A DNA stretch of 64,000 nucleotides from Symbiobacterium sp. (GCA_020725405.1 DYFB01000015.1:32157-96156), one strand, 5' to 3'; numbered from the stretch's first letter, positions 1-64,000 are shown. Numbers and translations are program-made. The notes: generated by a model from the sequence alone, not told the origin.

Positions 1-725
1 ACGTCCTCAAGGCTCTCCTCGGGGCGTTCGCGTCCCGCGGGCTCGACCCGCGGATGACCGTGGTTGTCACGGGGATCGGGTGCTGGGGCAAGGCCGACGA
101 CTACATCCGGACCAACGCCATCCACGGCACCCACGGGCGGGCCCTGGCCGTGGCCACCGGGGTCAAGGCCTACCGCCCTGAACTGGCGGTCGTCGCCCTG
201 ATGGGCGACGGCGACTTCGCCACCATCGGGGGCAACCACTTCATCCACGCTGCCCGGCGCAACATCGGGGTTACGGCCGTCGTGGCCAACAACCTGAACT
301 ACGGGATGACGGGGGGCCAGTACTCCGGGACCACACCCGCCGGGAGCCTGACGAGCACCTCGCCGTACGGGCACGCCGAGGAAGGTTTCGATCTCTGCGC
401 CCTGGCCGAGGCTGCCGGGGCGGCCTACGTCGCCCGGACGACGGCTTACCACTATCGCCAGATGGAGACGCTCATCGCCGAGGCCCTCGGGGTGGACGGC
501 TTCTCACTCGTCGAGGTCCTGACGCCCTGTCCGACGTACTACGGGCGCCTGAACCGCGAAGGTTCGGCTCCGGAGATGTGGCGGGCCCTGAAGGAGCGCG
601 CGAGGGGCGGGTCTTTCGGGTGCCTTGTCCGGCGCGACCGGCCGTCCTTCGCGGAGCGCTACGCCGGGGTCCAGGCGGCGGCCAGGGCTGGAACGGGAAC
701 GGAGGTCGGCCCCGATGCCCGGTAA
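1..725 (+). CDS. korB: 2-oxoacid:ferredoxin oxidoreductase beta subunit (TPP-binding, KorB/PorB-like). It is 5' partial, since the frame stays open back to base 1.
   Basis: Translation GIGCWGK...GDGDFATIGGNHFIHAARRNIGVTAVVANNLNYGMTGGQ is the TPP-binding beta-subunit signature. The ORF has no stop between position 1 and its stop at 723-725. Confidence 0.8.
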   Translation, partial: VLKALLGAFASRGLDPRMTVVVTGIGCWGKADDYIRTNAIHGTHGRALAVATGVKAYRPELAVVALMGDGDFATIGGNHFIHAARRNIGVTAVVANNLNYGMTGGQYSGTTPAGSLTSTSPYGHAEEGFDLCALAEAAGAAYVARTTAYHYRQMETLIAEALGVDGFSLVEVLTPCPTYYGRLNREGSAPEMWRALKERARGGSFGCLVRRDRPSFAERYAGVQAAARAGTGTEVGPDAR

Positions 726-1332
726 AGACGGCCCGCGGGGAACGGAGGGGATGAGGCCCTCCCGCTGGGAGGCTATTCTGGCGGGAGAGGGCGGCCAGGG
801 GCTGGTCGTGGCCGGCATCGTCCTCGGCGAGGCCGCTATTCTCGAGGGGCTCGAGGCGGTCCAGTCCCAGTGGGTCCTCGGCTCGGCGACGCGGGGCAGC
901 CTGTCCCGGTCCGAGGTCGTCATCAGCCGGGACCCCATAGCCTTCCCCCGCGTCAGGCGGGCCGGAGCTCTCCTGGCCCTCACGAGGGCGGCCTTCGAAC
1001 GGCATCGCGACCTCCTGGCCCCTGAAGCCCTGGTCATCGTTGACGAGGACCATGTCCCCGGCGCGGGGCCTGGGGCCCCCGAGGGGGTCGCCCACCGCCT
1101 GCCCGTGGTCAGGACAGCCGGCGAGCTGGGCCTCGCCCGCTCAACCAACATGATCGCCCTCGGAGCGCTCGTGGCCCTGAGCGGCGTGCTGGAGCACGGG
1201 AGCATCGAGCGAGCCATAATGGCCAGGTTCGGCGCGAAGGCCATCCCGAATCTCGAGGCCTACCGGACCGGGGCCCGTCTGGCCGGGGCCCGTCTAGCCG
1301 GGGCCGGGCCGGCCGGAGGAGCGGGGTCGTAG
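715..1332 (+). CDS. korC: 2-oxoacid:ferredoxin oxidoreductase gamma subunit
   Basis: Motif ILAGEGGQGLVVAGIVLGEAA is the gamma-subunit GxGGQG signature. ATG 715 overlaps the korB stop in an ATGA-type junction, with GGAGG 9 nt upstream. An alternative start is 751. Confidence 0.75.
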   Translation: MPGKDGPRGTEGMRPSRWEAILAGEGGQGLVVAGIVLGEAAILEGLEAVQSQWVLGSATRGSLSRSEVVISRDPIAFPRVRRAGALLALTRAAFERHRDLLAPEALVIVDEDHVPGAGPGAPEGVAHRLPVVRTAGELGLARSTNMIALGALVALSGVLEHGSIERAIMARFGAKAIPNLEAYRTGARLAGARLAGAGPAGGAGS

Positions 1333-1481
1333 AGCGTATTCGGCGTTCGGAGGGCGGGGAGGCTCTCCCGGAGAAGCGCGGGCCTATCCCGGCCTCCTGC
1401 GCGCTGGGGGTGCGTCGAGTTGAGAAGGGCCTGGAGCCGCCCGGACGGCGGGAGCGGGCCGGCGGCGGGAGCCGGTGGAGG

Positions 1482-2357
1482 ATGAGGGAGGCCGGCGGCC
1501 GCAGCGGCCGCGCGGACCTCCATGTGCACACGACAGCGTCGGACGGTTCGTTCTCCCCGGCCGAGGCGGTGGACGCCGCCGCGTCCTTGGGTCTGGCCGC
1601 CCTGGCGGTGGCCGACCACGACACGGTCGGAGGAGTCGGCCCGGCCCTGCAGCGGGCCGCCGAGCTCGGCCCCGGGGCGCCGGAAGTCATCCCGGCCGTC
1701 GAGATCAACACGGACTTCGACGAGGGCGAGATCCACATCCTCGGCTACTTCATCGATTGGGAGAACGAGGAGTTCGTCCGCACTCTGGAACGGCTGAGAG
1801 CCGGTCGGCTCAACCGGGCCACCCGGATACTCCATAAGCTGGAGTCCCTGGGAGTTCCCGTCTCACTTGAGAGGATTATTTCGCTACGCGAAGAAGGCTC
1901 TGTAGGTCGCCCCCACGTGGCGCGGGCCATGGTCGAGGCCGGGCACGTCAGGACCATCCGAGAAGCCTTCGAGCGCTACCTGTCGCGCGGTCGACCGGCC
2001 TATGTGGCCCGGGAGCGGTTCACCCCTGTCGAGGCGGTGAGGACTATCGGACGGGCCGGGGGGGTGCCGGTTCTGGCTCACCCCGGGGGAGACGCCACGC
2101 CGGCCCTCATCCGCGAGCTCATCGCGACCGGCCTCGAAGGCATCGAGGTCTTCCACCCCGAGCATGACCGGCGGGAGGAGCTGTACTACGCGGCTCTGGT
2201 TCGGGAGCACGACCTGGTCGCCACGGGCGGGTCGGACAGCCACGGCTCGAACTCGCCCTACGGGGCGGACATCGGAGCCGTTACGGTGGACTACGGCGTC
2301 GTCAAGGAACTGCGGCGCCGAAAGGAAGGGAGGAGGGCAACAAGAGGTGCGGTTTAA
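1482..2357 (+). CDS. PHP-domain phosphoesterase (TrpH/YciV-like 3',5'-nucleoside bisphosphate phosphatase family)
   Basis: DLHVHTTASDG...AVADHD...EIN...LAHP...SDSHG are the histidine/aspartate metal-binding motifs of the PHP fold. Start 1482 (ATG) was chosen 10 aa before DLHVHT, and upstream GTG 1410 is also possible. Confidence 0.7.
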   Translation: MREAGGRSGRADLHVHTTASDGSFSPAEAVDAAASLGLAALAVADHDTVGGVGPALQRAAELGPGAPEVIPAVEINTDFDEGEIHILGYFIDWENEEFVRTLERLRAGRLNRATRILHKLESLGVPVSLERIISLREEGSVGRPHVARAMVEAGHVRTIREAFERYLSRGRPAYVARERFTPVEAVRTIGRAGGVPVLAHPGGDATPALIRELIATGLEGIEVFHPEHDRREELYYAALVREHDLVATGGSDSHGSNSPYGADIGAVTVDYGVVKELRRRKEGRRATRGAV

Positions 2358-3813
2358 GCACGATGAATGGCGCAAGCTGAGCGAGCAGGCCCTCGAATAC
2401 CTGCGCCCCAAGGTCGACTACGCCGACATCCGGTTCGTGTCCAGGCGCGGGCAGAGAGTCTCGGTCAAGAACGGGGCCGTCGAAGGGGTGACGGCCTCCT
2501 CGGACACGGGCTTCGGCGTGCGGGTCCTCCGCGACGGGGCCTGGGGGTTCGCTTCGAGCTCCACTCCCGGCCTGGAGGAGGTTCTGGCCGTCGCCGACCG
2601 GGCTCTGGGCATCGCCAAGGCGTCGGCGACGGTCAAGGGGGAAAGGGCGGTTCTGGCGCCGGTCGATCCGGTCGAGGACGCCTGGAGCTCACCCTACAAG
2701 GAAGACCCCCTCGAGGTGAAGCTTGAGGAGAAGCTCGGGCTTCTTCTGGAGGCCGAGAAGCTTGTCCGCAAGGGCGGCGAGGGCAAGGTGATGGTCGCCC
2801 AGGCTGGCACGGGAGCGCGGCGGGAGGAGAAGTCCTTCGCCAGCACCGAAGGGGCCTACATCGAGCAGGAGATCGTCGAGTGCGGGGCCGGGCTGTCGGC
2901 CTACGCCGTCGGCCCCGGGGAGCTGCAGCGCCGGACGTACCCGAACGCCGACCGGGAGCTGTCAGGCTGTTACGGCTGGGAGGCCGTGAAGAGGCTCGAC
3001 CTTCTGGGGAGCGCCGAGAGGGTCGGCCGTGAGGCGGGCCAGCTCCTCGAAGCCAAGCCCTGCCCGTCGGGTGAGAAGGACGTCATCCTCGACAGCACCC
3101 AGATGGTGCTTCAGATTCACGAATCCTGCGGCCACCCGACAGAGCTCGACAGGGTGTTCGGCACCGAGGCTGGCTACGCCGGGACGAGCTTCCTCACCCC
3201 GGAGAAGCTCGGGAAGTTCCGTTACGGCTCGGAGAACGTGACCCTGGTGGCCGACGCGACCGTTCCGCACGGACTCGGGACGTTCAAGTACGACGATGAA
3301 GGCGTTCGAGCCCAGCGCACGGTTCTGGTCGACCGGGGGCTCTTCACGAACTACATGACCTCGAGGGAGACCGCCCAGCGCCTCGGGCAGACCTCCAACG
3401 GCACGATGCGGGCTGACGGATGGAACCGGCCGCCTCTCATCCGGATGACCAACATCAACCTCGAGCCGGGGGACTGGACGCTCGAGGAGATGATCCGGGA
3501 CACCAAGGACGGCCTCCTGATGGAGATCAACAAGAGCTGGTCGATCGACGACCGCCGGCTGAACTTCCAGTTCGGGTGTGAGGTGGCCTGGGAGATAAAG
3601 GACGGGGCCCTGGGCGAGATGATCAAGAACCCCAACTACACGGGCATCACCCCCGAGTTCTGGGGCGGGTGCGACGCCGTGGCCGACCGGAAGCACTGGA
3701 AGCTGTGGGGGACGCCGAACTGCGGGAAGGGCGAACCCTCGCAGATAGCCCACGTCGGACACGGTGCGGCGCCGACGCGGTTCCGCAAGGTGAAGGTGGG
3801 TGTCGGCCGATGA
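2347..3813 (+). CDS. tldD: TldD metalloprotease (peptidase U62, TldD/PmbA family)
   Basis: The 488-aa product carries DxxxGxG/HESCGH-type motifs (IHESCGHPTE). GTG 2347 has GGGAGGAGG 12 nt upstream. The gene is tightly coupled to the next one. Confidence 0.85.
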   Translation: MRFKHDEWRKLSEQALEYLRPKVDYADIRFVSRRGQRVSVKNGAVEGVTASSDTGFGVRVLRDGAWGFASSSTPGLEEVLAVADRALGIAKASATVKGERAVLAPVDPVEDAWSSPYKEDPLEVKLEEKLGLLLEAEKLVRKGGEGKVMVAQAGTGARREEKSFASTEGAYIEQEIVECGAGLSAYAVGPGELQRRTYPNADRELSGCYGWEAVKRLDLLGSAERVGREAGQLLEAKPCPSGEKDVILDSTQMVLQIHESCGHPTELDRVFGTEAGYAGTSFLTPEKLGKFRYGSENVTLVADATVPHGLGTFKYDDEGVRAQRTVLVDRGLFTNYMTSRETAQRLGQTSNGTMRADGWNRPPLIRMTNINLEPGDWTLEEMIRDTKDGLLMEINKSWSIDDRRLNFQFGCEVAWEIKDGALGEMIKNPNYTGITPEFWGGCDAVADRKHWKLWGTPNCGKGEPSQIAHVGHGAAPTRFRKVKVGVGR

Positions 3814-5162
3814 TGATGAGAGAGCGCGTGCTCGAGGTCCTCGAGAAGACCCTGCGGTTCGGCGCGGCCGATCAGACCGAGGTTGTCATCATCGGAGGCG
3901 ACACTTACCTTACCCGCTACGCCACTAACTACATCCACCAGAACACCGCTGAGAGCAACGCCGAGGTCTTTGTGCGTTCGGTCTTCGGGAAGAAGATCGG
4001 GGTCGCCACGACCAACGCTCTCGACGACGGCTCCCTCCAGGGAGCCGTCAGGGCCAGCGAGGATATCGCTCGGGTCCAGCCGGACATCCCGGACTTCGTC
4101 TCCCTGCCCTCACCCGAGGACGCCGGAGGTCCCGTCGGAGACCTGGTCTTCGGCCGGAGCACGGCCGAGTTCAGTCCGGAGGATAGGGCCGCCGCGGTGG
4201 GACGGGTGACGGCCCTCGCCGCCCGGCACGGCTTCGAGGCCGCCGGGGCTTTCCAGACCGGGGTGGTCAGACTGGCCGTCGGGAACTCGCTCGGGGTCAG
4301 GCAGTACGGGGAGACGACCCGGGCGTCCTTGACGGCTATCGTCATGGGGCCGAGCGGGTCCGGCTACGCCGACGGCCTCTCGGTCGAGGCCTCGACCATC
4401 GATGTGGACCGGGTAGCCGAGACCGCGGTCCGGAAGTGCCGCGACGCGCAGGACCCCGTCGCGGTCGAGCCCGGGGACTACGAGGTCGTCCTCGAGCCCG
4501 CCGCCGTCGCCGACCTCGTCGGCTTCCTGGGCTATCTCGGACTCGGGGCCCTGGCTCTCCAGGAAGGCCGGAGCTTCGCCAGCGGGCGCCTCGGTCAGAA
4601 GGTGACCGGAGAGGACTTCACCCTTTGGGACGACGGGAGCGACCCCGCCGGCCTCCCGTTCCCGTTCGATTTCGAGGGCGTCCGCCGGCGGAAGGTGGTC
4701 CTCATCGAGAGCGGCGTGGTCAAGAACGTGGTCTACGATAGCTTCACGGCCGGGCGCGAGGCCGGACGGAAGTCCACCGGGCACGCGCTCCCGCCGATGT
4801 ACCACTACGGGCCTCTCCCGCTCAACATGTTTGTCAAGACCGGCGACGCCACGCTTGAGGAGATGGTGAAGGGCACCAGGCGCGGGCTTCTCGTGACCCG
4901 GTTCCACTACACCAACCCGCTTCACCCGGTGCTGACGACGATAACCGGGATGACCCGCGACGGGACGTTCCTTATCGAGGAGGGGCGGGTCAAGGGACCG
5001 GTCAAGAACCTGCGCTTCACCAACAGCATCCTCGACGCGCTCTCCGAGATAGAGGCTGTCTCGAGCGAGGCCCGGCTCAGCGAGATGTTCGGCCTGGGTG
5101 CGATCAGCGCCCCGGCCATGAAGCTGAGGAAGTTCACCTTCACGGGGGCGACGCAGTTCTAG
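3810..5162 (+). CDS. pmbA: PmbA/TldE (TldD partner, peptidase U62 family)
   Basis: ATG 3810 overlaps the tldD stop (ATGA). The 450-aa product has TldD/PmbA family architecture and sits in the conserved tldD-pmbA pairing. Confidence 0.85.
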   Translation: MMMRERVLEVLEKTLRFGAADQTEVVIIGGDTYLTRYATNYIHQNTAESNAEVFVRSVFGKKIGVATTNALDDGSLQGAVRASEDIARVQPDIPDFVSLPSPEDAGGPVGDLVFGRSTAEFSPEDRAAAVGRVTALAARHGFEAAGAFQTGVVRLAVGNSLGVRQYGETTRASLTAIVMGPSGSGYADGLSVEASTIDVDRVAETAVRKCRDAQDPVAVEPGDYEVVLEPAAVADLVGFLGYLGLGALALQEGRSFASGRLGQKVTGEDFTLWDDGSDPAGLPFPFDFEGVRRRKVVLIESGVVKNVVYDSFTAGREAGRKSTGHALPPMYHYGPLPLNMFVKTGDATLEEMVKGTRRGLLVTRFHYTNPLHPVLTTITGMTRDGTFLIEEGRVKGPVKNLRFTNSILDALSEIEAVSSEARLSEMFGLGAISAPAMKLRKFTFTGATQF

Positions 5163-5240
5163 GAGGCGAAGACAGGGTCGCGGCTCGAACTGAGCTGCAG
5201 TCCTGACGCTCTTCGGGGACAGCGGCCCCGGAAGAGAGGT

Positions 5241-5269
5241 GGGGCGGGCCCCTTGAGTGGGCCCGCCCC
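5241..5269. terminator. Perfect GC hairpin (11-bp stem GGGGCGGGCCC, 7-nt loop) 80 nt downstream of pmbA. It is a possible U-tract-less terminator or an RNA structural element.
   Basis: The inverted repeat ggggcgggccc-cttgagt-gggcccgcccc can be read directly. No T-run follows it. Confidence 0.35.
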
Positions 5270-5367
5270 CGCTGGGGGCCCGACAAGCGGGTTGCTCCCG
5301 CCGCCCGGCTGGCTCTTCCCTCCCGACCCGGCTTCGGGCAGCCAGAATACTCCGCTTCTGCCAGGTC

Positions 5368-5373
5368 TATAAT
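5368..5373 (+). promoter_or_regulatory. Isolated TATAAT -10 hexamer in GC-rich DNA upstream of a small coiled-coil ORF
   Basis: tctataat is a perfect -10, but the -35 is weak. It is conspicuous against ~70% GC. Confidence 0.3.
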
Positions 5374-5433
5374 ATGGTTGCTAGCCGGGGCCGGGCGCCT
5401 CACCACACGCGGACCGGGGGAGGGGGAGCGAGT

Positions 5434-5763
5434 TTGACGAGCCGCACTCTCGAGACGTCGCGCCGGTCCGAGAGGGAGGGGCTCGCGGGAGGGCCTGACG
5501 CCGACGGTCTGCGCCACCGCCTGGTCGACCTCGAATCGCGGGTCAGGGCCCTGGCCGTCTCTAGGCGGGTCCTGATCAACCTTCTTGTCAGCGCGGACAA
5601 GCGCCGGCGGCACGAAGTCGCAGCCCTGAAGGTTGAAGTGGAGAAGCTTCGCCGGAGGAACGCCCGCTACGAAAAGGCCCTCGCCACGAGGGATGCCGTC
5701 ATCCACCGTCTCCGGCACCGGATCGAAGAGGTCCTGCGCGGCGGACAGGACGCCGGCTCTTAG
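5434..5763 (+). CDS. Hypothetical small coiled-coil protein (109 aa, Arg/Leu-rich heptads)
   Basis: TTG 5434 is preceded by GGAGG/GGGAG at 5-10 nt and lies 60 nt downstream of the TATAAT. The C-terminal 70 aa are heptad-like (LVDLESRVRALAVSRRVLINLL...EVEKLRRRNARYEKALATRDAVIHRLRHRIEEVL). Upstream in-frame ATG 5374 abuts the -10 box and was not used. Confidence 0.4.
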   Translation: MTSRTLETSRRSEREGLAGGPDADGLRHRLVDLESRVRALAVSRRVLINLLVSADKRRRHEVAALKVEVEKLRRRNARYEKALATRDAVIHRLRHRIEEVLRGGQDAGS

Positions 5764-5861
5764 CGAGGCCGGCGGGCACAGGATTCCAGGGCCGACGGAC
5801 CGAACCCCCTTCCGATACTTGCGGTGACTTCCGGTCGTCTGTCCGCGCGGGAGGTTAGCCT

Positions 5862-6644
5862 GTGACCACCTTGCCCGAGCGCGAGAGCCTCACCGTGGAC
5901 CTCAACGCCGACCTCGGCGAGGGCTTCGGGGTCTGGCGCCTGGGACCCGACGAGGACATGATGGTTTTCATCACCTCGGCCAACGTGGCCTGCGGGCTTC
6001 ACGCCGGCGACCCCGGGACCATGCGACGCACGGTGCGAATGGCCCGGGAGCGGGGAGTGGTCGTGGGAGCTCATCCCGGCTACCCCGACCTCGCCGGGTT
6101 CGGGCGCCGTCCGATGAACATGCCCCCCGGAGAACTCATCGACATCCTCCTTTACCAGATAGGGGCCCTCCAGGCCGTGGCCCGGGCCGAAGGAACGGCG
6201 GTCAGGTACGTCAAGGTCCATGGAGCCCTCTACAACCAGGCCGCGCAGGAGCCGGAAGCTGCTTGGGCCGTGGCCGAGGCCCTCCGGCAGACCGGCGGGG
6301 ACCTCCCGCTTGTGGGCCCGCCCGCCTCGGCCATGGCCGACGCGGCCGCCCGGGCCGGGCTCCGCTTCGTCGCCGAGGGGTTCGCCGATCGGACCTACGA
6401 GGACGACGGTCGTCTCACGCCTCGGAGCCGGCCGGGCGCCGTGCTGACCGATCCGGAGGCGGTGGCGGCCCGGGTGGTATCGCTCGTCCGCGACAGGGCG
6501 GTTCTCAGCCGGGACGGGTCGCGCGTCCCTCTGGCGGTCGAGACGGTGTGCCTGCACGGCGACACCCCCGGGGCCCTTCGCCTGGCGCGGGCCGTCCGGC
6601 AGGCCCTCGAGGAGGCCGGGGTCCGGGTGGCTTCCTTTGCCTAG
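5862..6644 (+). CDS. pxpA: 5-oxoprolinase subunit A (LamB/YcsF family)
   Basis: N-terminus DLNADLGEGFG and the HGALYN motif are the LamB/YcsF signature. GTG 5862 has GGGAGG 10 nt upstream. Confidence 0.85.
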   Translation: MTTLPERESLTVDLNADLGEGFGVWRLGPDEDMMVFITSANVACGLHAGDPGTMRRTVRMARERGVVVGAHPGYPDLAGFGRRPMNMPPGELIDILLYQIGALQAVARAEGTAVRYVKVHGALYNQAAQEPEAAWAVAEALRQTGGDLPLVGPPASAMADAAARAGLRFVAEGFADRTYEDDGRLTPRSRPGAVLTDPEAVAARVVSLVRDRAVLSRDGSRVPLAVETVCLHGDTPGALRLARAVRQALEEAGVRVASFA

Positions 6645-8655
6645 ACCCTGCTCCGGAGACGAGCCGTTCCCCCGCTGTCGCCCCGTCGGAGACCGGCACC
6701 TCGTCCTCGAGTTCGGCGAAGGCATCGACGAGGACCTGAACCTGCTCGTCTACCGGACCGAGCGGATCCTCCTCGCCTCCGGGGCTCCCGGGATCCTCGA
6801 GACCACGCCGGCCTACAGCTCCCTCCTCGTACGCCTCGATCCGACCCTTCTGGGGTACGGGCCGGCAACGCGGCTCTGTTTGACGGCGGCTAGGGCCGCC
6901 TCCGGGCAGGCGCGGGTCCGTGCCGCATCCGGGCCCGACTCGCCGGAGGCCGCGGGCGTCGCGGACCCCCTGTCGGCCGATGTCTCCGGCGAGGTGGTGG
7001 TTCCCGTCGTCTACGGAGGGGAGTGGGGCCCGGACCTCGGTGATGTCGCCCGCCATACCGGGCTCCCGGCGGCTGAGATCATCCGCCGCCACGCAAGCGG
7101 CAGGTACCGCGTGTATATGGTCGGCTTTGCTCCCGGCTTCCCGTACCTCGGCGGAATGGACCCTGCGCTGGCCACCCCTCGCCTCGCGGTCGCCCGCCCG
7201 CGGGTGCCGGCCGGCTCCGTCGGCATCGCCGGCGCCCAGACCGGCGTTTACCCCCAGGAGCTTCCCGGGGGATGGCGGATCATCGGTCGGACGCCGCTCC
7301 GGGTCTGGCGGCCGGAGAACGATGAGGAGCCGTGTCTTCTCGCTCCGGGACGCCGGGTGCGGTTCGTCAACGCCGGACCGGGGGAGGTGGGATGGCGCGA
7401 GGCCCTGGCCATGGCGTCCGGGGCCGTCTCCGGAGCCGTTCGGGAAGACGCGAGCCCCGGCCGGTACCGGGCGCGATTCGGGTCGTCCGGCCGGGTCGGG
7501 GCCGACGGCGGGGCAGGGCCCGAAGGGCCATCGACCGGACCGGGGTCTCCGGCGCCGGTGGCCGTGGTCAGGCGCCCCGGACCCCTAACGACGGTGCAGG
7601 ACGGCGGAAGGTGGGGTTACTCGCGGCTCGGCGTCCCGGAGAGCGGGGCTCTCGACCCCCCGGCCCTGGCGGCCGCCAATCGGGCCGTGGGGAACCCGCC
7701 GGCAGCCGCCGGGCTCGAGGTGACGTTCGGGGGCCTCGAGCTCGAGTTTCTGGGCCGGGCCATCGTGGCTGTAAGCCCCGGAGCAGGGGCCGAGCTCGAC
7801 GGACGTCGGCTCGAAGAAGGGCGGGCTGTCCCGGTTGCCGAGGGGGCGCGGCTGTCCTTCGGCAGGGGGAGCTGGCCCCGGGCCTACCTCGCTCTGGCCG
7901 GCGGGGTGGCCTGCCCCGTGGTTCTCGGGAGCCGGTCGACCTACCTCGCCGCTTCTCTAGGGGGGTACGAGGGACGGGCCCTGCGGAGCGGGGACGTCAT
8001 CCATGCCGGCCCCCATCGGACCGAGGCTCCTCTCTCCGTGGCGCCCCCCGCCTCCGCGCCGGACCGGGCGGGAGGGGCTCTGGCGGCGCCGGGTCGGGGG
8101 GATGACCTCCTTGAGGTCCCCGGCTCCGCCGGCGTGACCCGGGTGAGGGTCGTCCCGGGCCCTCAGGACCATCTCTTCGAGGAAGCGGCCCACGAACTCT
8201 TCTACTCCTCGGACTGGCGCGTACTGGAAGCGAGCGACCGCCGGGCCTGCCTTCTCGAGGGCCCGCGGCTGCCGGCCCCGGACGGAGCGGGCCTGTCAGA
8301 CGGGACGCCGGCTGGTTCGGTCCAGGTCCCCCCCTCGGGGAAGCCCATCGTCCTTCTCGCCGACCACCAGACCACCGGGGGCTACGCCAAGATAGCCACG
8401 GTGGTCAGCGCCGACCTGCCTCTTCTCGGCCGGGCCTGGCCGGGGTCCGTCGTGAGGTTCACGCCCGTGAGGCCGGAAGCGCTCCTGTCGGCTGCGGCGA
8501 GCCTCGAGGCCCGGACCTCTCAGACGGTGGTGCGGGGCTCGGCGGTCGAGGCGCCCCCGGAGAAGAACAGCGGCCGCGCACGAGGGGCGGTTGTCCGCCT
8601 GGAATTCGCAGGCCGGGTCCATCTGGTCAGCATCCGTCCGTCCGTGCGCGCCTGA
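6637..8655 (+). CDS. pxpBC: Fused 5-oxoprolinase subunits B and C (KipI/allophanate hydrolase subunit 1 domain + KipA/subunit 2 domain) in one 672-aa polypeptide
   Basis: The N-terminal half (VGDRHLVLEFGEGID...YMVGFAPGFPYLGG) is PxpB-like. After a Gly/Ser/Pro linker comes LTTVQDGGRWGYSRLGVPESGALD...HQTTGGYAKIA, which is PxpC-like. TTG 6637 overlaps the pxpA stop. Confidence 0.8.
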   Translation: MPRPCSGDEPFPRCRPVGDRHLVLEFGEGIDEDLNLLVYRTERILLASGAPGILETTPAYSSLLVRLDPTLLGYGPATRLCLTAARAASGQARVRAASGPDSPEAAGVADPLSADVSGEVVVPVVYGGEWGPDLGDVARHTGLPAAEIIRRHASGRYRVYMVGFAPGFPYLGGMDPALATPRLAVARPRVPAGSVGIAGAQTGVYPQELPGGWRIIGRTPLRVWRPENDEEPCLLAPGRRVRFVNAGPGEVGWREALAMASGAVSGAVREDASPGRYRARFGSSGRVGADGGAGPEGPSTGPGSPAPVAVVRRPGPLTTVQDGGRWGYSRLGVPESGALDPPALAAANRAVGNPPAAAGLEVTFGGLELEFLGRAIVAVSPGAGAELDGRRLEEGRAVPVAEGARLSFGRGSWPRAYLALAGGVACPVVLGSRSTYLAASLGGYEGRALRSGDVIHAGPHRTEAPLSVAPPASAPDRAGGALAAPGRGDDLLEVPGSAGVTRVRVVPGPQDHLFEEAAHELFYSSDWRVLEASDRRACLLEGPRLPAPDGAGLSDGTPAGSVQVPPSGKPIVLLADHQTTGGYAKIATVVSADLPLLGRAWPGSVVRFTPVRPEALLSAAASLEARTSQTVVRGSAVEAPPEKNSGRARGAVVRLEFAGRVHLVSIRPSVRA

Positions 8656-8711
8656 GCCGAGCGGGACCCCACTTGAGCCCGCCCGGCCTTCCAGACCCCT
8701 CGAGGCTGGCT

Positions 8712-9140
8712 CTAGACCCGACCTGCGTGTCCGCGCAGAATCATGGGAGCAGCGAACCGCGGGGCGAGAGCGGGACCTACCCCGAAGGGGGCTGCCGGCT
8801 GCAGGCCGGCCCCCTGAGCGATGCGCTCTTCGGCCAGGGCGATCATCCGCCGGACCATCTGACCGCCGATCTCGCCGCCCAGGTGACCTCCGATGGCCCC
8901 GACGTCGCGTGTCGGCATGTCGGCCCACCCTAGACTGCGAACCTTCTGGTCCAGCCCGAGCTCCTCGGCGATATGCCACTTGTAGTGCTCGAGGAGCTGG
9001 CGGTAGGTCCAGGGGTCGGCGGCTCCCGGGGCGGTCTCGGGCTGCTTGGCGACCCCGGTCTCACTGAGCACCGAGTACTTGAGCTGATCGAGGGCTGTCC
9101 GGGCCTCGGGAACGAGAGCCCGGCGTCTTCTTCTGGCCAC
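8712..9140 (-). CDS. ssp: Alpha/beta-type small acid-soluble spore protein with an N-terminal extension or partial internal duplication and a long C-terminal tail (142 aa)
   Basis: The core LEHYKWHIAEELGLDQKV...TRDVGAIGGHLGGEIGGQMVRRMIALAEE matches the SASP germination-protease-site and DNA-binding motifs (KYEIAxExG...TSRxxGxVGGEITKRLV). It is preceded by a second, partial copy (ALDQLKYSVLSETGVA). ATG 9140 has GGAGGTG 5 nt upstream. Confidence 0.7.
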   Translation of the reverse strand: MARRRRRALVPEARTALDQLKYSVLSETGVAKQPETAPGAADPWTYRQLLEHYKWHIAEELGLDQKVRSLGWADMPTRDVGAIGGHLGGEIGGQMVRRMIALAEERIAQGAGLQPAAPFGVGPALAPRFAAPMILRGHAGRV

Positions 9141-9302
9141 GTATCCACCTCCCGCAAATCAAGGGTCAGGAGGTAGTATTGGTGGCCGAAACCACCGCCG
9201 ATACTAGCAGTGTCTGGCGAGAACGGCACTCTCTCGATAAAGGCCGGTCGCGGCAGCCACCGCGTGGGACGGCCGGCCAGGCCGGCTGCTGCTCCGTCAT
9301 CC

Positions 9303-9319
9303 TTGCCAATGCTTGGCAA
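9303..9319. promoter_or_regulatory. Perfect palindrome TTGCCAA-TGC-TTGGCAA between the spoIIP stop and the SASP start. It is a candidate operator or RNA stem.
   Basis: Seen directly: 7-bp arms with a 3-bp spacer. It lies in the 210-bp gap upstream of the minus-strand SASP gene. Confidence 0.3.
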
Positions 9320-9349
9320 CACAAAGCGGCCTGTCGCCCAGGAAAGGTC

Positions 9350-10393
9350 CTACGGGGTCGGATCGCCCGCGGCCCCGGGCGCCTCCGGAGGCGTGGGAGC
9401 CCCCAGGACGGCCGAGACGACGTTGGCCCAGAGGGTTGCCGTCCTCTGGGCGTAGGACTTGGGGATAAGATAGGTTCCCATCTCCAGGAGGACAGCCCCC
9501 GGGTCGAGGTCCTGGTTGAAGGTCGCGGGCGAGACGAGGATGCCCCGGATGATACCCGGGTGGAGCTCCTCGGCCGCAGCCCGGAGCCGCCTGACTGTCG
9601 ACATGTTCGCCGACAGCAGGGGGTTGGTTCCGCCGACGACGAAGAGGATCTTCGACGCAGGCTGGCCGTCGATGGTCGTGAGGTACTCCGAAGCCGGCGA
9701 GGCATCGCGATGGACGTCGAAGAGAAGGGTCGGCCCAAACTGGAGGTTACGTCGGACGGTTCGCCTGGACCGGAGGTAGGCGCCGCCGTCGTGCGGGTCG
9801 TGGGCGGTCCGGTCGTGGACAACGGTGAAGCCCGAGGCGCTGAGAGCCGAGGCCATCGTCTCCCCGACGTCGTAGATGCCTCCGTTTCCCGGAATCGCGT
9901 GCCGGCCGTCGGTCGGGGTGTAAGACTCGTCGGAGTGGGTGTGGTAAATGAGGAGGACGTGCCGGGCAGCCCCCAGCGGCACGGCGAGGTCCCGGCCTCC
10001 AGGGGCGGTGGCGCTTTCCGGCAGGACCGGGGACCAGAGGCGCGGCTCCACCAACTGAAGACCGCTCCAAGACGGTGGTCGGAGCGCGGCCTCTCCGGCC
10101 GGCTCGAGAACCGTGTGGACGATGTCCCCGCGGACCCCGACGACGCGGTAGTGGTTGTCGTCCGGGTCGATGAAGAGACTGCCTCGCGCGACGCTTACGG
10201 CCGTACGGAGGATGACGTTCCCGGCCTCGTCGACGAAGGTGTAGTAGCCCGTCGGGTGCTCCAAGCCCGGCCGGAGGAAGACCTGGCGGAGCCGGTCAAG
10301 GAGAGGGTGTCCAGCCCCGCCTGCTGCGGGCATGAGGACGGCCAGGGCCAGAATGATCCCGGCCAGGAGGACGGCCCCCCGCCTGTGGGTCAC
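9350..10393 (-). CDS. spoIIP: Stage II sporulation protein P (SpoIIP, engulfment amidase/peptidase)
   Basis: Motif LLIYHTHSDESY matches the SpoIIP IYHTHT.E.Y signature, with an N-terminal TM segment (AVLLAGIILALAVLM). GTG 10393 has GGAGGAG 9 nt upstream. The ORF stays open to 10468. Confidence 0.8.
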   Translation of the reverse strand: MTHRRGAVLLAGIILALAVLMPAAGGAGHPLLDRLRQVFLRPGLEHPTGYYTFVDEAGNVILRTAVSVARGSLFIDPDDNHYRVVGVRGDIVHTVLEPAGEAALRPPSWSGLQLVEPRLWSPVLPESATAPGGRDLAVPLGAARHVLLIYHTHSDESYTPTDGRHAIPGNGGIYDVGETMASALSASGFTVVHDRTAHDPHDGGAYLRSRRTVRRNLQFGPTLLFDVHRDASPASEYLTTIDGQPASKILFVVGGTNPLLSANMSTVRRLRAAAEELHPGIIRGILVSPATFNQDLDPGAVLLEMGTYLIPKSYAQRTATLWANVVSAVLGAPTPPEAPGAAGDPTP

Positions 10394-10557
10394 CTCATCA
10401 TCTCCTCCGTGTGGAGACTCGAGCCTCCCGCCTCTTGCCTCCCGGTTATTGGTCCCCGCTGGAGGCACGGTGTATCCCCGGCCCGGCGGGGCCAGGCTGG
10501 AAGTGGAGGGAAACAGTCTCGGACCGAGAAAGCTTGGGTGCGGGAGGAGAGGGAGCT

Positions 10558-11373
10558 ATGCCCGGATACGACTACTTCTACACCCTCCAGGAGATATGCG
10601 TTCTCCTGAATCTACTCCCGAACACGTTTCGTCAGATAGCCCGCGAGTACCCGGATATCATCGTCGTCCGCGAGCAGGTTCGCAAGGGCGGAAAGGTCGT
10701 GGGCCTGCCACGGGCCGAGTTCGAGACCTTCCGGGCCATCGTCGAGATGCGCGGCCAGGGGCTAAGCCGGGAGGAGATCCGGGCGCGGCTCACCGGTACG
10801 CCCGTAGCGGCGGGTGGGGACGGGCAGGCCGGACCAATCCAGGCCGCTGCGGCGCGGGCAGACGACGGGCCCGGTCCGGAGGCTCTGGCTCCGGGCCCCG
10901 CGGAGACCGCTCCGGGGCCCCTGGGGACCGCTTCGGGCCGCGTCGAGACCGACAGCGGCCCCGTCGAGACCGCTCCAGGCCGGCTTGAGGGCGTTTCAGG
11001 CCCCGCGGAGACTGCCCCGGGCCCCGAGCGGGTCCGACCGTTTGACGGACACGAGACGGGGGCGGCGCTGTCCCGTGGCGAACGAGAGGCCGCGGCCACA
11101 GCCGAGCCGTCTCTCCCGTCTCCTGCTGGGCGCCCGGGGAGCGAGAGGGCGATGGCCGCCGCAGAGAGGGTTCTCGCGGCTGAAATAGCCTCGCTGAAGG
11201 AAGAACTCCGCCGGATGGACGAGCGCCGCCGCGAGGAGCGGGACCGGCTTCTCACGGCGCTCATCCGCACCCAGCACGAGCTTCAGAGCCTGCGCTATGA
11301 GGTCGGCGTCAGCCTCTCCCGGCGTGACCGGAAGAAACGACGTGGATTCTGGTCATGGCTCTTCGACCTCTGA
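10558..11373 (+). CDS. MerR-type HTH protein with a Pro/Ala-rich heptapeptide-repeat linker and a C-terminal coiled coil (RacA-like architecture)
   Basis: The N-terminus YTLQEICVLLNLLPNTFRQIAREY...GLSREEIRARL is MerR-like HTH. The middle carries 7-aa repeats (V/A)ET(A/D)(P/S)G(P/R) x6, encoded by ~21-bp DNA repeats at 10897-11030. The C-terminus AAEIASLKEELRRMDERRREERDRLLTALIRTQHELQSL is coiled coil. ATG 10558 has GGGAGGAGAGGGAG upstream. Confidence 0.6.
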   Translation: MPGYDYFYTLQEICVLLNLLPNTFRQIAREYPDIIVVREQVRKGGKVVGLPRAEFETFRAIVEMRGQGLSREEIRARLTGTPVAAGGDGQAGPIQAAAARADDGPGPEALAPGPAETAPGPLGTASGRVETDSGPVETAPGRLEGVSGPAETAPGPERVRPFDGHETGAALSRGEREAAATAEPSLPSPAGRPGSERAMAAAERVLAAEIASLKEELRRMDERRREERDRLLTALIRTQHELQSLRYEVGVSLSRRDRKKRRGFWSWLFDL

Positions 11374-11441
11374 GAGCCGTGGGGCGGCCACGGGCCCCAA
11401 CCGGTGAGGAGCATCGGCGGGCCGCAGCCCTCAGCCCCTGC

Positions 11442-12071
11442 TCAGGCCCAAACCTGAGAGACGTGCGTGACCCGGAAGCCGGCCTCGACCAGGGCGTCGA
11501 CGACCGGCTTGGAATCGATGGTGTCGACTCGGATGACGACGTCACCGGACGCCCGGCCGGGGTCGAAGGTCACCATGCTGATGATGCTGACGCCCTTCCT
11601 GCGGATGATATCCGTGACCCGAGCCAGCTGGCCCACCCGGTCTTCGACAATGAGGGATATCCGCGTGCCCGGACGCTCAAGGCCTAGCATCTCGACGAAA
11701 ACCTTGAAGAAATCGGACTGGGTGATGACCCCGACGACCTCGTCCCGGCTGTTGACCACCGGGAGAAGGTTTATATCGTACCTATCCATGAGGAGAGCGG
11801 CCTCTTCGATGATCTCCTCCTCACGGATGGTTATCGGCTGCCTGGTCATGACCTCGGCCACACGGGTCTTTTCGAGGTAGCTTTCGGTCTCGTCGGTCTC
11901 GGCCAGGCGGGTCAGGATATCCCAGAGGGTCACAATACCGACCACCCTGCCGTTATCGGTCACGGGCAATCCCTCGAACGCGCGTTCCTTGAGAACCCCG
12001 TAGGCCGCCTTCAGCGATTCCTGCGGGGACACGCAGACGCAATCCTTGGACATGCGCGAACGGACGAACAT
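11442..12071 (-). CDS. CBS-pair + ACT domain protein (acetoin-utilisation AcuB-like)
   Basis: Two CBS motifs (VSPQESLKAAYGVLKERAFEGLPVTDNGRVVGIVT and VMTRQPITIREEEIIEEAALLMDRYDINLLPVV) precede an ACT-like C-terminus. ATG 12071 was chosen by domain boundary and an AGGAAGTG RBS. The ORF stays open to 12332. Confidence 0.7.
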   Translation of the reverse strand: MFVRSRMSKDCVCVSPQESLKAAYGVLKERAFEGLPVTDNGRVVGIVTLWDILTRLAETDETESYLEKTRVAEVMTRQPITIREEEIIEEAALLMDRYDINLLPVVNSRDEVVGVITQSDFFKVFVEMLGLERPGTRISLIVEDRVGQLARVTDIIRRKGVSIISMVTFDPGRASGDVVIRVDTIDSKPVVDALVEAGFRVTHVSQVWA

Positions 12072-12246
12072 GCGGTCACTTCCTCTCTCTGGTTGCAGGC
12101 TGGTGGTCGGTCTTGAAGGGAGCAAGAGGTAGAATACGACACGGGCCCTTGCATCCCTCCAGTGAGCGAGGCCGCCGGCGGAGGAACCGCCGGACCGGGA
12201 GCGTAGTACCGTGGGAGGTATAGACCCGGTTCGGCGAGGTGAGGAT

Positions 12247-13734
12247 ATGCCCGAGGCGAAGGTCGTAGTCGTCATCATCGCCGGCGGCGAGGGGAAGCGC
12301 TTCTGGCCCCTCAGCAGCGCCGACCGCCCCAAGCAGTTTCTGCGCCTGTTCGGCCCCCGCAGTCTCCTCCAGGAGACCGCCGCCCGCCTGCAGGGTCTGG
12401 TGGAGCCCTCCCGCCTCCTCGTCGCTACCGGCCTGGCCTACGCCCGCCTGACCCTAGAGCACCTTCCCGAGCTGCCGACCGACAACCTCGTCTGCGAGCC
12501 GGTGCCGCGGAACACGGCGCCGGCCTTGGCTCTCGCGGCCATCCACATCCGCCGGCGCTTCGGGGACGTCCCGGTGGTCGTCCTGCCGGCCGATCACCAT
12601 GTGGCTGACGCGGCGGCGCTGCGGGCGGTACTGGTCTCGGCCGTGGAACACTGCCGCTCCTTCGGCGGCCTCCTGACGTTCGGTATCCGCCCGACCCGCC
12701 CGGAGACGGGCTACGGCTACATCCAGATCGGCCGGCCGGAGGGAGGAGGCTTCTACCAGGTGGCCCGCTTCAAGGAGAAGCCCTCGCTCGCCGAGGCCAG
12801 AGAGCTGGTCAAGTCCGGTGAGTACCTCTGGAACAGCGGGATGTTCGTCTGGCGGAATGAATGCTTCCTCTCCGAGCTCGCTCGCCACCAGCCAGCGATG
12901 GCCTCGCGGTTCGAGGCCCTCGCCGGCCGGCTCGGATCCGGGGATTACGCGACACGACTGGCCGACTGCTACGCGGAGCTCGAACCCATCTCCGTCGACC
13001 ACGCCGTTCTTGAACGCTCGACGAACGCGCGGGTGATGGTGGTAGACCTGGCCTGGGACGATGTCGGGTCCTGGACCGCGCTCGCCCGCCACCACGAGCC
13101 TGATGGTTCCGGAAACGTCGTCATCGGCGGCGAAGTCAAGCTCGCCGACTGCCGCGACTGCATCGTCTGCGCCGGGGACCGGCCCGTCGGAGTGGTCGGG
13201 GTCGACAACCTGGTCATCGCTGCGGGCGAGACCGGTGTGCTGGTTTGCGACAGGCACCGGTCGGGTGAGGTCCGCGAGCTTGCGGACAGTCTGGCCGGGC
13301 GGCCCGGCGGACGGCCGCGGGAAGGCCCGGACGAGGCAAACGGGGCCCGAGGCGACGCCGTCTTCGCCTACCCCCGTGTCGTCGACAAACCGTGGGGGCA
13401 GGAGATCTGGTGGGCGGAGACAGGGGCCTACCTCGGGAAGATCCTCGAAGTCCGCGCGGGCCATAGCCTCAGCCTCCAGTACCACCGGGAGAAGCTCGAG
13501 ACGCTCTACTTCCTGGCGGGCCGGGGGGCCCTCGTCCTCGACGGGCGCGAGTACGCCATCAGACCCGGTCGGACCGTGACCATTCACCCCGGCGTGGCCC
13601 ACCGCATCTCAGCCGAGACGGACCTCACCATCTACGAAGCCTCCACGGCCCATCCCTCGGACGTGGTTCGCCTGGAGGACGATTACGGGCGGGCCGGCCC
13701 CGACCGGACCCGCCAGGGTGGCGAGGGCGACTGA
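12247..13734 (+). CDS. manC: Bifunctional mannose-1-phosphate guanylyltransferase / mannose-6-phosphate isomerase (type II PMI, cupin C-terminus)
   Basis: The N-terminus VVIIAGGEGKRFWPLS is the nucleotidyltransferase G-loop. The C-terminal cupin carries QYHREKLETLYFLAGRG...HRISA. ATG 12247 has GAGGTGAGGA upstream. Confidence 0.85.
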   Translation: MPEAKVVVVIIAGGEGKRFWPLSSADRPKQFLRLFGPRSLLQETAARLQGLVEPSRLLVATGLAYARLTLEHLPELPTDNLVCEPVPRNTAPALALAAIHIRRRFGDVPVVVLPADHHVADAAALRAVLVSAVEHCRSFGGLLTFGIRPTRPETGYGYIQIGRPEGGGFYQVARFKEKPSLAEARELVKSGEYLWNSGMFVWRNECFLSELARHQPAMASRFEALAGRLGSGDYATRLADCYAELEPISVDHAVLERSTNARVMVVDLAWDDVGSWTALARHHEPDGSGNVVIGGEVKLADCRDCIVCAGDRPVGVVGVDNLVIAAGETGVLVCDRHRSGEVRELADSLAGRPGGRPREGPDEANGARGDAVFAYPRVVDKPWGQEIWWAETGAYLGKILEVRAGHSLSLQYHREKLETLYFLAGRGALVLDGREYAIRPGRTVTIHPGVAHRISAETDLTIYEASTAHPSDVVRLEDDYGRAGPDRTRQGGEGD

Positions 13735-13747
13735 GGCCGGCCGGCTT

Positions 13748-13777
13748 TTGGTCGGCCGCGCCGGCGCGTGGTATAAT
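13748..13777 (+). promoter_or_regulatory. Sigma-A-type promoter for miaB: TTGGTC -18 bp- TGgTATAAT (extended -10)
   Basis: The motifs are read directly, 90 nt upstream of the miaB start. An imperfect GC hairpin with an internal TTTT (13737-13765) precedes them, a possible manC terminator. Confidence 0.45.
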
Positions 13778-13865
13778 ACGCCTGTCCTGCCAGCCTACCG
13801 AAGGCGTGGACAGGGCCGGGGCGAGGCCGGGATGGTCGGCGGTACTGGTCCGCGGGGAGCCGAGG

Positions 13866-15224
13866 ATGTCCCTCTCCTACCACATCATCACCTATGGCTG
13901 TCAGATGAACGTCCACGATTCCGAGGTCATGGCCGGACTCCTCGAGGACCTCGGCTACACGCGGGCGCTTGAGTCCGAAGAGGCCGACCTCATCATCCTC
14001 AACACCTGCTGCGTTAGGGAGACCGCCGAGGAGAGGGTTCTCGGCAAGCTGGGTGAGCTCCAGAGACTCCGGTGGTCTAACGACGATCTCATCATCGTCG
14101 TGGCCGGCTGCCTCGGGCAGCAGCCGGGAGCCGCCGAGCGCCTAGGGGGACGGGCCGGCTTCGTCGACGTGGTCATGGGGACCCACAACCTCTACCGCCT
14201 GCCCGAGCTCGTCAAGGAGGCCAGGGCCCGGCGGGAAGCCGGGGGCGGCCCCCTTGTGGAGGTCTGGCCCGAGCACGTCGAGGTTCGCGAGGGGTTACCC
14301 GTGCGCCGCGAGCGCGGGGTCCGGGCCTGGGTCACCATCATGTACGGGTGCGACAGCTTCTGCAGCTATTGCATTGTTCCTTATGTTCGTGGTCGGGAAA
14401 GGAGCCGGCGCCCCGAGAGCATCCGGCGCGAGGTGGCGGGGCTCGTCGGCGAGGGGTACCGCGAGGTCGTCCTCCTGGGCCAGAACGTGAATTCCTACGG
14501 GCGCGACCTCGGACGCGACGGAACCGGGCCCACCTTTGCCGGACTCCTCCGGGACCTTGACCGGGTGGAGGGCCTGGCCCGCGTCCGCTACACGACCTCG
14601 CACCCCCGGAACTTCACGGACGACATCATCGAGGCCGTGGCCGAAGGCCAGCGCATCTGCGAAAACTTCCACCTGCCGGCCCAGTCGGGCTCAACGCGGG
14701 TGCTGGCCAAGATGAACCGCGGCTACAGCCGAGAGGACTATCTGTCCCTTCTCGAGCGCATCCGGCGCCGGATCCCGGGAGCGGCCTTCTCGACCGACCT
14801 CATCGTCGGTTTCCCCGGTGAGACGGAGGCGGACTTCCAGGACACCCTCGACCTCGTGCGCGAGGCCCGATTCGATTCAGCCTTCACCTTCGCCTATTCT
14901 CCCCGCCGGGGGACTCCCGCGGCTGACGCCCCGGACCAGATCGAACCGGAGGTCAAGCAGGCCCGGCTGGCCCGCCTTATCGAGGTCCAGAACCAGGTGA
15001 GCCTGGAAGTGAACCAGGGCTACGTCGGTCGGGAGGTCGAGGTCCTCGTCGAGGGCGCCGCGGAGAAAGACCCGCGACTTGCCGCCGGGCGGACACGGAC
15101 GAACAAGCTCACCCTGCTTACCCCACCCCGCGACTTGACGCCGGCCAACCTTGTCGGGCGCGAGGTCAGGGTGAGCATCGAGCGGGCCCGCACCTGGAGT
15201 CTGGAGGGGAGGGCCATAGGGTGA
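13866..15224 (+). CDS. miaB: tRNA-i6A37 methylthiotransferase MiaB (radical SAM)
   Basis: The MTTase N-domain has Cys residues YHIITYGCQMN...NTCC, the radical-SAM motif is CDSFCSYC, and a TRAM C-terminus follows. The position upstream of mutS matches B. subtilis ymcB. Confidence 0.9.
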   Translation: MSLSYHIITYGCQMNVHDSEVMAGLLEDLGYTRALESEEADLIILNTCCVRETAEERVLGKLGELQRLRWSNDDLIIVVAGCLGQQPGAAERLGGRAGFVDVVMGTHNLYRLPELVKEARARREAGGGPLVEVWPEHVEVREGLPVRRERGVRAWVTIMYGCDSFCSYCIVPYVRGRERSRRPESIRREVAGLVGEGYREVVLLGQNVNSYGRDLGRDGTGPTFAGLLRDLDRVEGLARVRYTTSHPRNFTDDIIEAVAEGQRICENFHLPAQSGSTRVLAKMNRGYSREDYLSLLERIRRRIPGAAFSTDLIVGFPGETEADFQDTLDLVREARFDSAFTFAYSPRRGTPAADAPDQIEPEVKQARLARLIEVQNQVSLEVNQGYVGREVEVLVEGAAEKDPRLAAGRTRTNKLTLLTPPRDLTPANLVGREVRVSIERARTWSLEGRAIG

Positions 15225-17866
15225 CCCAGCAGCTCGAGACGCCCATGATGAGGCAGTACCTGAGAATGAAGGCCGCCCATCCCGACGCCCTGCTCTTCTT
15301 CCGGTTGGGTGATTTCTACGAGATGTTCTTCGAAGACGCCGAGACAGGGGCCCGCGAACTCGAGATAACCTTAACCTCCCGGACCACGGGAGGGGGGAGA
15401 CGGGTCCCCATGTGCGGCGTCCCCTACCACGCCGCCGACGCCTACATCGCCCGTCTCGTGGATCGGGGCTACAAGGTTGCTCTGTGCGAGCAGGCGGAAG
15501 ACCCGCGGAAAGCCCGTGGTCTCGTCCGCCGGGAGGTCGTGCGGGTAGTCACGCCGGGGACCATCCTTGACCCCGAGTTCCTTCCGGCTAAGGGCAACAA
15601 CTATATCGCGTCCGTGGCCTACGACGGGCGCTCCGGCGCGTTCGGTCTGGCCTGGCTCGACTACTCCACCGGTGACTTCCGGACCTCGCGGGTATCCGGT
15701 CCGCGAGCCCTGGACGACCTCGGAGACCGCCTCGCCGGTCTCGAGCCGTCGGAGGTCATCATCCAGCCGTCGGCCGGGGAAGTGCCCGAGGTGGCCCGCC
15801 TCATCACGAGACTCACCGGCCGCCCGCCGCACCCCTTCCGGGAGCAGAGCTTCCGGCCGGCGGAGGCGGGAAGGCTCCTCCTCGAGCACTTCGGGACGGT
15901 TTCGCTCGAGCCGTTCGGATGCGCGGAGGAACCGCTGGCCACCGCGGCCGCCGGCAGCCTCCTCGCCTATCTCCAAGAGGCGAAGGTCGGCAGTCTCGGT
16001 CACCTCCGCACGCTCCGCACGGAAACTGGAAGCGGGGTCATGACCCTCGATGCGGCCACGCGCCGCAACCTCGAGCTCGTCGAGCCCCTGCGGTCCTCGC
16101 CCGCCCAGGTCGGGCCCCACCGCGGCCGCGGCCGCCCGGCCACGCTCCTCGGGGTCCTCGACCTCACGGTTACGGCGGCCGGAGGCCGGTGCCTGCGCCA
16201 GTGGGTCCTCCGACCGCTGGCCGCTCTCGAGCCCATCCTCCGGCGGCAGGAGGCCGTGGCCGAGCTCGCCGAGAAGACTCTCCTGCGGGAGGAGCTCCGG
16301 ACCGAGCTCTGCAAGACCTTCGACCTCGAGCGTCTTGTGGCCAGGGCGGCGGCCGGGACAGCCGGAGCCCGGGACCTCCTCGCCCTGAGGGAATCCCTGG
16401 CGGCGGTGCCAGCCGTGCAGGCGGCCCTCGGGGCGGCGGGGGCGAGTCTCATCCGAGAACTGGCCGGGCGCCTCGACCCGGTTGCCGAGCTCAGCGATCT
16501 CATCGCCCAGGCTCTTGTGGAGGAGCCGCCGGCGGGGCTGAGGGACGGCGGTCTCATCCGCCCGGGTTACTCCGAGGAGATCGACGCCTTGCGGAAGGCC
16601 GCCCAGGAAGGGAAGGCCTGGCTTGCCGCGATGGAAGCCGAGGAGCGCAAGCGGACGGGCATAAAGTCCCTCAAGGTCGGCTACAGCCGGGTCTTCGGCT
16701 ACTTCATCGAAGTGACCAAGCCCAACCTCGGATCCGTGCCGGACCGCTACATCCGGAGGCAGACCTTGGCGGCCGCCGAGCGCTTCGTCACGCCCGAGCT
16801 AAAGGAGAAGGAAGCTCTCATCCTCGGGGCCGAGGAACGGGTCAAGGAGCTGGAGTACGAAGTCTTCTGCGGGCTCCGGGAGCGGGCCGCCGCCGAGGCC
16901 GCGCGGGTCCAGGCCACGGCGGGGGCCCTGGCGACCATCGATGCCCTCCTGGCCCTCGCGGAGACGGCTCGGAGGCGCGGATACGTGCGGCCGGAGATGG
17001 TCGAGGAGTCCGGGATACAGATAGCCGCGGGGCGGCACCCGGTCGTCGAGGCCCTCGACGTCGGGGAGGAGTTCGTCCCCAACGACTGCCGCCTGGGCGG
17101 CGACGCCCCGTCCTTCGCCATCATCACCGGGCCGAACATGGCCGGCAAGAGCACCTACTGCCGTCAGGTAGCGCTCATCGTTCTCCTGGCCCAGATGGGG
17201 AGCTTCGTTCCGGCCTCGTCCGCCCGGCTGGGTCTGGTCGACCGGATCTTCACCCGCATCGGGGCCTGGGACGAGCTCGGCGCGGGGCGGAGCACCTTCC
17301 TGGTCGAGATGGACGAGACGGCGAACATTCTCAATCACGCCAGCCCGGGGAGTCTCATCATCCTGGACGAGATCGGCCGAGGCACGAGCACCTACGACGG
17401 TCTCAGCCTGGCCTGGGCCGTGGCCGAGCACATCGTGAGGGAGATAGGGGCCCTCACGCTCTTCGCCACGCACTACCACGAGTTGATCGGCCTGGAGACG
17501 ACCCTGCCCGGGGTGGCCAACTACTCCATCGCCGTCCGGGAGGTCGGCGAGGACATCATCTTCCTGCGCAAGGTCTCGCGCGGGGCGGTGGACCGCAGCT
17601 ACGGCATTCAGGTCGCCCGCCTGGCCGGGCTCCCGCCGACGGTCATCCAGCGAGCCCGGGAGATTCTCCACTCTCTGGAGACGTCGAGCGCCCGGGACGA
17701 GGTCGCCTACGCCCGGACCGCACCCACGCAGATGGTCCTCTTCGAGCCGGCGGAGTCCGAGATAGAGAGGGAGTTGGCCTCGCTCGACCTCATGAACCTC
17801 ACCCCCCTCGAGGCCCTGAACAAGCTCCACGACCTCCAGAAGCGGGCGAGGACCGGAAGGAGGTGA
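15221..17866 (+). CDS. mutS: DNA mismatch repair protein MutS
   Basis: N-terminus TPMMRQYLRMKAAHPDALLFFRLGDFYEMFFEDA and Walker A GPNMAGKSTY identify it. GTG 15221 overlaps the miaB stop. Confidence 0.95.
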   Translation: MTQQLETPMMRQYLRMKAAHPDALLFFRLGDFYEMFFEDAETGARELEITLTSRTTGGGRRVPMCGVPYHAADAYIARLVDRGYKVALCEQAEDPRKARGLVRREVVRVVTPGTILDPEFLPAKGNNYIASVAYDGRSGAFGLAWLDYSTGDFRTSRVSGPRALDDLGDRLAGLEPSEVIIQPSAGEVPEVARLITRLTGRPPHPFREQSFRPAEAGRLLLEHFGTVSLEPFGCAEEPLATAAAGSLLAYLQEAKVGSLGHLRTLRTETGSGVMTLDAATRRNLELVEPLRSSPAQVGPHRGRGRPATLLGVLDLTVTAAGGRCLRQWVLRPLAALEPILRRQEAVAELAEKTLLREELRTELCKTFDLERLVARAAAGTAGARDLLALRESLAAVPAVQAALGAAGASLIRELAGRLDPVAELSDLIAQALVEEPPAGLRDGGLIRPGYSEEIDALRKAAQEGKAWLAAMEAEERKRTGIKSLKVGYSRVFGYFIEVTKPNLGSVPDRYIRRQTLAAAERFVTPELKEKEALILGAEERVKELEYEVFCGLRERAAAEAARVQATAGALATIDALLALAETARRRGYVRPEMVEESGIQIAAGRHPVVEALDVGEEFVPNDCRLGGDAPSFAIITGPNMAGKSTYCRQVALIVLLAQMGSFVPASSARLGLVDRIFTRIGAWDELGAGRSTFLVEMDETANILNHASPGSLIILDEIGRGTSTYDGLSLAWAVAEHIVREIGALTLFATHYHELIGLETTLPGVANYSIAVREVGEDIIFLRKVSRGAVDRSYGIQVARLAGLPPTVIQRAREILHSLETSSARDEVAYARTAPTQMVLFEPAESEIERELASLDLMNLTPLEALNKLHDLQKRARTGRR

Positions 17867-17930
17867 GCCGGCCACGGGTCGTATAGTCGTCCTCGACGAG
17901 GTCACCGCAGGGCGCATCGCCGCCGGCGAG

Positions 17931-19787
17931 GTGGTTGAGCGGCCGGCCTCCGTGGTCAAGGAGCTCGTGGAGAACGCCCTGGACGCGGGAGCCTGTCGCA
18001 TCGATGTCGAGATAGAGGATGGCGGGCTCTCACTGGTCAAGGTGGCCGACGACGGCGAGGGGATGGACGCCGCCGACGCCCGCCTGGCCTTCGAACGACA
18101 CGCAACGAGCAAGCTTGTCCACCCCGATGACCTCGCCGGAGTCACGACCTTCGGCTTCCGAGGCGAGGCCCTGCCGTCCATCGGGTCGGTCAGCCGGGTT
18201 AGGCTCCTTACCGGCCGGGAAGACTCGGGCGAGGGCACCGAGGTTACCTGGGAGGGAGGGCGCCTCGTGGGGGTGCGCCCCGGACCCGCCCGGACGGGCA
18301 CGGTGGTCTGGGTGCGCGATCTCTTCTTCAACACCCCTGCGCGGCGGCGGGCCATGCGCTCGCCGTCGGCCGAGGCGGCACGGGTGAGCGAAGTTCTCGC
18401 TTCCGCGGCTCTGGCCGCGCCGGGCGTGGCGGTCAGTCTGACGAGCGACGGGCGCTTCGCGTGGGCCACACCTGGAACCGGCCGGGTCGAAGACGCGGCG
18501 GCCGGTGTCTTCGGCGGGGGCTTCGTCCGGGACATGGTGACCGTGGACCGGACGACCGGGGAGGTGAGGGTGAGCGGTCTTGTCGGCCTCCCGAGGGTCT
18601 CGCGGCGGGATGGCCGGCGCCAGTATCTCTCATGCAACGGGCGGCCGATAGCCCCCCAGCTCCTCCGGCGGGCCGTGGAGGGCGCCTACACCGGCCTCCT
18701 CGAGTCGGGTCGGACACCGGTATTCGTTCTGGACGTGCGCCTCGCGGCCGGTGAGGTGGACGTAAACCTCCACCCGGCCAAGACCTTCATCCGCTTCCGC
18801 GACCATGGCTCCGTGCACCGGGCCGTGGCCGCGGCCGTCAGCCAGGCCCTGGCCGGGGCCGACCTCATGGCCTCCGGGCTCGCGTCCGCGGCCCGCCGGG
18901 ACGGCCGCCGGGGCTCTCACGGACTCGCGGGGACCCGGCCGGACTTTCGGCCCGACCTCTGGGGGCCGGCCGACCACGCCCTCTGGGCCGCCGCAACAAC
19001 GGGGGGGAGACCGCCGGGCGGAGTGGGGGAGGGCTCGACCCCGCTCCACCCTCAAGAGACCACGGGAGGCGCCGTCACGCCTGAGGCCGCCTCGACCGGC
19101 CGCCGACCCACCGGAGACCCGGGGGAGACGGTCCTTCCCGTCCTCGAGCCTCTCGGGCAGGTGGCGGAGACCTTCATCGTCGCTCGTGGTCCGGACGGTC
19201 TCTACGTCGTCGACCAGCACGCCGCGCATGAGAGGATCATCTACGAACGCCTGCTCTCCCGCCTGACCGGCGGGAGAGAGGAGATCGCGGCCGGGCGGGA
19301 CGGGGAGGATGGCCCGGTCGCCAGTCCGTCGTCGCAGATCCTGGCGGTTCCGGTGACTCTGGACCTCGCTCCCGGAGAGGCGGAGGCCGTCTCGCGCAGC
19401 TTGGGTTTCCTGCGGGCGGTCGGCTTCGACCTCGAGTCATTCGGCGGCCGGACCGTCGTCATCCGGGCCGTCCCGGCGCCCCTGACGGGAGTCCCGCCGG
19501 CACGCCTGGTGACCGACTTCCTCGACCGGCTTGATGAGGAGGAGCGCTCCTGTCCGGGTCCGTCGGCCCGGCGGGGGCTCGAGGTCGGCTTCGACGAGGC
19601 CCGAGCCCTGAGGGCGATGGCGGCCTGCCGGGCGGCCCTCAAGGCCGGAGAACCCCTCTCGCCCGAGACGATGCTGGCCCTGCTTCAGGACCTCGCCGCG
19701 ACAACCGAACCGCGGACCTGCCCGCACGGGCGCCCGACCGTCCTCCGAATCGGCCTTGAGGACCTCAGAAGAGAGTTCAGCCGGTGA
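17931..19787 (+). CDS. mutL: DNA mismatch repair protein MutL, from the canonical GTG start. The conserved N-terminus continues in-frame ~19 codons further upstream with no canonical start codon.
   Basis: The GHKL ATPase motifs VVERPASVVKELVENALDAG are present. The in-frame upstream translation [17 protein letters not shown] aligns to the E. coli/B. subtilis MutL N-terminus, so true initiation is probably near 17874 (ACG) or 17883 (ATA), both downstream of the strong SD GGAGGTGA at 17859-17866. Confidence 0.85.
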   Translation: MVERPASVVKELVENALDAGACRIDVEIEDGGLSLVKVADDGEGMDAADARLAFERHATSKLVHPDDLAGVTTFGFRGEALPSIGSVSRVRLLTGREDSGEGTEVTWEGGRLVGVRPGPARTGTVVWVRDLFFNTPARRRAMRSPSAEAARVSEVLASAALAAPGVAVSLTSDGRFAWATPGTGRVEDAAAGVFGGGFVRDMVTVDRTTGEVRVSGLVGLPRVSRRDGRRQYLSCNGRPIAPQLLRRAVEGAYTGLLESGRTPVFVLDVRLAAGEVDVNLHPAKTFIRFRDHGSVHRAVAAAVSQALAGADLMASGLASAARRDGRRGSHGLAGTRPDFRPDLWGPADHALWAAATTGGRPPGGVGEGSTPLHPQETTGGAVTPEAASTGRRPTGDPGETVLPVLEPLGQVAETFIVARGPDGLYVVDQHAAHERIIYERLLSRLTGGREEIAAGRDGEDGPVASPSSQILAVPVTLDLAPGEAEAVSRSLGFLRAVGFDLESFGGRTVVIRAVPAPLTGVPPARLVTDFLDRLDEEERSCPGPSARRGLEVGFDEARALRAMAACRAALKAGEPLSPETMLALLQDLAATTEPRTCPHGRPTVLRIGLEDLRREFSR

Positions 19788-20725
19788 TTCTGGTCATCAC
19801 CGGACCGACGGCGGTCGGGAAGACCGAGGTGACCCTGGCTCTGGCGCATCGGCTGGAAGGCGAGGTGGTCTCGGCCGACTCGATGCAGGTGTACCGCTTC
19901 ATGGATATCGGCACCGCCAAGCCCTCGCCGGAGGAGCGGGCCGCCGTCCCGCACCACCTCATCGATATCGTCGACCCGGACGAGCCGTTCAGTGTCGCCG
20001 ACTGGGTCGCCCTCGCCCGGTTACGGCTTGAGGAGATCGCCGCTCGGGCTCGGACACCGCTGGTTTCCGGCGGAACCCCACTTTACCTCGAAGCCCTGTT
20101 CGGGCGGTTCGCCCTACCCGAAGGCGCCGCCCCTGACCCGGCCCTCCGGAGACGGCTCGGCAGGTTGGCCTCGACCTACGGTCCGCTCTACCTCCACCGC
20201 AAGCTCCAGGCTGTGGACCCGCCGGCCGCCCGACGCATCCATCCGTCCGACCTCAAACGCACCATAAGAGCTCTGGAGGTGTACCTTACTACGGGACGAC
20301 CGCTGTCGCGCCTGGAGCGGCTCGGGCGAGCGCCATCCGGGTCGGCCGGCGGGGGGAGAGGGGAGACCCCCTTCTTCTTCGGACTCTGGCGGCCGCGCAC
20401 GGAACTGGCGGCCCGGATAGAGGAGCGCGTCCGGGCCATGGTCAGACGCGGGCTCGTGGGTGAGGTGGAGCGCCTCCTCGCCCGGGGCTACGGGCCCGAC
20501 CTTCCTTCGATGCAGGCCGTCGGGTATAAGGAGATCGCCGCCTACATCGGCGGGCGCACCAGTCTCGAGGAGGCGTTGGCGTCCGTGGTCCGGAACACCC
20601 GGCGGCTAGCCAAGCGGCAGATGACCTGGCTCAAGGCGGACCCACGTATACGCTGGCTCAGAGCGGGTATGAATACGCAGGATACCGTGGAAGATATTGT
20701 TACCTCTCTGGGAGGAAAGGCATGA
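19784..20725 (+). CDS. miaA: tRNA dimethylallyltransferase MiaA
   Basis: P-loop GPTAVGKT and motif [16 protein letters not shown] identify it. GTG 19784 overlaps the mutL stop. Confidence 0.9.
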
Positions 20726-20787
20726 GCGGCCAACGAATGCTTGTCCCCGCGCACGGCCAGCGAAGCTTGAGGAGAGATACAAGGATA

Positions 20788-21054
20788 ATGGCGAGAACCC
20801 TGACGAACCTCCAGGACGCGGTCCTGAACCAGATCCGCAAGGAGAACATACCCGTTACGGTCTATCTCGTGAACGGGGTGCAGCTGAAGGGAGTCATCAG
20901 GGCCTTCGACAACTTCACCGTCCTCCTCGAGTACGAGGGCAAGCAGCTCATGGTCTACAAGCACGCCATCTCGACGGTCAGTCCGGTCAAGGCCGTAAAC
21001 TACTCAGCCGGGGCTGAGCGGCGGCCCGCCGGACCCGAGCCCCCGAACGGCTGA
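20788..21054 (+). CDS. hfq: RNA chaperone Hfq (with short C-terminal extension)
   Basis: Sm1/Sm2 motifs [56 protein letters not shown] are present. ATG 20788 was chosen over the longer ORF (20722) by homology. Confidence 0.9.
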
Positions 21055-21238
21055 TCCGGCGGGCCAGCCAGTTTTATCCTAACGCCCCGCTTCGGCCGGC
21101 GTCCGGGCTCCACGCCAAGGGCTACTTCCACACTTCCCCCCACTAGCTGCGTATTATGTACGGCCGCCCGGCGGATTTCCTGCCGCGGCTGCGAAGGTTT
21201 CCAGGAGAGACGCGGCGTCCGCAGCCGCGGGGGGACGC

Positions 21239-22261
21239 ATGACGAGACCATTCGGGAGGCCTGTCCCGTCCGGGCGCCACAGGCCCGGCGGAGCGCTGGT
21301 CGATGATGTGATGGGTCGCCTCGAGCGGGGTGAGACAACCCCGGGCGAGGCCTTTCGAGCTTTCCGGCTAACTACGTCAGAGGCCGACGCCAGGGGGCAG
21401 AGCCTGGAGCCGGCCGGGGACCAGAAGCTTCACGAGACCTTCGAGGAGCTTGACGCCCTCGTCGGGCTGACCAGCGTGAAGAGGCTCGTCCGGGAGCTTC
21501 ACGCCTTCATCGTCATCCAGCGCCAGCGCAGGCTCGAGGGGCTGGCGACGGAACCTCTTGTCCTCCACATGATCTTCAAGGGCAACCCCGGGACGGGGAA
21601 GACAACGGTCGCCCGCATTCTCGGACGGGTTCTCAGGACGAGCGGCGTGCTGCAGAAGGGCCACCTCGTGGAGTGCGAGCGGGCCGATCTCGTCGGCGAG
21701 TACATCGGCCACACCGCCCAGAAGACCCGTGAGCAGATAAGAAGGGCCCTAGGCGGCATCCTCTTCGTCGACGAGGGCTATTCGCTGGCCCGCGGGGGTG
21801 ATAAGGACTTCGGTAAGGAAGCTATCGATACCCTGGTCAAGGCCATGGAGGACCACAAGGACGAGCTCGTGGTCATCCTGGCCGGGTACCGCAACGAAAT
21901 GCAGCAGTTCATCGAGTCCAATCCGGGTCTCAAGTCGCGGTTCCCTATCCAGATAGACTTCCCTGACTTCAGCTTGGAGGAGCTGATGGAGATAGCGGAC
22001 CGCATGCTGAAGCAGCGCCAGTACACCCTGACCCCCGAGGCAAGACAGGCCGTGCGAACCCGGCTCCTGTGTCACCGCCGCCTCCCCTACGGAGACGAGA
22101 ACGCCGGAAACGCAAGGCTCGTCCGGAATCTCATCGAGCGGGCCATCCGCCGCCAGGCCCTCCGGCTTGTGTCGCGCCCCTCGGTCTCGCGGTCCGACCT
22201 CCTTACCATCGAGGCCTGCGATGTCGCCGACGACAGTGAGACAGGACCTGACCCGACTTGA
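21239..22261 (+). CDS. spoVK: Stage V sporulation protein K (AAA+ ATPase, CbbX/SpoVK family)
   Basis: MIFKGNPGTGKTTVARILG...ILFVDEGYSLARGGDKDFGKEAIDTLVKAMEDHKDELVVILAGY...SRFP matches SpoVK nearly motif-for-motif. Confidence 0.85.
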   Translation: MTRPFGRPVPSGRHRPGGALVDDVMGRLERGETTPGEAFRAFRLTTSEADARGQSLEPAGDQKLHETFEELDALVGLTSVKRLVRELHAFIVIQRQRRLEGLATEPLVLHMIFKGNPGTGKTTVARILGRVLRTSGVLQKGHLVECERADLVGEYIGHTAQKTREQIRRALGGILFVDEGYSLARGGDKDFGKEAIDTLVKAMEDHKDELVVILAGYRNEMQQFIESNPGLKSRFPIQIDFPDFSLEELMEIADRMLKQRQYTLTPEARQAVRTRLLCHRRLPYGDENAGNARLVRNLIERAIRRQALRLVSRPSVSRSDLLTIEACDVADDSETGPDPT

Positions 22262-22842
22262 AGGAGGCACTGGTCATTGGGAGACCCAACGTCGGGAAGA
22301 CCCTGTTCACGGTGAACTTCGCCGAGCACCTCGGCCAGAAGCGTCTGGAGGTCATGTTCCGGCCCCGGGACGGGGCGACCTACACCCGGGTCTACTCCAT
22401 CGCCGGGGCTCGCGCCGACCTCGTCGGAGAGGGACTCCACCGCACTCTCGGTCTTCAGTCGGTCGTCCTCCGGGTCCCGAAAGGCAAGTCCGTCCGTCGG
22501 GTGGTCCTCACTGACAGCACCGGCCTCATCGACGACGTCCACCCGTCCTCGGTCGTCCGGCGGGCCATGGCCGACACCATCCGAGCGGTCAGCGAGGCCC
22601 ACCTCATCCTGCATCTCGTCGATCCTGTCGAGGGCGTCACCGGGGTGGATCTAGACATCCTGCGCTACGGGAAGACCCACGACGGCTACGCCGTCCTGGC
22701 CAACAAGGTGGACCTGCCCGGGCGGGCCGACCGGATTGCCGAGCTTTCCCGGTTGGCCACGCCCAGTCCGGTCTTCCCCGTCTCGGCCCTCCGCGGGACG
22801 GGTTTTCGGGAGGTCAGAGGGTTTGTCCGCAGGTGCCTTTAG
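22258..22842 (+). CDS. Small P-loop GTPase (MMR_HSR1/Era-like G domain only)
   Basis: G1 is GRPNVGKT, G3 is DSTG and G4 is NKVD. TTG 22258 overlaps the spoVK stop, suggesting translational coupling. An AAGGAGG inside the first codons makes the exact start uncertain. Confidence 0.6.
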   Translation: MKEALVIGRPNVGKTLFTVNFAEHLGQKRLEVMFRPRDGATYTRVYSIAGARADLVGEGLHRTLGLQSVVLRVPKGKSVRRVVLTDSTGLIDDVHPSSVVRRAMADTIRAVSEAHLILHLVDPVEGVTGVDLDILRYGKTHDGYAVLANKVDLPGRADRIAELSRLATPSPVFPVSALRGTGFREVRGFVRRCL

Positions 22843-22873
22843 CCTCGACCCGGCGGCCGCGGTGGGAGCGTTC

Positions 22874-23815
22874 ATGGCCGGAGGCGGCGTGGGCCTGGCC
22901 GTCTTTCTGACGGCTCTGACCGTCAAGGCCCTCGACGACCTCATCGACGAACCGGAGGGGCTCCTCTGGATGTCCGACGTCACCCGGGTGTTCGCCTACA
23001 GTCTCCTTTTCCTGGTCGCGGCCGCCGGCGTGGCTCCCGGAGCGACGGTGTCTCTCTTCCTCTGCGCCTACGCCCTCGGGATGGCCCCCACGCCCGGAGA
23101 GCGCCTCCCATCCGGCCTTCCCTCCTGGGCCGAGAGCCTGGGCGCCGTGCTCTTCGCCGCTCTTGTGACCGGACCGCTCGAGACCGCCGGCTCGCTCCTG
23201 CTCCTCGCGGGCATCCAGGTTGTCGACGACCTCTGGGATGTCGAGCGGGACCGGTCGGCTGGCACGGCCAACATCGCTCTCGCCGTGGGCCGCCGTGCGG
23301 CGGCGGCCCTCGCCGTGCTCTTCTTCGCCGGTGCGCTCCTGCTCTCACCGCCCAAGGCCCTGGCCGGGGCGGTCATGGCCGCCTGGCTCGTCTTCGGGCC
23401 CGGGCCTGCCCTGGGCCCGGTCCTCGGGTCCGGACGCGGGGAGGCCGTGTCCGTGGGGGTCGGGACTTGCACCGGCGGGGCCCGTGGCCAGCGGTCGCCC
23501 TTCGGCGCCGCCGCGGCCGGTGTCGCTTCCGTCACCTTGGCCGGTCTCGCGGCCGTCGTCCGGCCGGCCGGGTTCACCTTCTCCGGGGTGACCGCCCTCG
23601 GCGACCCTCAGCCGTGGCTCGGGGGGGTCATCCCGCTCGGCGGGGGCTCCTGGTTCATCTGGTTCGGGAGCCTGGCCCTGGCCGCCGCGGCCACCTCCGG
23701 CCTTCTTCTGGCCTACCGCCGCGGTCACGCGGCCGGCCTGTCCCGCGGCCGCGCCGCCCGTGAGGCTCTGAACCACCTGATGCGGCGGGCCGGACGCCTC
23801 GAACGGGACCTGTAG
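22874..23815 (+). CDS. Polytopic membrane protein with two Asp-rich DDLxD motifs, possibly UbiA prenyltransferase-like
   Basis: About 8 hydrophobic helices are visible, with motifs ALDDLIDEPEG and VVDDLWDVERD in predicted loops. Start ATG 22874 (or GTG 22862) was chosen to avoid a 100-nt overlap with the GTPase. Confidence 0.45.
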   Translation: MAGGGVGLAVFLTALTVKALDDLIDEPEGLLWMSDVTRVFAYSLLFLVAAAGVAPGATVSLFLCAYALGMAPTPGERLPSGLPSWAESLGAVLFAALVTGPLETAGSLLLLAGIQVVDDLWDVERDRSAGTANIALAVGRRAAAALAVLFFAGALLLSPPKALAGAVMAAWLVFGPGPALGPVLGSGRGEAVSVGVGTCTGGARGQRSPFGAAAAGVASVTLAGLAAVVRPAGFTFSGVTALGDPQPWLGGVIPLGGGSWFIWFGSLALAAAATSGLLLAYRRGHAAGLSRGRAAREALNHLMRRAGRLERDL

Positions 23816-23895
23816 GGCTCCTCGGGGGACTCGCCGGGGCGCTGCCCAAGGGGTCCGGCCGCGCAGGCTCTGCTCTCTGACCGGCCTGCCTCTGG

Positions 23896-23925
23896 TTGTG
23901 GGCTTGGGGCGCTGGACGGTATAAT
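23896..23925 (+). promoter_or_regulatory. Sigma-A-type promoter TTGTGG -18 bp- TATAAT positioned 8 nt before the hflX ATG (leaderless or near-leaderless mRNA)
   Basis: Motifs read directly. No SD lies between the -10 and ATG 23934. Confidence 0.4.
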
Positions 23926-23933
23926 GAGGCGCG

Positions 23934-25346
23934 ATGAACACCGACGCTGCCGATACCCGCTCATTCGCGCCCGAAGACGCCCTCGACGCTTCCGTGCCCT
24001 CCGACCCGGCCGCCGTCCCCGCGGCGCGGGACCAGCGGCCGCTCGAAACGACTCGGGGCACCCCCCGGGTTATCCTCGTCGGCCTGGACGACGCCGGACC
24101 CGAGGGGCCGGGGGCTGAGGAGTCACTGCAGGAGCTCGCCCTGCTCGTCGAGACGTGGGGAGGAGAGGTCGCGGGCTCGCTCGTCCAGCCCCGCCGGGAG
24201 CCCGACCCGGCCTGGTACGTCGGGCGCGGGAAGGTCAAGGAAATCGACGAACTCGCCCGGCGGCGGAGGGCCGACTTCGTCGTTACCGACACCGAGCTCA
24301 GCCCGGTGCAGCTGCGGAATCTCGAACGGGAGCTCGCCGTGGACGTCCTTGACCGGACCCAGGTCATCCTCGAGATCTTCGCCCGCCGGGCGCACAGCCG
24401 CGAGGGGAAGCTTCAGGTGGAGCTGGCCCGGGCCGTCTACGCCCTCCCGCGCCTGACCGGGAAGGGCGTCGTCCTCTCCAGGCTGGGCGGGGGCATCGGA
24501 ACCCGGGGACCGGGTGAGACGAAGCTTGAGGTAGACCGGAGGCGTCTGCGGGAGAGAATCGCCACCCTGCGCCGTGAGATCCGGGAGGTCGGCCGCCGCC
24601 GGGACATCCAGGCCCGGGAGAGACGCGAGGCCCTCCTACCTCTGGCCGCCCTGGTCGGGTACACCAACGCCGGCAAGTCGAGCCTCTTCAACCGTCTGAC
24701 CGGCTCCTCCGTCTTCGTCGAGGACCGCCTTTTCGCCACCCTGGACCCGGTAGTCCGCAGACTGGAGCTTCCGGGCGGTCAGACGATGCTCCTCAGCGAT
24801 ACCGTCGGCTTCGTCCGGAAGCTCCCTCACCATCTCATCGCCGCCTTCCGGGCCACGCTGGACGAGGTCAGAGAGGCCGATATCCTCCTTCACGTCATCG
24901 ACGCCTCGAACCCGGGGTGGCCCGACCAGGCCCGGGCGGCCGAGGATGTCCTCGCCGACATAGGGGTGGCCGCCTCTCCCGTTATCTACGTTCTCAACAA
25001 GATCGACCGCCTGGCCGGCGGCCCGTCGGAGGCCGAGGCGACGGCGGCGGCCGCCGAGCTCGGCCGCCGGGCCAAGGTCGTGAGCCTCTCGGCCCTGACC
25101 GGCCAGGGGGTGGAGGACCTCCTTCGGGTTCTCAGCGGCGAGCTCGCCTCGCGGCGGAGGGTCTTCCGCCTTCAGGTCCCCTACGACCGGTCCGACCTTC
25201 TGCCGCTCCTGCACGACCGGGGGCGTGTCCTGCGCAAGGAGTACACCGGTGACGGCGTCATCCTCGAGGTCGAGCTCGAGTCGGTCCTGGGACGCCGCGT
25301 CCAGGCCTCGCTCAACGACGGTCGATGGGAGGGAGGCGGCTCTTGA
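23934..25346 (+). CDS. hflX: GTPase HflX
   Basis: The HflX N-domain is followed by the G domain (GYTNAGKSSLFNRLTG, DTVGF, NKID). The position after spoVK mirrors B. subtilis spoVK-ynbA. Confidence 0.9.
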   Translation: MNTDAADTRSFAPEDALDASVPSDPAAVPAARDQRPLETTRGTPRVILVGLDDAGPEGPGAEESLQELALLVETWGGEVAGSLVQPRREPDPAWYVGRGKVKEIDELARRRRADFVVTDTELSPVQLRNLERELAVDVLDRTQVILEIFARRAHSREGKLQVELARAVYALPRLTGKGVVLSRLGGGIGTRGPGETKLEVDRRRLRERIATLRREIREVGRRRDIQARERREALLPLAALVGYTNAGKSSLFNRLTGSSVFVEDRLFATLDPVVRRLELPGGQTMLLSDTVGFVRKLPHHLIAAFRATLDEVREADILLHVIDASNPGWPDQARAAEDVLADIGVAASPVIYVLNKIDRLAGGPSEAEATAAAAELGRRAKVVSLSALTGQGVEDLLRVLSGELASRRRVFRLQVPYDRSDLLPLLHDRGRVLRKEYTGDGVILEVELESVLGRRVQASLNDGRWEGGGS

Positions 25347-25834
25347 CGACCAGGCCGCCGGGAGAGGCGCCCGCGGCCGTCTCCCTCAGAGAGATCGACG
25401 GCGCGAACTGGCTGGAATGCGTGCGGCTGACCGTGTCCGAGGGCCAGAAGGGTATGGTGGCCACCAACGCCTTTTCCCTCTGCCAGGCCCGCTACGAGCC
25501 GGGCTGGAAGCCGCTCGCCGTGTACGAGAAGGACCGCATGGTGGGGTTTGTCATGTTCTCGGAGACCGCTCATCCGGAGTGGGGGTACTGGATCGTCCGG
25601 CTGATGATCGACAAGGCCCACCAGGGCCGCGGCCTCGGCCGGGCCACCCTCGTTGAGGTCCTCCGGCTGATGGCCGAGAAGCCCGATTGCCACGAGGTCT
25701 TCATCAGCCACCACCCGGAGAACAAGGCCGCCGACCGTCTCTACAGCTCGCGTGGGTTCGTGAGGACGGGGACCGTTCTCGACAACGGCGAGGTCGTCCG
25801 GGTCTGCCGGGCGCTCCAACCGGAGCCCCGCTAG
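25343..25834 (+). CDS. GNAT family N-acetyltransferase
   Basis: The acetyl-CoA binding motif QGRGLGRATL is in the RLMIDKAHQGRGLG context. TTG 25343 has GGGAGGGAGG 6 nt upstream and overlaps the hflX stop. ATG 25325 is an alternative. Confidence 0.75.
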   Translation: MTTRPPGEAPAAVSLREIDGANWLECVRLTVSEGQKGMVATNAFSLCQARYEPGWKPLAVYEKDRMVGFVMFSETAHPEWGYWIVRLMIDKAHQGRGLGRATLVEVLRLMAEKPDCHEVFISHHPENKAADRLYSSRGFVRTGTVLDNGEVVRVCRALQPEPR

Positions 25835-27105
25835 TCTCCGGCTCCGGGGGGCTCCGCTCCCGTTCCCGCCGGATCGGGGAAGACGTGGGCGGCCGTCGCC
25901 GCCTCAGGCGGCCAGATGGTCTCGTGTCTACCCCCGAGCACCTGGAGGATGACCGGGTTCATTGTCGCCTGGTTCTTGTACTTACCGAAGGACTCGAACC
26001 GGATGGGTCCGTAGACGGTCATTAGGCCGGTGTCGACCAGGGCCACCCGCAGGCGTTCGGGGTCCGTCGAGGCCGCTCGCTCCAGGACGTCGGCGGCGAC
26101 GCGCACCGCGGCGTAGGCCTGTGCGGCGTGATAGGTCGGGTACTGCCCGTAGCGGGCCCGGTAGGTCTCCGCGAACTCAGCCGTTCCCGGATAGCGCAGG
26201 GTTGGGGCCCAGGGCGCGACCGCGACGACGTGCTCGGCTGCCGGGCCGGCCTCGAGAATGAACTCCGGCAGAGCGAAACCGCCAGCCGCTCCGGCGAAGA
26301 GGCGGGCGGTCACCCCTTGTGCTCTCGCCTGCCGGACCAGCAGGGAGGCGTCCATGAGGTAGGAGACCATGAAGACGACGTCCGGGCGGCTCCCTTTGAT
26401 CCGCGCGAGGATAGGAGTGAAGTCGTCGATGTCTGGGTCGTAGCTCTGGTAGACGGGGACGTCGATCCAATTCTCCCAGCACCAGTTCCGCATAGCCCGG
26501 GCGGCGCTGGCCCCGAACTCGCCGCTCTCGTAGATGATGGCCACGGCTCGGGGCTTGACGACCTCTTTCAGAAAGCCGGTCAGGCCCAGGGCGAGGAGAC
26601 CGGCGGGCGGGTTCAGGCGGAAGACGTAGCGCCAGTCGTTTTGGGTTATCCCGTCGGCCGCGGCGCTGTCGATGAGGTACGGCACGCCGTACTTCTGGGC
26701 CACGCCGGCAACGGCCAGGCTGGCGGCTGAGGAGTACTCGCCGATGAGGAAGGTCACCCCGGATCCGGTTATCATCTCCTCGGCGAGAGCGGCGGCCGAG
26801 CCGGGCTCCCCGCCGGTGTCCCGGATGAGGAGGACTAGGGGGCGTCCGTCGACGCCGCCGCCGGCGTTGATCTCCTCGGCCGCCATCTCGTAGGCGTTCC
26901 GCTTCACCTGCCCGACGACGGCCTGGACCCCGGTGAGGGGGAGGGGGACCCCGATGGTGATGGGCCCGCCCTCGAAGGCGGGGTGCAGCTCCGACCGCCT
27001 CCAGGCGCATCCGGCCGGGGCGGGAGCAAGGGTCGCCGCCAGGACGGCCGAGGAGACGAGGGCCACGAGCGCCCGCGGCCTCCTTCCGGATCCTGGGCCG
27101 GCCAC
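25831..27105 (-). CDS. ABC transporter substrate-binding lipoprotein, branched-chain amino acid (Liv) type-1 PBP family. It is an orphan, with no adjacent permease or ATPase.
   Basis: GVPLPLTGVQAVVGQVKRNAYEMAAEEINAGGGVDGRPL is the LivJ-like fold signature. The signal peptide is MAGPGSGRRPRALVALVSSAVLAATLAPAPAGC, which has RR in the n-region and a lipobox-like Cys. GTG 27105 has GGAGGA 6 nt upstream, and the longer ORF to 27558 was rejected. Confidence 0.75.
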   Translation of the reverse strand: MAGPGSGRRPRALVALVSSAVLAATLAPAPAGCAWRRSELHPAFEGGPITIGVPLPLTGVQAVVGQVKRNAYEMAAEEINAGGGVDGRPLVLLIRDTGGEPGSAAALAEEMITGSGVTFLIGEYSSAASLAVAGVAQKYGVPYLIDSAAADGITQNDWRYVFRLNPPAGLLALGLTGFLKEVVKPRAVAIIYESGEFGASAARAMRNWCWENWIDVPVYQSYDPDIDDFTPILARIKGSRPDVVFMVSYLMDASLLVRQARAQGVTARLFAGAAGGFALPEFILEAGPAAEHVVAVAPWAPTLRYPGTAEFAETYRARYGQYPTYHAAQAYAAVRVAADVLERAASTDPERLRVALVDTGLMTVYGPIRFESFGKYKNQATMNPVILQVLGGRHETIWPPEAATAAHVFPDPAGTGAEPPGAGD

Positions 27106-27252
27106 TAGCACTCCTCCCCCCGGCGGGGCGACAGGGCCCCGGGCCCGGCCATCGGAAGGGTTGCCGGGCCTGACACGTAGAAAGCTATGTCCGGCGCGAC
27201 GGGAACTTGACACCCGGAGGACGGTCATCCGGCGGATGGGCGGTGGGAGGGC

Positions 27253-28614
27253 TTGACGACGTCTCTCTACAGGCTCCTGGCTGAACTCTGGGACGTGGCC
27301 CCCGGGCTCGTCGAAGTCGCCGAGGAGGCCGAGGAAGCGACGGAAGACCGGCGGGCCTTGTGGCGGGAGCGGGCGGACCGGGTGTTCCTGCGGGTCCTGC
27401 GGGCCTTCCAGACCGTGGGGGTCACCGAGAGCCATCTCTCGGGCTCCACAGGCTACGGCTACGACGACGCCGGTCGGGCGGCGCTGGAGGCGGTGTTCAC
27501 TCGGGTATTCGACGCGGAGGCGGCCCTGGTGCGGCCGCAGATCGTCTCCGGCACCCACGCTCTCTCCCTCTGCCTCCGGGCGGCCGTCGAGCCCGGAGAC
27601 GGCCTCGTTTCCGGGACCGGACGGCCCTACGACAGCCTCCTGCCCCAGGTCGGGGAGCTCGAGAGGTCGGGCGTCGTCTACCGGGAGGTCCCCCTCGGTC
27701 CTCGGGGAGAGGTCGCCCCCGAGCGCGTGGCCGGGGCCGTGGCCGAAGCCGCCCGGGCCGCCCGGGTCGCGCTCCGCCCCGGCGGGCGCCCGGGCGGAGC
27801 ACCCCCGCGCGTCGGCCTTTTCCTCCAGCGGTCCCGGGGCTACGAGCTTGTGCCGTCCCGGGACCTCGGGCTCATGGAGCGGGTCATCGCCCTGGCCCGG
27901 TCGGCCGCCGAGGAAGAGGGCGTCGAGCTCGTCGCGTTGGTCGACAACTGCTACGGCGAGTTCGTCGAGGACAGGGAGCCGACCGCGGTCGGAGCCGACC
28001 TGGTGGGGGGTTCGCTCATCAAGAACCCCGGAGGAGGTCTGGCTCCAACCGGGGGCTATGTGATCGGCCGAGGGCCCTTGGTCGAGAGGGCGGCCGAACT
28101 CCTAACAGCCCCGGGGCTGGGACGTCACGTCGGACCGACACTCGGCCTCGGGCGACTCCTCCTCCAGGGGCTGTTCCTTGCGCCCCGGGCGGTCGGAGCG
28201 GCTCTGGCCGGGGCGACCTTCGCCGCTGCCTTCCTGGAGTCCCTGGGGCTGGAGGTATCACCGGCCTGGGACGAGGAGAGGACAGATATCGTCCAGACCG
28301 TCGTCCTCGGCAGCCCCGAGGCGGTTCTCGCCTTCGCCCGAGGGGTTCAGGCGGCCTCCCCGGTCGACTCCACGGCCGTCCCCGTCGGCGCCGCCCTTCC
28401 GGGCTACGCCGACGCGGTGGTCATGGCCGCCGGGACCTTCGTCCAGGGCTCGTCCATCGAGGTCAGCCTGGACGCCCCCCTGCGGTCCCCGTACGCAGCC
28501 TACCTCCAGGGGGGCCTGACCGAGGCGCACCTTAAGGCGGCGGTTGTTCTCGGCACCGCGGAGCTCGAACGGGCGGGATTGCTCGACGTGTTCGCTCACC
28601 ACAGGCCCGAATAA
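27253..28614 (+). CDS. ynbB: PLP-dependent C-S lyase-like protein (YnbB / aluminium-resistance family)
   Basis: Recognised by family-level similarity (Cys/Met metabolism PLP fold). The position after hflX matches B. subtilis ynbA-ynbB. The start is TTG 27253. Confidence 0.7.
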   Translation: MTTSLYRLLAELWDVAPGLVEVAEEAEEATEDRRALWRERADRVFLRVLRAFQTVGVTESHLSGSTGYGYDDAGRAALEAVFTRVFDAEAALVRPQIVSGTHALSLCLRAAVEPGDGLVSGTGRPYDSLLPQVGELERSGVVYREVPLGPRGEVAPERVAGAVAEAARAARVALRPGGRPGGAPPRVGLFLQRSRGYELVPSRDLGLMERVIALARSAAEEEGVELVALVDNCYGEFVEDREPTAVGADLVGGSLIKNPGGGLAPTGGYVIGRGPLVERAAELLTAPGLGRHVGPTLGLGRLLLQGLFLAPRAVGAALAGATFAAAFLESLGLEVSPAWDEERTDIVQTVVLGSPEAVLAFARGVQAASPVDSTAVPVGAALPGYADAVVMAAGTFVQGSSIEVSLDAPLRSPYAAYLQGGLTEAHLKAAVVLGTAELERAGLLDVFAHHRPE

Positions 28615-28641
28615 TCATCAGGGGGAGGGGGGAGGGCGGAG

Positions 28642-29121
28642 GTGCACGCCCTGGTCATCGCCGGCGTGGTCCTGCTCATGCTCCTGGGGCTTGTCGGCAT
28701 TTTTCTCCCGATGCTGCCTGGAACGGGGCTCATCTTCGGCGGCATCCTGCTCTATGGGCTCTACGACGGGTTCCAGACCGTTACGGGGGAGTTCGTCGCG
28801 GCTATGGCCGGGCTCGCCCTCCTGGCCACGGCCACGGACTACGTGGCGGGGGCGGTCGGCGCCCGGCGGGTGCGGGCCACCCGAGCGGGCTATCTCGGCG
28901 CTGTCGTCGGGGGCATCGTCGGCGTCTTCACCCTGGGCCTCGTCGGGCTCTTCGTCGGCCCCTTCCTCGGGGCCGTCACCGGGGAGGTCGCTGGCGGAAG
29001 AACGGCCCGGCAGGCCGTCAGGGTGGGGCTGGCCACCGTGATGGGAGTCATGGGCGGGATGCTCCTCAAAGCGGCCATCGGCGTCACGATGATCGTCCTG
29101 TTCATCTTCCGGGTGACCTAG
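28642..29121 (+). CDS. DUF456-family small membrane protein
   Basis: Three or four TM helices begin VIAGVVLLMLLGLVGIFLPMLPGTGLIFGG, the typical DUF456 N-terminus. Confidence 0.65.
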   Translation: MHALVIAGVVLLMLLGLVGIFLPMLPGTGLIFGGILLYGLYDGFQTVTGEFVAAMAGLALLATATDYVAGAVGARRVRATRAGYLGAVVGGIVGVFTLGLVGLFVGPFLGAVTGEVAGGRTARQAVRVGLATVMGVMGGMLLKAAIGVTMIVLFIFRVT

Positions 29122-29151
29122 GGGAGACCTGCAGCGTCGCGGCGGCGCGCC

Positions 29152-29760
29152 CTAGAACTCCCGGATGAGGCCGATGACCTTACCCAGTATCCGTACGTCT
29201 CGGGTGACGATGGGCTCGAGGGCCGGGTTCTCGGGTTGGAGCCGGATGCCCCGCTTGTCGCGATAGAAGCGCTTGACCGTCGCCTCGTCCTCAAGGAGAG
29301 CGACGACGATGTCCCCGTCGTCAGCCGACGGCTGGGGGCGGACGATGAGAAGGTCGCCGTCGTGGATGCCGGCGCCAATCATGCTGTCCCCGCGTACCGA
29401 TAGGAGGAACGTCCCCTCGCCACCGGCGAGGTCGCGGGGGAGGGGGATGTAGTCCTCGATGTTCTCGACGGCGAGGATGGGCGTGCCGGCCGTGACCCGT
29501 CCGACGAGAGGCACGTTCACCAGGCGGTGTCGCTGGACCGCCCGCCCCTCGTCGAGGACCTCGATGGCCCGGGGCTTGGTCGGGTCGCGCCGGAGATAGC
29601 CCTTCTCCTCGAGGCGGGCGAGGTGCCCGTGGACCGTGGAACTCGAACTGAGACCCACAGCCTCACCGATCTCCCGTACTGAGGGCGGGTAGCCGCGCTC
29701 CCGGGTCTGCCTCTTGATGAACTCTAGGATCTGCTTCTGTCTGCTTGTAAGCGAGGGCAC
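29152..29760 (-). CDS. lexA: SOS repressor LexA
   Basis: The winged-helix N-terminus [34 protein letters not shown] and the S24 peptidase region (AG site, GDSM, K) are present. GTG 29760 has GAAGGAGGTG 8 nt upstream. The longer ORF to 29784 would begin 2 nt after its own -10 box. Confidence 0.9.
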
Positions 29761-29787
29761 GGGCGACCCACCTCCTTCACTCACTGA

Positions 29788-29827
29788 TTATACGGGCGCG
29801 AGGGGCAAAAGGCAAACAGTTGTTCGC
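29788..29827 (-). promoter_or_regulatory. lexA promoter: -10 TATAAT (minus strand, 29788-29793) with the imperfect Cheo box CAAACAGTTGTTCG (29814-29827) over the -35 region
   Basis: Read directly. This is the classic autoregulatory arrangement. Confidence 0.5.
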
Positions 29828-29835
29828 TTTTTCCC

Positions 29836-29885
29836 TTGACTCGGGGCGGAGGCATGAACTAGAATCGGTGGCGAACACATGTTCG
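29836..29885 (+). promoter_or_regulatory. Divergent LexA-controlled promoter: TTGACT -18 bp- TAGAAT with a perfect Cheo box CGAACACATGTTCG (29872-29885) at the predicted transcription start
   Basis: Firmicute LexA consensus is CGAACRNRYGTTCG, and this site matches every position. The promoter points away from lexA toward the 29981 ORF. Confidence 0.65.
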
Positions 29886-29980
29886 CCGGCGGACGCCGAC
29901 GCCGACCCAGAAGGATTTAAGGCGAGTCCTTCGGTCCCAACCCGGAGGTCCGGCCCTACCCGGCGAGGGAGGAACCCCAC

Positions 29981-30154
29981 ATGCGGATTGCACTTGGTGA
30001 CGATCAACGCTACAAGTACGTGATCACGGCTCGCGCCGGACGGGGGCGGTTCGAGGGGGTCCCGTGCCGGCGCGTGTCGTCGCCGAGGCCCCGGGATAGG
30101 GGAGAGAGCCGGACCGAGGAGCCTCCGTCTCCGGCCGCGGCTCCGAGCGACTAA
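29981..30154 (+). CDS. Hypothetical 57-aa Arg-rich protein downstream of the LexA-repressed promoter. It is a candidate lineage-specific SOS-induced protein with a YneA/SosA/DivS-like genomic position.
   Basis: ATG 29981 has GGGAGGAA 6 nt upstream. Product is MRIALGDDQRYKYVITARAGRGRFEGVPCRRVSSPRPRDRGESRTEEPPSPAAAPSD. No TM segment is seen. Third-position GC is lower than in neighbouring genes, so coding status is uncertain. Confidence 0.3.
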   Translation: MRIALGDDQRYKYVITARAGRGRFEGVPCRRVSSPRPRDRGESRTEEPPSPAAAPSD

Positions 30155-30173
30155 CCGGCCGGCATTCACCAGG

Positions 30174-30187
30174 GAACAGGTGTTCGG
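30174..30187. promoter_or_regulatory. Third Cheo box GGAACAGGTGTTCGG, immediately after the small ORF at the head of a 480-bp ORF-poor region
   Basis: The GAAC-N4-GTTC core is perfect with R-N-R-Y spacer rules met. Confidence 0.55.
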
Positions 30188-30632
30188 TGCAGAGGGAGGG
30201 AGAGCCGAGCGGGCCCTGGCGGTGCGCTCCCACCCGTCTGCGGAAGGGCCAATCGGGGTTGGCGGAGACGGCGCAAACGGGTCGACCTTGGCCCGTGTCG
30301 ACCGGCGTCGCCGGAGGAGGAAACCCGGCGGACTGCCGGCGGGGTGCGGGCCCGACACCGATACCGCCGCTGAACGGCGGCCCCCCAGGGGGCCGGACCC
30401 TCGTCACTCAAGCCCGGCCCCGGCCCCGGCCGGTGTCGCACCGACCCCACCGCTGCCGCCCGAATCGCGGGGCGGATGGGTCCGGGTTCGGGCGATGCCG
30501 AAGAGGAATCGGACCGTCAGCGGCCCGGTTTCGGTTGGGTAATCCGCTAGTCTTATGCGTCCGATAATATACGTTATGTGAGCTCGTCCGAAGGACGAAC
30601 CGGCACCTGTGCCGCCGGCGGCTCTCGCAAGG

Positions 30633-31466
30633 CTAGGACCAAAGCAAACGGGCCGCGGTCTTCAGAAGAAGGTCCTCTTCAACCGTCAGCCCTTCTGACA
30701 GTCTCGCGGCGGCTACCACGGGGACCCAGGCCGCAATCTCCGCCGCGTCGAGCCCCGAGACCCGCAGGTACCGCCTTAGGTACCGGCTGTGGACACCGCC
30801 GAGCACTCCCGCCGCGAGAAGCCTCGCCGACCGACCGGGCACGTGGCGGGGGGCGCCGCGCAGGAGGACCGTGGTCCTGGCCACGTCCAGGGCCGGGAGG
30901 CCGCGCCTCGCGTCTGCCCAATCGATGATCACCGGCCCCGCGGGCCCGAGGATGATGTTCCAGGGATGGAAATCGCCGTGGCAGATCCGGTCTCCGTCGG
31001 GAAGGCCGGCGAGGGCCTCCAGGGCGGCCGCGCGGACACAATCGGGCAGCCCGGCCGCCTTATCGAGGCCGCGGCGGAGCCGTTCCTTGACCGAGGGCCA
31101 TTCCTCGGGGGCCGGGCAGGCGTTCACCACAGCGTGGAGTTCGGCGAGGAGCCCGGCCATGCGGCGGGCCTCCCAGGGGCGGGCGAGAAGACGCTGGCCC
31201 ATGCTCGGGCCGGGTATCCGCTCGAAGACAATTCCGGGCCGCCCCTGGACCGCTATGGTTCCGAAGCAAGCCGGCACGGGCAGGCCGGCTTCGCGGGCCG
31301 TCCGGGTTGCCGCCGCCTCTCTTTCGGCACCCGCGGGGTGGGTGCCCTCCCAGAAGAGCTTGAGGACCCGGTCGGGTCCCCAGGCGTGGATGTCGGCCCT
31401 GGCCCCGCGGCCGACTATCGGCCCGGGCGCCCGCGCCCGTGGTTCGGACGGCTCCAGCGTCTCCAT
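30633..31466 (-). CDS. Aminoglycoside/choline-kinase-like phosphotransferase (APH family)
   Basis: The catalytic loop HGDFHPWNIIL and DWADA match APH HGDxxxxN...D motifs. ATG 31466. Confidence 0.75.
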   Translation of the reverse strand: METLEPSEPRARAPGPIVGRGARADIHAWGPDRVLKLFWEGTHPAGAEREAAATRTAREAGLPVPACFGTIAVQGRPGIVFERIPGPSMGQRLLARPWEARRMAGLLAELHAVVNACPAPEEWPSVKERLRRGLDKAAGLPDCVRAAALEALAGLPDGDRICHGDFHPWNIILGPAGPVIIDWADARRGLPALDVARTTVLLRGAPRHVPGRSARLLAAGVLGGVHSRYLRRYLRVSGLDAAEIAAWVPVVAAARLSEGLTVEEDLLLKTAARLLWS

Positions 31467-31589
31467 CTACCTCCCACGCTTCGCTTCTTGTCCACCCCGA
31501 GTTTGCTTCCCCGAGCGGCCGGGCCGTTCCTGCAGGCAGTTCCGGTGTTCGCGCACAGTCCCGATGTTCGCGCAGGGAGGGATACCAAC

Positions 31590-31667
31590 GACCGCGCGAC
31601 CGCGCCCGTTTGGCCGACCGCGCGACCGCGCCCGTTCGGCCGACCGCGCGACCGCGCCCGTTCGGCT
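31590..31667. repeat. Tandem direct repeat, 26 bp x3 (gaccgcgcgaccgcgcccgtt[t/c]ggcc), in the divergent promoter region
   Basis: Three head-to-tail copies are read directly; the third has 1-2 substitutions. A nearby shorter repeat gttcgcgca x2 is at ~31545-31575. Confidence 0.8.
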
Positions 31668-31993
31668 GCTGGATTCCGGGTCCGTCGACGGCAGCTGTCG
31701 CTGGGCCTCACCCCTCCACCCCAGGGCGCGCCTCGGAGCGTTGACCCCTTTCCTGGACGGGAGTAAACTGGGGTATCCGGAGAAACCACAGCTGTCCGCA
31801 AGCGCCGGAATCGGAACGAATGAGGAGGTGAGCCCGGTGACTGAAGAGATGAGGGTGATGCCGTTCGGGGCGTTCGGGCTCACCTTCGGACCAGCCGTCC
31901 TCTGACCCTCCTCAGGCGTCAGCGAAGGACCAGGCCGGCCGCGAGGCGAGACGACGCCCGCGGCTTCTTCCATTCTAAGGAGGCCTGGTTTCC

Positions 31994-32284
31994 GTGTCCC
32001 GCTACAAGAACGCCGCGCGCGTCCTGCCGCCGGACCTCCTGGCCGAGGTCCAGCGCTACGCAGCCGGTGAGCAGCTCTACGTACCCCGTCCTGAAGGGGT
32101 CAGAATGGGCTGGGGTGAGCGCAACGGGGCCAGAGAGGCCCTGAGGCGCCGCAACCGTGCGATCAAACGCCTCCACCGGGAAGGCGCGACCATCGACGAG
32201 CTCATGGTGCGGTTCCACCTCGGGTACGACTCCGTACGCAAGATAGTCGGCGGAAAGAACGGCTCCTCCGGTTCGGGGGAGTGA
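31994..32284 (+). CDS. Small Mor/CD3324-family-like protein (putative DNA-binding)
   Basis: MSRYKNAARVLPPDLLAEVQRYAAGEQLYVPR...WGERNGAREALRRRNRAIKRL...ELMVRFHLGYDSVRKIV follows the pattern of the Firmicute CD3324 / Mor-activator family as I recall it. GTG 31994 has TAAGGAGG 11 nt upstream. Confidence 0.55.
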   Translation: MSRYKNAARVLPPDLLAEVQRYAAGEQLYVPRPEGVRMGWGERNGAREALRRRNRAIKRLHREGATIDELMVRFHLGYDSVRKIVGGKNGSSGSGE

Positions 32285-32449
32285 CACCGGCGGCCGGGCC
32301 GGTTAGGCTGGAGCCGCGGTCGGCCGACCGGCGGGAGCCAGAGACCGGAGGGGGGTGATGGCGTGAGAGAGACCAGCGCCGTCATCCCGGGGGAAGTGGC
32401 CCCGGGGTAGGCGGCACGGCCGGGGGGACGGGCCCGTCGGGCCCGTTCC

Positions 32450-32625
32450 CCTTCTAACCTCCCCTTCCCTCCGCTCTCCGCCGTCTTGCCTGTCAGGGCG
32501 CCTGCTCCCCTCCCCCCTCCCCTCTCCGCCGCCTCTCTCATCTCTCAAGGCGCCCGCCCTCTCCCTTCTCATCCCCCGCCCCCCTGTCCCGGGCGCCGGC
32601 CTTCCTCTCCTTGCCGGTCCGGTAA
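32450..32625 (+). repeat. About 180-bp polypyrimidine (C/T >85% on the plus strand) low-complexity tract
   Basis: A run of ccccttc / ctcccc / cctctcc units with almost no purines, strongly strand-asymmetric. There is no ORF with an RBS. Confidence 0.7.
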
Positions 32626-32668
32626 TCCTAATCACGGCCTGGAAGACCCGAACCGGGAGGCCGGCCGG

Positions 32669-32730
32669 GAGGAACTGCCGAGAGGAACGGCCCAGAGGAA
32701 CTGCCGAGAGGAACGGCCCAGAGGAACGGC
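32669..32730. repeat. Tandem direct repeat, 26 bp x2.4 (gaggaactgccgagaggaacggccca)
   Basis: Read directly. It sits 100 nt upstream of the nucleoside-phosphorylase-family gene. Confidence 0.8.
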
Positions 32731-32843
32731 GGTGACCCGGACGAAATGCTTCCCTGAGCGGTGCCGGCCGAGAGCGCGCCCCTCGAGGAGGGGGACGGGT
32801 TGTATCCCGGCCGTCAACGTGACGAGAGGTGGCTGGGCACGAC

Positions 32844-33695
32844 ATGGCCGATCACGACCGACAAGACTCCCCGCACGCGACGAGGCGGTGTCCGTCCGGG
32901 CCCCCCGACGAGGAGGAAGTACGCTTCACGCCGCGCATGTACCTCGATTACTATACGGCCGAGCGCAACCTGCGCCTCGAAGACCTGGGGGTGGCCCCTC
33001 TCGTCGTCGGGACCTGGTTTCCCGGAGTCACCGAGGGTCTCGCCCGGAAGGCGGGAGCCTCCAAGCCCGAACACTGGCCCTACGCCCATCTCGCCCTGTT
33101 CACCGGAGGGGTGGGTCGCACAAGGGTCTCCTTCGCCACCTATCCGGTCGGCGCCCCCGGCACCGTGGCCCTCATGGAGGAACTCGCGGCCGCCGGGGCC
33201 CGGTGCTTTGTCGGGCTCGGGATGGCCGGCAGCCTGCAGGAGGTCGCGCCGATCGGCTCCTTCCTGCTTCCCGGGGAGTGCCTCCGGGAGGAAGGAACCT
33301 CGGCCCACTATCTCCGACCGGGTGAGACCCCCGGCCCCGACCCCTGTCTGCGGGACGCCTTGGAGCGGGCCCTGACCGCCAGCGGGCTCACGGCTACGCG
33401 CGGCTGGCACTGGACCACCGACGCCATCTACCGCGAGTTCACCTGGAAGATCGAGAGGTACCGCGCGGAGGGTGTCCTCAGCGTGGACATGGAGACCTCG
33501 GCCATGTACGCCTTCGGGTGCCTCCGACGCCTTCCGGTGGCCAACCTTCTCGTGGTCAGCGACGAGCTCTGGCGGGAGTGGCGTCCGGGCTTCCACTCCG
33601 ACGAGCTCCGCCGCGCTCTCGGCCTTGCTTCGACAGCCATCCTTGACCACCTCACGGAGCTGGACGGGGCCTGGAGAGGGCCAACCGACGTCTGA
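32844..33695 (+). CDS. PNP/UDP-family (nucleoside phosphorylase / nucleosidase fold) protein with a ~50-aa N-terminal extension
   Basis: The C-terminal SVDMETSAMYAF matches the VDME(S/T)AA motif of the PNP_UDP_1 family, and the Gly-rich phosphate loop is FTGGVGRT. Start ATG 32844. Alternatives are GTG 32829 and ATG 32937. Confidence 0.65.
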   Translation: MADHDRQDSPHATRRCPSGPPDEEEVRFTPRMYLDYYTAERNLRLEDLGVAPLVVGTWFPGVTEGLARKAGASKPEHWPYAHLALFTGGVGRTRVSFATYPVGAPGTVALMEELAAAGARCFVGLGMAGSLQEVAPIGSFLLPGECLREEGTSAHYLRPGETPGPDPCLRDALERALTASGLTATRGWHWTTDAIYREFTWKIERYRAEGVLSVDMETSAMYAFGCLRRLPVANLLVVSDELWREWRPGFHSDELRRALGLASTAILDHLTELDGAWRGPTDV

Positions 33696-33836
33696 CCGCT
33701 CTCCTCCGCGCCCGCCACTGAATCAGCAGGCTCGCGTCCGGGCGCCGGACCCTCCCATCAGTCGACGACCAGGGAGGAGTTGCCAGGCGGTTGATGGAAA
33801 TCCCCCGTGAATCTTCTTCTGGGAAGGGGGCTTGCC

Positions 33837-34223
33837 TTGCCGGACGCCTCACGCAGCAGCGATCCAGGTCCCCTGCTGTACGTCGTCGACCCCAACCCCT
33901 TCATGGTCGAGTTGGAGCGGGCCATCCTGAAGCGGTACCGCGTGGAATCCGTCGCGGCGGATGACCTGTTCCAGGCCGTCGCCTCTTCTCGCCCGGCGGC
34001 GGTCATCGCCGAGATTCTTCTTCCGGGGACCGACGGTCTCGAACTTTGCCGGAAGTTCAAAGCCCATCCGGAGACGTCCTCGATACCCTTCATCGTCTTC
34101 AGTGTTCTCAGCGCGGAGCCCGAGGCTCTGGAAGTCGGTGCCGACGCCTTCCTGCTGAAGCCCGTCGACAGGAGGGCCTTGCTCGAGACCGTTGCGCGGC
34201 TGGTTGATGCGCGTACGGGTTAG
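33837..34223 (+). CDS. Stand-alone receiver (REC) domain protein in which the conserved phospho-acceptor Asp is replaced by Glu (AVIAEILLPGTDG), i.e. an atypical or pseudo-receiver
   Basis: CheY-like (beta-alpha)5 pattern: LLYVVDPNPF...VIAEILLPGTDGLEL...IPFIVFS...FLLKP. TTG 33837 has GGGAAGGGGG upstream. GTG 33807 is an alternative. Confidence 0.6.
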   Translation: MPDASRSSDPGPLLYVVDPNPFMVELERAILKRYRVESVAADDLFQAVASSRPAAVIAEILLPGTDGLELCRKFKAHPETSSIPFIVFSVLSAEPEALEVGADAFLLKPVDRRALLETVARLVDARTG

Positions 34224-34536
34224 GGGGCGCGCCGCGGCGGCGCTCCCCGGATTCGCAGGTGCGGAGAATGGCTCAAGCTGAGGTCCTCGGAGTTCCTTCC
34301 CGGAGTGCACCTGCTCGAGATAACCTCCGAGGGGGCCAGGGTCTTTCCCCGCCTGGGGACGATCACGCCTTCACCCTCCACACCCTCAAAACCAGGGGTG
34401 TCGCCGTCACGCCCGGTCCAGCGCTACATTCTGGACAAGACGGGGCTGGCTCAAGCTAGTCTCGAAATCACACAGCTGGGCGGTGACAAAGGAGGTTTCC
34501 GGGCTGGCGGAGACCTGTGCTGGTCGCCAACCCGGC

Positions 34537-34546
34537 TTGGTATACT
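34537..34546 (+). promoter_or_regulatory. Extended -10 element TGgTATACT upstream of ldh
   Basis: Read directly 35 nt before the ldh start. There is no good -35, which the extended -10 could compensate for. Confidence 0.35.
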
Positions 34547-34580
34547 AGCCCCGAACAGCTCGTCGAGGGGGTGGGTCGCG

Positions 34581-35525
34581 GTGCCCCGCGGCTCGGACCG
34601 GGAGACGGTCAAGATAGGGGTGGTCGGAACGGGGTTCGTCGGGTCCACCTTCGCCTATACGCTGGTTCTCACCGGTCTTGCGGCCGAAATAGTCCTCATC
34701 GACAAGAACCGGGCCAAGGCTGAGGGTGAGGAGATGGATCTGAATCACGCCGCCCCCTTCGCCCATCCGGTGCGGATCCGGGCCGGGGGTTACGAGGACC
34801 TGGCCGGAGCGGTCGTGGTCTGCATCGCGGCGGGTGTCGGGCAGCGGCCTGGCGAGGACCGGTTGAGCCTCCTCCGGCGGAACGTCGTGGTCCTGGAGGA
34901 GGTGGTCGCCGGTATCGTCCGGCACGCGCCTGAGGCCATCGTCCTCGTGGCCTCCAATCCCGTCGATATCCTCAGCTACGCCGCCTGGAAGCTCTCCGGC
35001 CTGCCCGCGGCTCGAGTCATCGGGTCCGGGACCATCCTCGACACGGCCCGGCTGCGCTCGCGATTGGGCGAGCTTTACGGCGTGGACCCGAGGAGCGTGC
35101 ACGCCCATATCGTCGGAGAACACGGCGACAGTGAGGTCCCTGCCTGGAGCCTGGCCAACATCGCCGGCGTCCGCCTCGAGGACTACGGAAGCTTCGACCC
35201 GAAGGCCCTCCGGAAGGTTTTCGAGGAAGTGCGGGATGCGGCCTACGAGATCATCGAGCGCAAGGGCGCGACCTACTACGCCATAGCCGTGGGGCTCACC
35301 CGAATCGTATCGAGCATCCTGCGAGACGAACGGTCGGTCCTCTCCGTCTCGACCCTGGTCGACGGCTATCTTGGCGTCAAGGACATCTATCTCGGCGTTC
35401 CGGCCGTCGTCGGACGCTCAGGGGTCGAGAAGGTCATCGAGCTTCCCCTTGACGACGCTGAAACCCGGGCCTTCCGGCGCTCGGCGGCCATCCTGAAGGA
35501 GCTCGCCGGCTCCCTCGGGCTCTAG
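34581..35525 (+). CDS. ldh: L-lactate dehydrogenase
   Basis: Rossmann fold KIGVVGTGFVGSTFAY, the catalytic motif IVGEHGDS and the substrate loop identify it. GTG 34581 has GAGGGGGTGG 6 nt upstream. The longer ORF from 34305 was rejected. Confidence 0.9.
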   Translation: MPRGSDRETVKIGVVGTGFVGSTFAYTLVLTGLAAEIVLIDKNRAKAEGEEMDLNHAAPFAHPVRIRAGGYEDLAGAVVVCIAAGVGQRPGEDRLSLLRRNVVVLEEVVAGIVRHAPEAIVLVASNPVDILSYAAWKLSGLPAARVIGSGTILDTARLRSRLGELYGVDPRSVHAHIVGEHGDSEVPAWSLANIAGVRLEDYGSFDPKALRKVFEEVRDAAYEIIERKGATYYAIAVGLTRIVSSILRDERSVLSVSTLVDGYLGVKDIYLGVPAVVGRSGVEKVIELPLDDAETRAFRRSAAILKELAGSLGL

Positions 35526-36643
35526 CCCGGCCTGAACAGCCCGCCGAAGAGCAGAGCGACGAGATTCCACAGCCGGACGAGCGTCCGCCAGATGTCCTCC
35601 GCTCTTCCGAGAAGGCTCCGGTCGTCCGGCTCCCTCGGGTCGCTCCCTCCGTCGCCGGGTTCGGGTTCCGAAGGGTCCGGCGGGTCCGCCGGCTCGCCCG
35701 GAGTCGTCACGCCCCGGTCCGGCGGAGACACCGGAGAGCCCCGCGGGATGAGAAGGGTGGTCCAGGCCCGGAGGCTGTCGGCCGCCCTGAGGTCGTTGGC
35801 CGCCATGATGGCGCCCGGATCCACCGCGTAGGCGCGGGCCAGGCCCGAGAGGGTCTCGCCCGGAAGGACGGTATGGAGCACTGCGCCGGCTGGCATCAGG
35901 GCGAGAAGATCGCCGAGGGTTCCGAAGCGGTAGCCCCTTCCGCGGAGGTCGCGGATGATGTCCGGGAGAGCCCCGGGAAGGTTGGTGGCCGAGCCGACGT
36001 GCATGAGGATGATGCCCCCCGGGACGGCCCCTTCCACGACGCGCCGGCGCAGTTCCTCGGCTGGGACCATCCTCCAATCGAGAGAGTCCACCGTCCACAT
36101 TACCACGTAGCGGTAGCCGGCCCGAGCCGCGGCCGAGGCCACGCGCCGGTCGTACTCGCCGTAAGGGGGTCGGAAGTAGGGCGTCAGCGAGCGTCCGGTC
36201 GCCCGGAGAGCAGCCTCGTCCGTGCTCTCGAGCTCCCGGAGGACCTCCTCGTCGGTCAGCGCCGTCAGGTGGGGATGGGTGGCGGTATGGTTCCCCAGGT
36301 CATGGCCCTTCTCGGCCACGGCGCGGGCGAGTTCCGGGAACTGCTCGATCCAGGTCCCCGTCAGGAAGAACGTGGCCGGGACGTCCTCCTCCTCGAGAAT
36401 CTCAAGGAGGGCCCGGGTGTGCCCGCCATCCGAACCGGCATCGAAGGTGAGGGCGACGACCCTCTCCCTCGTAGGGACCCGCGTGAGGACGACGAATCCT
36501 GCCGGGGGCCCGGACCCGTCGGCGCCGTTCAGCGCGCTCCCGGCCTCGCCGCCCCCCGCCGGGAAGGACGAGCAGGGAGCCAGGCCGAGGACGAGGGCCA
36601 GGGCCACGGCCCCGGCCAGGACGTTGACCGCCCTTACCCCCAC
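35522..36643 (-). CDS. Polysaccharide deacetylase (NodB domain) lipoprotein with a C-terminal LysM domain
   Basis: NodB motifs are TFDAGSDGG, HTATHPHL and the RPPYG region. LysM is HTVLPGETLSGLARAYAVDPGAIMAANDL. The signal ends LVLGLAPC. GTG 36643 was chosen; TTG 36703 is an alternative. Confidence 0.8.
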   Translation of the reverse strand: MGVRAVNVLAGAVALALVLGLAPCSSFPAGGGEAGSALNGADGSGPPAGFVVLTRVPTRERVVALTFDAGSDGGHTRALLEILEEEDVPATFFLTGTWIEQFPELARAVAEKGHDLGNHTATHPHLTALTDEEVLRELESTDEAALRATGRSLTPYFRPPYGEYDRRVASAAARAGYRYVVMWTVDSLDWRMVPAEELRRRVVEGAVPGGIILMHVGSATNLPGALPDIIRDLRGRGYRFGTLGDLLALMPAGAVLHTVLPGETLSGLARAYAVDPGAIMAANDLRAADSLRAWTTLLIPRGSPVSPPDRGVTTPGEPADPPDPSEPEPGDGGSDPREPDDRSLLGRAEDIWRTLVRLWNLVALLFGGLFRPG

Positions 36644-36913
36644 GGCTAGCCGCCCCCTCTCCCCCGCCACGGCACCCGGGCCGGTTCTGGGCCACGCTTT
36701 CAAGCAAAAGGCCCTTTTACCTGCGTCGGAGCCCGTTTGTCTTGGCTGGCAATACCTGGCAGGGCATCGGCATCGCCCAGTCTGGCCTGGCGGGACCGGA
36801 ACCCAGGCGGAGGAAACGCTTCCTCGTTAGGGAATTAGCAGTTGTCGGGTCCCCCGAAGGCCGACGCCGAGAGGTACACCATCCGACTCCCGCCGCAAGG
36901 AGCGCCAGACGGC

Positions 36914-39085
36914 ATGACCCCTTCGCAGTTCACCGGCACGACCCAGGAAGACCGGGAGGATAGCCGCGGCCCCTCCTGCTCCGCAAGGCCCGGGTGGCGT
37001 CTTGTCGAGACGGTCTGCCCCTACTGCGGAGCAGGCTGCCGTCTCCGCCTCCGGGTCAGGGGCACCCGCCTGAGCGGGGTGGAGGGCGGGGACGGGCCTC
37101 CCAACCACGGTTGGCTCTGCCTGAAGGGCCGGCTCGGTTGGGACTTCGCGCACCACCCTGACCGTCTGACAGTGCCGCTCGTCCGGAAGGGCGGGCTTCT
37201 GACCGAGACGTCCTGGGCTGAAGCCCTCGACCTCGTAGCCGCCCGGCTCAGCGAGCTGGTTAGGGTCTCCGGCGCGGGCGCCGTCGCCGGTCTTGCTTCC
37301 GGCAAGTGCACGAACGAGGAGAATTTCGTCTTTCAGAAACTGATGCGGGCCGGCCTCGGCACGAACAACATCGACCAGTGCGGACGGCTGTGTCATGCCG
37401 CCTCCGTGGCCGGGCTGACCGCCGCTTTCGGGGCCGGGGCCATGACGAACTCTATCGACGAGCTTGCGTCGGCCGACCTCATCTTCATCATCGGTGCGAA
37501 CCCGACCGTCGCCCATCCGCTCATCGCCGCCCGGATAGAGGAAGCGTGCTCCCGCGGGGCGAGGCTCATCTGCGCCGACCCGAGGTCCATCGAGATCGCC
37601 CGCCTGGCCGATCTTCGCCTCCAACACCTCCCCGGTACGGACGCCGCCCTCCTGAACGCGATGATGCACGTCATCCTCGAGGAGGGCCTGGCTGATGAGC
37701 GCTTCATCGCCGGCCGCACCGAGAACTTCGAGGCCTTCCAGGCCGTTGTCCGAAGGTACCCGCCCGAGCTGGCCGAGGTTGTCAGCGGAGTCCCCGCGGC
37801 AAAGATCCGGGAGGCGGCGGTCCTCTACGCGCAGGCCCCGAGGTCGTCCATCGTCTACTCCTCAGGCCTCACCCAGCACACCACCGGTCTCGCCAACGTC
37901 CTCTCAGTGGCCAACCTGGCCATGCTCACCGGCAACGTGGGCCGCGAGTCGACCGGCGTGAACCCGCTCCTCGGCCAGGTCAACGCCCAGGGGGCCTGCG
38001 ATATGGGGGCCCTTCCGGATGTGTTCCCCGGTTACCAGCCCGTTTGTGTTCCGGCGAGCCGGGAGCGGTACGAAGCCGCCTCGGGTTGCCAGCTCCCGGG
38101 CCAGCCGGGCTTGACGATGACTGAGATTCTCGCGGCGGCCGCCCGCGGTGAGGTCAAGGGGCTCTTCGTCCTGGGTGCGAACCCCGCCCTGTCCGCGCCT
38201 GACCTCAAGCACACGACTCACGCCCTTCGACGACTCGAGTTCCTCGTCGTTCAGGATATCTTCCTTACCGAGACGGCCGAACTGGCCCACGTCGTCCTAC
38301 CCGGTGCCTCCTTCGTCGAGAAGGACGGCACGGTCACCAGCACCGAGCGCCGTGTTCAGCGCATCCGGCGGGCCGTTCCACCGGCCGGGTCGGCCCGGTC
38401 CGACCTCGATATCCTCCTCGACCTTGCCGACCGGCTCGGCCTCGGGCCGGGGCCGGGCGGCCCCGACGAGGTCATGAACGAGATCGCCCGGATGGTCCCC
38501 GACTACGGAGGCCTGTCCTACCGGCGGCTCGATACTTCTCCGGCCGGGATCCAGTGGCCGTGCCCCACGCCGGACCACCCCGGCACGCGCTACCTTCACC
38601 GGTACGGGTTCAGCGGGGGTCGAGCCCCATTCTCACCAGTAGACTACCAGGGGCCTGCGGAGCATCCCGACGAGGACTACCCGCTCATCCTGACCACCGG
38701 ATGCGTCCTCGAGCACTCCCAGACGGGGACCATGAGCCGCCGTTCAACCGGTCTCGGCGGTCTCCTCCAGGGTGCGGGCGTCGAGCTCAACCCGCTCCTG
38801 GCCGCCGAAATGGGCGTGTCCGACGGTGACCCGGTCCGAGTGGTGTCCCGCCGCGGAGCTGTCGTCGCTCGGGCGATCCTCAGCCTCAGCGTCGGACGGG
38901 AGATGGTCTTCCTCCCGTATCATTTCCGGGAGGCCTCGGCCAACCTGCTGACGAACCCGGCCTTCGACCCGGGGGCTAAGACGCCGGAACTCAAGGTGGC
39001 TGCGGTCCGCATCGAGCGCCTGGACGCGGCGACGATCTCGGCTCTGGCCGCGGCCGGAGCCCACGAGAAGGCGCCGGCGGGATGA
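36914..39085 (+). CDS. fdhA: Formate dehydrogenase catalytic (alpha) subunit, molybdopterin/tungstopterin, cysteine type (not selenocysteine)
   Basis: The N-terminal 4Fe-4S motif is VCPYCGAGC. The MopB domain has CTNEENFVFQKL...GTNNIDQCGRLCHAASVAGL, with Cys at the position that is Sec in FdhF. A molybdopterin-binding C-terminus follows. Start is ATG 36914. Confidence 0.85.
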   Translation: MTPSQFTGTTQEDREDSRGPSCSARPGWRLVETVCPYCGAGCRLRLRVRGTRLSGVEGGDGPPNHGWLCLKGRLGWDFAHHPDRLTVPLVRKGGLLTETSWAEALDLVAARLSELVRVSGAGAVAGLASGKCTNEENFVFQKLMRAGLGTNNIDQCGRLCHAASVAGLTAAFGAGAMTNSIDELASADLIFIIGANPTVAHPLIAARIEEACSRGARLICADPRSIEIARLADLRLQHLPGTDAALLNAMMHVILEEGLADERFIAGRTENFEAFQAVVRRYPPELAEVVSGVPAAKIREAAVLYAQAPRSSIVYSSGLTQHTTGLANVLSVANLAMLTGNVGRESTGVNPLLGQVNAQGACDMGALPDVFPGYQPVCVPASRERYEAASGCQLPGQPGLTMTEILAAAARGEVKGLFVLGANPALSAPDLKHTTHALRRLEFLVVQDIFLTETAELAHVVLPGASFVEKDGTVTSTERRVQRIRRAVPPAGSARSDLDILLDLADRLGLGPGPGGPDEVMNEIARMVPDYGGLSYRRLDTSPAGIQWPCPTPDHPGTRYLHRYGFSGGRAPFSPVDYQGPAEHPDEDYPLILTTGCVLEHSQTGTMSRRSTGLGGLLQGAGVELNPLLAAEMGVSDGDPVRVVSRRGAVVARAILSLSVGREMVFLPYHFREASANLLTNPAFDPGAKTPELKVAAVRIERLDAATISALAAAGAHEKAPAG

Positions 39086-39221
39086 TGTTGAAGTTACCGC
39101 TGGTCACTGGCCTTCTCTGTCTTACCGCTGCCGCGCGCCGGAAAGCGCAAAGGTGTATAAAGGTGTATGATTGAGGTCCCAGGCGGGACGAAACCATCGT
39201 GGAGAGGGAGCCGAGCCAGGG

Positions 39222-42200
39222 ATGACGACGATGAGCCTTACACTGGACGGGAGAGAGGTCACAGCCAGGTCCGGCCAGACAATCCTCGAGCTGTGCCGAC
39301 AGGAGGGTGTGTTCATCCCCACCCTGTGTCACGACGAGCAGTTGAGCCCGAGCGGGTCTTGCGGCATGTGCGTCGTGGAAGTCGAGGGTTACGGGCTGGT
39401 GAGCTCGTGTTCGACCCTCACGGCCGACGGTATGGCCGTCCGGACCGACAGCGAGGCGGTCGCCGCCGCGAGGAGGGAGCGCCTCCAGGCCCTCATCAGG
39501 GAGCACTACGGCGACTGCGTCGCTCCGTGCTCGCTCGCCTGTCCGGCCGGCATAGACATCCAGGGCTTCATCGCCCTCATCGCCCGTGGGGCCTACTCGG
39601 AGGCGGCCGACCTCATCCGGGAGACTCTCCCTCTCCCGTCCGTCATCGGGCGGGTCTGTCCCCGCCCGTGTGAGGACGCCTGCCGGCGGAACCTGGTGGA
39701 CCAGCCGGTCGCCATCTGCGCCCTGAAGCGCTTTGCCGGAGACGCCGATCTTGCCGCGGAAGATCGCCGGCCCCTGCCGACCGGGCCTAAGAGCGGCTTC
39801 TCCGTGGCCGTCGTGGGGTCGGGCCCCGCAGGCCTCTCGGCCGCCTACTACCTCGCCCGCGAGGGTCATCAAGTCACCGTGTTCGAGGCCCTGCCCGACC
39901 CGGGCGGGATGCTGCGCTACGGCATCCCTGACTACCGGCTGCCGAGGGCGGTCCTCGACCGTGAGATTGCCACGATAACCGGGCTCGGCGTGACCATCAA
40001 GACGGGCACGGCCCTCGGGACCGACTTCACCCTCGAGGAGCTCTTCAAGGAAGGCTACCGGGCCGTGTTTCTGGCCATCGGGGCCCACAGGAGCACCAAG
40101 ATGAAGGTGGAGGGCGAGGATCTCGCCGGCGTCCTGTCCGGAATCGACTTCCTCAGGGCGGTCACCCTGGGCGAGCCCGTGGAGCTCGGGCGGAGGGTCG
40201 CCGTCATCGGCGGCGGGAACACGGCTATCGACGCCGCTCGGACCGCCGTCCGCCTCGGCGCGGAAGAGGTCACCATCCTTTACCGGCGCTCCAGGACGGA
40301 GATGCCGGCGGCCGAGTGGGAGGTCGAGGAGGCCGAGGAGGAAGGCGTCCACCTCGAGCTTCTCGCCGCCCCCGTCCGCCTCCTCGGCGCGGACGGCCGC
40401 GTGACGGCCATCGAGGTCGTCCGGATGCGTCTCGGTGAGCCCGACGCGAGCGGCCGGCGGCGTCCGGAGCCCATACCCGGGTCGGAAACGATCATGACCG
40501 TCGACTCGGTCATCGCCGCCATAGGGCAGAGCGCTGACCTCACCCCGGTCGAGAGGACCGGCGCCATCGAGACCAAGTGGGGGAACATTGTGGTCGACCC
40601 GGCCAGTCTCCTCACCGGCATGGACGGGGTCTTCGCCGGCGGTGACTGCGTCAGCGGCGCGGCGACCGCGGTCGAGGCCGTTGCCGCCGGGCGACGGGCC
40701 GCCAGAGCCATCCACCGCTACCTCCAGGGTCTCGATCCCCGCGTGGAGGCCGAGCCGTTCAACATCAGCCGGGGGGCTCTTGCGGATCTCGCGGGCCGGC
40801 CGGAGTTCGCTGAGACCGAGCGGAGACCTAGGCAGAAGATGCCCAGGCTACGGCCTGACGAGAGACTCCACCACTTCGAGGAGATTGAGCTCGGCTACCC
40901 TGAGGACATGGCCAGACGGGAGGCTGAGCGCTGTCTCGAGTGCGGCTGCAAGGCGGCCCATGATTGCGCTCTCCGCGAGTTCTCTACGAGCTACGGAGCT
41001 TCTCCTATCCCGGCCGCCGCCGGGCGCCTGTACCCGGTGGACAGGTCGCATCCGATGATCGAACGCGACCCGAACAAGTGCATAAGCTGCGGGCGCTGTG
41101 CCCGCATCTGTCAGGAGGTGCAGGGCGTCGGGGCCCTCTCGGTGACCTATCGGGTCGGGACGAGCGAAGGTTACGGCGGTCCGCTCCTCAATACGACCTG
41201 CGAGTCCTGCGGCCAGTGCGTCGCCGCCTGCCCGGTCGGGGCTCTCGTGGCCAGGAAGGACCTGCGACCGGCCCGAGAGGTCCGGACGGTGTGCCCGTAC
41301 TGCGGCGTCGGTTGCGGCATCTACCTCGGGGTTCGCGGGCAGGCCATCGTCAGCGTCAGGGGCGACCGCGAGAGTCCGGTCAACCACGGCAACCTCTGCG
41401 TCAAGGGTCGCTTCGGCCACGACTTCGTGGGCCATGAACGGCGGCTCAAGACGCCGCTCATCCGGAGGAACGGCCGCCTCACCGAGGTCACCTGGGACGA
41501 GGCCCTGGACCTTGTGGCCCGCGAGTTCGACTCTCGGAAGGGCGACCAATTCGCCCTGGTCTCCTCCGCAAGGTGCACCAACGAGGAGAACTACGTCATC
41601 CAGAAGTTCGGCCGGGCGGTGATGGGCACGAACAACGTCGATCACTGCGCCCGACTCTGCCACGCCCCCTCGGTCGCCGGCCTCGCCCGCACTTTCGGGA
41701 GCGGGGCCATGACCAACTCCATCGGGGAGATAGAGAAAGCCGCCGCCATTCTGGCCATCGGGACGAACACCACCGCCGCCCACCCGGTGATCGGGCTCAA
41801 GGTGAAGAAGGCCGTCCGGCGGGGGAGCCGTCTCATCGTGGCCAACCCCAGACGCATCGACCTGTGCCGCCACGCCCACGTTTGGCTGAAGCAGCGGCCG
41901 GGTACGGATGTCGCTCTCCTTATGGGCATGATGCGGGTCATCGTCGACGAGGGGCTCTTCGACTCCGCTTTCGTCGAGGCCCGCTGCGAGAACTTCGAGG
42001 AGTTCCGGAGCTCGCTTGCGGCCTTCGACCTGGATACCGTGGAGCGTATCACGGGGGTGCCGGCCGGGAAGATCGCCGAAGCGGCTCGGGTCTACGCGAC
42101 CTCCGGCCCGGCCTCCATTCTATACTCCATGGGTATCACCCAGCACTCCCACGGCACCGACAACGTTCTGGCCATCAGCAACCTGGCTCTCCTCACCGGG

Positions 42201-43301
42201 AACGTCGGGAAGCCCTCGTCAGGGGTCAACCCCCTCCGCGGTCAGAACAACGTCCAGGGAGCCTGCGACATGGGGGCTCTCCCGAACGTATATCCCGGCT
42301 ACCAGAGGGTGGACAACCCCGACGTCAGGCGGAAGTTCGAAGAGGCCTGGGGCTGTTCTCTCTCCCCCACGCCGGGGCTCACTCTGACCGAGATGTTCGG
42401 GGCGGCCCACGAGGGACGGGTCAAGGCGCTCTACATCATCGGCGAGAACCCGCTCCTCAGCGAACCCGACGGCCGGCACGTGCGAGAGGCTCTGGAGGCG
42501 GTCGAGTTCCTGGTCGTGCAGGATATCTTCCTCACCGAGACGGCCGAGCTGGCCGACGTGGTCCTCCCGGCTGCCAGCTTCGCCGAGAAGGACGGTACCT
42601 TCACCAACACCGAGCGCCGCGTCCAGCGCGTGCGTAAGGCCGTCGAGCCTGTGGGCCAGGCCAGACCGGACACCTGGATAGTCGCCGAGCTTGCCGGAAG
42701 GATGGGAGCCCCTGGCTTCCGGTCCACGGACCCGGCCGACGTGATGGCCGAGATAGCCTCGGTCACGCCGATTTACGCGGGGATAACCTACGAGCGCCTC
42801 GAGGCCGGTGGACTCGTCTGGCCCTGCCCTTCGCCCGACCACCCCGGCACGCCGATCCTGCACACCGAGAGGTTCCTGACCCCGAGCGGCAAGGGTCAGT
42901 TCGTGCCCCTTGAGTTCCGGCCGCCGGTCGAGACGCCCGACGACGACTACCCGTTGGTCCTGACGACCGAGCGCAGTCTCTACCACTACCACACGGGGAC
43001 GATGACGAGGCGGGTGGCCGGGCTGAACATCCTCAGGCCGCACGAGCTCGTGGAGATGAACCCGAAGGATGCGCTGAAACTCGGCGTCTCCGACGGCGAG
43101 ATGGTGAGGGTCGTCTCGCGCCGGGGCTCCGTGACGGCGAGGGCCAGGCTTACCGAGCAGTCTCCGCCGGGAGTGCTCTCGATGACCTTCCACTTCGCCG
43201 AGAGCCCGACCAACGTGGTCACGAGCCCGGCTCTCGACCCGGTGGCGAAGATACCCGAACTCAAGGTAGCCGCGGTCCGAGTGGAGCGGCTCAGCGGGTA
43301 G
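39222..43301 (+). CDS. Fused NAD(P)H-dependent formate dehydrogenase, 1360 aa: 2Fe-2S ferredoxin domain, then GltD-like FAD/NAD(P) oxidoreductase with Fe-S clusters, then 2x[4Fe-4S], then cysteine-type FdhA catalytic domain
   Basis: The N-terminus SLTLDGREVT...TLCHDEQL..SCGMCVVEV is a NuoG-type 2Fe-2S domain. GRVCPRPCEDAC plus VAVVGSGPAGLSAAYYLAREGHQVTVFEALPDPGGMLRYGIPDYRLP and VAVIGGGNTAIDAA are GltD-like. CISCGRCARICQ and CESCGQCVAACP are two 4Fe-4S sites. VCPYCGVGCGI...CTNEENYVIQKF...CARLCHAPSVAGL is the MopB catalytic domain. Confidence 0.85.
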   Translation: MTTMSLTLDGREVTARSGQTILELCRQEGVFIPTLCHDEQLSPSGSCGMCVVEVEGYGLVSSCSTLTADGMAVRTDSEAVAAARRERLQALIREHYGDCVAPCSLACPAGIDIQGFIALIARGAYSEAADLIRETLPLPSVIGRVCPRPCEDACRRNLVDQPVAICALKRFAGDADLAAEDRRPLPTGPKSGFSVAVVGSGPAGLSAAYYLAREGHQVTVFEALPDPGGMLRYGIPDYRLPRAVLDREIATITGLGVTIKTGTALGTDFTLEELFKEGYRAVFLAIGAHRSTKMKVEGEDLAGVLSGIDFLRAVTLGEPVELGRRVAVIGGGNTAIDAARTAVRLGAEEVTILYRRSRTEMPAAEWEVEEAEEEGVHLELLAAPVRLLGADGRVTAIEVVRMRLGEPDASGRRRPEPIPGSETIMTVDSVIAAIGQSADLTPVERTGAIETKWGNIVVDPASLLTGMDGVFAGGDCVSGAATAVEAVAAGRRAARAIHRYLQGLDPRVEAEPFNISRGALADLAGRPEFAETERRPRQKMPRLRPDERLHHFEEIELGYPEDMARREAERCLECGCKAAHDCALREFSTSYGASPIPAAAGRLYPVDRSHPMIERDPNKCISCGRCARICQEVQGVGALSVTYRVGTSEGYGGPLLNTTCESCGQCVAACPVGALVARKDLRPAREVRTVCPYCGVGCGIYLGVRGQAIVSVRGDRESPVNHGNLCVKGRFGHDFVGHERRLKTPLIRRNGRLTEVTWDEALDLVAREFDSRKGDQFALVSSARCTNEENYVIQKFGRAVMGTNNVDHCARLCHAPSVAGLARTFGSGAMTNSIGEIEKAAAILAIGTNTTAAHPVIGLKVKKAVRRGSRLIVANPRRIDLCRHAHVWLKQRPGTDVALLMGMMRVIVDEGLFDSAFVEARCENFEEFRSSLAAFDLDTVERITGVPAGKIAEAARVYATSGPASILYSMGITQHSHGTDNVLAISNLALLTGNVGKPSSGVNPLRGQNNVQGACDMGALPNVYPGYQRVDNPDVRRKFEEAWGCSLSPTPGLTLTEMFGAAHEGRVKALYIIGENPLLSEPDGRHVREALEAVEFLVVQDIFLTETAELADVVLPAASFAEKDGTFTNTERRVQRVRKAVEPVGQARPDTWIVAELAGRMGAPGFRSTDPADVMAEIASVTPIYAGITYERLEAGGLVWPCPSPDHPGTPILHTERFLTPSGKGQFVPLEFRPPVETPDDDYPLVLTTERSLYHYHTGTMTRRVAGLNILRPHELVEMNPKDALKLGVSDGEMVRVVSRRGSVTARARLTEQSPPGVLSMTFHFAESPTNVVTSPALDPVAKIPELKVAAVRVERLSG

Positions 43302-45954
43302 GCCCGCAGTCGCGCAGGACGGCCACCGGGGTTTGCTGGAGGCCCTGACCGAGCGGGTTGTCGGCGAAGAGCTCGGCGATGAGCTCCCGGTCTACGCCGG
43401 GAGTTGATCCCAGCACGGTCGCGTCGAGGTCGTTGGCGTCGACGACGACGACGGCCACGTCGACCCCTGCGCTCCGCCTCAGAGCGGCGGCCAACCCGGC
43501 CGCGACCCCGTCGGGGTCCTCCGGGGCGAGCTTGGCGTGCGTGTTGTAGGGCGGGATGGTGCCGGCCGTCGGTCCGTCGATGGCCTTGACTCTCGGGCCG
43601 GCGATGTCGTAGAAGAGTCCCCTCACTCCGATCAGCTTGCCGAGAGCCCCCACGGCGGCGGCGACCAGGATCCTCACGAGCCCGACCTCCCGTATCGCAA
43701 GCTGCATGGTTTCAGGGCGTCCCACTCCTATCCCGTGCGGGTTCCGGTTGACAAAGCGGGACAGAACCCGAGCCGGGAGCGAGACCCGGACTTCGCCGAG
43801 CGGAAAGGACCGGCCCTGGGAGATGGCGACCACCTTCTCGCTCACGGCCACGATGTCCCCGTCACGCAGGACGGGACCGTTCTCCCCGCCGCCCGTCCCG
43901 GCCCGCGCCTCGTCGAGAGCCTGCAGGATGACCTCCGCGGGGTCGTCCCCCCGGCCCACGAGGCGGGTCCGGAGAGGCAGGCGGGCGTAGGCCCGCCCCC
44001 GGGCCACGGTGAAGAGGTGCTTACCCGGGTTCGGCCGGACCACGGTCAGAATCTGCCCGGCCTCCGGGCAGCCGGCGGCCGCGGCCGCGTGGGCCCAGGC
44101 CCTGTCTCCAGCCTCGGTGAAGGACTCCGGGGCCTCTCTCGAGATCTCGCCCCGGTCGTCGAAGAAGACCCTCAGCCACAGCTCCACATTGATGGCCCGC
44201 CAGAAGAACATCGAGTTGTCCAGCCGGCCCGCGCACGCCCCCCGGAAGGCCCGCAGGACCTTCTCCCCGTTCCAGTACTTCCGGCCCTGGAAGGCCGGGC
44301 TGGCGATGAGGCTTCCGAAGACGGCCCGCCGGTTCATGAGCCAGCGTATCTCCGGGGTGGTGAAGCCCACCTTCCATCTCCTGCGCCGGATCTTCTCCGG
44401 GATGATGCCGGACATGGCCTTGCGGAAGACGGCCCGGCTCCAGCCGCTCGAGATGATGGCCTCCGGCGGCAGGGAGAGGATGTGCTCCACCAGCTCCTGG
44501 TCGAGGAACGGCACCCGCGACTCCATGGAGAAAGCCATAGAGTTCTTGTCCTCGTAGCGGAGGAGACAAGGTAGGCTGTAGAGCGTCAGGTCACGCAGGA
44601 GCCTGTCCTTGAGGTCCGCCTGAGGCCGGAGATCGCGCGGCTCGGCCACCGAGGCCCGGAACTCGTCCCGGATCAGGCCGGGCTCGTCTATCCGCCGGCG
44701 GGGGCTCCGCTCGAGGAGCCGGCGCCGCACCAGCGGCCAGAGGACATCCTTCGCGGCCCAGGCCTCCCGGAGCCACAGGCCGAAGCGGCGCTCCCGGAGA
44801 AGCTGCCGGAGATAGACCGCGTGGTAAGGGACGTAGCCGGCTAGGAGCTCGTCCCCCCCTTGCCCATCCAGAAGGACCTTGACCTTTTCCGAGGCCCCCC
44901 GCATCACCCGCCACTGCGCGTAGGGTCCGGTGCTCACGGTGGGCTCCTCCTGGTGCCAAACGAAAGACTCGAGCTCCGTGACGAACTCGTGGGGTGTCGG
45001 GTGGATGTAGTTGGGCTCCGCACGGGTGCCCTGTACGGCCTCCTCAATGTAGTCGCGCTCGTCGATAGGGTCGCCGTCGAACACGGCCGAGAAGGTCTGG
45101 AGCCTGGCCCCCATGGAGCCGGCGTCCCGGTCCTGGGCCTCGAGGAGCTCGTTCATGACCCGCACGATGCTCGTGGAATCGAGTCCTCCGGACAGGCAGG
45201 CCCCGAGGGGGACGTCGGCGACGAGGCGCCTGCGGACGGCTTCCCGGAAGAGGCGCCTGAATTCGGCCGGGTCGGCGTTTCCGTCGGTCGTGAGGCGGGG
45301 GGTCCAGTAGGCCCGGACGCTCATCCCGCCGTCGTCCACGACGGCGTAGGAGGCCGCCGGTAGACGGAGCACCCCTTCGAAGAACGTCTCGTCGCGGTGG
45401 TCGTGAAGACCGTAAGCCAGGTACTCGTAGATGATCTGGTCGCAGGGCGAGGTTCTGAACTCCGGGTCCTGGAGGATGGCCTTTATCTCCGAGGCGAAGA
45501 GGAGTCTCCTTGTGGTGCTCGCGTAGTAGAGCGGCTTTATCCCGAAATGGTCGCGGGCGAGGATGAGCCTGCGCCGCGGAAGGTCGGCCAGGGCGAGGGA
45601 CCACATGCCGTTGAAGCGCTCGAAGCAACCGGTCCCGTACTCCTCGTAGGCGTGGAGGACGACCTCGCTGTCCGAATCGGTCCGGAAGCGGTGACCGGCG
45701 GCGGCGAGTTCCGCCCGGAGCTCGCGGAAGTTGTAGACTTCACCGTTGTAGACGAGCTGGACGGTCCCGTCCTCGTTAGCCATCGGCTGACGTCCGCCCT
45801 CGATGTCGATTATCGAAAGGCGGCGGTGTCCCAGGCTGACGGCCTCGTCCTCGAAGAAGCCCTCGCCGTCGGGGCCGCGGTGCCTGATGACCGCGGTCAT
45901 TCGCCGCAGAAGGGCCGGGTCGGGTCTACCCCAGAAGCCGACGATGCCGCACAT
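43291..45954 (-). CDS. Asparagine synthetase B-like glutamine amidotransferase (class II, Cys2) fused to a C-terminal CofE-like (F420-0:gamma-glutamyl ligase fold) domain, 887 aa
   Basis: N-terminus MCGIVGFWG (Ntn nucleophile), the glutaminase domain and PP-loop ACLSGGLDST span ~630 aa. The C-terminal ~260 aa (DGDIVAVSEKVVAISQGR...PEDPDGVAAGL...VDVAVVVVDANDLD...GQGLQQTPVAVLR) resembles CofE. ATG 45954 has GGAGG 8 nt upstream. The 3' end overlaps the convergent FDH by 11 nt. Confidence 0.8.
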   Translation of the reverse strand: MCGIVGFWGRPDPALLRRMTAVIRHRGPDGEGFFEDEAVSLGHRRLSIIDIEGGRQPMANEDGTVQLVYNGEVYNFRELRAELAAAGHRFRTDSDSEVVLHAYEEYGTGCFERFNGMWSLALADLPRRRLILARDHFGIKPLYYASTTRRLLFASEIKAILQDPEFRTSPCDQIIYEYLAYGLHDHRDETFFEGVLRLPAASYAVVDDGGMSVRAYWTPRLTTDGNADPAEFRRLFREAVRRRLVADVPLGACLSGGLDSTSIVRVMNELLEAQDRDAGSMGARLQTFSAVFDGDPIDERDYIEEAVQGTRAEPNYIHPTPHEFVTELESFVWHQEEPTVSTGPYAQWRVMRGASEKVKVLLDGQGGDELLAGYVPYHAVYLRQLLRERRFGLWLREAWAAKDVLWPLVRRRLLERSPRRRIDEPGLIRDEFRASVAEPRDLRPQADLKDRLLRDLTLYSLPCLLRYEDKNSMAFSMESRVPFLDQELVEHILSLPPEAIISSGWSRAVFRKAMSGIIPEKIRRRRWKVGFTTPEIRWLMNRRAVFGSLIASPAFQGRKYWNGEKVLRAFRGACAGRLDNSMFFWRAINVELWLRVFFDDRGEISREAPESFTEAGDRAWAHAAAAAGCPEAGQILTVVRPNPGKHLFTVARGRAYARLPLRTRLVGRGDDPAEVILQALDEARAGTGGGENGPVLRDGDIVAVSEKVVAISQGRSFPLGEVRVSLPARVLSRFVNRNPHGIGVGRPETMQLAIREVGLVRILVAAAVGALGKLIGVRGLFYDIAGPRVKAIDGPTAGTIPPYNTHAKLAPEDPDGVAAGLAAALRRSAGVDVAVVVVDANDLDATVLGSTPGVDRELIAELFADNPLGQGLQQTPVAVLRDCGPTR

Positions 45955-46149
45955 CGCGGGAGCCTCCATGCACTCTTGTTCTCTGACGCAAAGGTCAAGC
46001 ACTAAGGTATCTGTTCCTGAGGAAGGACGCAAGCGGGACCTCCCGAAGGGTCAGAACAATCATCTACCAGCAAAGCGAACGCCTGGACGCGGGGCTAGGC
46101 CAGCTTCTCCCCGAGCCAGTCCAGGGCCGGCCGGAAGCGAAGGCTAGCT

Positions 46150-46480
46150 CCTCGCGGGCCAGGGGGGGCCGAGACCTCCCGGCCCCGCAGGGCTCCGATC
46201 TTGCGGTCGGCGTGGACGGAAGCGATGAGGAGGCCGTCTGCGACCGCCCGGTTGACCTCGGCCTCAAGGGTCCCTTAGTCCGGTCCGGAGCCCAGGACGT
46301 CGGGAGGAGCCTCCGTGGGACTGACTGGACGTCGGCCCGCGTCGCTCACTCGGGGAGGACCGCCAGTTCGAGGCGCTCGACCCCGAGGGCCCTGGCCGCC
46401 TCCAGGGCGGCCGCGAGGTCCCAGAAGCCCCGACCGAGGGCCAGAGAGAGAGTCCCGGTCGATACGGACACACCGGCCAG
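46150..46480 (-). pseudogene. Degraded remnant of a sugar-phosphate isomerase/epimerase (xylose-isomerase-like TIM barrel) gene
   Basis: Two short minus-strand reading-frame pieces (VSVSTGTLSLALGRGFWDLAAALEAARALGVERLELAVLPE-stop and, after a frame change, TLEAEVNRAVADGLLIASVHADRKIGALRG-stop) resemble the N-terminal third of that family. The remainder is absent. Coordinates are approximate (+/-2 nt). Confidence 0.35.
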
Positions 46481-46485
46481 GCCTG

Positions 46486-48090
46486 TCAACGCCCGTCAGC
46501 TCCCGAGGGCGGCGGCCGGGACGACGATGAGGACGCTGTAAAGGCCACCGCCCTGGCCATTCTCTCAAGACAGAGGTCCCGGCCCAAGGCGGCCATGGTA
46601 TCGAAGAGCGGTGGGCTCGCCACCCGTCCGGTGACAGCGGCCCGGATGGGCTGGAAGACCTTACGCCCTGAGAGCCCCAGTCGCTCGACGAGCGCCCGCC
46701 CGGCCGCCTCCAGGGAGGTGGGACTCCAGTCCTCGTGGTTCCGGTAGGTCTGGAGGGCCTCATCGAGGATGTCCCCGGCCTCACGGAGCATCTTCAAGGC
46801 CGCCTCGTCGGGCTCGATATCGCGGCGGAAGAAGAACTCGGTCGCCGCAACGATGTCCTTGAGGGTTTCGATACGTTCCTGCTCGAGACTCACTATCCAG
46901 ACGACCCGCTCAAAGTCAGAGCGGACCATGCCGGCGGGAGGATCGGGAGCCGCGTCCGGTGGGTCCTCCCCCAGGCTCTCGGCGACGAGCCCGGCCTTCT
47001 TGAGGAAGGGTAGACACCTCCGGGCGAGCTCCTCGCGGTCGAGGCGCCGGATGTAGTTGGCGTTCATCCAGGTGAGTTTCTCCGGATCGAAGACCGACGG
47101 CGCTTTAGTCACCCGCTCGAGGGAGAATTCGGCCAGTATCTCGCGCAGGGTGAGGAACTCCCGCCCGTCAGCCGGGGTCCAGCCGAGAAGAGCCATGAAG
47201 TTGATGAGGGCCTCGGGCAGGAAGCCCTCCTCGCGGTACATCCCGACATAGGCGTTCCCGGCCCGCTTGGCCATCTTCTCCCGGCTGGGAAGCAGGATAT
47301 GCCCGACGTGACCGAAGCGGGGCTGCCTCTCCCCGAGGGCCTCGTAGATGAGGCACTGGACCGGCGTGTTTGGGATGTGACCCTCGCCTCGGATGACGTG
47401 GCTCACCCGCATGGTGATGTCGTCGACCACGACCGCGAAGTTGTAGAGGGGCATCCCGCTCGGGCGGACGATGATGAAGTCGCTGATCGCCTCGGTCGGG
47501 TACTCTATGCGGCCGCGGATGAGGTCGTCGATGACCACCACCCGCCCCCCGGGCACGGCGAAGCGGAGGGCGGGCACCCGATCTTCGGTCTCAAACCGCT
47601 CCCGCTCGGCCTCGCCGAGACGCCGGCAGCGGCCGCTGTACTTGTAGGCCACGCCCGCCCGCTGGGCCTCGGCCCGCTCGGCCTCGAGTTCTTCGGCCGT
47701 GCAGTAGCAAGGGTAGACGTGCCCGCTCTCGACCAGGCGGCGGGCGTACTCCTCGTAGAGCGGCAGCCGCTCCGATTGACGATAAGGGCCGTAGGGGCCG
47801 CCGATGTCCGGCCCCTCGTCCCAGTCCAGGCCGAGCCACCGCATCTCCTCGAAGATGAGCCGCTCGAACTTCGGATCAGAGCGCTCGAGGTCGGTGTCCT
47901 CGAAGCGCAGGATGAACGCGCCGCCGCGGCCCCGCGCGAAGAGCCAGTTGAAGAAAGCCGTGTGCATGTTACCGACGTGGATGGGTCCGGTCGGACTAGG
48001 GGCCACCCGCACTCGCACGGGCCCGACATCCGGCCCTGCCGCCTCTGTTTCCGGTCCGCCGCGCCCCGGGCTCCTCGCCGCCTGTGTCAC
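46486..48090 (-). CDS. gltX: Glutamyl-tRNA synthetase (with N- and C-terminal extensions)
   Basis: The class I HIGH-type motif is VAPSPTGPIHVGNMHT and KMSKS-like elements follow. GTG 48090 has GGAGGGAGGA 6 nt upstream. Alternative GTG 48018 gives the canonical MRVRVAPSPTG N-terminus. Confidence 0.85.
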   Translation of the reverse strand: MTQAARSPGRGGPETEAAGPDVGPVRVRVAPSPTGPIHVGNMHTAFFNWLFARGRGGAFILRFEDTDLERSDPKFERLIFEEMRWLGLDWDEGPDIGGPYGPYRQSERLPLYEEYARRLVESGHVYPCYCTAEELEAERAEAQRAGVAYKYSGRCRRLGEAERERFETEDRVPALRFAVPGGRVVVIDDLIRGRIEYPTEAISDFIIVRPSGMPLYNFAVVVDDITMRVSHVIRGEGHIPNTPVQCLIYEALGERQPRFGHVGHILLPSREKMAKRAGNAYVGMYREEGFLPEALINFMALLGWTPADGREFLTLREILAEFSLERVTKAPSVFDPEKLTWMNANYIRRLDREELARRCLPFLKKAGLVAESLGEDPPDAAPDPPAGMVRSDFERVVWIVSLEQERIETLKDIVAATEFFFRRDIEPDEAALKMLREAGDILDEALQTYRNHEDWSPTSLEAAGRALVERLGLSGRKVFQPIRAAVTGRVASPPLFDTMAALGRDLCLERMARAVAFTASSSSSRPPPSGADGR

Positions 48091-48216
48091 CCCGCGTCCT
48101 CCCTCCGCCTCCGAGCGTCAGGGTCGCCGCAAGTATTCCCGCTGCCCGAGTGGGTCTTCCGGTTTCGTTCGCTCCGGGCCCGGTATTCCCTCCAGTCGTG
48201 CGGACGGGTGGATAGG

Positions 48217-49476
48217 CTAGATCGGCTGGCGCGGGGCCGCCTCCTTGGACGTCCGCCCCCGCGAGGGAACCAGCCTCCAGACACCGGCGGCCGCGAGGGC
48301 CGCCACGACGCTCAGCGAGCCGACGACGCCGAAGGCGGCCGGTGTCCCGAGGCGCTCGGCCAAGGCTCCGGCGAGGAAGGCCCCGAGAGGCGTCACGCCG
48401 CCGAAGACCAGGAAGTAGACACTCATCACCCGCCCGCGAAGCTCGTCCGGTACGGCGGTCTGCACGCTCGTGTTCGAGCTGGCGAGATAGGTGACCATCG
48501 CCGCCCCGCAGCCGAACAGGACGACCGCGGCGAGGACCGGGCTCCCGACCAGCCCTAAGGCTACCTCCCCCGTTCCCAGGAGGACGGCCCCGGCGACGAT
48601 CAGCCGCGCCTGCCGGCCTTCGGTTCCGTAGGTCGCCAGGCCGACCGAGCCTAGGAGGGCCCCGGCCCCCAGGGCGGACATCAGGAACCCGTAGCCGCTG
48701 GAGTCGAGCTCGAGGACCTCGCGGGCGAGCAGGGGGACGAGGACGTTCAGGTTGAGGGCCAGGGTCGAGATGGCCCCGAGCAGGACGATGACCCCCAGAA
48801 CCGCTGGCGTCCCCCGGATGTAGGCCAGGCCTTCCCGTATCTCCCCGAGGGCGCTCCGTCCCCCGGCCCGCCGCGCCCGGTCCGGGACGGTCATCACCCA
48901 CAGGGCGTAGATGACGGCGAAGAAGCTCAGCCCGTTGATGAGGAAGGCCCACCCGGTCCCGACGGCCTTGATGGTCACCCCCGCGAGGGCCGGGCCGACG
49001 ACCCGGGCCAGGTTGAAAATCGTGGAGTTCAGGGCGACCGCGTTCAGGAGGTCCTCCTTGCCGGTCATCTCGACGAAGAACGACTGCCGCGCCGGGGCGT
49101 CGAAGGCCCGGGCCGTCCCGCTCAGGGCGGCCAGGCAGGCGACGTGCCAGAAGCGGACCTGCCCGCTGAGAGTCAGGAAGGCCAGGGCGAAGGCGAACAG
49201 GGCCAGGCTCACTTGGGTCAGGAGGAGGATCTTCCGCTTCGGGAAGCGGTCGGCCAGAACCCCGGCGTAGAGCGTGAGCAAGAGGACCGGCGTGAACTGC
49301 AGGGCGCTCACCAGGCCGAGCTTGAGCGCCGACCCGGTCAGGGTCAGGACGAGCCAGGCCTGGGCCGTCATCTGCATCCAGCTCCCGGCCAGGGATATCA
49401 TCTGTCCGAGCCAGAAGAGCCGGAAGTTACGGTGCCGCAGGGCGCGGAAGGTTCGCGGCGTGGACGGTGCCTCCAA
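48217..49476 (-). CDS. MFS transporter (12 TM, EntS/DHA3-like)
   Basis: The hydropathy pattern fits and the MFS motif GVLADRFPKRKILL between TM2 and TM3 is present. The start is TTG 49476. Confidence 0.75.
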   Translation of the reverse strand: MEAPSTPRTFRALRHRNFRLFWLGQMISLAGSWMQMTAQAWLVLTLTGSALKLGLVSALQFTPVLLLTLYAGVLADRFPKRKILLLTQVSLALFAFALAFLTLSGQVRFWHVACLAALSGTARAFDAPARQSFFVEMTGKEDLLNAVALNSTIFNLARVVGPALAGVTIKAVGTGWAFLINGLSFFAVIYALWVMTVPDRARRAGGRSALGEIREGLAYIRGTPAVLGVIVLLGAISTLALNLNVLVPLLAREVLELDSSGYGFLMSALGAGALLGSVGLATYGTEGRQARLIVAGAVLLGTGEVALGLVGSPVLAAVVLFGCGAAMVTYLASSNTSVQTAVPDELRGRVMSVYFLVFGGVTPLGAFLAGALAERLGTPAAFGVVGSLSVVAALAAAGVWRLVPSRGRTSKEAAPRQPI

Positions 49477-49552
49477 CCCATTGCTTCGGGACGCGAAGGT
49501 CTCTCTACCGTCTATACGCTGCGGCGGGCGTCAATCCTCCTTCTGGGGGACG

Positions 49553-49786
49553 CTAACCGCCCGCCGGAGGGGTCATGAGGATGACCTCGGCCCCGTCCCC
49601 GGGTACGTAGTCCAGCCCGCGGCGTTTCCCGTCGACGACGGCCGCCATGACCAGAGCCCTGGCCACGCCGAGCTTCTCGATGATCCCCGCCACGCTGAGC
49701 GGGGTCTCTAGGACGAGGTCGTAACGGTCCTTGCCGCCGGGGAAGAACTCCACGGCATGCCCGACGACTCTGACGGTCACTTTCAC
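49553..49786 (-). CDS. moaD: MoaD/ThiS-family sulfur-carrier protein (ubiquitin-like, C-terminal Gly-Gly)
   Basis: The 77-aa beta-grasp-like sequence ends ...MTPPAGG-stop. It lies immediately downstream of the AOR gene on the same strand. Confidence 0.7.
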   Translation of the reverse strand: MKVTVRVVGHAVEFFPGGKDRYDLVLETPLSVAGIIEKLGVARALVMAAVVDGKRRGLDYVPGDGAEVILMTPPAGG

Positions 49787-49848
49787 CCTGCGGCCGACCT
49801 CCCCGTCGGGCCGTCGCCCGCCGGGCGGCAGAGGCCGCCCGGCGGGGG

Positions 49849-51705
49849 TCAGGCGCCGAGGTTGAGACTATCGAGCACGAACTCGAGCCCGAGCTCCCGG
49901 AGCTTGGCCGGGGTGGGAAGACCGTTCGCGTCCCAGCCCCTGAGCTCGTAGTACTCGGCCAGCATCCGCTCGGCGTTCTCACGGCTCACGAAGCGGCCCT
50001 TCCCGGCGCCGCTTGGCAGGGGCTCCTCCAGCCAGCGGGCCGGGGGCAGGTCCCACGCCCGGCCGAAATCGGGTCGCTCACGGAGATTGAAGCAGCGGGT
50101 CAGGTTCCATATCCGCTCGGAGATCCGGAGAAGGTCCTCCCAGCTGTACTCCCATCCCGTCACCAGCGGGAACATCTCGGCGTAGTGGCTGAGCTCGAAC
50201 CCGATCTCGACCCACTGCAGCCGGCACAGGCCCAGAGCGTCGAAAAGCGGGCGGACGTGCTGGAGCTCGATAACCTTCCAGGCCTTCCCCTCTATCTTGT
50301 CCTGGCCGACGGCGGCGTCGTAGGTGATGGCCCAGGCCCGGTTGTGGTGGGCCCCGATGTCAGCCGTCATGTAGGCCAGCATCATCGCCGGCGCGTAGCG
50401 CGACTCATAGCCGGAGATCTCGAGCCCCTTTATCTGCATGGCGAACCTCTCCGAGCCCCGGCCCACCTTCTCGGCGGCGCTCTTCACTCCTCGCGCCAGG
50501 AGCTCTCCGACCCCCTCGCGCCGGGCGATACGCTCGAGCAGCCAGGCCACGCCGTCGGGGTCGCCCCAGGTGAGCTCCCGTCCCACATCCTCGGTCGTCA
50601 AGAGGCCCTTCTCCAGGCACTCGAGGACGAAGGCTACCACCGCGCCGCCCGAGATGGTGTCGATGCCGAGCTCGTCAGCCACGTAGTTGACGTAGGCGAC
50701 GTCCTCGATGTTCTCAAGGAGCAGGTTCCCACCCATGAGGGCGATGGTCTCATACTCCGGTCCCTCGACGTAGATGGTCTTGCCTCTGTAGTCGGCCCGC
50801 GAGTACTTGCCGCACGGGATAGGGCACCCGGTGCAGGCCTTGTCGAGGACGAGGATCCTCTCCCGGAGGGTCGGGCCGTTGATGGCCTTGTGTTTCTCGA
50901 AGTAGCCCGTCTGGAAGTTCTTCGTCGGAAAGGCTCCTATCTCGTTGATCCAGTCGGTCACTCCGGCGGTCCCGTAGGGGGTCCATTCCTCGAAGCCGGG
51001 TTTGGCGAAGCAGGCCTCGTACATCTCCTTGCCCTTCCGGAGCGTCCCCTCGGGGTCGGCCACCTCGAAACCCCTTGACCCCCGGACCGCGATAGCCTTC
51101 ACTCTCTTCGAACCGAGGACGGCGCCCACACCGGTCCTGCCGGCCTGCCGCCCGAAGTCATGGGAGACGACCGCGTAGGTGACGAGGTTCTCCCCCGCCG
51201 GCCCGATGACGGCGATCTTGAAGTCCTCGCCGAGGTCGTCCTTCATCTCCTTTTCGGTCTGAATGGCTCCCTTGCCCCAGTACTTGGCCGCGTCCCGAAT
51301 CTCGATCTTCTCGTCGTCAATGAAGATGTAGCTCGGCCCGGCGGCCGCTCCCTCGATGATCAGGGCGTCGTAGCCGGCGAACTTGAGCTCCCCGGCCAGG
51401 TGGCCGCCCATGTTGCTCTCGCCGTAGAGCCCGGTCTGCGGAGACTTGGCGCCCATCTCTATCTTCCCGCTTCCGGGCAGGAACAGCCCGGCCATCGGGC
51501 CGGAGGCCACAACCACCTTGTTCTCCGGTGACAGCGGCTCTGTGCCGGGGCGGAGCTCGTCCCAGAGGATGCGGGCCACGAAGCCGCGGCCCCCGAGGTA
51601 GTTCCGGGCGAGGTCCTCCGGGGTCGGCTCGACGCGGACGTTCCGGCCGCCGAGGTCGATGCGGGCGATACGGCCGCCGTAACCGAACAGCTTCCCTTTG
51701 GGCAT
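49849..51705 (-). CDS. aor: Tungsten-containing aldehyde:ferredoxin oxidoreductase (AOR family)
   Basis: The N-terminal domain GYGGRIARIDLG...YLGGRGFVARILWDEL and the C-terminal catalytic domains identify it. ATG 51705 has GGAGGTGA 9 nt upstream. Confidence 0.9.
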   Translation of the reverse strand: MPKGKLFGYGGRIARIDLGGRNVRVEPTPEDLARNYLGGRGFVARILWDELRPGTEPLSPENKVVVASGPMAGLFLPGSGKIEMGAKSPQTGLYGESNMGGHLAGELKFAGYDALIIEGAAAGPSYIFIDDEKIEIRDAAKYWGKGAIQTEKEMKDDLGEDFKIAVIGPAGENLVTYAVVSHDFGRQAGRTGVGAVLGSKRVKAIAVRGSRGFEVADPEGTLRKGKEMYEACFAKPGFEEWTPYGTAGVTDWINEIGAFPTKNFQTGYFEKHKAINGPTLRERILVLDKACTGCPIPCGKYSRADYRGKTIYVEGPEYETIALMGGNLLLENIEDVAYVNYVADELGIDTISGGAVVAFVLECLEKGLLTTEDVGRELTWGDPDGVAWLLERIARREGVGELLARGVKSAAEKVGRGSERFAMQIKGLEISGYESRYAPAMMLAYMTADIGAHHNRAWAITYDAAVGQDKIEGKAWKVIELQHVRPLFDALGLCRLQWVEIGFELSHYAEMFPLVTGWEYSWEDLLRISERIWNLTRCFNLRERPDFGRAWDLPPARWLEEPLPSGAGKGRFVSRENAERMLAEYYELRGWDANGLPTPAKLRELGLEFVLDSLNLGA

Positions 51706-51733
51706 GAGTCAACTCACCTCCTGGAAAAGACCG

Positions 51734-52162
51734 CTAACCAGCGCGCTTCCTGGCCTCGACGCCGGCCCAGACCACCTTGGCCTCCTCGTCGACGAGGGCC
51801 TGGCGCGGGCAGTAGGCCACGCAGTCCCCGCAGGCCACGCACTTGAAGGGGACCTCGTCATCCTTGTGGGTGAACATGGCTCCCTGGGGGCACTCCTCGA
51901 CGCAGATGAGGCAGCCCGTGCAGAGGTCGGGGTCTACCTCGTAGTGGTCACCCACCTCGTGGATGGCGTTGGCCGGGCAGATCTCGGCGCAGACCCCGCA
52001 CTGATCGCAGATGACGAGGGAGAACCTGCCGGGAGCGGGAAAGGCCCCGGAGACCCGAACCGCCGAACGCTTGGGGTTGGGCTGGGAGAAGTTGCGCATC
52101 GAGCAGACCAGCTCACAAGCGCGGCAGCCCGAGCAAAGCTCTTCCCTGACCGTGAGCTTCAT
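51734..52162 (-). CDS. 4Fe-4S polyferredoxin (AOR-associated electron-transfer subunit)
   Basis: It carries four CxxCxxCxxxCP-type cluster motifs (CSGCRACELVC, CDQCGVCAEICP, CTGCLICVEECP, CVACGDCVAYCP). ATG 52162 has AAGGAGGTGA upstream. Confidence 0.8.
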   Translation of the reverse strand: MKLTVREELCSGCRACELVCSMRNFSQPNPKRSAVRVSGAFPAPGRFSLVICDQCGVCAEICPANAIHEVGDHYEVDPDLCTGCLICVEECPQGAMFTHKDDEVPFKCVACGDCVAYCPRQALVDEEAKVVWAGVEARKRAG

Positions 52163-52298
52163 CTTCTCACCTCCTTGGCTTCATCCGCGCCGTAGACGGT
52201 TCGAGTTCCGTCGAGGTCATTCCTCCCGGACCGGTCGCCGAGTCTTTTGCGGTAGGGCGACCGAGGCTCTCACCGACATCCGCACCCGTCTCGGCACC

Positions 52299-52360
52299 GT
52301 GCCGGGCCGGGCCAGCATGTTTGAGTTCCCGTGCCGGGCCGGGCCAGCATGTTTGAGTTC
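52299..52360. repeat. Tandem direct repeat, 30 bp x2 with a 2-bp spacer (gtgccgggccgggccagcatgtttgagttc), followed by an unusually AT-rich ~130-bp stretch
   Basis: Read directly in the 400-bp gap between the ferredoxin start and the SASP gene. Confidence 0.8.
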
Positions 52361-52561
52361 AGTAACGACAACAAACTTGTTGGGTTTTGGACAACCTTAA
52401 ATCCTGCTAAAGACCCTTTTGTCCATCATCCTTCTAACATCAACGCCCAAGACGCGATAGACACTAACGCTGCTGAGAACGTTGCTGAGTGTGTCGGGCA
52501 ACACTCCGGGTCGCGCGCCCGCGACACGTCAGACTCCAGAGCACGAAGGGAGGTGACCGGA

Positions 52562-52795
52562 TTGGCCCGGACGGGTAGGAGACGGACGGATCTTCTCCCC
52601 GCCGAAGTCCTCGACCGCTTCAAGTATGAAATAGCCAACGAGCTGGGCCTGACCCAGGAGGTGCAGTCGAGGGGATGGGCCGAGATGAAGACCCGGGACG
52701 TAGGAAAGATCGGTGGGCACATCGGCGGTAACATGGTCAGGGTCATGATCAGGTACGCCGAGGAAGCCCTGGGAAGGGGAGAACGCCTTGGTTGA
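52562..52795 (+). CDS. ssp: Alpha/beta-type small acid-soluble spore protein (77 aa)
   Basis: LLPAEVLDRFKYEIANELGL...KTRDVGKIGGHIGGNMVRVMIRYAEE matches the SASP consensus. TTG 52562 has GGAGG 8 nt upstream. The longer ORF from 52331 was rejected because it runs through the tandem repeat. Confidence 0.75.
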   Translation: MARTGRRRTDLLPAEVLDRFKYEIANELGLTQEVQSRGWAEMKTRDVGKIGGHIGGNMVRVMIRYAEEALGRGERLG

Positions 52796-52802
52796 GATCG
52801 GA

Positions 52803-52842
52803 GCGGGCGGGTCGACGGGACCGCCCGCCTCGATATTGTCCT
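52803..52842 (+). terminator. Candidate intrinsic terminator after the SASP gene (8-bp GC stem GCGGGCGG/CCGCCCGC, then a moderately U-rich CUCGAUAUUGUCC tail)
   Basis: The inverted repeat is read directly, 8 nt after the stop codon. Confidence 0.35.
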
Positions 52843-52852
52843 CGGCCTCGCT

Positions 52853-53269
52853 CTACCTGTCCCTCAGGTTGATCCCGACCGTCCCGCCCACGGCTCCGAT
52901 TAGAACCCCTAGGACCACGCGCTGGAGCAGGATGAGCCACGGGGCCAGTTGGTCGAAGAGAAGAAGACCGAGAATGGAGACCAGGACGAGGTAGACCGCT
53001 CCGGTCAGCGCCCCGTGGGCCCAACCGGCGGTCCCGGCCCGTGTCCCGGCGTAGACTCCGCCGAGGAAGAGGCAGAGGAAGCTGACGATGTTCATCACCA
53101 GCGGCGAGTGGATTTCACTGAGCCAACCCTGGTATATGACCAGGCCGATGACTCCAGAAAGAACGAACGCCAGAAGAAAAGCGGCGACCACGCCGAGAAC
53201 GACGTATTTGAGGTTGAGACCTTCCCTTGTCCGCACGGACGCGCGGGCCCTCGCCATTCCCGACTTCAT
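52853..53269 (-). CDS. Hypothetical small integral membrane protein (3-4 TM)
   Basis: Hydrophobic helices are YVVLGVVAAFLLAFVLSGVIGLVIY, IVSFLCLFLGGVYAG, AVYLVLVSILGLLLF and VVLGVLIGAVGG. ATG 53269 has GGGAGTGG 6 nt upstream. Confidence 0.45.
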   Translation of the reverse strand: MKSGMARARASVRTREGLNLKYVVLGVVAAFLLAFVLSGVIGLVIYQGWLSEIHSPLVMNIVSFLCLFLGGVYAGTRAGTAGWAHGALTGAVYLVLVSILGLLLFDQLAPWLILLQRVVLGVLIGAVGGTVGINLRDR

Positions 53270-53340
53270 AGCCACCACTCCCGATGCGTCGCCACCCGCC
53301 GGCTTCGGGGCGGCGTCTACCAGAAAAAGCTATGGTCCCC

Positions 53341-53392
53341 AGGGGGGCTTTATGCTTGAAGCGCGGGAGCGGCTCCTCGGAACCGCTCCCGC
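53341..53392 (-). terminator. Candidate terminator hairpin downstream of the minus-strand SASP gene (perfect 10-bp stem GCGGGAGCGG/CCGCTCCCGC, 10-nt loop)
   Basis: Read directly, 28 nt past the stop. The tail is A-rich rather than U-rich. Confidence 0.35.
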
Positions 53393-53419
53393 CAACACCG
53401 GCTCCGCCTCTACCGGGCG

Positions 53420-53731
53420 TTACCGGTCCTCTCGACGGCGCCCGACGTACCGCGGTCGATCGAATTCGGACTCGCGCCTCGCGAACTCAGGGTAGTCAGG
53501 GTAGCCGGCCCATTCGTCCCCGAACTCCTCGCCGGCCATCTCACGCTCGGCGCGTTCGATCATCCGCCGGACCATGTTGCCTCCGACCTTGCCGACCTCA
53601 CGGGTCGTCATGTTCTCCCATCCGCGCCTCTCGATGTCGTCGGCAAGTCCCAGGTCTTCGGCAACCTCGTACTTGAACCGGTCGAGCGCCTCACCTGCCT
53701 CGGGAAGGACGTGCCGTCTGCGACGGGGCAT
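53420..53731 (-). CDS. ssp: Alpha/beta-type small acid-soluble spore protein with an acidic aromatic C-terminal extension (103 aa)
   Basis: The N-terminal 65 aa MPRRRRHVLPEAGEALDRFKYEVAEDLGL...TTREVGKVGGNMVRRMIERAERE match the SASP consensus. They are followed by MAGEEFGDEWAGYPDYPEFARRESEFDRPRY. ATG 53731 has AGGAGGTG 5 nt upstream. Confidence 0.75.
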   Translation of the reverse strand: MPRRRRHVLPEAGEALDRFKYEVAEDLGLADDIERRGWENMTTREVGKVGGNMVRRMIERAEREMAGEEFGDEWAGYPDYPEFARRESEFDRPRYVGRRREDR

Positions 53732-53977
53732 GCGGACACCTCCTTTCCGCAAGACCGGCCGGTTTGCGTATGTAGTCTACGACCGCGGAGAGGGTCTTAT
53801 GTAAACACTATCTGGACGAGCTTCAACGGGGTGGCGAATCTAGTTGACCAATGTCGATAATGTCTTGGGCAATCCTGGCAGTAGTGTCGAAAAGGCAGAC
53901 CTTCAAAGATGATCGGCGGAGGTAGTCGACGAGCCGGTGTCTGAGCCGGGCTGCCCCCCTATCCTGGACGGGATGTC

Positions 53978-55030
53978 CTAGACGGGCCAGTACTCCTGCT
54001 GGACGCTCCGGATATCGTCAAGGCGCGACGATGCGGACAGGGGTTCGTCCTGAGGCTCGGGTGGATCGTAACCTTCAGGTTCGGGGATGGGGCCGCCCCG
54101 CCCGCTGGCGACGTTGAGGATCGAGGCCATACCCCACCCAAGCCCGACGACGTCGTAGCCGCCCTCGAGAACGAAGACGACGCGCCCCTGGCAGAGCTCG
54201 TCAGCAAGGCCGCAGACGATGGCGCTGAGCTCGCCGTAGCCGCCGGTGCTCAGCCTGAGCCGGCCTATTGGGTCGAGGTAGTGGGCGTCCAGGCCGCAGG
54301 AGACAAGGATGACCTCGGGGCGGTAGGCCCGCGCGACAGGCGCGATCACCGTCTCAAAGGCCTCGCGGTAGGTGCGGTCACCGCTACCGGGCGGCAGAGG
54401 CAGGTTTACCGTGTACCCCTCCCCCTCCCCCTCTCCGGTGTCGGTCAGCCAGCCGGTGCCCGGGTAGGCCGGGCTCTCGTGACAGGACACGAAGAGGACG
54501 CCCGGTGAGGCGTAGAAGGCGGCCTCGGTCCCGTTCCCGTGGTGCAGGTCCCAGTCGATGATCATGACCCGCTCGAGCCCCCGCCGCTTGCGGGCGTGAG
54601 CCGCGGCCACGGCCACGTTGTTGAACAGGCAGAAGCCCATGCCCTCTTCCGGGGTGGCGTGGTGCCCCGGCGGGCGGACCAGGGCGGCGGACCGCACCGT
54701 CCGGCCCGAGAGCACTGCCTCCAGGGCCTTGAGGGCCCCCCCCACGGCCAGAAGGGCGACGTCGAAGCTCTCCGCTGAGACCACGGTGTCCAGGGTCAGG
54801 TAGCCTCCGCCCGCCCGCGCGAACCTCCGGATACGGTCGATGTGCCGCTCCGTGTGGACCAGGGCGAGGTCCTCCTCTCTTGCCGGCTCTGGGGGCTCGA
54901 AGACAAGGGCCTCCTTGACCCCAGTCTCGGCCAAGGCCATCCAGACGGCTTCGAGGCGATGCGGGCCCTCGGGCCAGTTACCCGGGGCGTGCTCCAGATA
55001 GGCGCGGTCGTTGATAACGAGAAGGCTCAC
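53978..55030 (-). CDS. acuC: Histone-deacetylase-family protein (acetoin utilisation AcuC-like / acetylpolyamine amidohydrolase)
   Basis: Motifs RPPGHHA, IDWDLHHGNGT and the GGGY C-terminus identify it. GTG 55030 has GGAAGGAGGG 7 nt upstream. Confidence 0.85.
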   Translation of the reverse strand: MSLLVINDRAYLEHAPGNWPEGPHRLEAVWMALAETGVKEALVFEPPEPAREEDLALVHTERHIDRIRRFARAGGGYLTLDTVVSAESFDVALLAVGGALKALEAVLSGRTVRSAALVRPPGHHATPEEGMGFCLFNNVAVAAAHARKRRGLERVMIIDWDLHHGNGTEAAFYASPGVLFVSCHESPAYPGTGWLTDTGEGEGEGYTVNLPLPPGSGDRTYREAFETVIAPVARAYRPEVILVSCGLDAHYLDPIGRLRLSTGGYGELSAIVCGLADELCQGRVVFVLEGGYDVVGLGWGMASILNVASGRGGPIPEPEGYDPPEPQDEPLSASSRLDDIRSVQQEYWPV

Positions 55031-55081
55031 GTGCTGGCCCTCCTTCCGCCCGGGGACGGCCCCTTGCCCGCGGGCCGCTCT

Positions 55082-55915
55082 CTACTCCGGGTCCCCGAGG
55101 CGCTCGGGACGGAGAACGGGCAGCTCCGTCTCCAGAACCGGGACCCGCAGGCGCTTGATCTCCTCGCGGTTGGCGAGGAAGCGCTCCCGGCTGGGAAGCA
55201 TCCAATCGGTCACGAATTCCGTCAGGCTCTCGCGTGAAAACCGGTGCAGGGCGTCGGGTCGGGCCGGGTCGTGCCGGCAGAAGGGACAGGGACCCTGGCG
55301 GGCGCTCTCCCCCCGTGGGAGACGGCACACCGGGCAGACTCCCTCGGGAGTCGGCACGGGACGGTCCTCGAGGACGGCTCGAGCCAGCTCTTCGGTCCGG
55401 CGGATCAGGTCATCGTCCAGGAGGACCTCCCCCGGTCCGGGGGCGTAGGCCGTCAGGCTTCCGACCAGTCTGCCCCCGAGAAGGAGGCCGAGTTGGTTCA
55501 CCACGGGCGGAGCGAAGTAGTCCCACCCGGGCAGACCGGCCACCGTTATCGTCCCGGTCGGAATCTCAGGTCGTCCGGGGAGAACGGCCAGGGCGGCCAC
55601 TCCGCGGTCGATCAGGGCCTTGACCTGGGCCGGGGCCCCGAGAAGGTACGTGGGTGAGGCCAGGATGAGGCCGTCGTAGCGGGAGACCGTCTCGTAGAGC
55701 CAGAAGACGTCGTCTTCCTTCTTGCACCCGCCCCCGCGGTAGACGCAGGACAGACAGCCCTCGCAGAAGGTCAGGCGGAGGTCGCGGAGAGAGACGAGCT
55801 CGACCCCGGCCCCCCGGCCGGCGGCGGCCCGGAGAGCCACTCGGGTGAGCATCTCCGAGTTTCCTCCCGGCCGGAGGGAGGTCACGACACCTAGAATCCG
55901 CTTGGTCGTCGACAA
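55082..55915 (-). CDS. Flavodoxin-like NAD(P)H-dependent FMN reductase family protein with a Cys-rich C-terminal extension
   Basis: ILGVVTSLRPGGNSE..., LILASPTYLLGAPAQVKALIDR and a C-terminal CPVCRLP...CPFCRH pair are present. The start is TTG 55915 or GTG 55927. Confidence 0.6.
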   Translation of the reverse strand: MSTTKRILGVVTSLRPGGNSEMLTRVALRAAAGRGAGVELVSLRDLRLTFCEGCLSCVYRGGGCKKEDDVFWLYETVSRYDGLILASPTYLLGAPAQVKALIDRGVAALAVLPGRPEIPTGTITVAGLPGWDYFAPPVVNQLGLLLGGRLVGSLTAYAPGPGEVLLDDDLIRRTEELARAVLEDRPVPTPEGVCPVCRLPRGESARQGPCPFCRHDPARPDALHRFSRESLTEFVTDWMLPSRERFLANREEIKRLRVPVLETELPVLRPERLGDPE

Positions 55916-56003
55916 GAACAGACCCACCCTTCCGCGCCCGGCTCACGCGAAAGCCGGTCCGTCCCGCGGTCCACGAGTCGACGGGCAAGACGCCGGCGCT
56001 GCG

Positions 56004-57362
56004 CTAATTGTTGGGCGCGGCCGCGATGTTTCCTTCCTCGGAGCGTGGGACCCTCCCCCGGTATCTCGGGTCGGGGAGGCGCAGGGCCAGGCCGAGGCCC
56101 ATCAGCCCGAAAGCCGCGCTGACCGCGAACACGGCCTCGTAGCCGAGGAAGGAGGCCATGACCCCGCCCAGGACGGACAGGAAAGCGAAGGGGGCCATCA
56201 GCGTGTTCGAGAGGCCGATGAACGTGGCCCGGTTGGCCGGTGGGGTGACCTCGATGACGTAGTTCGTGAAGCCTATCCACCCCGAACCGAACGAGGAGCC
56301 AAGGAAGACGTAGACAAGGGGGTAAAGGGCCGTCGCCAGCCCGACGGCGCCGGCACGGTAAAGCCCGGTGAGGGCGAGGGCGGTCAGAGGAGCGAGGGTG
56401 CTCGCGAGGACGGCCATGACGATGACGCTCCTGTTCCCCCGCCGGTCGCTGAGCCGCCCGGCAAGGGCGCTCCCGGCCAGAGAGCCGATCATCTGGGCCG
56501 AAACGAAGAGGCCGACGGTCCCGACGTCGGCCCCGAGGTTCTGACCGGCATGAACGACGAAGAAGGGCTGCGACAGGAAGATGACGGCCAGGCAGAGACG
56601 GGCCTGCATCGCCTTCACGAAATCGGGGACGGAGCGCCAGGCCGCGGGCAGGGCCCGCAGATAGAGGCCGAGTCCGGTCCTTGACCGGACCTCCACGGCT
56701 GGCTTCTCCCTCACGCCGAGGAAGGAGAGAATGGACAGGAGGAAGCCGGCACACGTGCAAAGGAAGAGGGTGACGTAGCTCATCGGGTAGGGCAGGGCGG
56801 TGAGGATATGCCTCACGACGAAGCCGCAGAAGAAGGCCAGCAGGCCGCCGAGGACGAGCTGAGCCGCGAAGAGGCGGCCGCGGCGGTCGGCCGGGATGGT
56901 GTTGGCCACCGCGTCGGTCCAGGGAACCCCGTTGACCCCCTCGCTCAGGGAGGCGAGGATGAAGACCGGCAGGAAAAGGGCCAGGGCAAGGCCGGGCCGC
57001 GTCCCAGCGTAAAGATAGGTGATGAGGGCCATGAGGAGAATCCCGAGGCGCTGCAGCAGCGAGTTGATGACGATGAACCTTTTCTTGTAGCGGAGACCCT
57101 CGGTGAAGTTGGCCACGACCAGCTGCGGGAGGAACCAGCCGATGGTCCGGACGCTGGCGACGAAGCCGATGACGGCCTTGGAGTCCGTGAGGGTGCTGGC
57201 GAAGGCCGGCAAGACCGTAGTCGAGTCATAGAAGGCCGAGCCGGCCGAGAAGAAGGTGCCGTCAAGGGTCAGGAAAACGAGGTTGCGCTTCAGATACGGG
57301 TCGGGGGCGCTGTCCTCCGGGCCGTGGGCGGCCGGCCGGTGCAGTGGCGATGGCTCGGTCAA
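56004..57362 (-). CDS. MFS transporter (12 TM)
   Basis: The hydropathy pattern fits and the MFS loop motif LSDRRGNRSVIVMA is present. The start is TTG 57362. Confidence 0.75.
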   Translation of the reverse strand: MTEPSPLHRPAAHGPEDSAPDPYLKRNLVFLTLDGTFFSAGSAFYDSTTVLPAFASTLTDSKAVIGFVASVRTIGWFLPQLVVANFTEGLRYKKRFIVINSLLQRLGILLMALITYLYAGTRPGLALALFLPVFILASLSEGVNGVPWTDAVANTIPADRRGRLFAAQLVLGGLLAFFCGFVVRHILTALPYPMSYVTLFLCTCAGFLLSILSFLGVREKPAVEVRSRTGLGLYLRALPAAWRSVPDFVKAMQARLCLAVIFLSQPFFVVHAGQNLGADVGTVGLFVSAQMIGSLAGSALAGRLSDRRGNRSVIVMAVLASTLAPLTALALTGLYRAGAVGLATALYPLVYVFLGSSFGSGWIGFTNYVIEVTPPANRATFIGLSNTLMAPFAFLSVLGGVMASFLGYEAVFAVSAAFGLMGLGLALRLPDPRYRGRVPRSEEGNIAAAPNN

Positions 57363-57426
57363 GGCGAATACTGTCCCCTGTCTGGACGGTCGGCCGGCGG
57401 CGACGGGCGGTAGCCCGGCCCGACGC

Positions 57427-57903
57427 CTACACGGCAGGCTCGTGGATAAGGTTGTAGACGGTCTCGAGGTCGGCGATGATCTTGGCCCGCTCCTCGGGAG
57501 CCAGGTCCTTCATGAGCGTGGTCAGATAGTGGATCCGGCTCTCCATCACCCTGGCCACCATCTCCGCGCCCCGGTCGAGAAGGCGCACCTTGATGACCCG
57601 GCGGTCGTTCTGGTCGCGCTCCCGGGCGACGAAGCCGCCCTTTTCCATCCTGTCGACGAGATCGGTGACCGTGCTGCAGGCCAGGGACATCCGGTCACAG
57701 AGAGCTCCCATGGGCATGTCGCCGTCCCGGTGCAGGAACAGCAAGGCGTCGAACTGCGGGAAGGTGATGCGGAAGTCGCTCAGAATCTCCCGGCCCTTGA
57801 TGTAGACCATGTGGCTGATGTACCTGAGGAGGCGCTCCAGCCGCTCCACGTCTTTCCTTAAGGCCTCATCGGTCTCAGGGTCCTGACCCGGCGTCCTCTC
57901 CAT
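57427..57903 (-). CDS. MarR-family transcriptional regulator
   Basis: The winged helix FPQFDALLFLHRDGDMPMGALCDRMSLACSTVTDLVDRMEKGGFVARERDQNDRRV identifies it. ATG 57903 has GGAGGAGG upstream. Confidence 0.85.
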   Translation of the reverse strand: MERTPGQDPETDEALRKDVERLERLLRYISHMVYIKGREILSDFRITFPQFDALLFLHRDGDMPMGALCDRMSLACSTVTDLVDRMEKGGFVARERDQNDRRVIKVRLLDRGAEMVARVMESRIHYLTTLMKDLAPEERAKIIADLETVYNLIHEPAV

Positions 57904-58723
57904 CGCTACCTCCTCCGCTCCTCGGAGGCGAAGAGCTGCGGGCCCTCGGCCCCACGAGGTCTAACATCATCTGGGCGTTGCGCGCCGCCTGCCCGGCGTG
58001 GCAGTTGTTGAAGAAGACGTAGGTGACATCGGTCCGGGCGTCCATCTCGGCTATCGCCGGCTCCCATTCCCGGAGCTCCTCAGCCGAGTAGAGGTAGTCA
58101 TAGCGCTCCCAGGCTTCCTTGTGGTTCCACCACTTGGCCGCGTTCCGGCCGTGGAACCTGACGTAGCCGACAGTCGACGTGGCCAGGTTCTGCCGGGGCA
58201 TGAGCCCCTTGAGACGGGGCTCGTCGACGCAGCAGTAGCCGAGACCGGCCTGCCGCAGGACCTCGTAGGTCTCCGGCCGGTCCCACTCCGAATTGCGGAA
58301 CTCGACCACCAGGGGCAGGTCGGGGTACAGCTCGCGGATTTCTCCAAGGTAGGCCAGCGCGCCGGGTCCGGGCCGGTGCCGCCAGGGAAACTGGAAGAGG
58401 ACGGCGCCCAGTTTGCCCACGCCCTCAAGTGGCCGAAGGGCCTCCCGGAACTCCTGGAAGGCGGCCTGGCGCTGAGGTCCCGGCCCGAGCTCGTGAGTCA
58501 TCGACCGGTGGGCCTTGATGACGAACTCGAAGTCCTCCGGGGTCTTCGCCGCCATGGCCCCGAGAGTCCGGGCGGTCGGCATCCGGTAGTAGCTGAAGTT
58601 CAGCTCGACAGCCGGGAACCGCGTGGCGTAAAAGGCGAGCATGTCGTGTTCGCCGAGCCCCTCTGGGTAGAAGGAGCCCCGCCAATCGGCGTAGCTGAAA
58701 CCGGACGTTCCAATGACAATCAC
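57875..58723 (-). CDS. DUF72-family protein (YecE-like)
   Basis: IGTSGFSYADWRGSFYP...LNFSYYRMP...LFQFPW are diagnostic DUF72 motifs. GTG 58723 has GGGGAGGAGGAG upstream. The 3' end overlaps the marR start by 29 nt. Confidence 0.85.
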   Translation of the reverse strand: MIVIGTSGFSYADWRGSFYPEGLGEHDMLAFYATRFPAVELNFSYYRMPTARTLGAMAAKTPEDFEFVIKAHRSMTHELGPGPQRQAAFQEFREALRPLEGVGKLGAVLFQFPWRHRPGPGALAYLGEIRELYPDLPLVVEFRNSEWDRPETYEVLRQAGLGYCCVDEPRLKGLMPRQNLATSTVGYVRFHGRNAAKWWNHKEAWERYDYLYSAEELREWEPAIAEMDARTDVTYVFFNNCHAGQAARNAQMMLDLVGPRARSSSPPRSGGGSDGEDAGSGP

Positions 58724-59904
58724 CCCTCCGGCTCCTCCTCCCCGTCGAGCAGGCGCGCGCGCGTCACCGAGCGCTCCCCGTACCGGTCCCTGATTCTATC
58801 CACGGCCCGCGATACCCTGCGAAGCTTGGCCGCCGGGTCGAAGAGGGTCCCGGGCGTCTCCTCGTCCCGCTCGAGGTTGGAGACGGCCACGCCCAGGAGG
58901 CGGACTTTGACCGAAGGGCGCCAGAAAACCCGGAAGGCCCGCCTCGCCGCTGCGTAGATGTCCTCGGCGAGGTCCGTGGGGTGGCTCAGGGTCGTCGAGC
59001 GCGTGGCGGTGGTGAAGTCGGACCGGCGGATCTTGACCGTAACTGTTCTACCGCGGTGGCCCTGGCTCCTCAGGCGCCGGGCGACCCGGTCGGCCAGGTC
59101 GAGGAGGGTCCGCTCGAGACGGTCCGGGTCGTCCGTGTCCCGCGCGAAGGTGGTCTCGTGGCTCACCGAACGGGACTCGGCCTCCTGACCGGCCGGCAGG
59201 ACCGGCGTATCGTCCTGACCATTGGCCGCCTCGTGGAGGCGCCTCCCCCCCACCCCGAACTCGCGGACCAGAAGGCCGACCGGGTACCGGGCGAGGTCCC
59301 CGATGGTCACGAGCCCGATAGCCCTCAGGCGCGCGGCGGTCCTCCCCCCGATTCCGTGAAGGTCGTCGACCGGCTTCGGCCAGAGGACTCGGGGGACGTC
59401 CTCGAGCCTGAGGAGGGTGAGGCCGTCCGGTTTTTCGAGGCCCGAGGCCATCTTGGCCAGGAGACGGTTCGGCGCCACCCCGACCGAGCAGGTCAGCCCG
59501 GTCTCGTCCCGGACCGCCGCTTTGAGGATCCGTCCGAGCGTGAGGGGGTCGCCGAAGAGACCCTCACACCCCGAGACGTCGAGATAGGCCTCGTCTATCG
59601 AGCTGGGCTCGACAAGCGGCGTGAAGCGCCTCAGGACGGCCAGAACGCGCTCGGAGAACTGGTGGTAGACCGCGTGGCGCGCGGGGAGAAAGACGCCTTC
59701 CGGACACAGCCGCTTGGCGCGGGCCGTGGGCATGGCCGACCGGACCCCGTATCGTCTGGCCTCGTACGAGGCGGCCGAGACCACCCCCCTGGCCTCGGCC
59801 GGCCCGCAGACGATGACCGGTCTCCCGGTGAGAGCGGGGTCGAGGACCTTCTCCACCGAGGCGAAGAAGGCGTCCATGTCCACGTGCAGGATCCAGCGGG
59901 CCAC
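58720..59904 (-). CDS. dinB: DNA polymerase IV (Y-family, DinB)
   Basis: ILHVDMDAFFASVE...SIDEAYLDV are the catalytic Asp/Glu motifs. The start is GTG 59904. Confidence 0.9.
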   Translation of the reverse strand: MARWILHVDMDAFFASVEKVLDPALTGRPVIVCGPAEARGVVSAASYEARRYGVRSAMPTARAKRLCPEGVFLPARHAVYHQFSERVLAVLRRFTPLVEPSSIDEAYLDVSGCEGLFGDPLTLGRILKAAVRDETGLTCSVGVAPNRLLAKMASGLEKPDGLTLLRLEDVPRVLWPKPVDDLHGIGGRTAARLRAIGLVTIGDLARYPVGLLVREFGVGGRRLHEAANGQDDTPVLPAGQEAESRSVSHETTFARDTDDPDRLERTLLDLADRVARRLRSQGHRGRTVTVKIRRSDFTTATRSTTLSHPTDLAEDIYAAARRAFRVFWRPSVKVRLLGVAVSNLERDEETPGTLFDPAAKLRRVSRAVDRIRDRYGERSVTRARLLDGEEEPEG

Positions 59905-59947
59905 GGGTCCCCACCGTCGTCCGTCGGATTCGCTCGTTCCGGCCCGG

Positions 59948-60523
59948 TCAGTAGAGGGCGTCCTCGTCCGCTCGCCGGTAGACGCAGGGGGACGCGTCGC
60001 CGAACCAGTGGGATATCTCGTGACTGGCCTCCTCGGGCGTCGAGGAGGCGTGGATGAGGTTCCGGACGGCCCTCTTGAGGGCGTTGGCGACCACGGCCGA
60101 GGTCGAGGAGAAGTCTCCGCGGATGGTCCCCGGGTCGGCGTAGAACGGCATCGTGTTACCGCAGAGCTTGCGCACGGTATCGATGCAGTGCAGCCCCTCG
60201 AGGACGCAGGCCACCACCGGGCCGGAGGTCAGATAATCGATGTTCCAGTCCTTCACCATCTCGCCGATGCGGAGCGGGTCGTCCGTCCCGACCTCCTCCG
60301 CGGGGTCGAGCCCGCGGTCGCGGTAGGTCTGGAGGGTCTTCTTCCCCATCCCCTCTATCCACTCGCGGGTGTTCGGGTAGTGGCGGGCGGCGAAGTCGCG
60401 GTCGGGGACGACCATCTTCAGAGCCACTATCTTCAGACCGGCCGTCTCGAACCGGGCGAGAATCCGGCCGGTAAGACCGCGCCGGACCGCGTCCGGCTTG
60501 ATGAGGACGAGGGTCCGCTCCAT
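59948..60523 (-). CDS. ndk: Nucleoside diphosphate kinase (long form with insertion)
   Basis: MERTLVLIKPDAVRRGLTGRILARFE..., GPVVACVLEG, IRGDF and NLIHASST (catalytic His) identify it. ATG 60523 was chosen by homology. The ORF stays open to 60565. Confidence 0.8.
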   Translation of the reverse strand: MERTLVLIKPDAVRRGLTGRILARFETAGLKIVALKMVVPDRDFAARHYPNTREWIEGMGKKTLQTYRDRGLDPAEEVGTDDPLRIGEMVKDWNIDYLTSGPVVACVLEGLHCIDTVRKLCGNTMPFYADPGTIRGDFSSTSAVVANALKRAVRNLIHASSTPEEASHEISHWFGDASPCVYRRADEDALY

Positions 60524-60602
60524 CAGGCCGTCGCCGGCCGTATCAAGGCTGGCTCGCAAGGGCACACACCTCGAGCGACCGCCCGCGTCTCGGCGGCGGG
60601 CG

Positions 60603-61685
60603 TCAGAAATCGGTCAGCGAAGCGACCGTGGCGGAGTCGAGCCTCCGCACCACCGCGGTCACGAGTTTCACCGCGTTGTCGTAGTCCTCAAGACTCAGGA
60701 TGCCCGTGTGACTGTGGATGTAACGCGTCGGGACGCCGATGACGACGCACGGGACCCCTCCGGCGTGGAGGTGGATGCGGCCGGCGTCGGTCCCTCCGCG
60801 GGCCATGGCCGAGTACTGGAACGGAATATCGAGGCTCCTGGCCGTCTCCACGCACAATTCGACGAGGCGCCGGTTGGGGATGTTCGAGCCGTCGAGGACC
60901 AGGATGCCCGGACCCTTGCCGACCTTGGTCATGGCCTCCGCGTCGTCCACTCCCGGGGTGTCCCCGGCGAGGTCGACATCGATGGCCAGCCCGACCTGCG
61001 GGTTCACGATATCCGAGGCGGTCTTCGCCCCGCGGAGCCCCACCTCTTCCTGGACGGTTCCCACTCCGTAAACGGTATTCGGATGGTCTTCGTTCTGAAG
61101 GGCGCGGATGACGTCGATGAAGACGGCCACGCCCACACGGTCGTCCCAGGCCTTGGCCATGACGAGCTTTCCGCTTGCCATAACCTGGAAGCGGCTGTCG
61201 GGCACGACCGGGTCGCCGGGCCTGACGCCGAGGACTTCGGTCGCCTCGTTTTCGTCAGAGGCTCCGATGTCAATGAACATGTCCTTCCTCTTAACGACCT
61301 TACTCTTCTCTTCGTCGGAGAGGATGTGGGGCGGCTTGGAGCCGATGACGCCGGGGACGTCGCCCTTGGCGGTCTTGACCAGAACCCGCTGAGCCAGGAG
61401 AACGTTGTCCCACCAGCCGCCGATCGGCTGGAACTTGAGGAAGCCCTCCTTGGTTATCTTGGAGACCATAAAACCTATCTCGTCCATGTGCCCGGCGATC
61501 ATGACCCTGGGCTCGTCAGACGCTCCCCGCTTCTTGGCGATGATGCTGCCGAGGCCGTCGAAGCTGACCTCGGCAAGGCCCTTCACCTCTTCCCGGATGA
61601 CCGTTCTGACCTCGCCCTCGAACCCGGAGATACCCGGAGCGTCGGTAAGTCGGCGGAGGAAAGCCAAGCGCTCATCCCGGTTCAA
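60603..61685 (-). CDS. M42-family aminopeptidase (glutamyl aminopeptidase/FrvX-like)
   Basis: Metal ligands fall in IAGHMDEIGFMV, DDRVG, QEEVGLRGA and D...H positions. The start is TTG 61685. Confidence 0.85.
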   Translation of the reverse strand: MNRDERLAFLRRLTDAPGISGFEGEVRTVIREEVKGLAEVSFDGLGSIIAKKRGASDEPRVMIAGHMDEIGFMVSKITKEGFLKFQPIGGWWDNVLLAQRVLVKTAKGDVPGVIGSKPPHILSDEEKSKVVKRKDMFIDIGASDENEATEVLGVRPGDPVVPDSRFQVMASGKLVMAKAWDDRVGVAVFIDVIRALQNEDHPNTVYGVGTVQEEVGLRGAKTASDIVNPQVGLAIDVDLAGDTPGVDDAEAMTKVGKGPGILVLDGSNIPNRRLVELCVETARSLDIPFQYSAMARGGTDAGRIHLHAGGVPCVVIGVPTRYIHSHTGILSLEDYDNAVKLVTAVVRRLDSATVASLTDF

Positions 61686-61727
61686 GCCAGTGACCCCCTA
61701 GAAAGTCGTAGGGGCGGCACCGCCCCA

Positions 61728-62108
61728 CTAACCGGCGGCGGCCCGCTCCCCGCAAACATCGAAGAGAACTCCCCGCTTCATTTCGGTAGCCGTGAGTTGC
61801 CTGGTCCCAAACTTCTCAGCGATGATGTTGACCGCGTCCCACGGGTTGACCTTCTCCCCGCAAGTGAACACGTCGACTGCGGCGTAACCGAATTCGGGCC
61901 AAGTGTGGACCGCGAGATGAGACTCGGATATGACTACGACCCCGCTCACACCCTGCGGGTTGAACTTGTGGAAGGCTACTTCTCTGACCTCGGCCCCGGC
62001 CCTGATGGCCGCGTCGACCATCAGTCCTTCGACCTTCTTCACATCGTTGAGGGACTCGGGATCGCAGCCGTACATCTCGGCGAGAATGTGGCGCCCCAGA
62101 GCGTTCAT
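61728..62108 (-). CDS. speH: S-adenosylmethionine decarboxylase proenzyme (class I, pyruvoyl; SpeH/SpeD)
   Basis: The cleavage/pyruvoyl motif [16 protein letters not shown] identifies it. The start is ATG 62108. Confidence 0.85.
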
Positions 62109-62290
62109 CCAGGACCAGCCCCCCTTGGCTCCGCTATTTTGTTTTGGGTTACCGGTTAGGCCGGTCCCACCCCATCTGAGAGTGCGGATTCTGGGATTCC
62201 GGTTTCTTGGAAAACCCAGTGACCAACATGTCCAATTCTACGGTTTGGAACCCTTAGTGTCAACACCAGGTCGAAATCTGTCGCCAGTGC

Positions 62291-63466
62291 TTACTGAGGG
62301 TGGACGCCCCTGCCGGTGAGACCGGAGAACGACTCGGGGCGACCGGCGAAGTGCGTCCGGGGCAGAAGTCCGGCGGCCACGGCCTCGAGGGCCTCGGCGA
62401 GGGCCTTGTTGGCCGGTGCGTCGAGGCCGAGGCGCCCGGCGCACCTGACCACTGCTCCGTTGAGGAAAGACACTTCGCTGCGGTCGCGGCCGGCCTGGAG
62501 ATCGATCCAGAAGGAAGGCATCTTCCCTCCGCGGCCGCCGACCACGCGACCACCGAGGAGTCTCCGGAAGAGCGGCTCAGGCAGGAGGCGTCCGAGCGCG
62601 GCCAGAAGACGCACCGGGTAGCCGGGGAGGTCGACGGCGGGAATACCCGCGCGCTCCATGACCCTCAGGGCCTCCCGGAAGGCCAGCCAGTCGAGCCGGA
62701 AAAGCAACGGGTCGGCGACGACTTCCCGTGGAGAGAGGTCGAAGATGGCGCAGGTGGCGTTGGCCCAGAGATTGAGGAGCACCTTCGACCACTTGACCGA
62801 GTCGGCTCTCGGGTAGACCCTGACCCCGAAGCCGGCGGCGCGGAGGCTCTCCACCAGGGCGGCCTGAGCCCGGCCGTGCGGTCCCGGTCCCAGACCCCGT
62901 CCTTCCTGGGTTTTCCGGCCGCCCGCCGCCTCTGGCCCGAGAGGGGCGACGGTGAGGCCGCCCCGGTCCGTCAGGAGCCGGACCCGCCCGGGTCCCGGTC
63001 GCTCGACGCTGAGGGTGATGGCTCCCGCCAGGACACGCTCGGGCGGGAAGCGGGCGGCGGCGCGCTCCTCGGAGCCGAGCCCGTTCTGCAGACAGAGGAC
63101 GACCGGCTCGGCTCCGGCCGGGAGGTCTTGGGCCAGCTCGTCGACCGCCCCCTCGACATCGTAGGCCTTCACCGCCAGGATTACCGCTTCGGGCGCCCCC
63201 AGCTCGCGGACGGCCTCGCTGACGCTGGTGAAGGCCGGAGCGTGGAGCGGCCCGGGATCGAACCCGTCCTCAAGGATGAGTCCTGAGTTCCGGACGGCCT
63301 CGAGGTGCGGGCCGCGGCCAATGAGGGCCACCGGCATCCCTGTCCGGAAGAGCCGTCCGCCGACCAGACTGCCTATAGCCCCTGACCCGCAGCAGAACAC
63401 GGGACCGCCGGGAGAGGAGAGACGCCCGGAAAAACCCGTCCCGGCGGGCGGGCGGAGGGTCGTCAA
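62291..63466 (-). CDS. Ketopantoate reductase (PanE/ApbA) family oxidoreductase
   Basis: The Rossmann motif FCCGSGAIGSLVGGRL is at the N-terminus and ApbA_C-like features at the C-terminus. TTG 63466 has GAGGGAAAGGA upstream and overlaps the plsY stop. Confidence 0.7.
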   Translation of the reverse strand: MTTLRPPAGTGFSGRLSSPGGPVFCCGSGAIGSLVGGRLFRTGMPVALIGRGPHLEAVRNSGLILEDGFDPGPLHAPAFTSVSEAVRELGAPEAVILAVKAYDVEGAVDELAQDLPAGAEPVVLCLQNGLGSEERAAARFPPERVLAGAITLSVERPGPGRVRLLTDRGGLTVAPLGPEAAGGRKTQEGRGLGPGPHGRAQAALVESLRAAGFGVRVYPRADSVKWSKVLLNLWANATCAIFDLSPREVVADPLLFRLDWLAFREALRVMERAGIPAVDLPGYPVRLLAALGRLLPEPLFRRLLGGRVVGGRGGKMPSFWIDLQAGRDRSEVSFLNGAVVRCAGRLGLDAPANKALAEALEAVAAGLLPRTHFAGRPESFSGLTGRGVHPQ

Positions 63467-64000
63467 GAGTCCTTTCCCTCGACGGCGATTTTCTGCGTGA
63501 ACCGGAGCTCCTTACCCTGAAGAAGCCGCCTGATGTTCGCCCGGTGCTGCCATATGGCGGCCGCGGCAAGGGCCACTCCGAGGGCGACGACCGCCGGCGG
63601 CTGTCCGAGCAGATACAGGAGGAGCGCGGCTGCCGTCAGACCCAGCATCGACCCCAGGGAGGCGTAGCCGGAAACGAGAACGACGAGTATCCACACCCCC
63701 GCGGCCCCCAGGGCGACGAGCGGTGCAAGCGCCAGTAGGGCGCCGAGGCTCGTCGCCACTCCCTTGCCGCCCTGAAAACGCAGGAAGACCGACCAGTTGT
63801 GTCCGGCAACGGCGAGGGCGGCCGCCAGGGCCAGGGTTCCCACCGGGAGACCGAGATGCCGTCCAACGAGAACGGGCAGGAAGCCCTTGGCCGCGTCGAG
63901 GGCGAACACCACGGCGGCCCAGGCCGGGCCGAGGGTCCTCAGGACGTTAGTCGTTCCGATATTCCCACTACCGTAGCGGCGGATATCCACCTTCTTGACC
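63463..64000 (-). CDS. plsY: Glycerol-3-phosphate acyltransferase PlsY. It is 5' partial because it continues past the window end.
   Basis: DIRRYGSGNIGTTNVLRTLG...AGHNWSVFLRFQGGKGVAT are PlsY motifs. The frame remains open at 64000. Confidence 0.8.
   Translation of the reverse strand, partial: VKKVDIRRYGSGNIGTTNVLRTLGPAWAAVVFALDAAKGFLPVLVGRHLGLPVGTLALAAALAVAGHNWSVFLRFQGGKGVATSLGALLALAPLVALGAAGVWILVVLVSGYASLGSMLGLTAAALLLYLLGQPPAVVALGVALAAAAIWQHRANIRRLLQGKELRFTQKIAVEGKDS

What the first reader, a model, noticed from the sequence alone, without database searches (positions are those of the whole stretch)
29760..30640. LexA-controlled divergent unit: perfect Cheo box on a strong outward promoter, a 57-aa Arg-rich ORF, a third Cheo box, and ~480 bp of ORF-poor structured DNA
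A near-consensus sigma-A promoter (TTGACT-18-TAGAAT) fires away from lexA, with a perfect CGAACACATGTTCG Cheo box at its predicted +1. It feeds a tiny ORF (29981-30154) that has an excellent RBS. This is the genomic position occupied by lineage-specific SOS cell-division inhibitors (YneA, SosA, DivS, ChiZ) in other Gram-positives. Unlike those, the product has no transmembrane segment, and its codon third positions are less GC-rich than neighbouring genes. A third Cheo box sits right at the ORF stop, at the head of ~480 bp with no convincing ORF but many short GC hairpins (ccgc-tgaa-cggcgg, ccccc-ag-ggggg, cccgg x3). That stretch ends in an AT-rich patch and two hairpins next to the convergent phosphotransferase gene. 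Possible contents are an SOS-induced sRNA, a type I toxin-antitoxin, or an unrecognised small-protein gene.
Basis: partly seen in the sequence, partly recalled or inferred. Interest (0 to 1): 0.6.

Follow-up and report, generated by a model that had tools for sequence, protein, structure and literature searches.

The report
SOS-controlled small protein gene beside dif
Next to the DNA-damage repressor gene lexA, this uncultured high-GC Bacillota genome has a LexA-guarded promoter driving a real but undescribed 57-residue soluble protein, followed by a third LexA site, about 370 bp of fast-evolving filler and the chromosome's dimer-resolution site (dif); there is no hidden RNA or toxin gene.

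Summary
The sequence features are real. TTGACT-18-TAGAAT (29836-29865) has a perfect Cheo box at its +1 (29872-29885). A GGGAGG ribosome-binding site precedes the 57-aa ORF (29981-30154). A third, one-mismatch Cheo box lies at 30173-30186.

Comparative data upgrade the ORF to a gene. All nine lineages examined, including this window, keep the promoter, operator and ORF divergent from lexA. About ten 50%-identity clusters share a basic ~33-residue N-terminal motif, with dN/dS below 1 in most pairs. The protein has no transmembrane segment and no database or structural match. More distant relatives carry YneA-type TM+LysM genes in the same slot.

The "structured" 370-480 bp is not special. It folds no better than shuffles, cannot be aligned between lineages, has no codon periodicity and drifts fastest within the species.

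The "AT-rich patch" is a 28-bp XerCD-type dif site (30557-30584). It is conserved while its flanks are scrambled and lies near the GC-skew maximum. Box 3, followed by a purine-rich tract, is conserved ahead of dif. In two lineages a Xer-like recombinase gene follows it instead.

Best reading: an SOS-induced soluble small protein, a new variant of the lexA-adjacent effector genes, sitting at the replication terminus. Its function is inferred, not shown.

The parts
29152..29760 (-). lexA. The true start is GTG at 29760, giving 202 aa, not the 210-aa ORF starting at 29784.
   Evidence: The exact 202-aa product is on record on 6 contigs, with LexA_DNA_bind and Peptidase_S24 domains. The 210-aa version is not on record. 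AAGGAGGTG lies 8 nt upstream of the GTG.
29787..29815 (-). lexA promoter: TTGCCT, 17-nt spacer, TATAAT.
   Evidence: It matches 10 of 12 consensus positions in the promoter scan.
29813..29826 (.). Cheo box 1 (CAAACAGTTGTTCG), the lexA autoregulatory operator, overlapping the -35 of the lexA promoter.
   Evidence: A CAAAC-N4-GTTCG box occupies the same place upstream of lexA in every smORF lineage examined and in several more distant lexA loci.
29836..29865 (+). Outward sigma-A-type promoter: TTGACT, 18-nt spacer, TAGAAT.
   Evidence: It matches 10 of 12 consensus positions. A TTGAC-type -35 and an A/T-rich -10 hexamer (TAGAAT in most, TAGGAT, TAATAT or TACAAT in others) recur in L008, L009, L062, L068, L118, L120, L124 and L126.
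29872..29885 (.). Cheo box 2 (CGAACACATGTTCG, perfect), at the predicted transcription start.
   Evidence: A perfect CGAAC-N4-GTTCG occupies the same position in all eight related lineages.
29886..29980 (+). 5' leader carrying the GGGAGG ribosome-binding site at 29967-29972.
   Evidence: In relatives the leader varies from 21 to about 95 nt and is not conserved.
29981..30154 (+). Small-protein gene, 57 aa. It has a conserved basic N-terminal ~33 residues (M[RK]IxLxDxGRYKYAQTxRxGRxGR[LIF]VxVP) and a variable, poorly predicted tail.
   Evidence: An exhaustive HMMER search found 9 real small homologues of 57-72 aa (alignment). dN/dS is below 1 in all but one measurable pair, mostly 0.14-0.6, with saturated dS and Arg codons switching between CGN and AGR. 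There is no TM segment and no Pfam, NCBIfam, PHROG, PADLOC or PDB match.
30173..30186 (.). Cheo box 3 (GGAACAGGTGTTCG, one mismatch), a distal LexA operator after the last gene of the unit.
   Evidence: It is conserved in nine lineages: perfect in L008, L009, L062, L068, L118 and L126, and one mismatch in this window, L120 and L124. It always follows the smORF, or the smORF-GNAT pair, and always precedes either the dif spacer or a Xer-like gene. It carries no SNP within the species.
30187..30206 (+). Purine-rich G tract directly after box 3 (GTGCAGAGGGAGGGAGAGCC). Its function is unexplained.
   Evidence: In nine lineages, 64-92% of the first 25 nt after box 3 are purines. The window background is 50 +/- 11%, and only 0.5% of 25-mers reach 80%.
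30187..30556 (.). Non-coding, fast-evolving spacer between box 3 and dif.
   Evidence: Folding z-scores are -0.50 and -0.62. It cannot be aligned across lineages. GC1/2/3 is flat. Within-species divergence is 1.6-3.2%. There is no Rfam family at gathering.
30557..30584 (.). XerCD-type dif site: GCGTCCGATAA / TATACG / TTATGTGAGCT (11-6-11).
   Evidence: The dif-core pattern occurs once in the window, with 0 expected. This is the best match in the window to B. subtilis dif, 20 of 28 against a next best of 17. A 24-nt block is 100% identical to L009 inside unalignable flanks. Orthologous sites exist in L062, L068, L124 and L126 and in more distant lexA loci, including L077 at 25 of 28 to B. subtilis dif. 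The cumulative G-C maximum is at 32432. The reference dif strings were verified in PMC3025954.
30633..31466 (-). Convergent APH-family phosphotransferase gene, the right boundary of the locus.
   Evidence: Pfam APH, E = 1.9e-22. The same neighbour is present in L008, L062, L068 and L126.

Best explanation
This is the lexA locus of an uncultured high-GC Bacillota bacterium, and it lies in the replication-terminus region.

Three LexA operators organise it. Box 1 overlaps the lexA promoter and provides autoregulation. Box 2 sits on the transcription start of a strong outward promoter. Box 3 lies just past the end of that transcription unit.

Inferred regulation: in undamaged cells LexA shuts the outward promoter. 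After RecA-stimulated LexA self-cleavage the promoter fires and produces a 57-residue, basic, soluble protein. That protein belongs to a previously undescribed, lineage-restricted family.

Most likely role, by position only and not shown: the family has replaced the membrane-anchored YneA-type checkpoint gene at this slot. It would act as the SOS effector that delays division or segregation, through a cytoplasmic target rather than through the septal cell-wall machinery.

Downstream there is no gene and no structured RNA. About 370 bp of neutrally drifting spacer ends in the chromosome's XerCD dif site.

Box 3 and its purine tract are under selection. They probably gate what passes from the SOS unit into the dif side of the locus. 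In two sister lineages what lies there is a Xer-like recombinase gene.

Shown: the anatomy, the conservation, the protein-level selection, the absence of a TM segment, the absence of RNA-structure signal, and the dif identity by sequence and context. Inferred: LexA binding and damage induction, the function of the protein, and the role of box 3.
For: Operators and promoters:
- The three boxes and both promoters are located.
- The same architecture is present in L008, L009 (with near-identical loci L063 and L064), L062, L068, L118, L120, L124 and L126, whose LexA (where measured) is 81-87% identical to the window's.

The small protein:
- An exhaustive profile search of 1.84 billion representatives finds only 57-72-aa proteins with the same N-terminal motif.
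- All nine genomic contexts examined are divergent from lexA and sit behind box 2.
- dN/dS is below 1 in all but one measurable pair, with saturated dS and synonymous Arg/Gly/Tyr codon turnover at invariant residues.
- There is no TM segment: KD19 is at most 0.84, against 2.1-2.4 for the TM+LysM proteins in the same slot in L010, L011, L015 and L066.
- The literature states that Gram-positive SOS division inhibitors are co-localised with lexA and share a single TM segment (PMC6851548).

The dif site:
-, with the reference dif sequences in PMC3025954.
- Genes are mainly on the + strand at 1-29 kb and on the - strand at 43-64 kb. The cumulative GC skew peaks about 1.9 kb from the site.
Against: - No expression, LexA-binding or phenotype data exist; the organism is known only from metagenomes.
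- The ORF's GC3 (0.77) is below that of its neighbours, and its C-terminal half shows no coding signature.
- The AlphaFold model is poor, with pLDDT 57 and only one beta-hairpin, so there is no structural clue to a target.
- The family fails the defining structural features of YneA, SosA, ChiZ and DivS (TM segment, extracellular domain). The division-inhibitor role therefore rests on position alone.
- In four lineages a GNAT acetyltransferase gene follows the small ORF, overlapping its stop codon in at least two. In two lineages a Xer-like recombinase follows instead. These partners point to other possible roles.
- No promoter is recognisable at box 3, so its target is unknown.
- The terminus assignment rests on a weak skew in only 64 kb (left +0.024, right -0.004).
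Confidence: 0.6

Rival explanations
1. The small protein is an accessory factor of terminus recombination rather than a division inhibitor. It would be a small basic DNA- or recombinase-binding protein, analogous to an excisionase (recombination directionality factor) or to the XerCD activator XafT. It would be made during SOS to modulate Xer recombination at the adjacent dif site, or the activity of the LexA-gated Xer-like recombinase where that gene is present.
For: - The gene always lies 0.6-1.5 kb upstream of dif (window, L009, L062, L068, L124, L126) or directly upstream of a 308-aa Xer-family recombinase (L008, L120).
- The N-terminal domain carries a net charge of +4 to +7.
- Small basic proteins encoded next to tyrosine-recombinase genes are typical of directionality factors (own knowledge).
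- Box 3 and the purine tract link the unit to the dif side of the locus in every lineage.
Against: - lexA-dif adjacency also occurs in lineages that have a YneA-type gene or no small ORF at all (L016, L018, L072, L077). Proximity to dif can therefore be inherited synteny.
- A GNAT gene is inserted between the small ORF and box 3 in four lineages.
- There is no homology to any Xis or XafT family.
Confidence: 0.15
2. The small ORF is the partner of the GNAT acetyltransferase that follows it in sister lineages, either an antitoxin-like or a regulatory subunit. In this window it would be an orphan left behind after the GNAT gene was lost.
For: - In L124 and L126 the GNAT gene overlaps the small ORF's stop codon by 14 nt.
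- L062 and L118 also carry a GNAT gene between the small ORF and box 3.
- A small upstream partner followed by a GNAT is the layout of GNAT/RHH toxin-antitoxin pairs (own knowledge).
Against: - Five lineages, including this window, keep the small ORF, its promoter and box 2 without any GNAT gene, and the ORF is still under purifying selection.
- There is no RHH or DUF1778 signature.
- Neither protein has a PADLOC hit.
- The GNAT proteins are 196-205 aa and match only generic Acetyltransf_1.
Confidence: 0.1
3. The 28-bp site is not the chromosomal dif. It is the attachment site of an integrated or decayed mobile element, either one exploiting Xer or one with its own integrase. The variable spacer would be the remnant of that element.
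For: - The spacer differs completely between lineages and varies from 227 to 490 nt.
- L008 and L120 carry a tyrosine recombinase with its own palindromic site in the same slot.
- A short motif resembling the dif left arm (CGTCCTAGG...) recurs in three spacers.
Against: - The site matches experimentally defined chromosomal dif sites, with B. subtilis at 20 of 28 and an intermediate in L077 at 25 of 28.
- The dif-core pattern occurs once in the 64 kb.
- It sits near the skew maximum and the gene-strand switch.
- It is conserved next to lexA across lineages whose LexA is only 63-70% identical.
- The region has no phage or plasmid similarity.
- No second dif-like copy flanks the spacer.
Confidence: 0.08
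4. The ~370-480 bp after the ORF encodes an SOS-induced sRNA or a type I toxin-antitoxin.
For: - Box 3 is conserved and is followed by a conserved purine-rich tract that could be the 5' end of a transcript.
- There are weak sub-threshold Rfam hits: gut-2 at 22 bits against a gathering score of 39.8, and a tmRNA fragment at 16 bits against 84.
Against: - There is no Rfam family at gathering, and ARAGORN finds no tmRNA.
- Folding energy equals that of shuffles on both strands.
- Neither sequence nor peptide is conserved across nine lineages.
- Within-species divergence is the highest of the larger segments.
- There is no recognisable promoter at box 3.
- No conserved hydrophobic mini-ORF exists.
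Confidence: 0.05

Closest known systems
Gram-positive SOS cell-division inhibitors encoded next to lexA (YneA of B. subtilis and Listeria, SosA of S. aureus, ChiZ/Rv2719c of M. tuberculosis, DivS of C. glutamicum)
   Same: [quoted passage not shown]
- The protein is small and lineage-specific (PMC6851548).
- More distant relatives of this organism carry true TM+LysM YneA-type genes in the identical slot.
   Different: - It has no transmembrane segment, no LysM domain and no extracellular part.
- Profile comparison shows no similarity to the YneA-like neighbours (hhalign probability 0.6%).
- It would have to act from the cytoplasm.
Cytoplasmic division inhibitors SulA (E. coli, SOS-induced) and MciZ (B. 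subtilis 40-aa FtsZ-capping peptide)
   Same: This is a functional analogy only: a soluble protein that could act on FtsZ. SulA is LexA-controlled, and MciZ is a comparably tiny basic peptide (own knowledge).
   Different: - There is no sequence or structural relationship.
- sulA is not lexA-adjacent, and mciZ is sporulation-controlled.
- No evidence here points to FtsZ.
XerCD/dif chromosome dimer resolution site
   Same: - It has the 28-bp 11-6-11 architecture with inner ATAA / TTATGT.
- It matches B. subtilis dif at 20 of 28, F. alni dif at 18 of 28 and E. coli dif at 17 of 28.
- The dif-core pattern occurs once in the window, the site lies near the cumulative GC-skew maximum, and it is conserved while its flanks diverge.
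   Different: - It lies only about 400 bp from a conserved LexA operator and about 800 bp from lexA itself.
- To my knowledge no functional link between LexA and dif has been described.
Single-recombinase Xer modules with a linked site (XerS/difSL of streptococci, XerH/difH of epsilon-proteobacteria)
   Same: This applies only to sister lineages L008 and L120. There a Xer-family recombinase gene is immediately followed by a conserved 9-6-9 palindrome-like site, at the locus where the other lineages have dif. The gene-plus-site linkage is as described in PMC1914069.
   Different: - The module is absent from this window.
- The recombinase scores below the XerC, XerD and XerS equivalog cut-offs.
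- Here the site lies downstream of the gene, and the gene is preceded by a Cheo box.
LexA-controlled tyrosine recombinases (integron integrases)
   Same: A LexA operator lies ahead of a tyrosine-recombinase gene in L008 and L120. SOS control of integron integrase is documented (PMC3108266, listed).
   Different: - The match to the integron-integrase model is weak, 93 bits against a cut-off of 265.
- There are no cassettes.
- The gene is not present in this window.

Membership tests
Gram-positive lexA-adjacent SOS cell-division inhibitors (YneA/SosA/ChiZ/DivS) | The gene is divergently transcribed from lexA. | tested here: met
   lexA is at 29152-29760 on the - strand and the smORF at 29981-30154 on the + strand. 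The same layout holds in all nine contexts examined.
Gram-positive lexA-adjacent SOS cell-division inhibitors (YneA/SosA/ChiZ/DivS) | A LexA operator lies in the promoter (SOS control). | tested here: met
   At the sequence level only. A perfect Cheo box sits at the predicted +1 and is conserved in eight related lineages. LexA binding and induction were not tested.
Gram-positive lexA-adjacent SOS cell-division inhibitors (YneA/SosA/ChiZ/DivS) | The protein has a single membrane-spanning segment. | tested here: not met
   The maximum 19-residue Kyte-Doolittle mean is -0.18 in the window and at most 0.84 across the family. YneA-like proteins of relatives score 2.1-2.4.
Gram-positive lexA-adjacent SOS cell-division inhibitors (YneA/SosA/ChiZ/DivS) | The protein has an extracellular C-terminal part, usually a LysM domain. 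| tested here: not met
   There is no Pfam hit. The tail is variable and modelled only at low confidence. The YneA-like genes of L010, L011, L015 and L066 do hit LysM.
Gram-positive lexA-adjacent SOS cell-division inhibitors (YneA/SosA/ChiZ/DivS) | Expression blocks cell division. | not testable with these tools
   This requires overexpression and microscopy.
XerCD-type dif site | A 28-bp site made of two 11-bp imperfect inverted arms around a 6-bp centre, with conserved inner ATAA / TTATGT. | tested here: met
   GCGTCCGATAA-TATACG-TTATGTGAGCT at 30557-30584. The pattern ATAATNTANNTTATGT occurs once, with 0 expected.
XerCD-type dif site | Sequence similarity to experimentally defined dif sites. 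| tested here: met
   It matches B. subtilis dif at 20 of 28, the best in the window against a next best of 17. The background mean is 5.5, sd 2.1. The related locus L077 matches at 25 of 28. The reference strings are in PMC3025954.
XerCD-type dif site | The site occurs once per chromosome. | tested here: inconclusive
   The dif-core pattern occurs once in the 64-kb window. The whole genome is not available.
XerCD-type dif site | The site is located at the replication terminus, where GC skew and gene strand switch. | tested here: inconclusive
   The cumulative G-C maximum is at 32432, 1.9 kb away. Skew is +0.024 to the left and -0.004 to the right. Genes are mostly on the + strand at 1-29 kb and on the - strand at 43-64 kb. 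This is supportive, but the skew is weak and the window is short.
XerCD-type dif site | The site is conserved across relatives while its flanks diverge. | tested here: met
   A 24-nt block is identical to L009 within unalignable flanks. Orthologous sites exist in L062, L068, L124 and L126.
XerCD-type dif site | The site is recombined by XerC/XerD. | not testable with these tools
   No Xer gene lies in the window: tblastn with the L008 recombinase gives only E > 5. This needs an experiment.
LexA operator of Bacillota (Cheo box, CGAAC-N4-GTTCG) | The site matches the consensus palindrome. | tested here: met
   Box 2 is perfect. Boxes 1 and 3 each have one mismatch.
LexA operator of Bacillota (Cheo box, CGAAC-N4-GTTCG) | The site is bound by LexA. 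| not testable with these tools
   This needs EMSA, footprinting or ChIP. Positional conservation in nine lineages is indirect support.
Structured regulatory RNA (sRNA) in 30187-30556 | The RNA is more stable than composition predicts, or it matches a known family. | tested here: not met
   Folding z-scores are -0.50 and -0.62. There is no Rfam family at gathering and no tRNA or tmRNA.
Structured regulatory RNA (sRNA) in 30187-30556 | Sequence or structure is conserved across relatives. | tested here: not met
   MAFFT and blastn align only box 3 and dif, so there is no basis for a covariation test.
Type I toxin-antitoxin | A small hydrophobic toxin ORF is conserved in relatives, with an overlapping antisense RNA. 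| tested here: not met
   The smORF family is hydrophilic. tblastx between spacers finds no conserved peptide. No antisense promoter was found.
GNAT/RHH-type toxin-antitoxin (small ORF as antitoxin) | An RHH/DUF1778 antitoxin domain is present and a GNAT toxin gene lies immediately downstream. | tested here: not met
   There is no Pfam or PADLOC hit. No GNAT gene is present in this window. GNAT genes occur only in L062, L118, L124 and L126.

The most novel reading that the evidence does not exclude
The locus is an SOS-to-terminus coupling module. LexA would directly gate events at the chromosome dimer-resolution site through the conserved box 3 and a dif-oriented, KOPS-like purine tract about 400 bp from dif. 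The small basic protein would be a damage-induced modulator of the Xer/FtsK machinery. It would hold back or license dimer resolution and terminus segregation while recombinational repair is under way. In sister lineages the same slot carries a LexA-gated single Xer-like recombinase with its own site, so different lineages would achieve SOS control of dimer resolution with different parts.
Probability: 0.12. Interest if true: 0.85.

Novelty: new variant of a known kind. Interest (0 to 1): 0.55.

Why it matters
- Every characterised Gram-positive SOS division inhibitor is a membrane-anchored protein encoded beside lexA. A conserved, soluble, 57-72-residue protein in that slot would be a new way of linking DNA damage to the cell cycle. 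It is small enough for direct biochemical testing.
- lexA, its SOS effector gene and a dedicated LexA operator sit within 0.2-3.3 kb of dif in many high-GC Bacillota lineages. Two lineages put a LexA-gated Xer-like recombinase there instead.
- This makes a simple question testable: is chromosome dimer resolution, which is needed more after recombinational repair, under SOS control in these bacteria?
- The work also removes a false lead. The "structured" 480 bp is GC-rich filler.

Tried and rejected
- **Rfam on the whole window:** no family at gathering. The permissive scan gave only sub-threshold hits, gut-2 at 22 bits and a tmRNA fragment at 16 bits. ARAGORN found no tRNA or tmRNA.
- **RNA folding of 30187-30555, both strands:** not different from shuffles. 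The sRNA reading was dropped.
- **Alignment of the box 3-to-dif segments of five lineages, plus blastn and tblastx among nine spacers:** only box 3, dif and a 19-nt motif in three lineages are shared. No covariance model was built because nothing aligns.
- **Long ORFs in the spacer (120 and 126 aa on +; 94, 127 and 193 aa on -):** flat GC1/2/3 and no conservation. Rejected as genes.
- **Spacer as a decayed recombinase gene:** tblastn of the L008 recombinase against the window gave nothing below E = 5.
- **Word-indexed protein searches with the ORF and with a four-sequence profile:** these returned only the sequences already found. The exhaustive HMMER search was needed to reach the wider family.
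- **AlphaFold2 with an 11-sequence alignment:** pLDDT 57, too poor for a fold search.
- **Pfam, NCBIfam, PHROGs, PADLOC and a PDB profile search:** no hits.
- **hhalign against the YneA-like proteins:** no relation.
- **First lexA look-up with the 210-aa ORF:** failed. The real start is the GTG at 29760.
- **KOPS (GGGNAGGG) and SRS (GAGAAGGG) polarity:** at most a weak bias toward dif (GGGNAGGG 19 toward, 10 away; the others near even). The most polar word, GGGGGAG (28 to 3), contains the Shine-Dalgarno core. It is therefore confounded with gene orientation.
- **Phage and plasmid collections:** no match.

Full report
**1. What is in the sequence**

The window is 69% GC. lexA lies on the minus strand. 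The longest ORF (29152-29784) is not on record. The 202-aa product starting at the GTG at 29760 occurs exactly on six public contigs, with LexA_DNA_bind and Peptidase_S24 domains. Two of those contigs belong to MAG assemblies GCA_020725165.1 and GCA_040754035.1. Those contigs are 98-100% identical to the window over this region, so they are the same species.

The promoter scan finds two sigma-70-type sites in 29600-30800, against 0.1 expected:
- the lexA promoter, TTGCCT-17-TATAAT, on the minus strand

Three Cheo-type boxes lie within 375 bp:
- CAAACAGTTGTTCG at 29813
- the perfect CGAACACATGTTCG at 29872
- GGAACAGGTGTTCG at 30173

Window-wide, seven sites with at most one mismatch is not significant (2.9 expected). 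The case for the boxes rests on clustering and conservation. The 57-aa ORF (29981-30154) has GGGAGG eight nt upstream of its ATG.

**2. The small ORF is a real gene and founds a small family**

Searching with LexA fetched related loci from genomes and metagenomes. In lineages whose LexA is 81-87% identical, the region upstream of lexA repeats the architecture. These are L008, L009 (with L063 and L064), L062 and L068. Each has box 1, a TTGAC-type -35 with an A/T-rich -10 (mostly TAGAAT), a perfect box 2, a ribosome-binding site and an ORF beginning MRIxLxD..RYKY.

Word-indexed searches found only these sequences. An exhaustive HMMER search of 1.84 billion representatives found ten hits at E < 0.001. 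Nine are 57-72-aa proteins with the same N-terminal motif, and one is a spurious repeat protein. The contexts of the more distant members (L118, L120, L124, L126) are again divergent from lexA behind box 2.

Over the first 33 codons synonymous sites are saturated, while dN/dS is below 1 in all but one measurable pair and mostly 0.14-0.6. Invariant Arg, Gly and Tyr residues are written with different codons, for example CGG, CGA, AGA and AGG. That is selection on a protein, not on DNA or RNA.

The rest of the protein is a variable tail that AlphaFold models only at low confidence. The overall pLDDT is 57, with a single beta-hairpin at residues 16-27. The family has:
- no TM segment (KD19 at most 0.84)
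- an N-terminal net charge of +4 to +7
- no Pfam, NCBIfam, PHROG, PADLOC or PDB match

**3. Position**

In relatives with 66-72% LexA identity (L010, L011, L015, L066, L018), the gene divergent from lexA encodes a protein with one TM segment (KD19 2.1-2.4) and, in the four tested against Pfam, a LysM domain. That is the YneA type. The literature states that Gram-positive SOS division inhibitors share this synteny and a single TM segment (PMC6851548). The small-ORF family is unrelated to them (hhalign probability 0.6%). It therefore occupies the slot but fails the family's structural definition.

**4. The 370-480 bp "structured" stretch is filler**
- It has no Rfam family at gathering, and no tRNA or tmRNA.
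- Folding energy equals that of dinucleotide shuffles on both strands (z = -0.50 and -0.62).
- All long frames have flat GC1/2/3.
- Across five lineages nothing aligns except box 3 and the AT-rich site.
- blastn and tblastx among nine spacers give only marginal, inconsistent hits plus one 19-nt motif in three lineages.
- Within the species it differs by 1.6-3.2%, against 0.5-0.7% in lexA.
- Its length varies from 227 to 490 nt.

**5. The AT-rich patch is dif**

GCGTCCGATAA-TATACG-TTATGTGAGCT (30557-30584) has the 11-6-11 layout of XerCD sites. The core pattern occurs once in the window, with none expected. It is the best match in the window to B. subtilis dif, at 20 of 28 against a next best of 17. 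It also matches F. alni dif at 18 of 28 and E. coli dif at 17 of 28. The reference strings were verified in PMC3025954.

A 24-nt block is identical to L009 inside otherwise unalignable DNA. Orthologous sites follow box 3 in L062, L068, L124 and L126. Strains of the same species have TTATGTTAGCT, closer still to E. coli's XerD arm.

dif-like sites also lie 0.2-3.3 kb on the divergent side of lexA in lineages with only 63-70% LexA identity (L016, L017, L018, L070/L072, L077). L077's ACGTCCGATAATATATATTATGTAAACT matches B. subtilis dif at 25 of 28.

The wider window fits a terminus location. Genes are mostly on the + strand up to 29 kb and on the - strand from 43 kb. The cumulative G-C curve peaks at 32432. 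This is supportive but weak, because the window is only 64 kb.

**6. Box 3**

Box 3 is conserved in nine lineages. It is perfect in six, and it carries no SNP within the species. It always lies after the last gene of the unit, which is either the small ORF or a GNAT gene that follows it in L062, L118, L124 and L126. It is always followed by a purine-rich G tract, with 64-92% purines against a background of 50 +/- 11%.

What follows falls into two alternatives:
- a spacer plus dif (window, L009, L062, L068, L124, L126)
- a 308-aa Xer-family recombinase gene, in L008 and L120. The two are 70% identical to each other and score below the XerC/XerD equivalog cut-offs. The gene is followed by a conserved 9-6-9 palindrome-like site.

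No promoter is recognisable at box 3. No intrinsic terminator follows the small ORF on the + strand. I infer that box 3 is a distal operator gating passage from the SOS unit into the dif or recombinase side. Its real role is unexplained.

**7. Mechanism and rivals**

The best-supported model is an SOS-repressed promoter that produces a soluble small effector which has replaced YneA in this clade. The division- or segregation-delay role is inferred from position only.

Rivals considered:
- a Xer/dif accessory factor, supported by linkage to dif and the recombinase and by the basic charge
- a partner of the GNAT
- an attachment site of a mobile element rather than chromosomal dif

**8. Novelty**

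The operators, the promoter logic and dif are known kinds. The small protein family has no match in any protein-family or structure library searched, and it departs from the defining features of the lexA-adjacent inhibitors. I did not find the tight lexA-box 3-dif linkage, or the LexA-gated Xer-like alternative, described in the papers retrieved. The literature search was limited to the open-access library.

Noticed in passing
L008 (revcomp of the region upstream of lexA, positions 487-1700) and L120:1260-2360: In two sister lineages the spacer and dif are replaced. Box 3 is followed by a 308-aa Xer-family tyrosine recombinase and then a conserved ~35-nt site (GACGCCAAA-TGCCTG-TTTTGCGTC type). 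This resembles single-recombinase XerS/difSL or XerH/difH modules, but behind a LexA box.
   Followed up: partly
L016, L017, L018, L070, L072, L077 (0.2-3.3 kb upstream of lexA): dif-like 28-mers lie next to lexA in more distant high-GC Bacillota lineages. They match B. subtilis or E. coli dif at 21-25 of 28. In L018 the site is directly after a YneA-like gene, and in L016 it is about 45 nt from the lexA operator. lexA-dif adjacency therefore seems old and widespread.
   Followed up: partly
L124:3697-4287, L126:833-1450, L062, L118: A 196-205-aa GNAT acetyltransferase gene follows the small ORF in four lineages, overlapping its stop codon by 14 nt in L124 and L126. It is absent from this window.
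   Followed up: partly
window 30579/30580; loci L003 and L007: The 12.6-kb contig SRR28264343_1463, 100% identical to the window over the shared stretch, ends inside the dif site, at the first strain-variable base (G/T at 30580). SNP density is highest just right of dif, at 8.3% in 30585-30632. This is probably an assembly bubble caused by strain variation.
   Followed up: partly
window 31537-31666: Tandem repeats lie upstream of the APH gene: a 26-nt unit CGACCGCGCGACCGCGCCCGTTCGGC x3 (31589-31666) and a 19-nt unit x2 (31537-31574) that contains GTTCG half-sites.
   Followed up: no
spacers of L068, L118, L126 (also TCCTAGG in L009): A short shared motif, CGTCCTAGGGC[CT]TCCTAG, lies about 110-190 nt before dif. 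It resembles the dif left arm (ACGTCC...) and could be a degenerate half-site or a remnant of an element integrated at dif.
   Followed up: no
whole window, split at 30557-30584: GGGGGAG(G) is strongly polar: 28 copies point toward the dif site and 3 away (L+ 15, L- 1, R+ 2, R- 13). It contains the Shine-Dalgarno core, so it is confounded with gene orientation. GGGNAGGG gives 19 toward and 10 away.
   Followed up: partly
L009, about 1.2 kb beyond dif (positions 2000-2320 of the reverse-complemented upstream region): A CRISPR-like array with the repeat CTTTCAGTCCCCTATTCGTCGGGATGAGGGTTGCGAC.
   Followed up: no
L067, L069, L071; also L010, L019, L022, L023, L079, L081, L085: Xer-like tyrosine recombinase genes, 27-33% identical to the L008 enzyme, lie within 1-3 kb of lexA in several other Clostridia-type loci. 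In L067, L069 and L071 the gene is directly divergent from lexA.
   Followed up: no
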